Of a DNA stretch of 30,388 bases, positions 1 to 30,388 are shown in pieces. The stretch is from a bacterium. Its GTDB lineage: Archaea > Thermoplasmatota > Thermoplasmata > Lutacidiplasmatales > UBA184. The notes beneath the pieces are model-generated. The model was not told the origin of the DNA. It worked only from the letters and a program-made list of their open reading frames with translations, and ran no database searches. The translations under genes and the position numbers were made by a program. Position 1 is the stretch's first letter. Each line of letters opens with the position of its first letter. The DNA lies in NCBI GenBank assembly GCA_021832495.1, contig JAKBKR010000001.1:1-30388 (forward strand), read 5' to 3'.

Positions 1-2
1 TC

Positions 3-521
3 ATCGCCCTAAAGTTCGCTGCCTACTTCTTCTTCGCATCCTTCGTCTTGGGAGCCGGATACCAGCCGACACCGCCTGCCGTGGCCCGCCGCATGGTGGA
101 ACTGGCCGATGTGGGGAGGGGCGACCATGTGGTCGACCTCGGGGCCGGGACCGGGGCCCTCGTTTTCCTCTCGGCGCGGAGGGGTGCCGAGGTCACGGGG
201 GTCGAGGCGGAGCCCCTCCGGTATCTCTTCCTGCGACTCCGGCGGGCCACGAACCCCTTTCGGAGCCGGATCCACTTGGTCCGCAAAAATATGTTCGGCT
301 TCGACCTGAAAGGGGCTACGGTGGTTCTCCTGTTCCTGTGGCCTGGTGCGATGCAGCGCCTTCAACCCAAGTTAGAGAGCGAGCTCGTGGCCGGGGCAAG
401 GGTGGTCAGCTATTGGCATCCCGTACCGGGTTGGGTCCCGGATGTGGAGGACCCGAGGCACCGGGTTTACTACTACGTCCGAAAGCCCACGTCGATGGGT
501 CCGGTTGGAAGGGACCGCTAG
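3..521 (+). CDS. Class I SAM-dependent methyltransferase, FAM173/archaeal lysine-methyltransferase-like (5' end outside window)
   Basis: Frame is open from the window edge (IALKFAAYFFFASFVLGAGYQPTP, a hydrophobic segment). Motif I VVDLGAGTG; later VVLLFLWP and GARVVSY fit the FAM173/aKMT-type pattern. Confidence 0.8.
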   Translation: MALKFAAYFFFASFVLGAGYQPTPPAVARRMVELADVGRGDHVVDLGAGTGALVFLSARRGAEVTGVEAEPLRYLFLRLRRATNPFRSRIHLVRKNMFGFDLKGATVVLLFLWPGAMQRLQPKLESELVAGARVVSYWHPVPGWVPDVEDPRHRVYYYVRKPTSMGPVGRDR

Positions 522-1423
522 AGCCGGCGAAGCTCGATGCGGGCGTTCGCGCGGATCCCGAGGAGGTCCCGGGCGCGCCCCCGGTTCACGGCGAGCTCTA
601 GGAGGCCAAAACTTGAACCGATGGCCCCCAGCCCTCCACTCGGGACCTCCTCGTAGGTACGGGCGATGTTCGCCCGGAAGGTCCGACCCTCGGCGGACAC
701 GGCGACCGTGCCTCCGGGGGCGCCGAAGCGTTCGGCGAACTCGCTGGTCGGGAGGTTCGTGATGAGGTTCCCGAAGTGATCGACGTGGAGCACCATCACG
801 GAGGAACCCCCAGAGATTGGGGTCGGGCTAGGGATCCTGAGATGCATGAATTCAGTAGGGGTACCGATGTCGTGGATGGTCTTGCCCATCGCTAGGAGTG
901 CCGCCGCCCGTGCGAAGAGGTCCCGTCCCTCGAAGGTTGGGCTCAGGGGAGCGTCCGGGGCGACCCGGTCGGGGTCCAGCCGGACCGCCCTGGGATCTCC
1001 CAAGAAATCGGCCAAGGGGGCCAAGAGACCGTTGTCGGGGCCAACGAGATGGCTCCCATCCCCGCAGGCGATGGCGAGGGGGGCCCGCCTTCCTCCTACC
1101 CCGGGATCGACGATCCCGATATGGATCGTCCGTGGAGGAAACCAAGACCCCGCATGGCGAAGGAGGAACGCGCCCTCCAGGATCTGGTGGGAACCGACCT
1201 CGTGCGTCACGTCCACGATGCGTAGGTCCGGCACTGCACGGAGGAGCACTGCCTTCATTTGGGCGGCGTAGCTCCAGCCGATGTCCGTGGTGAGCGCAAC
1301 GATCGGTGGTACAGGAGGCGGTGCGGGTAGAGCGATCCCGCGAACGGGCAGAGGGGCCGATTGGGAAGTAACTTTGCGGGGTTCAGAGGCTCGGGTCGAA
1401 GGTCTGCGGGCCGGCCGCTTCAC
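518..1423 (-). CDS. SAM hydroxide adenosyltransferase / chlorinase-fluorinase family protein (DUF62)
   Basis: Motifs ALTTDIG, IVDVTHEV, IVDPGVG, LVGPDNGLL, TFEGRDLF, VDHFGNLITN, IGSSFGLLELAVN. GTG at 1423 overlaps the upstream stop (GTGA). The longer 1813 start runs through two other genes. Confidence 0.9.
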   Translation of the reverse strand: MKRPARRPSTRASEPRKVTSQSAPLPVRGIALPAPPPVPPIVALTTDIGWSYAAQMKAVLLRAVPDLRIVDVTHEVGSHQILEGAFLLRHAGSWFPPRTIHIGIVDPGVGGRRAPLAIACGDGSHLVGPDNGLLAPLADFLGDPRAVRLDPDRVAPDAPLSPTFEGRDLFARAAALLAMGKTIHDIGTPTEFMHLRIPSPTPISGGSSVMVLHVDHFGNLITNLPTSEFAERFGAPGGTVAVSAEGRTFRANIARTYEEVPSGGLGAIGSSFGLLELAVNRGRARDLLGIRANARIELRRL

Positions 1424-1752
1424 GACTTCATGATCGCCACGAGGAACAGCCCCACAGCGATGAGCGCACCCACGACCGCGGCGATCAGGATGAGCGCCGC
1501 CTCCTCCACCACGGCCAAGAGGTGTCCGGAGGTCATGTGATACTCGTATCCAGCGAACAAGCCGACGACGAGTCCGACCACGAGCAGAACGACACCGATC
1601 GTCCGGCTCTTGCCACTGCCAAAGTAGGCGGTGAAGATACCGGCAAGGATCATGAAGAGGGCGAAGACCAACGCGAGTATGATCAGGAACTCCAGGAGTC
1701 CAATGCCCTGGCAGGTCCAAGCGCTTCCGGCAACCGACGTGCAACCCGACAT
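1420..1752 (-). CDS. Small integral membrane protein (3 TM), hypothetical
   Basis: 110 aa, three hydrophobic helices, FTAYFGSGKSR loop; GGAGG SD upstream of ATG 1752. Confidence 0.8.
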   Translation of the reverse strand: MSGCTSVAGSAWTCQGIGLLEFLIILALVFALFMILAGIFTAYFGSGKSRTIGVVLLVVGLVVGLFAGYEYHMTSGHLLAVVEEAALILIAAVVGALIAVGLFLVAIMKS

Positions 1753-1772
1753 AGTTTCCTTCCTCCTCTAGT

Positions 1773-2006
1773 TCAGAACTTGATTCCCGTGAGGGTCTTG
1801 GTGTCGATGACACCCTTCACCGCCCGGATCTTGTCCACAACGACCTGTCCCAGGGCGTTGAAGTCCTCCGCTTCCACTTTGGCGATGAGGTCGTACTCTC
1901 CAAAGAGGGGGTGAAGCTCCACAATCTCCTTCACTTTGAGGAGCTCGGAGTATACTTCGTGTTCTTTGGCAGGCGCGGTACTGATCAGCACAAAACCCGT
2001 TGCCAT
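1773..2006 (-). CDS. Stand-alone Lrp/AsnC ligand-binding (RAM) domain protein
   Basis: 77 aa, GFVLI...LFGEYDLIAKVEAED...IRAVKGVIDTKT; no HTH. Confidence 0.9.
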   Translation of the reverse strand: MATGFVLISTAPAKEHEVYSELLKVKEIVELHPLFGEYDLIAKVEAEDFNALGQVVVDKIRAVKGVIDTKTLTGIKF

Positions 2007-2041
2007 CGGAGAACCCTTGGAGGGCCGGAGATGCCACTTTC

Positions 2042-2048
2042 TTTATAA
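2042..2048. promoter_or_regulatory. TATA box shared by divergent Lrp-domain and rrp4 genes
   Basis: TTTATAA (TTATAAA on the minus strand) lies about 35 nt from both ATG 2006 (-) and ATG 2083 (+) in an otherwise GC-rich spacer. Confidence 0.65.
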
Positions 2049-2082
2049 CTCTTCGTATGGTGGGGGTCGCCCGTCGAGTGAA

Positions 2083-2925
2083 ATGGAGCAGGAACGCCGC
2101 CCGGACCGAGGGTCCGGCCGAGGTCGAGGACGCCCGGGCGATGGGCACCGGCACGATGACCGCCGCCGCGATGATCGAGGACGGGACGGTCGACGCCAGG
2201 ATGACCGCCGCCGCGACGATCGGCGCCCTGAACGTCCCCCCCCGCTCGGACCCGAGCTGGTGAAGGAGCGGACGATCGTCCTTCCCGGGGAAGAATTGAA
2301 TGCCGGAGAGTTCCAGCCCGGTCCCGGGACATATCGGGCAGACGGCCGGATCTATGCCTCCGTTGCGGGTATCCTGAGCATCCGGGCCCCCATCGTCCGG
2401 GTCATTCCCTTTTCCGGCCCTTACATCCCGCAGCACGGGGATGTGGTCATCGCCGTCGTGAAGATCATTGGACCCACCTACTGGCTCGTGGACGTGGGGG
2501 CGCCGCACTACGCCCCGCTCCATTACTCGGGTACCCCTTGGAAGATTGAATATGGGGAATGCGGGGAGTACCTGCGCCCCGGCGACGCCATCGTGGTCCG
2601 GATCGAGGCAGTCGACCAGAACCAACGCATCGGGGTCACCATGAACGGGGACGGCCTCGGCCGCATCAACGGGGGGATCATCGAGCAGATATCCCCCACC
2701 AAGGTACCCCGGGTCATCGGGAAGAGCGGGAGCATGATCCGCCTCCTTGAAACGTCGACCGGCGCCCGGATGACCGTGGGCCAGAATGGCCGGGTCTGGA
2801 TCGACGGGAGCCAATCCAGCATCTACCAAGTGCGTCAAGCGCTACAGATCATCGATCGGGAGGGCCAGCGATCCGGGCTCACCGATCGCATCAAGCTCTT
2901 TTTAGAGCAATCACACTCTGCGTAA
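2083..2925 (+). CDS. rrp4: Exosome complex RNA-binding protein Rrp4 (S1+KH) with Arg/Asp-rich N-terminal extension
   Basis: IVLPGE, S1 domain YIPQHGDVVIAVV, KH domain KVPRVIGKSGSMI, GQNGRVWI; first gene of the exosome operon; ATG 2083. Confidence 0.95.
   Translation: MEQERRPDRGSGRGRGRPGDGHRHDDRRRDDRGRDGRRQDDRRRDDRRPERPPPLGPELVKERTIVLPGEELNAGEFQPGPGTYRADGRIYASVAGILSIRAPIVRVIPFSGPYIPQHGDVVIAVVKIIGPTYWLVDVGAPHYAPLHYSGTPWKIEYGECGEYLRPGDAIVVRIEAVDQNQRIGVTMNGDGLGRINGGIIEQISPTKVPRVIGKSGSMIRLLETSTGARMTVGQNGRVWIDGSQSSIYQVRQALQIIDREGQRSGLTDRIKLFLEQSHSA
2155..2222 (+). repeat. 23-nt direct repeat (45-nt period) inside the rrp4 5' extension
   Basis: GATGACCGCCGCCGCGATGATCG (2155-2177) and GATGACCGCCGCCGCGACGATCG (2200-2222), 22/23 identical; each encodes DDRRRDDR. 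Confidence 0.85.
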
Positions 2926-2941
2926 GAGAGGTAGAAAGAAC

Positions 2942-3697
2942 ATGGGAAGTGTTGGAGCAAAAGATGTCCCGGAGCTATTGGACGCGCACGGGAAGAGAAT
3001 CGATGGACGGGGCCTACATGATCTGCGGCCCCTCAAGATCGAGGCGGGAGTGCTGCAGCGGGCAACCGGCAGCGCCTTCGTCGAATGGGGAGAGAACAAG
3101 GTCATGGCGGCGGTCTACGGTCCACGGGAAGTGCACCCCCGCCACATGCAACAGAACACGAAGGCCGTGGTACAGTGCCGGTACAACATGGCCTCGTTCT
3201 CGGTGGACGAGCGCAAGCGCCCCGGGCTGGACCGGCGTTCCCAGGAGATCAGCAAGGTGATCGGGGAAGCCCTCGAGTCCGTCCTCTTTGTGGAGGAGTT
3301 CCCCAAGACATCCATCGGGATCTACATCGAGGTACTGCAGGCGAACGCCGGAACTCGCTGCGCCGGACTTGTGGCCGCGAGCGTGGCCCTCGCCGATGCC
3401 GGGATTCCCATGAGCGACCTCGTGCCCGCGGTCGCCGTGGGGAAGATCGCCGGGAAACTGGCCCTCGACCTCCGCAAGGAGGAGGACAACTACGGCGAGT
3501 CGGACGTGCCAATGGCCCTCGTGCCCCGCAGTGGCCGGCTGGTGCTCCTCCAGATGGAGGGACACATGACCCGCGACGAGCTCAAGACCGCCATGGACAT
3601 GGGGGTCAAGGGCTGTGAGAAGATCTACGAGATCCAGAAGGCCGCGCTCCGGAACCGGTACTCCCTGGGAGGGAACGGAGGAGGTGAGGCCCAATGA
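2942..3697 (+). CDS. rrp41: Exosome complex exonuclease Rrp41
   Basis: RNase PH fold: DGRGLHDLRP, GSAFVEWG, VYGPRE, AGTRCAG, acidic catalytic segment DLRKEEDNYGESDVP. Confidence 0.97.
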   Translation: MGSVGAKDVPELLDAHGKRIDGRGLHDLRPLKIEAGVLQRATGSAFVEWGENKVMAAVYGPREVHPRHMQQNTKAVVQCRYNMASFSVDERKRPGLDRRSQEISKVIGEALESVLFVEEFPKTSIGIYIEVLQANAGTRCAGLVAASVALADAGIPMSDLVPAVAVGKIAGKLALDLRKEEDNYGESDVPMALVPRSGRLVLLQMEGHMTRDELKTAMDMGVKGCEKIYEIQKAALRNRYSLGGNGGGEAQ

Positions 3698-4476
3698 CGA
3701 ATGAGGTCACGACCGAGATCCTCGCCACGCACGTCCTCGATCTCGCCAAGGCCGGAAAGCGTCTGGACGGGCGAGGGTTAGACGAGCTCCGGCCGGTGCG
3801 CATCACCCCTGGCTACGTGACGAGCGCCGATGGCAGCGCCCTCGTCGAGCTTGGCGACACCAAGGTCCTCTGTGGGGTCAAGCTCGAGCCCGGGACCCCC
3901 TTCCCGGATACCCCCAACGCCGGGGTGCTCACCACTAACGCGGAGATCGTGCCACTTTCTTCCCCGGAATACGAGCCGGGACCCCCCAGCATCCAGAGCA
4001 TCGAGCTTTCCCGCGTCGTCGACCGGGCCATCCGGGCCGCAGAAGCGATCGACTTGGCCAAGCTTTGCGTCACCCCGGGGGAGAAGTGCTGGACCTGCTT
4101 CGTCGACCTCCATGTCTTGGACGACTCCGGCAACCTTACCGATGCGGCCTTGCTCGCCGCCATGTCGGCCCTGAAGAACGCGAAGCTCCCGGGGGAGCGG
4201 TTCGAGATCGGACCCACCGTCCCGCTCGAGGTCAACCATCTCCCCATCGAGACGACCTTCGTGCGTATCGGGGATGCCCTGATCGTGGACCCGACCTGCG
4301 AGGAGGAGGACACCTGCCAGGGGCGCCTCACGATCGCGACCGATGAGGCCGGCAATGTGGTGGCCATGCAGAAGTCGATGGTCGGTGCCTTTTCACCCCA
4401 CGATGTGATCGAGCTCGTGGACCGGGCCCTGGTGCATGGGGACCGCCTGCGCGAGCTTATCAACACGACGAAGTAG
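3694..4476 (+). CDS. rrp42: Exosome complex component Rrp42
   Basis: RLDGRGLDELR, ADGSALVELGDTKV, EPGPP, SRVVDRAIR, DDSGNLTD; ATGA overlap with rrp41. Confidence 0.97.
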   Translation: MTNEVTTEILATHVLDLAKAGKRLDGRGLDELRPVRITPGYVTSADGSALVELGDTKVLCGVKLEPGTPFPDTPNAGVLTTNAEIVPLSSPEYEPGPPSIQSIELSRVVDRAIRAAEAIDLAKLCVTPGEKCWTCFVDLHVLDDSGNLTDAALLAAMSALKNAKLPGERFEIGPTVPLEVNHLPIETTFVRIGDALIVDPTCEEEDTCQGRLTIATDEAGNVVAMQKSMVGAFSPHDVIELVDRALVHGDRLRELINTTK

Positions 4477-4486
4477 GTACTGGACC

Positions 4487-4747
4487 ATGTCACGGCGAAC
4501 CAAGAGCGTCGGCTCCACGGGCTGGATGGGTCCCAAGTACGGGATCCGCATCCGGCGTCGGGTCCAAGAGGTGGACCGGGCCGCAAAGGCATCGTACGTC
4601 TGCCCGAAGTGTTCCACGATGACCGTTCGGCGCGTCGGCAGTGGGCTCTTCCACTGCCGCCGATGCGAACGGACCTTCGCCTCGGACTCCTACAACTTCC
4701 GTCCCCCGCCCTCGATCTTCCGGACCGAGACGACCGAGGAAAAGTAA
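4487..4747 (+). CDS. rpl37ae: 50S ribosomal protein L37Ae (eL43)
   Basis: RRTKSVGSTGWMGPKYG, zinc ribbon CPKC...CRRC; usual position after rrp42. Confidence 0.95.
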   Translation: MSRRTKSVGSTGWMGPKYGIRIRRRVQEVDRAAKASYVCPKCSTMTVRRVGSGLFHCRRCERTFASDSYNFRPPPSIFRTETTEEK

Positions 4748-4756
4748 TCCTGATGG

Positions 4757-4781
4757 GGTCTCCCGGGGCCACCGGGAGATC
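4757..4781 (+). terminator. Stem-loop after the exosome/rpl37ae operon, possible terminator or processing hairpin
   Basis: TCTCCCGG-GGCCA-CCGGGAGA perfect 8-bp stem (4759-4779), extendable by G.T and G-C pairs, followed by a short T-rich tract. Confidence 0.4.
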
Positions 4782-4788
4782 TTATTAT
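4782..4788 (+). promoter_or_regulatory. Candidate TATA box for the riboswitch-crcB transcript
   Basis: TTATTAT lies 22-28 nt upstream of the aptamer start at 4810. Confidence 0.5.
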
Positions 4789-4809
4789 CCTGCCACTGTG
4801 GGCCAAGAT

Positions 4810-4860
4810 GGGTGATGGAGTCCACCCTCAACCGCTCCTCCCTGAGCTGATGACTCCTGC
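4810..4860 (+). ncRNA. Fluoride riboswitch (crcB motif) aptamer
   Basis: GGGTGATGGAGTCCACCCTCAACCGCTCCTCCCTGAGCTGATGACTCCTGC: P1 GGGTG/CACCC, pseudoknot GGAGT(4817-21)/ACTCC(4853-57), P2 GCTC/GAGC, conserved CTGATGAC; sits directly upstream of crcB. Confidence 0.93.
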
Positions 4861-4935
4861 CCTCCCTCTCCGGGAGACGAAGGGGAGCGCCACTCCCCGA
4901 AGGGAAGGCAGCGAAACAAGGGAAGAGGAGCACTG

Positions 4936-5325
4936 ATGGACGAAGCCCAGCTTGGATTGGTCGCGCTGGTTGCGGTCGGTGGGGCGCTCGGGAGCGTCAC
5001 CCGCTATCTGATCTCCGGGGCCCTGACCCGAGGGGATTTCCCTTGGGGTACCTTCGCCGTGAATTTCACCGGGACGTTCCTCCTAGTCCTCGTGTTCTTT
5101 GCCAGCCAGCAGGGTGTTCTCATCGGAGCCCCAGAAAGGACCTTCCTTTTCGTAGGGATATTCGGTGGTTACACCACCTTCTCCACTTTCGGTCTTGAGA
5201 CGATCTCCCTCTTTTCCGAGGGTCGGGTGGCATGGGCCGTCGAAAACATCATGCTGAACTCCGGTCTCTGTCTGGTGGGGGCCTGGGTTGGGATGATGCT
5301 CGGCCTCCTCCTGACGCAGGTGTGA
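4936..5325 (+). CDS. crcB: Fluoride efflux channel CrcB/FluC
   Basis: GGALGSVTRY, FPWGTFAVNFTG, GIFGGYTTFSTF signature; 4 TM; SD GAGGAG. Confidence 0.97.
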   Translation: MDEAQLGLVALVAVGGALGSVTRYLISGALTRGDFPWGTFAVNFTGTFLLVLVFFASQQGVLIGAPERTFLFVGIFGGYTTFSTFGLETISLFSEGRVAWAVENIMLNSGLCLVGAWVGMMLGLLLTQV

Positions 5326-5327
5326 AG

Positions 5328-5657
5328 ATGGAGATCGCGGAGAACGCTGTCCGACTGAAGATCTACCTCGGGGAGTCCGACGTGTTCGAGGGAGTTCCGG
5401 CCTACAAGGCCGTCGTCCACTTTCTGCGCTCCCAGGGGATCTGGGGGGCCACGGTCATGATCGGGGCCTATGGCTATGGAAAGCGCAGCAAGATCCACTC
5501 GGTCCAACCCCTCCGTCTGAGTCAGGACTTGCCCGTCACCATAGAGGTCGTGGACAACCGGGAGAAGCTCGAGGCGCTTATCCCCGAGATCTCCCGTCGT
5601 GTGCAAGGGGGTCTCATCACCCTCGATGCGATCCAAGTCCTTCGCCACTTGGGTTAG
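5328..5657 (+). CDS. DUF190 (PII-like) protein
   Basis: RLKIYLGESD, GIWGATV...GYG, LSQDLPVTIEVVD; usual partner downstream of crcB. Alternative GTG start at 5322. Confidence 0.92.
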   Translation: MEIAENAVRLKIYLGESDVFEGVPAYKAVVHFLRSQGIWGATVMIGAYGYGKRSKIHSVQPLRLSQDLPVTIEVVDNREKLEALIPEISRRVQGGLITLDAIQVLRHLG

Positions 5658-5782
5658 CTCACTCCTTGCCAAAAGCCCTGCGGGGGGACCGGCATTGCCC
5701 GGGCGATCGGAACGGTTTAATGGATACTGCCCAGAGCGTAGGAGGCCATGGGGTCGGGTGGGTGGGCCCATCCGGCAGGATC

Positions 5783-6028
5783 TCAGGTGGAGGTTTCCGA
5801 CTTGGGGTCCGACGAAGCACTGCGGGACGGACTTTCCTTGGGGGTGGAGTCGCCCGTGGTCGGGGTGCAGAAATGGTGGCACTCAGAACAGAACGACTGG
5901 TTCCGAATCCGGCTGTGAGTTCTCATGAGGTGCCCACAGGTCGTGCACTTGGCATTCGGCGACTCGGGTTTACGGGAGGCGAGTTCGACCAATCGCGCTT
6001 GGATGGAGGCAACAGACCTTTTCGGCAC
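5783..6028 (-). CDS. Small Cys/His-rich putative zinc-binding protein
   Basis: 81 aa with CTTCGHLMRTH...FCSECHHFC; GTG start, no clear SD. Confidence 0.45.
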   Translation of the reverse strand: MPKRSVASIQARLVELASRKPESPNAKCTTCGHLMRTHSRIRNQSFCSECHHFCTPTTGDSTPKESPSRSASSDPKSETST

Positions 6029-6250
6029 GGCCGGTCCAAGACGATGGAGTACTTGGTTCTGACCACTACCAGGTAATGAACGCTCCCCGTCGCACCCCCT
6101 TCCCTTCCTTTACCCCACATAGATAGAGGGACGACTTCCTATTAGGTAAACCCTGTAGTTGTACACAATCCGTTCGCGGCCTGACTCCACCTACCTTTTG
6201 CTTCGGTGTACGGACTGGAAAACGAACGGGCTGCCCGATGGGTTTCCGAA

Positions 6251-6325
6251 CGGGCTCGCCGGGATTCGAACCCGGGTCGATGGCTCCGAAGGCCATCAGG
6301 ATGGTCCAGACTACCCCACGAGCCC
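6251..6325 (-). tRNA. tRNA-Arg(UCG), intronless, CCA not encoded
   Basis: Cloverleaf: acceptor GGGCTCG/CGAGCCC, anticodon stem ATGGC/GCCAT with loop CTTCGGA, T arm CCGGG-TTCGAAT-CCCGG, A20 in the D loop. Confidence 0.97.
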
Positions 6326-6348
6326 GTCGGCGGAAGAGACCGCCGAGC

Positions 6349-9300
6349 CTAAAGCTTCTCCTCGGGGTCCTCGTCGCTGAAGGTCTGGAGGCTGGTCTGG
6401 GGCTGAGGGAAGAGCGTCAGGATGGAGGCCTCCAGGATTTGGACCCGCTGTTTGAGGTAGTCTCCTACCCCGTCCTGCGTCGCGAGGCCCTTGGAAAGCC
6501 CCAAGTACTTTGTCACGGCCCCTTCGTAGACCGTCGGGCTCAATTCCCCGTCACACACCCCACCTTCCGTGACGGAAGCGCAGAGTCCACGGAGCGGGGG
6601 CCGCCGGTACGATACTCCGCACTTCCGGCACCGGAAGTGCTGCGTGGCATAGCTCTTCATGTTGCCCATGATGTCGGGCAGGAAGTGGTGGTTGAGCACC
6701 ATGGCCACGGCCTCTCCTAGGTTCACGGCGGAGATCTTCGAGACCACCGACATCGACTGGGCCACCACGCTGGCCATCCCTTCGCTCTCCCGGTACGCGG
6801 ACCGAGTCGGCCCAAGGGCGATGTCGGTCGTGTCGTGGGTGAAGCCATATCCCGAGAACTGCCGTGCGGGTTCTTTCAGATGCCGTCCTGCCGTTTCCAT
6901 GAGCGCTTCGACATCCTTCGGCCGCTGCCGGCGCTCCGCGGCCTCGTAAAACTCTAGCGGATACGTCGAGAGGATGTCCACGTTCTGCGCCTCCTTGTCC
7001 ACCTCGCTCAGATCGAGGCGCGTGGTCAGGACCAGGGGCTTGTCCATGAGTCCACCTCGGGTCTCGGGAAGGTACGCGAACGAGAAGTTTAGCAAGCCAT
7101 CGAGGAGCAGGGTCACGGAATCCTCATCCCCGTCGCAATTGCGCCGTTTGGAGGCGTGGAAGGCGGGATGGGCAAAACATCCCTCAACCTCCGTGTACCC
7201 GATGATCCTTCCGAGCACGGCACCGGAGGTGTGCGGGGCGAGCGCCATCACCTGGTGACCGATCAGGTCGGTGGGCGTCTCGGCCTTATAATAGGGTTCG
7301 AGCCCGTAGAGGCGGACAAGCTCTTGGTCGAGGAACCGGGAGAGGCGAAGCAGGTATTCTCCAGTGTCCGAGGAGACGACGATGTCCTGGGGACGGAGCT
7401 CGAGCAGTTGTGTAGAGTCACTCAGGGGCGCACCGGTCACATCGGTCACGTAGCCCAATTCCTTGGCCCGCTCCACAGAAAGGTTGATCTCAGCGGGGCG
7501 GAAATGGGTCAAGGGGATATCGGTGAGGTCAATGCGGCTGGTGCCGTCCTGATAGACATAGATGTCGTGCTGGGCCCGCAGGATGCCCTTCTCGACCGGC
7601 TCCGGTGTCCGCGTCCGGGAGATGAGCCCGCGTACCCCTTTCACGAGGGGCGGATCGGTGATCCGGAGCCGGGCGCAGGCGTTGGTGAATAGCTCCCCCA
7701 CGGGGATCTCGACCTCCACCTTTTTCCCCACGGGTTCGGTATGCTCGCCGCAGGAACAGAGGTTCCACGGGGTTTGGCGCCCACACTTCGGGCATTTGCG
7801 AACGCCGACCGAAACATTCGCCCGTCCCCCGCCCTCGTTTGACAAGAGGCTGTTCAGGGCCCGCTGGGATCCTCCAGCCATTTCTACGGGGAAGAGGGTA
7901 TGGACCGGAGGTTTCATCATGCGGAGGCGTGCCTTTTCGGGCCGACCGACGCGCGCCCCGATCCGTGAAGGGGCCCGCGGCTTTATCCGGATCCCAGTGA
8001 CCCGGGACACCTCGGCGGTAGCGTCCGGGGCGTTCCCCTCGATGACCGCCCGTCGTGCCAACCGGCCATCCTGCTCGTCCAACCCAAGGCAATGTATGAA
8101 GGCCGGGGAAAGCAGAGGGTCTACATAGATCGCTCCGGCGCGTACACTGTGGAGGAGCCCCAGCATGATGAGAAGGTCCTTGATCTCCCGTTCATCCGGG
8201 AGGACAAGGGTTCCCCCCTCGACCCTGCCCTTCACCAGCACCATGTCGGAAAGATAGCCCGCTTGGGCGGTCGAAATGTCGTGCCAGAAGAGATTGAAAC
8301 GGGGATGGAGGGGAACCATATGGACCCGAGAGTCTTCGAGCGCTTCGCCCCAACTAGGGGTGATCGCCCTGCGGTCGATGGGGACGCCCTTGCGCCGGAG
8401 TTCCTCAAGGTGCCATGCCAGAGTGTATGCGCCGGGGACGAGGGGGTAGTTGTTCTCCAGGAATTCACCGTAGGAGACGAGGATCTCCCCAAGGTCCACG
8501 ATCTTCTGGACGGACGGGAGCAGCGCTTTCGCTCGGGCCGCATCGTGGACCGCCACAAGGTCCCCGTTGTTCAGCAGGACGATGGGTCCCTCTATCGTGT
8601 CGCACGAGGTGATCGCCGCCGCCTTTCCCGGATACTCGGTCTTGAGCTGCGTTCCAAGGGCCACGAAATCATCCAAGAGCGTCATCGTGGCCGGGTTAAG
8701 AGAAGCGGCGGCCAGACCGCTCGTGCGAGACCGCCCGTAGATGAGGCGGAACCCTCCTTTCCGGTGCGGGTAGGCTAGGATGGGCCGTCCCCCTACGGAC
8801 TCGGCCAGGTACTTTGGCACCGGTCCCTCCTCGCTTGAAGTGCTCTTGCGGCCCAGTTGCTTGAGGAAATCCCATCCATCGATGCCTAGCTTCTCGACCA
8901 CCGAGCTCAGCTTTCGGGCCTTCTGGCAGATGCCCTCGGCGAGGACAAGGCAGGCGCCCCCTCGTACACCGGCCGTGTCCACACGCTTGAGGTTCCGGAA
9001 CGCGGTGACCTCCTCGTCCACCTCGGTGGCCTCACCGTTGATGCATACTGGGATGTTCCGGACGGCCACCTCGATCTCCTCCGCCGTCGGGGAGTACTGC
9101 AGATGCTGCAGGTGTTTGTAGAGCGGGACCTCCTCCTTGTAGCGTCCGACCTCTTCTTCCGTGGCCACGAACGGTGCGAGATTGAGCTGCCGACGTACGA
9201 CATCCGCCATGAGGACCGAAATGGCCTGGGCGGTGCCCCCGGCAGCGCGGATGGGGCCGGCATAGTAGAGGTCCACGTACGGTCCGGCGGGGTCCTCCCG

Positions 9301-9669
9301 GATCCTGGCTTCGACGAGCCCCTCGAGGGGTGCGACCAAGATCCCCTCGGTCAATATGGCGAGACCCGTCCTGAGGGCCACATCAAGGCGCTTTTCCCGG
9401 TCCCCCCGCGCCGGGTCCATCGCCAGCTCCCGTGCGATGGTCAGGGCCACCATGTCCCGGGAAATGTCCCGGGCTGAGAGTTCGCGGATCCGATCGGCCA
9501 CCCCCTCCACATGCCAGGCCGACAAGAGCTTCTCTACCCGCGAGGCCAGATCGCTCGCGAGCGGGATCTCGACCCGGGTCTCCGGATCGAGTCCTCGCCG
9601 CCGGGCCGCTTCCGCGACACCATAGGCGTGCTTGACCTCCTTATCGAGAGAGTCAAAGTACGCCTCCAT
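6349..9669 (-). CDS. polC: DNA polymerase II (PolD) large subunit DP2
   Basis: VEIPLA, EGILVAPLEG, YAGPIRAAGGTAQA, GFRLIYGRSR, RIGARVGRPEKA, KRRNCDGDED, C-terminal Zn finger and PIP-like QTSLQTF. Start chosen at MEAYF (9669); the ORF extends to 9714. Confidence 0.97.
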   Translation of the reverse strand: MEAYFDSLDKEVKHAYGVAEAARRRGLDPETRVEIPLASDLASRVEKLLSAWHVEGVADRIRELSARDISRDMVALTIARELAMDPARGDREKRLDVALRTGLAILTEGILVAPLEGLVEARIREDPAGPYVDLYYAGPIRAAGGTAQAISVLMADVVRRQLNLAPFVATEEEVGRYKEEVPLYKHLQHLQYSPTAEEIEVAVRNIPVCINGEATEVDEEVTAFRNLKRVDTAGVRGGACLVLAEGICQKARKLSSVVEKLGIDGWDFLKQLGRKSTSSEEGPVPKYLAESVGGRPILAYPHRKGGFRLIYGRSRTSGLAAASLNPATMTLLDDFVALGTQLKTEYPGKAAAITSCDTIEGPIVLLNNGDLVAVHDAARAKALLPSVQKIVDLGEILVSYGEFLENNYPLVPGAYTLAWHLEELRRKGVPIDRRAITPSWGEALEDSRVHMVPLHPRFNLFWHDISTAQAGYLSDMVLVKGRVEGGTLVLPDEREIKDLLIMLGLLHSVRAGAIYVDPLLSPAFIHCLGLDEQDGRLARRAVIEGNAPDATAEVSRVTGIRIKPRAPSRIGARVGRPEKARLRMMKPPVHTLFPVEMAGGSQRALNSLLSNEGGGRANVSVGVRKCPKCGRQTPWNLCSCGEHTEPVGKKVEVEIPVGELFTNACARLRITDPPLVKGVRGLISRTRTPEPVEKGILRAQHDIYVYQDGTSRIDLTDIPLTHFRPAEINLSVERAKELGYVTDVTGAPLSDSTQLLELRPQDIVVSSDTGEYLLRLSRFLDQELVRLYGLEPYYKAETPTDLIGHQVMALAPHTSGAVLGRIIGYTEVEGCFAHPAFHASKRRNCDGDEDSVTLLLDGLLNFSFAYLPETRGGLMDKPLVLTTRLDLSEVDKEAQNVDILSTYPLEFYEAAERRQRPKDVEALMETAGRHLKEPARQFSGYGFTHDTTDIALGPTRSAYRESEGMASVVAQSMSVVSKISAVNLGEAVAMVLNHHFLPDIMGNMKSYATQHFRCRKCGVSYRRPPLRGLCASVTEGGVCDGELSPTVYEGAVTKYLGLSKGLATQDGVGDYLKQRVQILEASILTLFPQPQTSLQTFSDEDPEEKL

Positions 9670-9688
9670 GGGCTTTGCATTCCACGAG

Positions 9689-9698
9689 CTAAAATAAG
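9689..9698. promoter_or_regulatory. Candidate shared TATA element between divergent polC and dph2
   Basis: TAAAATAA (TTATTTTA on the minus strand) is the only AT-rich patch in the 58-nt spacer. Confidence 0.45.
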
Positions 9699-9727
9699 GT
9701 CCGCGCCTTCGCAAGGCCAGAAGTCCG

Positions 9728-10723
9728 ATGAAGCTCTACCCTGCGATCGATGACGACCTCGTCCGGGATCTGAAGAAGGCGGGGTACCGCCGGATCGCCC
9801 TTCAGGTGCCGGCCGGCCTCTTGCCGGGCGCGGGCGAACTCGCCCGACGCCTCGAGGAACTTACGGGAGCCCATGTGATCGTTCCCACCCGAGCCTGCTT
9901 CGGTGCGTGCGATCCGCCCTCCCGGGAAGAGTCCTTGGCCGCCGAGGCGGTCGTCACCTTGGGTCATGCCCCGATCCCGAACATGCCGCAAGCGATGAGG
10001 GAATATTGCGTCGAGATGCGGGCGGGTACGGCGGACATCGAGAAGCTTGTGCGCACCGTGGTTGACGGTGGGCTCCCCCACAGGCTAGGGCTCGTCGCAT
10101 CGATCCAGCACATCGAACTCCTGGAACCGTTCCGGCAGCGTCTGGCGGAGCACGGGATCTCGGCCGAGATCGGGACTGGCGGCCGGCGTCTCGGCCATCC
10201 TGGCCAAGCCCTCGGATGTAATTACACCGCAGCGACCACGCTTGCAAAAGGGGTCGACGGATTCTTACTGCTCGCCACGGGCCGGTTCCATCCCGTGGGT
10301 CTTGCACTCTCGGTGGAGCAACCGGTCTGGAGCCTCGATCCCATGCAAGCCACCCTCGAAGGGCCCTACGACCGGGATTCGATGGTCGCGAAACGTCTTC
10401 TCCTCATCGAGTCCGCGATGGATGCGAAGCAATGGGGCGTCCTCGTCAGCGCCTTTCCAGGCCAATGCCGCTCTCCGCTAGCCCAACGGCTCGTCGGCAA
10501 AGCCCGTGCACACGGCCGGGAGGCTGGAATCCTGACGTTCGACCGGCTCGATCCCCGCGATCTCATCGGGCGGAGGCTGGATGCCTATGTGGTGACGGCT
10601 TGCCCTAGGATCGCGATCGACGACGCCGCGCTCTACGACCGCCCGATGCTCACCGCCCCCGAGTTCCTCTCCGCCATCGGGGACCGCCCCTTGCTCCCTT
10701 ATCGGTTTGATACGTTCGTATGA
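9728..10723 (+). CDS. dph2: Diphthamide biosynthesis enzyme Dph2 (2-(3-amino-3-carboxypropyl)histidine synthase)
   Basis: IALQVPAGL; three Fe-S cysteines in CFGACD, LGCNY and ACPRI; GRFHP. Confidence 0.95.
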   Translation: MKLYPAIDDDLVRDLKKAGYRRIALQVPAGLLPGAGELARRLEELTGAHVIVPTRACFGACDPPSREESLAAEAVVTLGHAPIPNMPQAMREYCVEMRAGTADIEKLVRTVVDGGLPHRLGLVASIQHIELLEPFRQRLAEHGISAEIGTGGRRLGHPGQALGCNYTAATTLAKGVDGFLLLATGRFHPVGLALSVEQPVWSLDPMQATLEGPYDRDSMVAKRLLLIESAMDAKQWGVLVSAFPGQCRSPLAQRLVGKARAHGREAGILTFDRLDPRDLIGRRLDAYVVTACPRIAIDDAALYDRPMLTAPEFLSAIGDRPLLPYRFDTFV

Positions 10724-11145
10724 GGTCATCGCACCTTCTCGCGTTGGGGCTCGCGGTACTCGTCGGGGGGATTACCTTTCTCAGCCTTGCGGTCCTCTCC
10801 GGCTCCGCGCATGTGGCCGTGGTGCTCATCGTTCCGGTACTCTACGGGAGCTCACCCTACCTTGCGTTAGGGGTGCTACTCCTTGTCTTGGGGTTCTTCC
10901 TGACGTTCCTCGGATGGGCCTCCATGGCGGGAGATGAGGTGGCGCTGGGGCCGGCGACACCCATCGTGTCGCCCACGGGAGGTTCAGCCGACCGGTCCGA
11001 AGGCACCAGGAGAACCTATGGGGGATTCCTCCTCATCGGCCCCATCCCGGTAGTTTTCGGGAACCGACCTGCCTGGATGCCCTATCTCGTGGCTATGGGT
11101 ATCATCCTCATGCTGGCGCTGATCCTCTTCTTCGTTTTCGTCTGA
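10720..11145 (+). CDS. DUF131 / TIGR00304 family membrane protein
   Basis: Signature YGGFLLIGPIPVVFG with flanking TM helices; ATGA overlap with dph2. Confidence 0.85.
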   Translation: MRSSHLLALGLAVLVGGITFLSLAVLSGSAHVAVVLIVPVLYGSSPYLALGVLLLVLGFFLTFLGWASMAGDEVALGPATPIVSPTGGSADRSEGTRRTYGGFLLIGPIPVVFGNRPAWMPYLVAMGIILMLALILFFVFV

Positions 11146-11151
11146 AAGCGC

Positions 11152-12387
11152 GTGGAGGAAGCGATTTCAGAAGCCCCACTTCCAACGGGACAATCCCCCA
11201 TGCCGGGGCCCCGTCCGCGGCGCTCCTCGCTCACAGCGCTCGCGCTCTATTCCCTGCTCGCCAGCAATCGGGGAAGCCTGTTCACCATCTACTTCGCACT
11301 TTTCCTCGTGACAGAGAAGCATGCCCCCCTCACCTTCGCGCTGGCGACGCTCTCGGTCGCGTACATTGGGGCAAGCCTGCTCTCCCCGCTCATCGGACGC
11401 TGGTCCGACCGGTTGCGGCGTCGCCGCCCCTTTCTGATCGCGGGGGAGGCGCTCTCCCTGCCGCTCCTCATCTCCATCCCCTTCCTTCCCGGTTTCGAGG
11501 GGCCTTCCCTGGCGTTCATCGTGGGGGAATGGGTCCTCTCCTTCGGTTCACCGGCGATGAATGCATATGTCGTGGATTCGACCCGGAGGGGCGAGAGGGG
11601 ACGTTGGTACGGCGTGCTCGGGGCCGCAAGCGCCCTCGGGGCGGCCATCGGCTTCCCCGTGGCCGGGTACCTCATCGGGATCTGGGGCTTCGCCGCCCTC
11701 TTCGTCGTCGCCGGAACGGTGATGGCCTTGGCCCTCCTCACCGTTGTGTTCCTCCTGTCCGAAGCCGAGGTTCCCGTCGCTCCTAGCCGCCGGGCGATCC
11801 GCGAGATGAAGCCGCTCGCCATCTTCTCCTTCGCCGTGTCTATCCGTGCGATCGGCTGGGGCGCCGTCGTGTCGTTCTACGGCGCCTTTGCCTACGTCCT
11901 CGGAGCTTCCGCCTTCGACATCGGCCTCATTGCGATGTCGGGATGGGTCGTCGGGGCGCTCATTTCCGCACGCGCCGGGCGCCTTGTCGACCAGATGGGT
12001 GAGATCCGGGCGATGATGCTGGGGGCGTCGGTGAGCTTAGGAGCGATCCTCATCTTCCTCTTCACGACCGCATGGCCGGAGCTCTTCCCGGCCCAGATCA
12101 CCTACCGGGTGGGCTTCGCCTTCATGAACCCGGCCATGCTCTCTTGGGTCGGAGGCATGGCCCCTTCGGGCCGTCGGGGGGAGTACCTCGGTTTCTTCTC
12201 GATGGTGAATTCGACGCTCTGGAGTTCGGGCCCGCTTGTCGGAGCCATTGCCCTCTCCATCGGGGGTTCCACCGGCCTCTTTCTGATGGCAACGCTGGCG
12301 ACAGCATTCTCGGTGGCCGCCATCCCAATCCTCTACCGTTCGAAGATCTTTCGAAAAGGGACCGGGCCGGAGCCCGTGCCGTCCTGA
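11152..12387 (+). CDS. MFS transporter
   Basis: About 12 TM; motif A variants GRWSDRLRRRR and GRLVDQMGEIR; RGEYLG and RGRWYG loops. Start uncertain (GTG 11152 or a downstream ATG). Confidence 0.9.
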   Translation: MEEAISEAPLPTGQSPMPGPRPRRSSLTALALYSLLASNRGSLFTIYFALFLVTEKHAPLTFALATLSVAYIGASLLSPLIGRWSDRLRRRRPFLIAGEALSLPLLISIPFLPGFEGPSLAFIVGEWVLSFGSPAMNAYVVDSTRRGERGRWYGVLGAASALGAAIGFPVAGYLIGIWGFAALFVVAGTVMALALLTVVFLLSEAEVPVAPSRRAIREMKPLAIFSFAVSIRAIGWGAVVSFYGAFAYVLGASAFDIGLIAMSGWVVGALISARAGRLVDQMGEIRAMMLGASVSLGAILIFLFTTAWPELFPAQITYRVGFAFMNPAMLSWVGGMAPSGRRGEYLGFFSMVNSTLWSSGPLVGAIALSIGGSTGLFLMATLATAFSVAAIPILYRSKIFRKGTGPEPVPS

Positions 12388-12408
12388 CCGAATGCCAACC
12401 ATTAAACC

Positions 12409-13023
12409 GTGCTTGCCGTAGGCTCGGTCGTGTCGTTAGCCGGCTATTGCCCGACGAGTGTAAACTGCGGATCGTTCGTCCCTGGCCTCTTCCTTGTGGG
12501 TGACATCCTCGTCTTCGTTCTGCTCGTCATCGACCTTCGTCTCCTGAAACCTCGAAGATATACCCCGCTCTTTTGGGTCTCTCCTCTTCTCTACGGGTAC
12601 CTTCTCCTATCGTTGCTTGGGCGAGTCGCCACCGAAGCCCTCGGGGGTTCTTTCAGCACCCCCTTGCTCCTTGCGATTTCCCTCGGCGTACAATTCCTCG
12701 CGTTGGTGGCGGGCGCCGGGTCGGGCCGGGCCATCGGCCGGAGGATGAAGATCGGCCGGTGCGCGGATGGTCGTCGTTGGTTCGAAGGGGGCTCGGGATT
12801 GGTCACCTTGCTGTGGGTGTGCCTTCTCCCCCGGGCCGTGGTCTCGGCCGTGGACATCCTGAACGCCTTCTCCGTTACCGGAGCGCCGTCCTTCGCAACC
12901 TCTTCGTCTTTCCTTTTGCTCGATGTCTTCAGTGGATCCCTGGCCGTCCTCGTCGCAGCGCTGACCATCGCATGGAAGTCCCGGGTCAGCGTGCGCCTCG
13001 CCGAGATGAAAGGACCCACCTGA
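12409..13023 (+). CDS. Integral membrane protein, possibly DUF1453/CcdC-like
   Basis: 5-6 TM; pattern PRRYTPLFWVSP...GRAIGRRMKI...GG...LLWVCLLPR resembles DUF1453. Start uncertain. Confidence 0.55.
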   Translation: MLAVGSVVSLAGYCPTSVNCGSFVPGLFLVGDILVFVLLVIDLRLLKPRRYTPLFWVSPLLYGYLLLSLLGRVATEALGGSFSTPLLLAISLGVQFLALVAGAGSGRAIGRRMKIGRCADGRRWFEGGSGLVTLLWVCLLPRAVVSAVDILNAFSVTGAPSFATSSSFLLLDVFSGSLAVLVAALTIAWKSRVSVRLAEMKGPT

Positions 13024-13041
13024 AGGGCCTGCCTCGGTCGA

Positions 13042-13338
13042 TCAGTGCGGAGGAGGGCCCACCGGTGAGGGTGTCCTCAGGTCGAACACCGACCACTTGT
13101 GGCAGAGGGGGCAAGACATGTACCGTGATGTGCCCAGCCGAACACTTGTGAGCGAAGCCCCGGGGATGTAGTCGTAATCAAAGGACTGCCCGCATTTCGG
13201 GCATGTCAGCCGGGAGCCGGAGATCACTCCAGGGCGTCCGCGGGAGCGGTTCCTCCGGAGGACCCAGGTGTAGAATACCACCAGCAGTACGATCAATAGT
13301 ACGGCGACACTTATCGATACGATCGCGATTGGCCCCAT
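13042..13338 (-). CDS. Membrane-anchored zinc-ribbon protein
   Basis: N-terminal TM, CPKC...CPLCHKW; strong SD GGAGGAAGGTGA before ATG. Confidence 0.8.
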   Translation of the reverse strand: MGPIAIVSISVAVLLIVLLVVFYTWVLRRNRSRGRPGVISGSRLTCPKCGQSFDYDYIPGASLTSVRLGTSRYMSCPLCHKWSVFDLRTPSPVGPPPH

Positions 13339-13341
13339 GGT

Positions 13342-13704
13342 TCACCTTCCTCCGCTGTGAGGTTCCCTCGGGCTTCCCGCCTTTCCATCAGGGCGTCGGG
13401 GGGCTCGGGTGAGGAATGTCTGCACGGTCCGAAGGACAGTGACGAGGGGATCCTCCATATGGGGGAGGCTCTCTGAAGGGCGGGGGGTCTCGAGGGGCAG
13501 TACCTTCGGCTCCACTTGGGCCGCCCGCACGTAGAGTTCGAGGTCAGGGACGACTTCGACGACCTTCCGTCGGATACCCCAGAGGATCTTGCGCTGGTAC
13601 CCCGGGTTCGGAAAGGATGAGAAGAGGGCGTTCGTCACGGTGGGATTCCCGTCTGGCCCACGGACTAGCAATGCAAGGAAGTCTCGTTCTCTTCGACTGA
13701 ACAT
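13342..13704 (-). CDS. Hypothetical protein with LuxR/GerE-like helical N-terminus
   Basis: 120 aa, ATG start, ends 3 nt before the next gene; FSRRERDFLALLVRG...LFSS...GIRRKV loosely parallels the LuxR HTH pattern. Confidence 0.6.
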   Translation of the reverse strand: MFSRRERDFLALLVRGPDGNPTVTNALFSSFPNPGYQRKILWGIRRKVVEVVPDLELYVRAAQVEPKVLPLETPRPSESLPHMEDPLVTVLRTVQTFLTRAPRRPDGKAGSPREPHSGGR

Positions 13705-13745
13705 GGGTTCGACCTCACGTGGAGCAAGGCCCCGAAACTATTTGA

Positions 13746-13767
13746 GCGTTACTTATTTCGGTAACGC
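13746..13767. promoter_or_regulatory. 7-8-7 inverted repeat next to a TATA-like element (operator or hairpin)
   Basis: GCGTTAC-TTATTTCG-GTAACGC, directly upstream (minus strand) of CAAATAGTTT at 13744-13735. Confidence 0.4.
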
Positions 13768-13781
13768 AGTTGACCCACCGT

Positions 13782-14264
13782 TCAGCCACGCATCGGACGA
13801 GGGGGGATCGTCCACCCTTCCTCCTCGGCGGAGACGAGGGCCGCGAGCAGCTTCTCACGGATCGGTCCGGAGAGGGGCTTCTTTTGTAGGGCCCTGTAAT
13901 CATATGCCACCTGCACAGAGCGTCCTTGCATGAGCAGGGTCCCGGTCGTCTGGTCCACGAACCGGTACAGGAGTTCCCAGCTCGTGCGCCCGACATGGGA
14001 AGGGGCCACCTCCGCCACGATCTTGTGCTGAAAGCGCACCGGTACGTGGTAGCGGGCCGCGGACTCGGCGAGAATGAAGTCGATCTGCATGGGATCGTCG
14101 AGGCCCGAAACCTGCATGTAATGATGGAGACGCACCGTTTCCATCCACGTGAAGACCACGGCGTTGTTCACATGGCCTGCAAGGTCGAGGTCCCGGAAGG
14201 TGACCTCCAGCGGCTCCGAGAACGCCCACCCCTTCAGGCCTCCGGTTCTCCCCTCTCCTGACAT
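13782..14264 (-). CDS. Acyl-CoA thioesterase (4HBT/YbgC hotdog fold)
   Basis: FRDLDLAGHVNNAVVFTWME, VGRTSWEL, VAYDY; ATG 14264. Confidence 0.92.
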   Translation of the reverse strand: MSGEGRTGGLKGWAFSEPLEVTFRDLDLAGHVNNAVVFTWMETVRLHHYMQVSGLDDPMQIDFILAESAARYHVPVRFQHKIVAEVAPSHVGRTSWELLYRFVDQTTGTLLMQGRSVQVAYDYRALQKKPLSGPIREKLLAALVSAEEEGWTIPPRPMRG

Positions 14265-14336
14265 GAGGGCGGGCACACACCACGGAAGAAGAAAGTATCG
14301 GGCGTTCGCGGTGGTCCAAGTCCCGTGACACCGGCA

Positions 14337-14343
14337 TATTATA
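14337..14343 (+). promoter_or_regulatory. TATA box, probably for a leaderless transcript
   Basis: TATTATA ends 21 nt before ATG 14365. Confidence 0.55.
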
Positions 14344-14364
14344 CGCGCAGCCGATCCTCGACCT

Positions 14365-15480
14365 ATGAGCGGAAAGCAAGCCCCTGTCCCTCCCATTTTA
14401 GAACGACAACTGGCCCGGAAGACCCTCGTAGAGACGCTCCGGGTGAAACGAGGGGAGAACGTTACGATCGAGACTTGGCCCCACACCCTTTCCTACGCTA
14501 CCGCCTTCGTCTACGAAGCACGGAGGATCGGGGCTCACCCCTTGCTGCTGCTCGAGGATGAACCCACCTATTGGAAGAGTGTCGAAGACCTCCCGGCTCC
14601 TGCCCTTGGGAAAGTGGGCGCACACGAATGGGCCCTGCTTTCGAAGACGAACGCCTATGTCTTTTTCCAGGGCCCCTCAGACCGTCCCCGGTACCGGGCA
14701 CTGCCCGCCAAGAAGCTCGAGGCGCTTACCGCATACAACCTCGAATGGTATCGCCGGGCCAAGAAAGCGCGGATCCGGGCCGCGCGGATGTTCCTTTCCA
14801 TGGCGAGCGAGGCCCAGGCCCGAAACTTCGGTGTCGATGCCGCGGCTTGGCGAAAGGAACTTGTCGAGGCGAGCCTTGTCGACACGCGCACCATGGTGCG
14901 CGAAGGGCGCAGGATCGCAGCCGCGTTCCAGCAAGGACGGGAAGTGACGATCGACCATACGAACGGGACCCATCTAGTGTTGCGCCTGAAGGGGCGCTCC
15001 CCCGCGGTGGACGATGGGGTGGTGGGTCCGGAGGACGTGGCCGCCGGACGGAACATGACCCCCATCCCCTCAGGTGTCGTCGCGGTGGCTGTGGACGAGA
15101 CGTTCGCCGAAGGGGTGGTCCGGGCCAACCGGCCAAGCTACCTCCGGGGAAAGGCTGTCGAAGGTGGCACATGGAACTTCAAGAAAGGTAGGCTCGTCGG
15201 GTTCCAGTACGATAGCGGAGGGGAGGAATTCTCGGAGCCCTACGGAAAGGCCCCGAGCGGAAGGGACCGGCCGGCAACCCTCTCCGTCGGGTTGAATCCC
15301 CGCCTTCACCACGCCCCCCAGATGGAGGATCAGGAACGGGGTACCCTCTGCGTCGCGGTCGGTGGAAACCACTGGCAGGGAGGCAGCAACCGCTGCCCGT
15401 TCCTCTCTTGGCTTGCGATCGGCGAGTGCGATGTACGGGTCGACGGAAAGCCGTTGGTCGTCAAGGGCGAGATACGCTAG
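14365..15480 (+). CDS. Peptidase M29 (aminopeptidase T/AmpS)-fold protein lacking canonical metal ligands
   Basis: LRVKRGENVTI, NGTHLVLRL, DDGV...GRNMTPIPSG, GTLCVAVGGNHWQGGSN follow the M29 layout. Confidence 0.85.
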   Translation: MSGKQAPVPPILERQLARKTLVETLRVKRGENVTIETWPHTLSYATAFVYEARRIGAHPLLLLEDEPTYWKSVEDLPAPALGKVGAHEWALLSKTNAYVFFQGPSDRPRYRALPAKKLEALTAYNLEWYRRAKKARIRAARMFLSMASEAQARNFGVDAAAWRKELVEASLVDTRTMVREGRRIAAAFQQGREVTIDHTNGTHLVLRLKGRSPAVDDGVVGPEDVAAGRNMTPIPSGVVAVAVDETFAEGVVRANRPSYLRGKAVEGGTWNFKKGRLVGFQYDSGGEEFSEPYGKAPSGRDRPATLSVGLNPRLHHAPQMEDQERGTLCVAVGGNHWQGGSNRCPFLSWLAIGECDVRVDGKPLVVKGEIR

Positions 15481-15608
15481 CAGGCCTTCCCGACCACCTC
15501 CGAACGAACCGGTGATGATTCCCTACCGGACACCTCTTCCTTAGCCCCTGAGGAAGCATTCCAATCCTTGCGGAGCTCGGAGGCAGGGTGCTGACCCTGA
15601 GAACGAAA

Positions 15609-16079
15609 CTATTCAAGCGGGACTCGGGCGTCGGTAGAGAACGGACACTTCCGCATTGTGCGGGAGGAGGCCCCTACGGGGATTCGGGAGGCCCGAGATG
15701 TCGGAAACACCCGTTCGATCTGGATGTCTGTGCCGGTCCACCCTCGCCAAGACACCGATAGAAGAAGACCGTCCTTGGAGCACCCTACTTTGAGCCGCCT
15801 TCCGGGATGGCCCACATGGAGAGTCAGAGTATCCAGTATCCGTGAACTTGGTCCGAGACGTTGCGCAGCCGCCCGGTCATCGAGGGAGTACGTCTCGCCC
15901 GCGTACCGCCCGTACGCATAGGCGCGGCGAAGCTCATCCTCATTTGGGATGGGCGAGAGGAACCGAAGACCGCAATCAACAAAATGCAACATTGGCTAAC
16001 GTTCGGAACGGAACTCCCGGGCCGGCTGCACCCTCGTAGACATGCACCAAATACAATGCACCACTCGGTCGCCGCTCAT
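15609..16079 (-). pseudogene. Decayed Zn-ribbon/class I SAM methyltransferase
   Basis: ATG 16079 reads MSGDRVVHCIWCMS...ER*PMLHFVDCGLRFLSPIPNEDELRRAY...RRLKVGCSKDGLL...RGWTG. In-frame TAG at 15998-15996, degenerate motif I, homology lost after GWTGTDI. Confidence 0.7.
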
Positions 16080-16171
16080 GGAAGGCTCTCAGGTCCTACT
16101 GGAACCCTCTGGATTCATACCGTTACCGAGTTCCGGGCTGACCCCCGGCCGGTTCCAGCCAAGGGACAAGA

Positions 16172-17401
16172 CTACCGTGGCTCGCGCAGAAGATTGACCA
16201 GGGCGAGTGCCCGGATGGTCGCCTGGACATCGTGCACCCGGACGATGTCCGCTCCCCGCAGGGTGGCAAAGACCGCCGATCCGAGGGAAGACTCGAGTCG
16301 TTCGGTGACCCCGAGACCCCCGGTGATGTGCCCCAGGAAGGACTTCCGGGATGTCCCCGTGAGGATTGGGAACCCGAGCGCACGGAACTCGGAGAGATGG
16401 TCGAGCAACTCCACGTTCCCTTCCACCGACTTGCCGAAGCCGATGCCGGGGTCGATCACGATCTGCTCCCGCCGGATCCCCGCTCCAAGGGCTCGATCCG
16501 TCTGGGTCTTGAGGAAGCCGTACACCTCGCTGCGGATGTCAGCGTACGAGGTGTCGTTCTGCATCGAGTCAGGTGTTCCCCGCATGTGCATCGCCACAAC
16601 CCCCGCCTCGCTCTCCCGCACCGCCGCGCGCATTCCCTTTCGGCGTAGCCCCTCCACATCGTTCACGATCGAGGCCCCGAGCCCGACCGCTCTCTTCGCC
16701 ACTTCGGGCCTTCGGGTGTCGACCGATATCGGCACCCGGACCTCCTCCGCGAGCGCCTCGATCACAGGAAGGATCCGTTCCATCTCCTTCGCAACAGGCA
16801 CGTAAGTGGCCCCCGGCCGAGTGGACTCCCCGCCAACGTCGATGATGTCCGCACCCTCCCGGGCGAGGGCCCGCCCGTGTTCGATGGCTCGGTCTCTTTT
16901 GAAAAAACGCCCTCCGTCCGAAAAGGAGTCCGGGGTGACGTTCACCACCCCCATGACGAGCACCCGTCCCCCCACGCACATGGGGGCCCGCCCTCGGATC
17001 GCCCAGTTCCGGGTTTCGGTAGTGCCGTGGTACCGGCGAGCATCGGCGACCGCCGCGAGCAACCGTGCGATGGGTAGGGTCAAGTTTCTGGGAACCCGGG
17101 CCTGTCGATCGACCGATGGCATCGTCATGGGTAGTAACAGTTCCTGGAAGCGCTGGCCTTTCCCGACGAGGTCTCGGAAACCGGTGTGAAGGCCCATTGT
17201 TTGCAATGTCTGGAGAAGCTTACGAGCCTCGGATGGCAGAACCGGTCCGTAGCTCAGGAGACAAGAGCGCCCGCTTCCACCCTCGTCGGGCGCTGGAGGT
17301 ACGATCCAGTGCAGGGGCAGAAGGTAGCGTTCCTTATCGGCTGGGGATCGCACTTCGATCACGCGGGCGAAGGGAGAGGATCTCAGGGCGTGGCGCGCCA
17401 C
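16172..17401 (-). CDS. folP: Dihydropteroate synthase with long N-terminal extension
   Basis: VMGVVNVTPDSFSDGG, IDVGGESTRPG, ISVDT, DPGIGFGK, GTSRKSFLG, IVRVHDV. Start uncertain (GTG 17401 or 17362); the 17677 start overlaps two other genes. Confidence 0.92.
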   Translation of the reverse strand: MARHALRSSPFARVIEVRSPADKERYLLPLHWIVPPAPDEGGSGRSCLLSYGPVLPSEARKLLQTLQTMGLHTGFRDLVGKGQRFQELLLPMTMPSVDRQARVPRNLTLPIARLLAAVADARRYHGTTETRNWAIRGRAPMCVGGRVLVMGVVNVTPDSFSDGGRFFKRDRAIEHGRALAREGADIIDVGGESTRPGATYVPVAKEMERILPVIEALAEEVRVPISVDTRRPEVAKRAVGLGASIVNDVEGLRRKGMRAAVRESEAGVVAMHMRGTPDSMQNDTSYADIRSEVYGFLKTQTDRALGAGIRREQIVIDPGIGFGKSVEGNVELLDHLSEFRALGFPILTGTSRKSFLGHITGGLGVTERLESSLGSAVFATLRGADIVRVHDVQATIRALALVNLLREPR

Positions 17402-17604
17402 AACAATCGTCCCTCGGCGTCCGTCCGGAGGGTCCCCTCGGTACCGCGGTGAGGGAGGGAACCCTCCACGATGGCCACGGTGAGATGCCCGTCGGCCGCG
17501 TCCACGAGCGCCAGGCGGTGGGGAGCGGTAAATCCGGCCGGGGGAACCACGAGTTCTGTCGCGGCCCGGATCCGACCCCGGGAAGGCTTGGTAATCTCGA
17601 CCAT
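17383..17604 (-). CDS. DUF35-type OB-fold protein (no Zn-ribbon half)
   Basis: 73 aa, GRIRAATELVVPPAGFTAPHRLALVDAADG matches the DUF35 C-terminal OB pattern; ATG 8 nt after the upstream stop. Confidence 0.7.
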   Translation of the reverse strand: MVEITKPSRGRIRAATELVVPPAGFTAPHRLALVDAADGHLTVAIVEGSLPHRGTEGTLRTDAEGRLLWRATP

Positions 17605-17612
17605 GCTTTTCT

Positions 17613-18377
17613 TCAGGTGATCGGGATCTTGAGGAGGGTAGCGCCCCGCTCGAGCATGGCCACAGGATCCTTTGCAATGGCCTTCGGATCGAGCGATACG
17701 AGCATCGATCCCCGGGAGCTCATGGCTACCTCTCGGGCAACATCGAGGAGTCGGCGGACGTTCTTGGGGCCATTGGCCTCGACAAGGGTCTCGATCGACG
17801 AGAGGACGACCTTGTATCCCTGCCCCTTCCCAAAGTGTTTCTCAATAAGGTATCCGATCTTGTCGAGATCGCCCGGAGGGACCACGTCCTCACCTTCGAC
17901 CCGGGAGATCCGGACGACCTCGGCCTGGCTCAACCCCAGCTCTTGGAGCTGGAAGCTCGAGGCGAAGGCGAGAAGGAGCAATAGCCGGTCGGGGGGCACA
18001 CCGGCGTTCTGGGTCATGAGCAAGAGGTTCTTCTCCTGATTCGTCTCGAGGAAAACGAGCGGTTCGAAGAGCGGCCAGACGGGCAGGGCCGGCGCCGGGG
18101 CGGGCGGGCCTACAGGTCCGGAAGGGACGGGGGGTGGCGGCATGGCAAACACTGGAGCCGCGGGGGGGACAACCGTCGCCGCCGCTCGCTCCCGCCGGAT
18201 CTTGCCGATCAAGTAGCGGGCCGGGAGCCCAATTGCCACGGCAAAGACAATCGAAAGGATCACGATGAGGATGATCATGGTGACCGGGTCCACATAGTTC
18301 AACAGCCACATGAGGAGGCCGAGGACGATCCCGAGAACCACGCCGCTCGAAGCGGGTCCGGATGCGCTCTCCGTCAT
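17613..18377 (-). CDS. Membrane-anchored DUF835 domain protein
   Basis: 2 TM and a Pro-rich linker, then VVRISRVEGEDVVPPGDL, VVLSSIETLVEANG, MLVSLDPKAI, LERG typical of DUF835. Confidence 0.8.
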   Translation of the reverse strand: MTESASGPASSGVVLGIVLGLLMWLLNYVDPVTMIILIVILSIVFAVAIGLPARYLIGKIRRERAAATVVPPAAPVFAMPPPPVPSGPVGPPAPAPALPVWPLFEPLVFLETNQEKNLLLMTQNAGVPPDRLLLLLAFASSFQLQELGLSQAEVVRISRVEGEDVVPPGDLDKIGYLIEKHFGKGQGYKVVLSSIETLVEANGPKNVRRLLDVAREVAMSSRGSMLVSLDPKAIAKDPVAMLERGATLLKIPIT

Positions 18378-19108
18378 GGCTTGTCTGGGCCGGTTCCCGC
18401 CGGCTCCCTCGCTTTCAAGGCCCCTTGCCGTGCCTCACGCAGCTTCCGGCTGTACCGCAGGAAGTCGCGTGTGATATAGTACACTTCCACGAGCGCAACG
18501 AGCAAGAGGATGAGGACGAGGATGGTGAGTGGGTTGTAGGGGGAGATGATCTTCGTCACGAAGGGGATCCCCGGACCGAGTTGGGAATTGTTCGCCGAGT
18601 AGAAGATGATGGACGCATCGTAGACACCGGAAAGTATCAGGCCGTAGTTGGAGAAACCGGTGTTCGTGAGATTCGTGCTCCCCGAGAGGTTGGTCGGGGT
18701 GCAGGGAGGGAGGTTGGACTGAACCCAGGTGAACATCGATAGCCCGTAGAGAAGGAGGTTGAATGCGATCTTGTTGATGTCCACCGGGACGGTGCAGTGC
18801 CAAGAGATCGCGATCGTGGAGAGCCCTACGGTGCTCACGTAGATTGCCGAGTCGGTGTTGTCGTTCAATCCGGTGATCGATTGGTTCGACGGCACGTTGG
18901 TCGCGGCGTTGGCATTGATGAAGTAGAGGCAGACGGAGAAGTCCCCTTGGGCGATCGCATTTGACCCGCATCCCCAGGCGCTCTTCCCTGGGTGAACCGG
19001 GCCGAGAGGGGTAGGCCCTGTATGGGGGACCGTGATGGGGTGGGCGGCGGCGGTGCCGTAGAAAGTGCCTGCCAGAAGCAGGATTGCGAGGCAGGCCAGG
19101 AACCTCAT
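18374..19108 (-). CDS. Secreted/surface protein with signal peptide and C-terminal TM anchor
   Basis: MRFLACLAILLLAG signal, Asn/Ser/Thr-rich beta-type ectodomain with several NxS/T sequons, TM near the C-terminus, basic tail; ATGA overlap with the DUF835 gene. Confidence 0.8.
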   Translation of the reverse strand: MRFLACLAILLLAGTFYGTAAAHPITVPHTGPTPLGPVHPGKSAWGCGSNAIAQGDFSVCLYFINANAATNVPSNQSITGLNDNTDSAIYVSTVGLSTIAISWHCTVPVDINKIAFNLLLYGLSMFTWVQSNLPPCTPTNLSGSTNLTNTGFSNYGLILSGVYDASIIFYSANNSQLGPGIPFVTKIISPYNPLTILVLILLLVALVEVYYITRDFLRYSRKLREARQGALKAREPAGTGPDKP

Positions 19109-19133
19109 CCAGATTGTTCATGGCCTCCCCGCC

Positions 19134-19140
19134 TATAAAA
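19134..19140 (-). promoter_or_regulatory. TATA box of the 19108 gene (leaderless)
   Basis: TTTTATA lies 26 nt upstream of ATG 19108. Confidence 0.65.
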
Positions 19141-19195
19141 CTGACGATGCACCGAATGCTTCCCGAGGGGAGGATAGGTCGGGCCTTACGGCAGT

Positions 19196-20329
19196 TCAAT
19201 CGCCCCGGCGGAGCAAGGTGACGAAATTGTTCGAGCCCATCCCGCCGACGGATTGGGCCAGGCCAAGTCGGCGTTTGCCCGCCTGTACCTTCCCTGCCTC
19301 CCCTTGAAGCTGAAGCACGATCTCGACGATCTGGGCAAGGCCGGAGGCTCCCACCGGATGCCCCCTGCCAAGGATTCCCCCCGATGGATTGACCGTCACG
19401 ATGCCCGTCGGGGCTCCGTTTCCCTTTTGGAGCCAGAGAAGGGCCTCTCCTGGCCCGCACAGGCCCACGTCCTCGAGATCGATGAGCTCGAAGGGAGCGA
19501 ACGCATCGTGGACCTCGGCCAGGTCGACCTCCTTGCGTGTGATCCCGGCCATGGAGTACGCCCGCTGGGCGGCGAGCCGTGTGGCGCGGAACCCGGTCAG
19601 GGTCTCCCGCAGCACCACATCCGGGATGTCGGTCCCCTGTCCTATACCGACCACCGCCACCCTGTCGGTAGCCCGGGTGATCACGGCAGCGCAGGCCCCA
19701 TCGCTTATCGGAGCGACATGGAGGAGCCGGAGAGGGCTCGAGATCATGCGGCTCTCCCGGACCTCGGCCAAGGTGACCGGTTTTTGGAAGTGCGCAAAGG
19801 GGTTGAGCGCAGCCCGCTCCCGATTGGCTACGGTGACGATCCCGACATCCTCGATCGAAAGCGAAAAAGCGTCCAGGTACGCCTGGCTCACCAGGGCCGC
19901 CATCGAGGGCATGGTCGCCCCATGCAGGACCTCCCGCGGGGAAAGCGAGTGGGAAAGGATGGTGGTGACGTCGGTCAAGGGGGCGGCGGTCATCTTCTCC
20001 CCGGCGAGGACGAGGGCGGAGCGGTAGCTGCCCGAAGCCACTGCATGGACTGCGGCATGGAACACGGCCGCGCCAGAGGCCGAGGCGGCATTCACATGGA
20101 ACCCCGGTGCTCCCGTCATCTCGAGGGCCTCGGCGACCTTGGGGACGAGGTTCTCGATACCGGAAAGCGGCCCGGGGGCCATGCAGCCTACGAAGAGGGC
20201 CTCCGGGGGGGTACCCCCCCCCGGGGCACGCTCCAGAGCGTCCTTACCCGCTTGGGTCAAGAGCCCGAGGAGATCCTCTTCCCGCCGCCCGAAGCGGGTC
20301 CGACCGGCCGCGGAAACCCAGACGCTCAT
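19196..20329 (-). CDS. Thiolase-family (SCP2-like/archaeal) protein with atypical active site
   Basis: AGEKM, APISDGACA, EVHDAF, NPSGG...GHPVGASG; the nucleophile position reads NAASASG. Confidence 0.92.
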   Translation of the reverse strand: MSVWVSAAGRTRFGRREEDLLGLLTQAGKDALERAPGGGTPPEALFVGCMAPGPLSGIENLVPKVAEALEMTGAPGFHVNAASASGAAVFHAAVHAVASGSYRSALVLAGEKMTAAPLTDVTTILSHSLSPREVLHGATMPSMAALVSQAYLDAFSLSIEDVGIVTVANRERAALNPFAHFQKPVTLAEVRESRMISSPLRLLHVAPISDGACAAVITRATDRVAVVGIGQGTDIPDVVLRETLTGFRATRLAAQRAYSMAGITRKEVDLAEVHDAFAPFELIDLEDVGLCGPGEALLWLQKGNGAPTGIVTVNPSGGILGRGHPVGASGLAQIVEIVLQLQGEAGKVQAGKRRLGLAQSVGGMGSNNFVTLLRRGD

Positions 20330-20859
20330 GTCGATATCTCGAGCACCATCTGGAGGAAGTCCATGAGGGGTTTCCCGTCCTTCCAGCGCAGCACTTGGTT
20401 CCCCTTGTCGGTCACGTCGATCCCCGGGGTGTTGTTGGCGATGAACCGTGCCACCCCCTTCGTGTCCCCATTCGAGGCGCGGAAGAGCCGCCAGGGGTCC
20501 TCGTCCCGCATTCCCATGAGGCGGTACGCATAGAGCAGGACCTGCCCCGCCCGGAGGGTTTCACGGGTGAGCTGCTCATATTGTTCCCGGTTCCGTCCCC
20601 GCGACGCGGTGAAATGCACCACAGCCTCCCCGGAGCATTTCACCTCGATGGGGAGGGCCACGCCATCCCGGAGCGCCAGGAGGTCGAACCCGTGCGATCC
20701 TGCCGTCCGGACCACGAGGAAGGGGCGTTCCGCCAGCTTGTCGAGAGTGTGCAACGCCTCAAGGGACGAGGCGATCCTTCGGTACCGGCCCAAGAGCTGT
20801 CGATCTCCCCCCATGATCCCCTTGAGCTCCCGCTCGTAGGAGGAGTACCCGGATCCCAT
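20326..20859 (-). CDS. Hjc-like Holliday junction resolvase / PD-(D/E)XK nuclease
   Basis: SYERELK (catalytic E), VVRTAGSHGFDLLAL (D), PIEVK (ExK), YAYR; ATGA overlap with the thiolase gene. Confidence 0.8.
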   Translation of the reverse strand: MGSGYSSYERELKGIMGGDRQLLGRYRRIASSLEALHTLDKLAERPFLVVRTAGSHGFDLLALRDGVALPIEVKCSGEAVVHFTASRGRNREQYEQLTRETLRAGQVLLYAYRLMGMRDEDPWRLFRASNGDTKGVARFIANNTPGIDVTDKGNQVLRWKDGKPLMDFLQMVLEIST

Positions 20860-20880
20860 GCGGGTCCGGAAGGACCCAAC

Positions 20881-20891
20881 AATAGATATAG
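20881..20891. promoter_or_regulatory. Candidate shared TATA element of the nuclease and ATPase genes
   Basis: AATAGATATAG is the AT-rich patch in the 58-nt spacer, about 22-37 nt from both ATG 20859 (-) and ATG 20918 (+). Confidence 0.55.
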
Positions 20892-20917
20892 GCTCGGAAG
20901 ATGCTCCGGGAGTGGCG

Positions 20918-22378
20918 ATGGGGGTGGCGGCGGGGCATGGGCCGGACCTCGAGGTGACCGAGGAGGAGGTCCCGGTGGCCCGCAAGGTACTGGACCTCCT
21001 TCAGAGCTCCCGTCAGCATCAGGAGGCGCGTGGCCAGCGGGGTGGCCGTCCCTCGTTCCGGCTTTCCGAGCTACGGTTGGCACTCCTGAAGGAGAAGGCC
21101 TTCACAGATCCTCTGCGGCTTCTACAGCGCCTGAAGCGGGTCGGGCTCCTCGAGGAGGTCGCATCGACCCGGGAAGACCGGACGTACGTCCCCACGAGTG
21201 AAGAGCATCTCCTCGGGTTCCTCCGCTCGAGCCTCGAGGCGCCCGAGCCGGGATTCGAGGGAACCATGTCCGGGCCCACCAATGAGGCGATCGAGCTAAG
21301 GGAGATGGACACCGAGTACTTCCTCTACCTGAAGGACCTCCTCACCGATCGTCTTCCGGCCGTACTCAAGTTCGCCGAGGAGTTCACGCTCGCATCGCTC
21401 GTGAGCTACACGAAGGAGCTCTTCGGTGAGGAGCTCTTTCTCGACATCCTGATCGGACTCCTGCACCAGTATGCCCTATGCGATGCCCCGCTGATGGCCC
21501 CCACGGGGCGGCCGACGGGAACGAGCGGATTCAACCTCTCCCTGTTCGGACCACCCGGGACGGGGAAGACCTTTGCCATCGACGACATGATCCGGGGCAA
21601 CCCGAAGGCAGGGGTTCCCCCCCACGGGCTTCCCGGACGGAACCGTTACTGCGGCGGGATCACCCCGGTACAGTTCCTCCGAGTGGGTTCTTTCTATCGG
21701 GGTCGCACGTTCAATTTCATCGTGCCGGAGTTCAACGACTGGTTCAAGTACCGCGGCATGGTCGAGCCCTTGAAGCTGGTCATGGAGCAGCGCCCCGTCA
21801 AGTGGGAGACCACGCTTGGCACGATCGGCCCGTACATCTTCGCCTCGTACTTCTCGGTGAATTACAACGTCCGGGTCGAAGGGGGAAGTGACTATTGGAC
21901 CACGATCGCCGACCCGAACTTCGCTGCGCTCGAGGACCGGATGCTCCTCCGGTTCCATCGCATGACCAAGGCCCGGTTCCGGGCCGTGGAAACGAGCGCC
22001 GAGCGTCTGGAGCTCGGGGAGATCGATTTCTCTCGGGCCGGGATGATCCGTGATCATCTCACCCTGGTCCATGCCGTGCAGACGGGCCATCCTCTGGCCC
22101 GGCACTGGAAGAGGAAGGGGGTTGCACTCACGCGCCAACTCTACGGTTCCTTGCGCTCGGTTTCTGAGAAGGCCCTGGAAAGGACGAGTCACCCCCGGTT
22201 CTCCCCGCGCCTAAAGAGCCGGGCGGCCCGGCTGGCGGCCGCCGGAGCCCTGGTCGGGTACTTCGCTCAAGGTTCGGACGATGTCATCCCGGTGGGAAAG
22301 GAAGAGGAAGGGCTGGCCCGGCGCTTCTACGAGGAGGAGATTGCGGCGAGGGAAGGGAAAGGCTCCTGGAGACACTGA
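20918..22378 (+). CDS. Winged-helix + MCM-like AAA+ ATPase, uncharacterised
   Basis: Walker A LFGPPGTGKT, Walker B-like FIVPE, LKLVMEQ + beta-hairpin, sensor I SVNYN, Arg-finger AALEDR, sensor II FSPRLKSRAARLA. Start chosen at ATG 20918; the ORF is open from 20858. Confidence 0.8.
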   Translation: MGVAAGHGPDLEVTEEEVPVARKVLDLLQSSRQHQEARGQRGGRPSFRLSELRLALLKEKAFTDPLRLLQRLKRVGLLEEVASTREDRTYVPTSEEHLLGFLRSSLEAPEPGFEGTMSGPTNEAIELREMDTEYFLYLKDLLTDRLPAVLKFAEEFTLASLVSYTKELFGEELFLDILIGLLHQYALCDAPLMAPTGRPTGTSGFNLSLFGPPGTGKTFAIDDMIRGNPKAGVPPHGLPGRNRYCGGITPVQFLRVGSFYRGRTFNFIVPEFNDWFKYRGMVEPLKLVMEQRPVKWETTLGTIGPYIFASYFSVNYNVRVEGGSDYWTTIADPNFAALEDRMLLRFHRMTKARFRAVETSAERLELGEIDFSRAGMIRDHLTLVHAVQTGHPLARHWKRKGVALTRQLYGSLRSVSEKALERTSHPRFSPRLKSRAARLAAAGALVGYFAQGSDDVIPVGKEEEGLARRFYEEEIAAREGKGSWRH

Positions 22379-22400
22379 GCCGAAGCGAACGCTGCGACGC

Positions 22401-22811
22401 ATGGCCCCCTCTTCCGGGGACTACGAGCTCGCGGCGCCGGAGATCATCGAGGCGCTCGCCCTACGGGCGTTGTATTCCTCCGGTGGCTCCATCGAGACCC
22501 AGCGGAAGCTCCACGCCGAGCTGGTCGAGCAACTGCGCGGCGAGGAGAAGCGCCTGCGCGTCAGCGAGGAGCGCATGCGTTCGGTGCTCCTCACGTCGAA
22601 ACGGATCGCGGTCGATGTGCGGTATGCCTCGCGACCGGTGTCCGCGCCCTTGCGTTCCTGTCCGGTCTGTCACCGACCGATCCGGGAGATCTACAACGAA
22701 ACGTTGGACGGGGGCCGGGTGATCGCCGGGTACAAGTGCAGCCGCTGTCCGTTCTGGACGCCCATCCGCCGACGGGTCCCGGCCCGGTACACCTTCCGGG
22801 CCACGCGCTGA
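22401..22811 (+). CDS. Helical/wHTH-like domain + Zn-ribbon protein
   Basis: 136 aa; IETQRKLHAEL...EERMR helical N-terminus, CPVC...YKCSRCPFWT...VPARYTF; 22 nt after the ATPase stop. Confidence 0.8.
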   Translation: MAPSSGDYELAAPEIIEALALRALYSSGGSIETQRKLHAELVEQLRGEEKRLRVSEERMRSVLLTSKRIAVDVRYASRPVSAPLRSCPVCHRPIREIYNETLDGGRVIAGYKCSRCPFWTPIRRRVPARYTFRATR

Positions 22812-22866
22812 TCCCGCTCCGGGGCTTCACCGATGGCAACATGGGCCTTCCGGTGAAAGGTGATAC

Positions 22867-22874
22867 TTTAAGTA
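22867..22874 (+). promoter_or_regulatory. TATA box of the GT2 gene
   Basis: TTTAAGTA with purine-rich upstream sequence, about 40 nt before ATG 22914. Confidence 0.55.
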
Positions 22875-22913
22875 GGAACATCTTCTCAGACGTACCCCGA
22901 TATACCTGCACAG

Positions 22914-24113
22914 ATGTTTGGACTATCGCTCCTACAGGAGGTGTTGTTCACCGCGCTGGTTCTGCTCCTCTTCTTCACGTTGTTTGCTGGCATCCTTCGA
23001 CGCGCGTGGGCCTTTCCGGCTATATTCTGCTCCTTGCTTCTCGTCGTCATGATTTTTTTCGATCTTTTCCCGGGGGTTCTGGGGTACGTAATCGAGGGAC
23101 AGCCCGGCCAGAACTCGGTTTACCTAAGGTTCGACATCCTGTTGATCGCCTTTGCGGTCCTCGCCTACGCCTACGCCACCCGGGAGTACAAGCACCACCA
23201 GGAGTTCGCCGGCCATGTCCGGTCCCAAGCCCTCGCTCTTGCAGAACTTATGCTGGAGGCCCAGAGCAAGGTCCCGTCCGGAATGACCCGGGTGGTCATC
23301 CTTATCACCGCACGGAACGAGGCCGAGTCTATCGGTGAGGTCTTGGCCGCCTTGCCGACCCAGGTCGGAAACCTTGAGTTCAAGACCTTGGTTGTGGACG
23401 ATGGATCCTCGGATGCGACCCCCCTCATCGCACGGGAGGCGGGAGCGCTCGTTGTGCGCCACGGCACCTCTCTCGGAGTTGGTGCCCCTCTTACCACGGG
23501 CTTCGTCGCAGCCATGCAACTCAATTGTCAATACCTCATCCACATAGATGCCGACGGCCAGCACAACCCGGACGACCTCATGCGGATCCTTGCCCCGCTC
23601 ATCGAGGGCCGGGCAGACATGATCATCGGATCTCGGTTCCGGGAGATCCGCCCGACCCATCTTTCCGCCACGCGGTCGATAGGCATACGGCTCTACACCC
23701 GGCTGGTGAACTTTCTCACCGGGTACACCATCACCGATGCGACATCTGGATACTGGGGAATCCGGGCCGAGAGGATCCCGGACATCAGCTTCCACGCGGA
23801 ATACAACTTTGCGGTGGAGATGCTTCTCCGGGCGGGGAAGAACAAGGTCAGGCTCGACGAGGTCCCCGTGGTCCAACTACCGCGTTTGGGTGGGCACTCC
23901 CAATTCCACAGCATCTCCTTGTTCCTGCTCTACCATCCCCGTGCCGTGGCACAGATCATCTCGGCGTACACCCGGCCCGGACCGAAGTTCCCGATATTTC
24001 CTCGGGTATCCAAGTCGGACCCTCTCCCAAGAAGGGGCGAGAGGGTCACACCCCCCCACCTGCTTGAGACCCGAGTCCGGGGCGATGCGCATTCCGATCC
24101 TGCGGAGAAGTAG
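22914..24113 (+). CDS. DUF2304-like membrane domain fused to a GT2 (DPM1-like polyprenol-phosphate) glycosyltransferase
   Basis: N-terminal TM domain (FDLFPGVLG...HVRSQAL); GT2 motifs ARNEAESI, VVDDGSSD, HIDADGQHNP, IIGSRF, TDATSGY. Confidence 0.85.
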   Translation: MFGLSLLQEVLFTALVLLLFFTLFAGILRRAWAFPAIFCSLLLVVMIFFDLFPGVLGYVIEGQPGQNSVYLRFDILLIAFAVLAYAYATREYKHHQEFAGHVRSQALALAELMLEAQSKVPSGMTRVVILITARNEAESIGEVLAALPTQVGNLEFKTLVVDDGSSDATPLIAREAGALVVRHGTSLGVGAPLTTGFVAAMQLNCQYLIHIDADGQHNPDDLMRILAPLIEGRADMIIGSRFREIRPTHLSATRSIGIRLYTRLVNFLTGYTITDATSGYWGIRAERIPDISFHAEYNFAVEMLLRAGKNKVRLDEVPVVQLPRLGGHSQFHSISLFLLYHPRAVAQIISAYTRPGPKFPIFPRVSKSDPLPRRGERVTPPHLLETRVRGDAHSDPAEK

Positions 24114-24124
24114 ACCCCTACCGT

Positions 24125-24982
24125 TCACGCGTGGGCAGAGGGGCTGGGTACCTTTTGGGCCAGGTATCGGACGTTAAGCCACAGTCCAAGGCAGGCGGGC
24201 CTTCCGGCCACGAGGTTCCGGCGGAAAGGGTGCAACGGAGGGAGGGACGAAGGATCCCCTTCGAATTCTTGGACATCGAGGACGATCCCTTCCCCCTTGC
24301 TGACCGCCGAGCGCACGGACGTGTCATCGAGACCGAACATGTTGTTCACCGCCTCTCCTGTGCGGACCTTCTTAAGGGCAGCCAGTACCCGCTCTCGCCA
24401 AACGGAGGGAAGAGGTTCCAGAAGCAGGTTGTCCAGAACCACTTGGAAGACGGCGACTCCTCCCGGGCGCAACACGCGTAGAAACTCCGAGATGTAGTCC
24501 AGGCCGTGAGGATAGGGGATGTGTTGCAGAACCATGTCCGAATAGACCAAGTCGAATGTGGAGGTCTCGAACACGGAGAGGTCTCCTCCCTGGACTACCG
24601 TGAACCGGCAGTTGGAGTTGGTCGGAAGCAGCCGCCGGGAGATCTCAACCATGGCAGGGGCGTGGTCCACACCGTCGACATGCCGGAAATAAGGGGAGAG
24701 ACCCTGGGTCAACCTTCCGGCTCCGCAACCAAAATCCAGAGCCCGATCTTTCCGAAGGGGAAGGCCCCTTTGACCCAGATACTGCATCACTCCCTGAATC
24801 TCACGCCGTCCCAGGTCCAAGAAGTCCTCCTTGGACCAATGCTTGCGGTCTCGCAGCGTTCCCCGGAGAACATAGTAGAGGGGATCCTCTTTCCCCCGTT
24901 GGTCCCAGAGAGCCTGCATTTTCGACAGGTCGGTCGGAGATCCGGCAGGGCGGCTTCGCAAATCCTCCACCGTGTCCATCAT
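24125..24982 (-). CDS. Class I SAM-dependent methyltransferase (Methyltransf_11/25-like)
   Basis: ALDFGCGAGRL, VDGVD, FDLVYSDMVLQHIP, EFLRVLRPGG; start chosen at MMDT (24982). Confidence 0.88.
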   Translation of the reverse strand: MMDTVEDLRSRPAGSPTDLSKMQALWDQRGKEDPLYYVLRGTLRDRKHWSKEDFLDLGRREIQGVMQYLGQRGLPLRKDRALDFGCGAGRLTQGLSPYFRHVDGVDHAPAMVEISRRLLPTNSNCRFTVVQGGDLSVFETSTFDLVYSDMVLQHIPYPHGLDYISEFLRVLRPGGVAVFQVVLDNLLLEPLPSVWRERVLAALKKVRTGEAVNNMFGLDDTSVRSAVSKGEGIVLDVQEFEGDPSSLPPLHPFRRNLVAGRPACLGLWLNVRYLAQKVPSPSAHA

Positions 24983-25478
24983 CGATTTCCCTGCGTTCGT
25001 CTCTCTCCGAAAGGGGAACCTTCCAAGTCCCGATTGGGTCATCCTCCAGGGGTAGAAAGGGTACTCCCCATTTGACGCGAGGAGGACCGGTGCCCTCATA
25101 CCCCTGGGTGGGTCTCACAAGGGTCACCCCGGGAGTAGGGCGCGGGAATGCCGGAGGTACATCGGGGAGACAGGCCTTATCTATGGGTGGGGTTTGGAAA
25201 CTTCTGTGGTGAGAATTAGGCATCGGTCCACCTTGCTCTCGAGAGAAACGAACCCGACGACCCCGGCAAGGCCTGTCTTTACCATCGAATGGACCGACAA
25301 AGGGGTGGACCGGTCCTTGAGAGCCCAAGTAAATCCCAACCGGCGTGGGTGGAATCGGGTGCCCGTCTTGGGAGAATCCCCGCATTTCCGTACTTCCGGA
25401 AAGGGTGGACGCACAGGCACGAGGCTCGTTGATGGGAATGCATCCCTCCAGATCCCTCGGGCACGGTGACCCCAGTCG

Positions 25479-27917
25479 ATGGACCCGCTCTTCCGATCGA
25501 TCTGTAAGGGAGGGGTGCTTGTTGGCGTTCTCTTGGTGACGGGGTGGGTACTCGCAGGCGCTCCGGGCGCGATAGGAGTTGCCGTCTATCTGTTCGCCGT
25601 GCTTCTTCCGGGAGTTATCCTCTATGCCATCCTCCTCCACCGCCTTGGGGGAGAGAGATCGCACCTCGTCGAGACCGTGTTCTACGCCAACCTGCTAGGT
25701 CTCGGCCTCGCGATCGGAACCGGTTGGGCCCTCGCCAAGTACGGACTTTTCTCCCCGTTAGCGACCTTCCTTCTCGAAGCTGCCGCTGTGGGTCTGATCA
25801 GCGTTTGGGGATCTTCCTCGCTCCGGGCACTTTGGATAGAGCTGCGTGAGGGAAAGCTATCGACCCGCCCGGAGAGTATGGCGTACGTCGGGGTGGTCAC
25901 TGGCATCGCCGTTGCCATGTTGACCCCGGTCCTGCTCCTCCAAAGCCACGGTTACCTGGTCTCAGATGATACGGCGGTGTTCGCCCACTCGGCCAATGTG
26001 CTGCTGTCGACGGGAGATTGGACGAGGGCGGTTCAGATCTTTCCCGGGTTACCCGCTGTGGCGGCCAACACCGCGTTTGGAAACCCCGCCATCAGTGTAC
26101 TCTATGCCCTCTTTGCGGGAGCGGCCGGGATCAACGCAATCTTCGTAGCCGGACCGTTGTACCTGCTACTCCTCGTAGTGCCGACATTGGGGATGTACCT
26201 CTTGGTGAGCCGGTACACGAAGCATTCGCTCTTGGCCTACTCCCTGCCCCTTCTCTGGATGTTGGGGTTTTGGAATGATAAGTCGTTGTTCTTCAACAAC
26301 TCGCTGGTTGCCTCCTATTATGGCATCATCCCCGACGCCGTGTTGAGCCTGACCGGATATGTGGGAGTCCTCGTGTTGTTCACGGACCTGACGCGGGGGT
26401 CCGGCAGACAGTGGCGCGAGGTGGTCTTGCTCGGAGTCGCCCTTCTCCTTGGGATCCTCTCGGACCCGCTCACGTTCGTATTGTTAGCCGTCGCCCTCCC
26501 TCTTTTCGGGATTTGGGTACTGCACGCCCGTGGGTGGCGATGGTCGTTGCCACGATTTGCCGTTGCGCTGGCCCCCACCCTGCTCCTCCTGCCCCCATAT
26601 CTCATCCCAACGTACGCCGTGGGGGCCTCGAACGGACTGTCGGGTGGGATGCACCTCGGATGGGCCACCCTCGTCGAATTCTACTGGAGTACCTTGACGA
26701 ACTTCTACACGTCCTTGGACCTGATCGGGATTATCGTGTCGGTGTTCGCTGTCTTCAAGGTGCTTTGGTCCAAGGTCCCCTTCCGAGGAAGGAAGCCGTA
26801 CTCTTACCACGTGGAGGGCTTGCTTCCCCTCGGGCTTCTCACCGCGGCCGGGTTTTACTTTACCTTCAACCCGCTGCTTCCTGCCTTGCTGGGGGTGACC
26901 TTCGGCCGATTCTTCGAATACATCGGCATATCGATGGTTCCGTTGGTCGCCTTTGGCCTCGACAGGATGCTACGCCCCCGAGTCCCACGGCCCCGGCTCG
27001 GCAAGGTGGCAACCGCTCTGGTGGGGGTGCTCATCATCACCTGTGGGGTCGTCAATGTGCAGCAGAACCTGCAGAGCACCGGTCAGTTGACCGGATCGAA
27101 ATCCCTCTTCGACCCTCAGATGATGGCGGCGGCCGAGTGGTTGCGGACCAACGCCACTCCGGGAACCACCGTCATCGTGGACACGATGTCTGGGAACCAG
27201 GCCCCGCTCGCCATGCAGGATTTCGTGGACCTTACATTCATGTACCGTCCCCAGTATGACCTCCTGAGTTCTATCTACAATCCTCCCATCCCCGGTACCG
27301 GGAACCCGTACTTTTATCTCAACCAGGCCATCGAGTATCCCTCGAATGCCAACCTGACGGCGGCCTGGCGGGCGTTCGCGATGAAGTACTATGTCTATCA
27401 GGTCGGGTACTCGGACACGGAGATCCAGACCTTCTCCCATCTCCCCAACGTCCGTCTGGTCTATTCCAATCCGTCCATCGAAATCTTCGAGTATGTGGGA
27501 GGTGCGGCTCCCGGTTTCATCCCCGCCGTCGCTTATTCTTCGATCAGCCCCAACCTCTACACCGCCTACTTCAGCGGCGCCTATTCGGTGGGCTACGGTC
27601 TTCCTCATGTCCCCAATGTGGTGGAGTCCCTGAACACCGGCCCGTCAGTCAATGGGTCCACCATATCTTATGAGGTGCACAACATGACGGCCGGGAACTA
27701 CTCGTTCGTCGTGCACCGATACACGTTCCAGACCAGCGAGTACATCAAGGTCAGCGTTAACGGAGTGTATGTGGGCAACGTCTACCAGGCCACCTTGGGG
27801 CCCAACTTCAGTTCGTCCGTGGACTTCTTCCTCCCCAGTGGGAACAGCACGATCACGCTTACTCTCGAGGGCACGGTCGGGTACATGGATCCCATCGACT
27901 ACGTGGTGGTCTCGTAG
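25479..27917 (+). CDS. Large polytopic membrane protein, GT-C/STT3-like architecture
   Basis: 812 aa, more than 12 TM, acidic SDD after an N-terminal TM bundle, AAEWLRTNATPGTTVIVD, C-terminal extracellular beta-rich domain. Confidence 0.75.
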   Translation: MDPLFRSICKGGVLVGVLLVTGWVLAGAPGAIGVAVYLFAVLLPGVILYAILLHRLGGERSHLVETVFYANLLGLGLAIGTGWALAKYGLFSPLATFLLEAAAVGLISVWGSSSLRALWIELREGKLSTRPESMAYVGVVTGIAVAMLTPVLLLQSHGYLVSDDTAVFAHSANVLLSTGDWTRAVQIFPGLPAVAANTAFGNPAISVLYALFAGAAGINAIFVAGPLYLLLLVVPTLGMYLLVSRYTKHSLLAYSLPLLWMLGFWNDKSLFFNNSLVASYYGIIPDAVLSLTGYVGVLVLFTDLTRGSGRQWREVVLLGVALLLGILSDPLTFVLLAVALPLFGIWVLHARGWRWSLPRFAVALAPTLLLLPPYLIPTYAVGASNGLSGGMHLGWATLVEFYWSTLTNFYTSLDLIGIIVSVFAVFKVLWSKVPFRGRKPYSYHVEGLLPLGLLTAAGFYFTFNPLLPALLGVTFGRFFEYIGISMVPLVAFGLDRMLRPRVPRPRLGKVATALVGVLIITCGVVNVQQNLQSTGQLTGSKSLFDPQMMAAAEWLRTNATPGTTVIVDTMSGNQAPLAMQDFVDLTFMYRPQYDLLSSIYNPPIPGTGNPYFYLNQAIEYPSNANLTAAWRAFAMKYYVYQVGYSDTEIQTFSHLPNVRLVYSNPSIEIFEYVGGAAPGFIPAVAYSSISPNLYTAYFSGAYSVGYGLPHVPNVVESLNTGPSVNGSTISYEVHNMTAGNYSFVVHRYTFQTSEYIKVSVNGVYVGNVYQATLGPNFSSSVDFFLPSGNSTITLTLEGTVGYMDPIDYVVVS

Positions 27918-27944
27918 GGAGCCACCCACCGCCTCGCACAGGGT

Positions 27945-29039
27945 CTACCCGCCTGACTGAACTCGCACGGAGACCACATAGACCCTACGAGAGAGTCCAC
28001 GGTTGAGAAGCGACAGGAGGGACCAGGCGATGGCGAGGGCTCCGGGCCATCTGCGCATGAGGGTAGCGTACGGCAAGAAGGCCACGAGGGCACGGGCCAG
28101 CTGGGCGCGGGACGCCTGCTCGTCACGGGATGCCGATACCAGCCGGGAGAAGGCCTGTTCCCGCGAGACGAGCGAAAGAAGGGCGGGATTGCCTTGGGCC
28201 ATGGTCCGGATGATCTCCCACGAGGCGAGATCCCAGCGGTCGTTCTGCACCAGCTTCGCCCAGCTCTGGATTGTGCCTGTGCCCGAGGCCTGGGACATTC
28301 CTCCCCCGTGCACACGGTAGAGGGTCAGAGGCTCCCTTATGAAGAGCAATTGTCGACCAGAGACCGCGGCCGCATGCAGAAGGAAGGAATCCTCATTCGT
28401 TCGGATTGCGCGAAGTTCCGGAAGGACCGGCATCACCAACTCTCGCAACACCGATATCGCGCTATCGTTGAATCCGAGCGCTCTCCACCGGAGAACCCGT
28501 ACGAGTTCGGAGGGATGTGTGGCCTCAACTAGCTCGTCCCCTTTAGAAGACCTCCCAGAGGCCGCAAATCTGCCCCGAGTCTGGAGCCGGTCCCCCATGG
28601 CGGATATCCTCTGCACCCCGTTCCATACATAGACGAGGCCCGGGTGAGACTGGAAGGCGGACACGACGCGTGGGAGTTTCTTGGGCGTCCATTCATCATC
28701 GTCGTTGAGAAGACAGACCACCTTCCCCTCCGAGGTGCTGATACCAACGGCCAGCATCTCGCCGATCCCCATGTCCCCCACCCGAAGGAAGCGAAGACGG
28801 TGCTGGGGATATCTCTTCTTGAGCCCCTCCAACGTTTCGCCATGCTCTGGCACATTGGAGACCAGCAAGATCTCGTATCGGCTGGGTTCATACTCCTGGA
28901 GACACGCACTCTCGAGCGCTCTTTCTAAGAAGGCCGAACGGTTGTACGCCGTGACGAGCACCGTCGCGTTCCATGGGGGCTGGACCGCGTTCGGGGAAGG
29001 GCTTGCAGCCGCCGGGGGGCATTCCGCCCCTTTGTTCAT
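27945..29039 (-). CDS. Glycosyltransferase family 2 (GT-A)
   Basis: VLVTAYNRSAFLERALES, YEILLV, CLLNDDDEW, EDSFL, LTLYRVH. Confidence 0.9.
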   Translation of the reverse strand: MNKGAECPPAAASPSPNAVQPPWNATVLVTAYNRSAFLERALESACLQEYEPSRYEILLVSNVPEHGETLEGLKKRYPQHRLRFLRVGDMGIGEMLAVGISTSEGKVVCLLNDDDEWTPKKLPRVVSAFQSHPGLVYVWNGVQRISAMGDRLQTRGRFAASGRSSKGDELVEATHPSELVRVLRWRALGFNDSAISVLRELVMPVLPELRAIRTNEDSFLLHAAAVSGRQLLFIREPLTLYRVHGGGMSQASGTGTIQSWAKLVQNDRWDLASWEIIRTMAQGNPALLSLVSREQAFSRLVSASRDEQASRAQLARALVAFLPYATLMRRWPGALAIAWSLLSLLNRGLSRRVYVVSVRVQSGG

Positions 29040-29115
29040 GTCCTAGGGCGGGGCCGAAAGCCCCGACACCATCCCTCCTTTGGGAGTAGGTCTGACGAAA
29101 CACACCCGAGACCGA

Positions 29116-30297
29116 TCATTCTGTGTCCCCCGCCACCTCGGCATAGACCGACAGGGTGCCCTCGATCATTCGCTCCACACTGAACTCTCTCACACGCCGC
29201 CTCCCGCGATCGACCAGGGTGCGAGAAAGCGGAGGGTCGTCCAACAACCGCAGGATCCCGGAGGCGAGATCCTCGACGGAATCCCGGCGAACGACGATCC
29301 CGGAGTTTCCCACGAACTCGGGCATATCCAGCCAATCATTGACCACAACCGGGGTGCCGACGTGCATGGCCTGCATCACCGAAAGGCTGAAGCCGATACG
29401 GGACGGGTAGACCAGAGCACCGACCGACCGGAGCTTCGCGCCCAGTTCCTTCTCCGGCAAGAAGCCGCAGAACTTGATGGCTCCCTCGACCCCAAGCCTC
29501 CGAGCGAGCCTCTGCATCGTCTCGGTCTCTGCGCTCTTGCCGGCAAACCACAGGCGGGCCTTCGGATGCTCCGATAGGACCTTGGGCATCGCACGGATCA
29601 CAAGGTCTCCCCCGCGCGCCCAGGGATTCCAGCTACCGAGGAAGAGTAGGTCCTCCTCGACCCTCGTGACCGGGGTGGCAGTCTCCCCGAGGGAACCCAG
29701 TTCCTTTGGGTCCACACCAATGGGGACCACCCGCACGTTCTCTTCCGGAATGCCCAGATGGTCCACCAGATAATCCTTGGTGAACTGGTACGTGACGATT
29801 ACCCGGGCACTGCGCCGGGCGGAGACCGTGATGCACCATCGGAGGAACGTGTAGCGCACGGGATTCGCGCTCCAGAGATAGAACGGCATCACGTCATGGA
29901 TCGTGGTGACAAAGGGCGTGCGGCCCGTGATGGCGAGAGCCCGGCCCCCCACGGGGGAGACCGCGTGCCAGAGACGGGATCGCTTTCGAAAAAGCTTGGC
30001 CAGAATGGAGGGCTCCCCCATCAGGAGTTGCTCGATGTTGTTGGAGAAGGGGCCATTCTCCACGGTCTCGTAGGGTACGTTCCGGGCATCGTACTCCTGA
30101 GCCAAGTAGTGGAGGTACCGGTCGATCCCCCGGCCGGTGTCGGGTCGGGGTACATAAGGGTATCCCAGGATGGTCAACTTCGGCAAGTGCCGGGAGGGAT
30201 TCCTGCTCTCGATGCTTTCCATCGCATCCGCACACCCTCCTGAGGCGATATGAGCGTTCTGCTCAAAGGACCCATCGAGAGCGGAGGTCCCCGACAC
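29116..30297 (-). CDS. Glycosyltransferase family 4 (GT-B)
   Basis: GRGIDRY, TTIHD, VVPIGVD, CGFLPE, GTPVVV, FSVERM. Start GTG 30297 or ATG 30222. Confidence 0.88.
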   Translation of the reverse strand: MSGTSALDGSFEQNAHIASGGCADAMESIESRNPSRHLPKLTILGYPYVPRPDTGRGIDRYLHYLAQEYDARNVPYETVENGPFSNNIEQLLMGEPSILAKLFRKRSRLWHAVSPVGGRALAITGRTPFVTTIHDVMPFYLWSANPVRYTFLRWCITVSARRSARVIVTYQFTKDYLVDHLGIPEENVRVVPIGVDPKELGSLGETATPVTRVEEDLLFLGSWNPWARGGDLVIRAMPKVLSEHPKARLWFAGKSAETETMQRLARRLGVEGAIKFCGFLPEKELGAKLRSVGALVYPSRIGFSLSVMQAMHVGTPVVVNDWLDMPEFVGNSGIVVRRDSVEDLASGILRLLDDPPLSRTLVDRGRRRVREFSVERMIEGTLSVYAEVAGDTE

Positions 30298-30299
30298 GC

Positions 30300-30388
30300 C
30301 TACCTGCTCAGGGAACTTACCCGAGAGCCTTCCCTGGCCGCCCGGTAGAGTGACTGAATGATCTCGACAACGCGCATCCCGTCCCTCC
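30300..30388 (-). CDS. C-terminal fragment of an upstream gene, Gfo/Idh/MocA oxidoreductase-like
   Basis: The frame ending at TAG 30302-30300 reads DGMRVVEIIQSLYRAAREGSRVSSL, like the last helix of Gfo/Idh/MocA proteins; only 28 codons visible. Confidence 0.45.
   Translation of the reverse strand, partial: RDGMRVVEIIQSLYRAAREGSRVSSLSR

Follow-up and report, generated by a model that had tools for sequence, protein, structure and literature searches.

A predicted MCM-fold ATPase encoded head-to-head with the Holliday-junction resolvase Hjc in one clade of Thermoplasmata

Resolvases of the Hjc family are dimers that cut four-way DNA junctions. In archaea, PINA and Hjm/Hel308 have been published as partners of Hjc (PMC6061704), and the premise from which a preliminary description of the present locus set out, namely that archaea have no RuvAB-type motor, needs qualifying in that respect. 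The window examined, that is, the whole stretch of DNA that was analysed, comprises 30,388 nucleotides of a Thermoplasmata contig (JAKBKR010000001.1, assembly GCA_021832495.1), within which an Hjc-like nuclease, an AAA+ ATPase and a zinc-ribbon protein had been proposed to form a branch-migration/resolution or defence unit. The identities assigned to the three genes have held, the first encoding an Hjc-type nuclease (PF01870, with the E-D-ExK residues), the second a P-loop AAA+ ATPase, as judged from its Walker A motif and structural model, and the third a helical protein with a Cys4 zinc ribbon of invariant cysteines. The locus is probably best explained as a block of four genes that is particular to one lineage and organised around a single bidirectional promoter of archaeal type, rather than as a conserved three-part system.

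A four-gene block around a divergent spacer

As read from the sequence, a thiolase-fold gene and hjc are directed leftward on the minus strand, and the genes for the ATPase and the zinc-ribbon protein (ZnR) rightward on the plus strand. The features of the block are the following.

19196..20329, minus strand: thiolase-fold gene, second gene of the leftward transcript (Pfam Thiolase_C_1, 1.5e-39, and Thiolase_N)
20326..20859, minus strand: hjc, Holliday-junction resolvase of Thermoplasmata type, 177 aa from ATG 20859 (PF01870)
20860..20917, no strand: divergent hjc/ATPase spacer, 58 nt, with one quasi-palindromic TATA-like box
20918..22378, plus strand: predicted MCM-fold AAA+ ATPase without a named family, 486 aa (ATG 20918, stop 22376-22378)
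21548..21571, plus strand: Walker A, G211-PPGTGK-T218, nearly invariant in 36 family members
21710..21733, plus strand: Walker-B-like strand FNFIVPEF, residues 265-272, from column counts
21794..21868, plus strand: predicted pre-sensor-1 β-hairpin (293-307) and sensor-1 strand, from DSSP of the model and column counts
21935..21940, plus strand: candidate Arg finger D340-R341 (EDRMLLRF, cf. MCM SRFD), from motif order
22202..22210, plus strand: candidate sensor-2 S429-P-R431 (FSPRLKSRAARLA, cf. MCM TxRQLESLIRL), from motif order
22401..22811, plus strand: ZnR, winged-helix and Cys4 zinc-ribbon gene, 136 aa, Thermoplasmata-specific, presumably co-transcribed with the ATPase gene

The arrangement first reported, in which hjc and the ATPase gene face away from each other across a 58-nt spacer with one AT-rich box and the ZnR gene follows 22 nt later, is present in every feature. 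The sole AT-rich element of the spacer, AATAGATATAGG (20882-20893), lies 25-31 nt from either start codon; translation of the ATPase may instead begin at an in-frame GTG (20912), in agreement with the GTG starts of orthologues, which would reduce the spacer to 52 nt. Nearly all of the 40 or more related spacers (54-140 nt) also hold a single AT-rich box at a comparable distance. The box is a putative bidirectional promoter, and its spacing to the two starts is what divergent transcripts with little or no leader should show. On this geometry, it would most likely drive two near-leaderless messages, of which the leftward would carry hjc and the thiolase-fold gene and the rightward the ATPase and ZnR genes. 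As the stop codon of hjc and the start codon of the thiolase-like gene share the bases ATGA (20326-20329), the two genes make up a bicistron with hjc in front. The gap between the ATPase stop and the ZnR start contains no AT-rich box, and the reading of this pair as an operon is upheld. The earlier suggestion that hjc and the ATPase gene are co-regulated is likewise judged likely, given the one TATA box that they share. Throughout the region GC is flat at 0.63-0.67.

Proteins of the block

No locus of the genome other than hjc matches PF01870; it scores 36.5 bits against a gathering threshold of 21.1 (37.3 bits in a six-frame genome search) and misses the cut-off of the NCBIfam equivalog NF040854 (13.9 bits against 70). 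The catalytic residues E9, D59 and E72-x-K74 (20638-20835) are intact, and none of them varies among 17 class-wide orthologues; the YEREL, GxDL and PIEVK motifs are also invariant in Hjc orthologues, those of other families being 33-42% identical over ~170 aa. In common with canonical Hjc (P. furiosus 1GEF; NF040854), the protein matches PF01870, carries the E-D-ExK residues and occurs once per genome (single copy in 39 of 41 related Thermoplasmata genomes). Its alignment to 1GEF is weak, and it differs from the P. furiosus enzyme in having a ~30-aa insertion after helix 1 and a ~50-aa C-terminal extension, both common to the whole class, features which mark it in sequence as a divergent, class-specific form. 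Its distribution, its family match and its catalytic residues identify it as the sole housekeeping Holliday-junction resolvase of the organism, in a role that is class-wide.

In ZnR a winged helix precedes a Cys4 ribbon, an architecture that the protein shares with PF0610-like regulators and TFE-alpha. The zinc ligands C87, C90, C113 and C116 (22659-22748) are invariant in 17 orthologues, and the model (pLDDT 84.8) matches winged-helix structures at Z 7-8.4. A TFIIE-alpha zinc-ribbon profile is matched weakly (E 0.015), and the Pfam-named language-model neighbours are PF0610-like (score 0.76), no more than a lead. ZnR differs from small archaeal proteins of similar make-up in matching no Pfam family, PF02002 included. 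Its identification as a TFE orthologue was rejected, as separate TFIIE_alpha-like (PF02002-like) ORFs of ~125 aa coexist with it in at least nine related genomes, in other families of the class. A longer reading frame is possible from an ATG at 22281, overlapping the 3' end of the ATPase gene; the apparent conservation of STRRR within this extension comes from the ATPase motif FYEEE, which is conserved and is here read in another frame. ZnR probably binds nucleic acids. It is present as a single copy in 40 of 41 related genomes, including families that lack the ATPase, and its retention there indicates a function independent of the ATPase.

The ATPase matched no Pfam, NCBIfam, PHROG or PADLOC family in profile searches, and its family was not found in the literature searched. 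This family is tiny, a set of 1.84 billion proteins yielding just 101 cluster representatives; the gene is single-copy, chromosomal and strongly conserved (58-85% identity within the family, about 45% between phyla). The AF2 model (pLDDT 89.6) comprises a winged helix (15-107), which matches winged-helix proteins at Z about 8, a long helical hairpin (121-186) and an AAA+ core with lid (190-480). The top Foldseek matches of this model are all MCM proteins (E 1e-7), and eleven MCM entries score Z 18-20.4 (MCM8/9, 18.6-18.9) against 13.8 for the next group, within which RavA, BrxL, BchI and ComM lie at 12.8-13.8 (ComM 12.8, BrxL 13.8). On the predicted structure, the motor domain of this small and unannotated family has the MCM fold. 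In sequence comparisons, no match to PF00493 was found at E ≤ 0.1, the locus is absent among the PF00493 matches of the genome, and hhalign against MCM gave a probability of 6.5% over the Walker A region only. Since a canonical MCM is encoded in 41 of 41 genomes, the ATPase is an additional gene.

In the Walker-B-like strand E271 is kept, and the canonical Asp position is taken by P in 27 of 36 family members and by T in the other 9, giving the consensus hhhh(P27/T9)-E-F-N-D-W. Both N315 and N317 of the sensor-1 strand are invariant, and R341 and R431 are each found in 35 of 36 members; the pre-sensor-1 hairpin, Arg-finger and sensor-2 assignments rest on the predicted structure and on motif order. 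At helix 250-260 the model gives no sign of a helix-2 insert.

Distribution and the meaning of the linkage

Distribution was followed in 41 related Thermoplasmata genomes and gene neighbourhood at 84 ATPase loci. The ATPase occurs in all 24 genomes of family f1, in 4 of 4 from f2 and in the single f13 genome, and was not found in 11 genomes from 10 other families of the class; beyond these three families, it extends to Bathyarchaeia, Nitrososphaerota and Planctomycetota. Hjc adjoins the ATPase in 40 of 40 loci of the f1 clade and in 0 of 34 elsewhere, the latter count being obtained with an Hjc HMM built from Thermoplasmata sequences and a PF01870 check near non-Thermoplasmata ATPases that covered five genomes. 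For ZnR the corresponding figures are 39 of 44 and 0 of 36. In five ATPase-bearing genomes of Bathyarchaeia and Nitrososphaerota hjc is located away from the ATPase gene, in f2 and f13 all three genes are on different contigs, and in other families Hjc and ZnR adjoin unrelated metabolic genes. In the tree, all hjc-adjacent ATPase loci (43 rows) group in a single clade with an SH-like support of 94, and because this clade is monophyletic the adjacency represents one evolutionary event. The neighbourhood survey, which the preliminary description had named in advance as the test of its proposal, thus found the three genes co-localised in one monophyletic Thermoplasmata clade only and not co-distributed, with Hjc and ZnR class-wide and present also in the ten families without the ATPase. 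A DNA-junction machine of three parts, though possible, is not supported.

The thiolase-like gene provides a negative control for linkage. It lies beside hjc in 27 of 27 f1-clade loci with enough flank and in 0 of 29 elsewhere and, since a metabolic gene is as tightly linked as the ATPase, linkage here does not imply shared function. As a caution, an adjacency conserved in 40 of 40 loci can go back to one historical event, and the unrelated thiolase-like gene is equally conserved here. Within the ±6 kb compared in clade members of other genera, nothing of the window is conserved except the four-gene block, which is, in this sense, more cohesive than its surroundings. Such cohesion could reflect selection for co-expression, and conserved divergent gene pairs with a common promoter are sometimes functionally linked. 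Under the favoured reading, a lineage-specific block, the adjacency of hjc and the ATPase gene would have arisen a single time, in the ancestor common to one family of Thermoplasmata, and the block would since have been held together, probably by its very short shared promoter and its overlapping or near-abutting operon junctions. The ATPase itself may assemble as a ring NTPase, with its winged helix and pore hairpins gripping nucleic acid, and act on DNA as a remodeller or translocase, a proposal to which roughly even chances are given.

A functional motor-nuclease unit is an unlikely reading of the same block. Here, in this one Thermoplasmata family, an MCM-fold ring translocase analogous to RuvB, PINA or ComM would migrate or remodel branched DNA and hand the junctions to Hjc, with ZnR as a DNA-binding adaptor and the one TATA box keeping stoichiometry. 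The common box and the adjacency persist throughout the clade although Hjc has diverged to 38-50% identity and the flanks have changed, and the N-terminal winged helix and the MCM-clade fold, with its matches to MCM8/9 and ComM, suit such an activity; as ComM, of the same clade, is a branch-migration helicase, a recombination role for the ATPase is conceivable. Two distant homologues also adjoin nucleases, one an ERCC4-HhH2 protein on a virus-like contig and the other an SNase-OB protein on a bacterial contig, but these cases are sporadic, no Pfam family recurring more than four times, and no recurrent nuclease, among 121 neighbours of ATPases outside the clade. The single origin reduces the 40 loci to effectively one observation, the thiolase-like gene is linked equally, Hjc and ZnR persist in ten families that have no ATPase, and in f2, f13 and other phyla the ATPase gene stands apart from theirs. 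The motor itself lacks the Walker B Asp family-wide and, in the present protein, a basic residue at the predicted pore-hairpin tip (TTLGT), and the model shows no helix-2 insert. A partnership of motor and nuclease is accordingly doubtful, and the more specific proposal, in which the ATPase is a new archaeal branch-migration or fork-remodelling motor, a RuvB-like partner of Hjc in this Thermoplasmata family, on an MCM chassis with ZnR as junction-binding adaptor, is more doubtful still.

It is also improbable that the ATPase is not a DNA enzyme at all but an MCM-clade remodeller of proteins or complexes, like MoxR/RavA and Mg-chelatase, with a winged helix used for protein contacts and an incidental position beside hjc. 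RavA, BchI and the MoxR-like CHU_0153 (2r44) match the model at Z 11-14, but MCM chains score far higher (Z 18-20). The non-canonical Walker B motif, the N-termini that vary across lineages, with a zf-AN1 domain in 27% of one Bathyarchaeota cluster, and the conserved partner of the Bathyarchaeia ATPase, a coiled-coil protein of about 540 aa rather than a nuclease, would be in keeping with such a role; the nearest viral or mobile-element matches of the ATPase are replicative helicases or primase-helicases, which, like the homologue beside ERCC4 on the virus-like contig, speaks against it. An anti-virus defence unit of nuclease, NTPase and zinc-ribbon sensor was already disfavoured and is very improbable, for although nuclease and AAA+ pairs are common in defence systems and BrxL is a defence AAA+ of the same clade, PADLOC-DB 2.0 returned no match for Hjc or ZnR and for the ATPase only an 18-residue P-loop stretch of MkoA (E 0.03), the three genes are single-copy, fixed in position and universal in the clade (24/24), with Hjc and ZnR class-wide, and the region has no island features.

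Comparison with known motors

The ATPase family is the novel item of the locus, combining an MCM motor fold, as predicted, with the lack of any Pfam or NCBIfam model. Its AAA+ core and lid resemble those of archaeal MCM, Mcm2-7 and MCM8/9 (rmsd about 4 Å over 285-313 residues), and the motifs, as assigned from model and motif order, come in the same succession: Walker A, the Walker B Glu, a predicted pre-sensor-1 hairpin, the sensor-1 Asn, and the candidates for Arg finger and sensor-2 Arg. However, the N-terminal OB/Zn domain of MCM is replaced in the model by the winged helix and helical hairpin, Walker B reads P/T-E-F in place of D-E-F (canonical IDEFDK), no helix-2 insert can be seen in the model, and the protein is 486 aa in length compared with about 700. 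Its function, once known, would extend the repertoire of MCM-clade motors to one that has neither the DNA-loading N-domain of MCM nor the aspartate of Walker B. ComM/YifB, RavA/MoxR, BchI and BrxL belong to the same MCM-clade AAA+ group, but their structural scores are clearly below those of MCM and their accessory domains differ; no sequence-family match was found, TIGR00368 (YifB) giving 11 bits over 20 residues only.

With the PINA-Hjm-Hjc system of Sulfolobus (PMC6061704) and bacterial RuvAB-RuvC the likeness is conceptual, in that a hexameric ATPase moves junctions and recruits a resolvase, and with the former Hjc is a common component. The ATPase described here is, as modelled, of a different fold class from both PINA, which combines PIN, RecA-like and KH domains, and RuvB, an HCLR-clade AAA+ protein. 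Should it act with Hjc, it would be a third candidate archaeal junction motor beside PINA and Hjm.

Organization of the hjc-ATPase region

The window, with a G+C content of ~63%, derives from a Thermoplasmata MAG that is 65% complete. The region of interest consists of five closely packed genes.

Genes of the region (coordinates, strand, product)
19196-20329, minus strand, thiolase-fold gene
20326-20859, minus strand, hjc (Holliday-junction resolvase)
20918-22378, plus strand, P-loop ATPase
22401-22811, plus strand, zinc-ribbon gene (ZnR)
22914-24113, plus strand, family-2 glycosyltransferase

The thiolase start overlaps the hjc stop within the tetranucleotide ATGA (20326-20329), and the resolvase apparently shares a transcript with this metabolic gene. 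The hjc and ATPase genes diverge from a spacer of 58 nt, or of 52 nt if the ATPase starts at an in-frame GTG at 20912, a start codon used by many of its orthologues. The sole AT-rich element of this spacer, AATAGATATAGG (20882-20893), is located 25-31 nt from either start codon, and a single TATA-like box, positioned for both genes, is kept in related spacers of 54-140 nt. The 22-nt gap between the ATPase and ZnR genes carries no AT-rich box, the next being found only upstream of the glycosyltransferase. The preliminary description of the locus was accurate.

A longer ZnR ORF can be read from the ATG at 22281, overlapping the 3' end of the ATPase gene by 98 nt and adding a basic tail; Lys/Arg-rich N-terminal tails are also present in ZnR orthologues located away from the ATPase (loci L019 and L022). 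The 'STRRR' sequence conserved upstream of ZnR in the clade is simply an out-of-frame reading of the ATPase motif FYEEE. For the ATPase 'long forms' of 663-674 aa, the ORF was probably called too long and extends antisense across hjc.

Hjc and ZnR across the class

Hjc (177 aa) scores 36.5 bits against the Pfam Hjc model (threshold 21.1), and no second PF01870 match was found in the window's genome. PF01870 matches are present in 39 of 41 related Thermoplasmata genomes, 38 of which contain exactly one. Orthologues from other families of the class share 33-42% identity over ~170 residues; the motifs YEREL, GxDL and P(I/V)E(V/A)K are invariant and supply E9, D59, E72 and K74 in the window protein. 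Across the class, Hjc has extra residues inserted behind helix 1 and is extended at its C terminus, which explains both why it scores poorly against the NCBIfam equivalog (13.9 bits, cut-off 70) and why its alignment with Hjc of P. furiosus is weak. In the orthologue of locus L049, ~35 residues ahead of the GxDL motif are out of register, probably the result of a frameshift or assembly error. The neighbours of hjc in other families include purD, a solute-binding protein, DUF531, an HTH_10 regulator, a radical-SAM enzyme, a GHMP kinase and an acyl-CoA ligase; this Hjc is the ordinary resolvase of the lineage, without a conserved partner.

No family was assigned to ZnR by a Pfam scan, and NCBIfam, PHROGs and PADLOC scans of Hjc, the ATPase and ZnR returned nothing useful. 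Detectable relatives of ZnR belong without exception to the Thermoplasmatota, and the gene is single-copy in 40 of the 41 related genomes, every ATPase-free family included. In the predicted structure (pLDDT 84.8) a Zn-ribbon/beta unit comes after a winged helix; the structural matches of the model are generic winged helices (Z 7-8.4), and the invariant residues are Q34, R58, C87, P88, C90, N99, T101, C113, C116, P127 and Y130. Elsewhere, ZnR neighbours an ARMT1-like phosphatase, an ATP-grasp enzyme, purH, folE2, a PCC-domain protein and a Ni-insertion protein. A profile match with the TFIIE-alpha ribbon is weak (E 0.015), and the identification of ZnR as a missing or divergent TFE-alpha is ruled out by separate PF02002-like ORFs (~125 aa), which accompany it in nine or more genomes belonging to other families.

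Whole-genome searches with PF02002 (TFIIE_alpha) yielded just two weak matches in the 24 genomes of f1, the window's family (G001-G024), and a ~125-aa ORF that fits the complete model is present in nearly all other families of the class. Family f1 may lack TFE-alpha or encode a very divergent form of it.

Linkage of the genes and its interpretation

The ATPase is present in all 24 f1 genomes, in all four of family f2 and in one genome of family f13; searches of 11 genomes representing ten other families of the class did not detect it. Beyond the class, it is distributed among Bathyarchaeia, Nitrososphaerota, Planctomycetota and scattered other archaea.

Neighbours of the ATPase gene at 84 non-redundant loci, each scored only where flanking sequence was sufficient
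Hjc upstream, divergent: f1 clade, 40/40; all other loci, 0/34
Thiolase-like gene behind Hjc: f1 clade, 27/27; all other loci, 0/29
ZnR downstream: f1 clade, 39/44; all other loci, 0/36

In f2 and f13, Hjc and ZnR are encoded on contigs other than that of the ATPase, and in five Bathyarchaeia/Nitrososphaerota genomes Hjc (PF01870) is located elsewhere. In the f13 genome G040, the gene divergent from the ATPase (L018:2296-2772) encodes, in place of Hjc, a 159-aa Csa3/CARF-like Rossmann protein with weak Pfam matches (7e-6 and 4e-3). In a FastTree phylogeny all Hjc-adjacent loci form one clade (43 rows, SH-like support 94); the adjacency is therefore of single origin and its 40 cases are not independent.

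It had been proposed that Hjc, the ATPase and ZnR could form a junction-processing or defence unit. The description of the genes is confirmed and the interpretation finds partial support, but the linkage of the three genes is confined to one f1 clade. Nor are the three co-distributed, as ZnR is kept in every ATPase-free family and Hjc in 39 of 41 genomes, whilst the ATPase was not found in the 11 genomes searched from ten families. Probably, two bicistrons share a bidirectional promoter in a block peculiar to this lineage. Such a block would bring together the housekeeping resolvase, a small winged-helix/Zn-ribbon protein found across the class and an MCM-fold ATPase that is uncharacterised. 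A break in the shared promoter, the 4-nt overlap or the 22-nt operon junction would harm both adjoining genes, which is enough by itself to keep the gene order fixed.

A real partnership between the ATPase, as motor, and Hjc, as nuclease, is improbable. In its favour, tblastn detected no further window gene in the 6 kb to each side of the ATPase when clade members from other genera were examined, the four-gene block having outlasted rearrangements on either side, and the TATA-like box serving both genes is retained. Two distant ATPase homologues also lie beside other nucleases. The first (L035:5852-8043; 469 aa, 33% identical along almost its whole length) precedes an ERCC4-HhH2 nuclease of XPF/Mus81 type on a 12.4-kb NCBI assembly contig whose ~30 small co-directional ORFs include YopX, and which looks viral or mobile. 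The second (L037:5175-7533, a Logan contig; 24% identity) has an SNase-OB-fold nuclease gene ending 8 nt before its start, in a bacterial-type setting (mraZ, rsmH, clpB, rimP). A scan of viral contigs gave no real relative. However, all of these points have cheaper explanations, the thiolase-like gene, implausible in junction processing, is frozen equally firmly, and the single origin reduces the weight of the conserved adjacency. A recurrent nuclease partner was not supported, the ERCC4 and SNase genes being single cases: among 121 neighbours of ATPases outside the clade, no annotated family occurs more than four times, and those reaching four are coiled-coil models. A defence role is very unlikely, given that PADLOC gave no match beyond the P-loop and that the genes are fixed, universal and single-copy.

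A candidate for the true partner of the ATPase family is P0228, a conserved ~540-aa coiled-coil protein encoded upstream of the ATPase at ten Bathyarchaeia loci (L078:3888-5495, L080, L082, L094, L099 and five more). Its gene is operon-like, lying on the same strand -4 to +13 nt before the ATPase, and the protein, which belongs to no Pfam family, contains a long coiled coil in its central part. Searches of the 41 Thermoplasmata genomes gave just five weak C-terminal matches (E 1e-5 to 1e-6), without co-distribution. A conserved, convergent gene of ~230 aa is also located downstream of the ATPase homologue in seven Bathyarchaeia loci.

New in this analysis are the class-wide Hjc and ZnR distributions, the use of the thiolase-like gene as a control, the tree showing a single origin, the tally of ATPase neighbours beyond the f1 clade and the exclusion of ZnR as a TFE.

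Relationship of the ATPase to known junction motors and to MCM

The archaeal junction motors already known are PINA and Hjm (PMC6061704). PINA was sought in the f1 clade through T2SSE matches, which reached only CpaF/GspE/FlaI-type ATPases and bear on neither its presence nor its absence.

For the ATPase itself, Pfam, NCBIfam, PHROG and PADLOC gave no family match beyond the P-loop, a family profile searched against PDB sequences matched only the Lon lid (E 1.2), and a literature search found no account of the family. Among 1.84 billion cluster representatives, searched exhaustively, only 101 relatives were identified, which have residues ~120-480 in common and variable N-termini. The model built from a 36-sequence alignment (pLDDT 89.6) consists of a winged helix (15-107), a helical hairpin (121-186) and an AAA+ core with lid (190-480). 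Every top Foldseek hit is an MCM (E 1e-7), and a structure search independent of Foldseek retrieved MCM, MCM2-7 and MCM8/9 with Z-scores of 17.9-20.4 (rmsd 3.8-4.6 A over 278-313 residues), followed by RavA (13.8), BrxL (13.8), BchI (13.3), ComM (12.8) and the SCCmec helicase Cch (11.9). Positions conserved across the family are compatible with the MCM motif order, as assigned from the predicted structure and the order of motifs.

Conserved positions of the ATPase
G211-T218, Walker A
E271, Walker B Glu
293-307, predicted pre-sensor-1 hairpin
N315 and N317, sensor 1
D340-R341, Arg-finger candidate
S429-P-R431, sensor-2 candidate
R478, further conserved Arg

The ATPase differs from MCM in several respects: the Walker B position of the Asp is occupied by Pro in 27/36 members and by Thr in 9/36, the model shows no helix-2 insert and the N-terminal OB/Zn domain is lacking. 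PF00493, the MCM model, does not match the ATPase, and hhalign against a thin two-sequence MCM profile aligned the Walker A region alone (probability 6.5%). A normal MCM of ~700 aa is also encoded in all 41 genomes. In three of these (G004:C32, G018:C20 and G032:C43) the canonical MCM match falls in two pieces 1-2 kb apart within a single open frame (1087-1366 aa), as would be expected if MCM contained an intein. The ATPase family thus represents a distinct, undescribed branch of the MCM clade.
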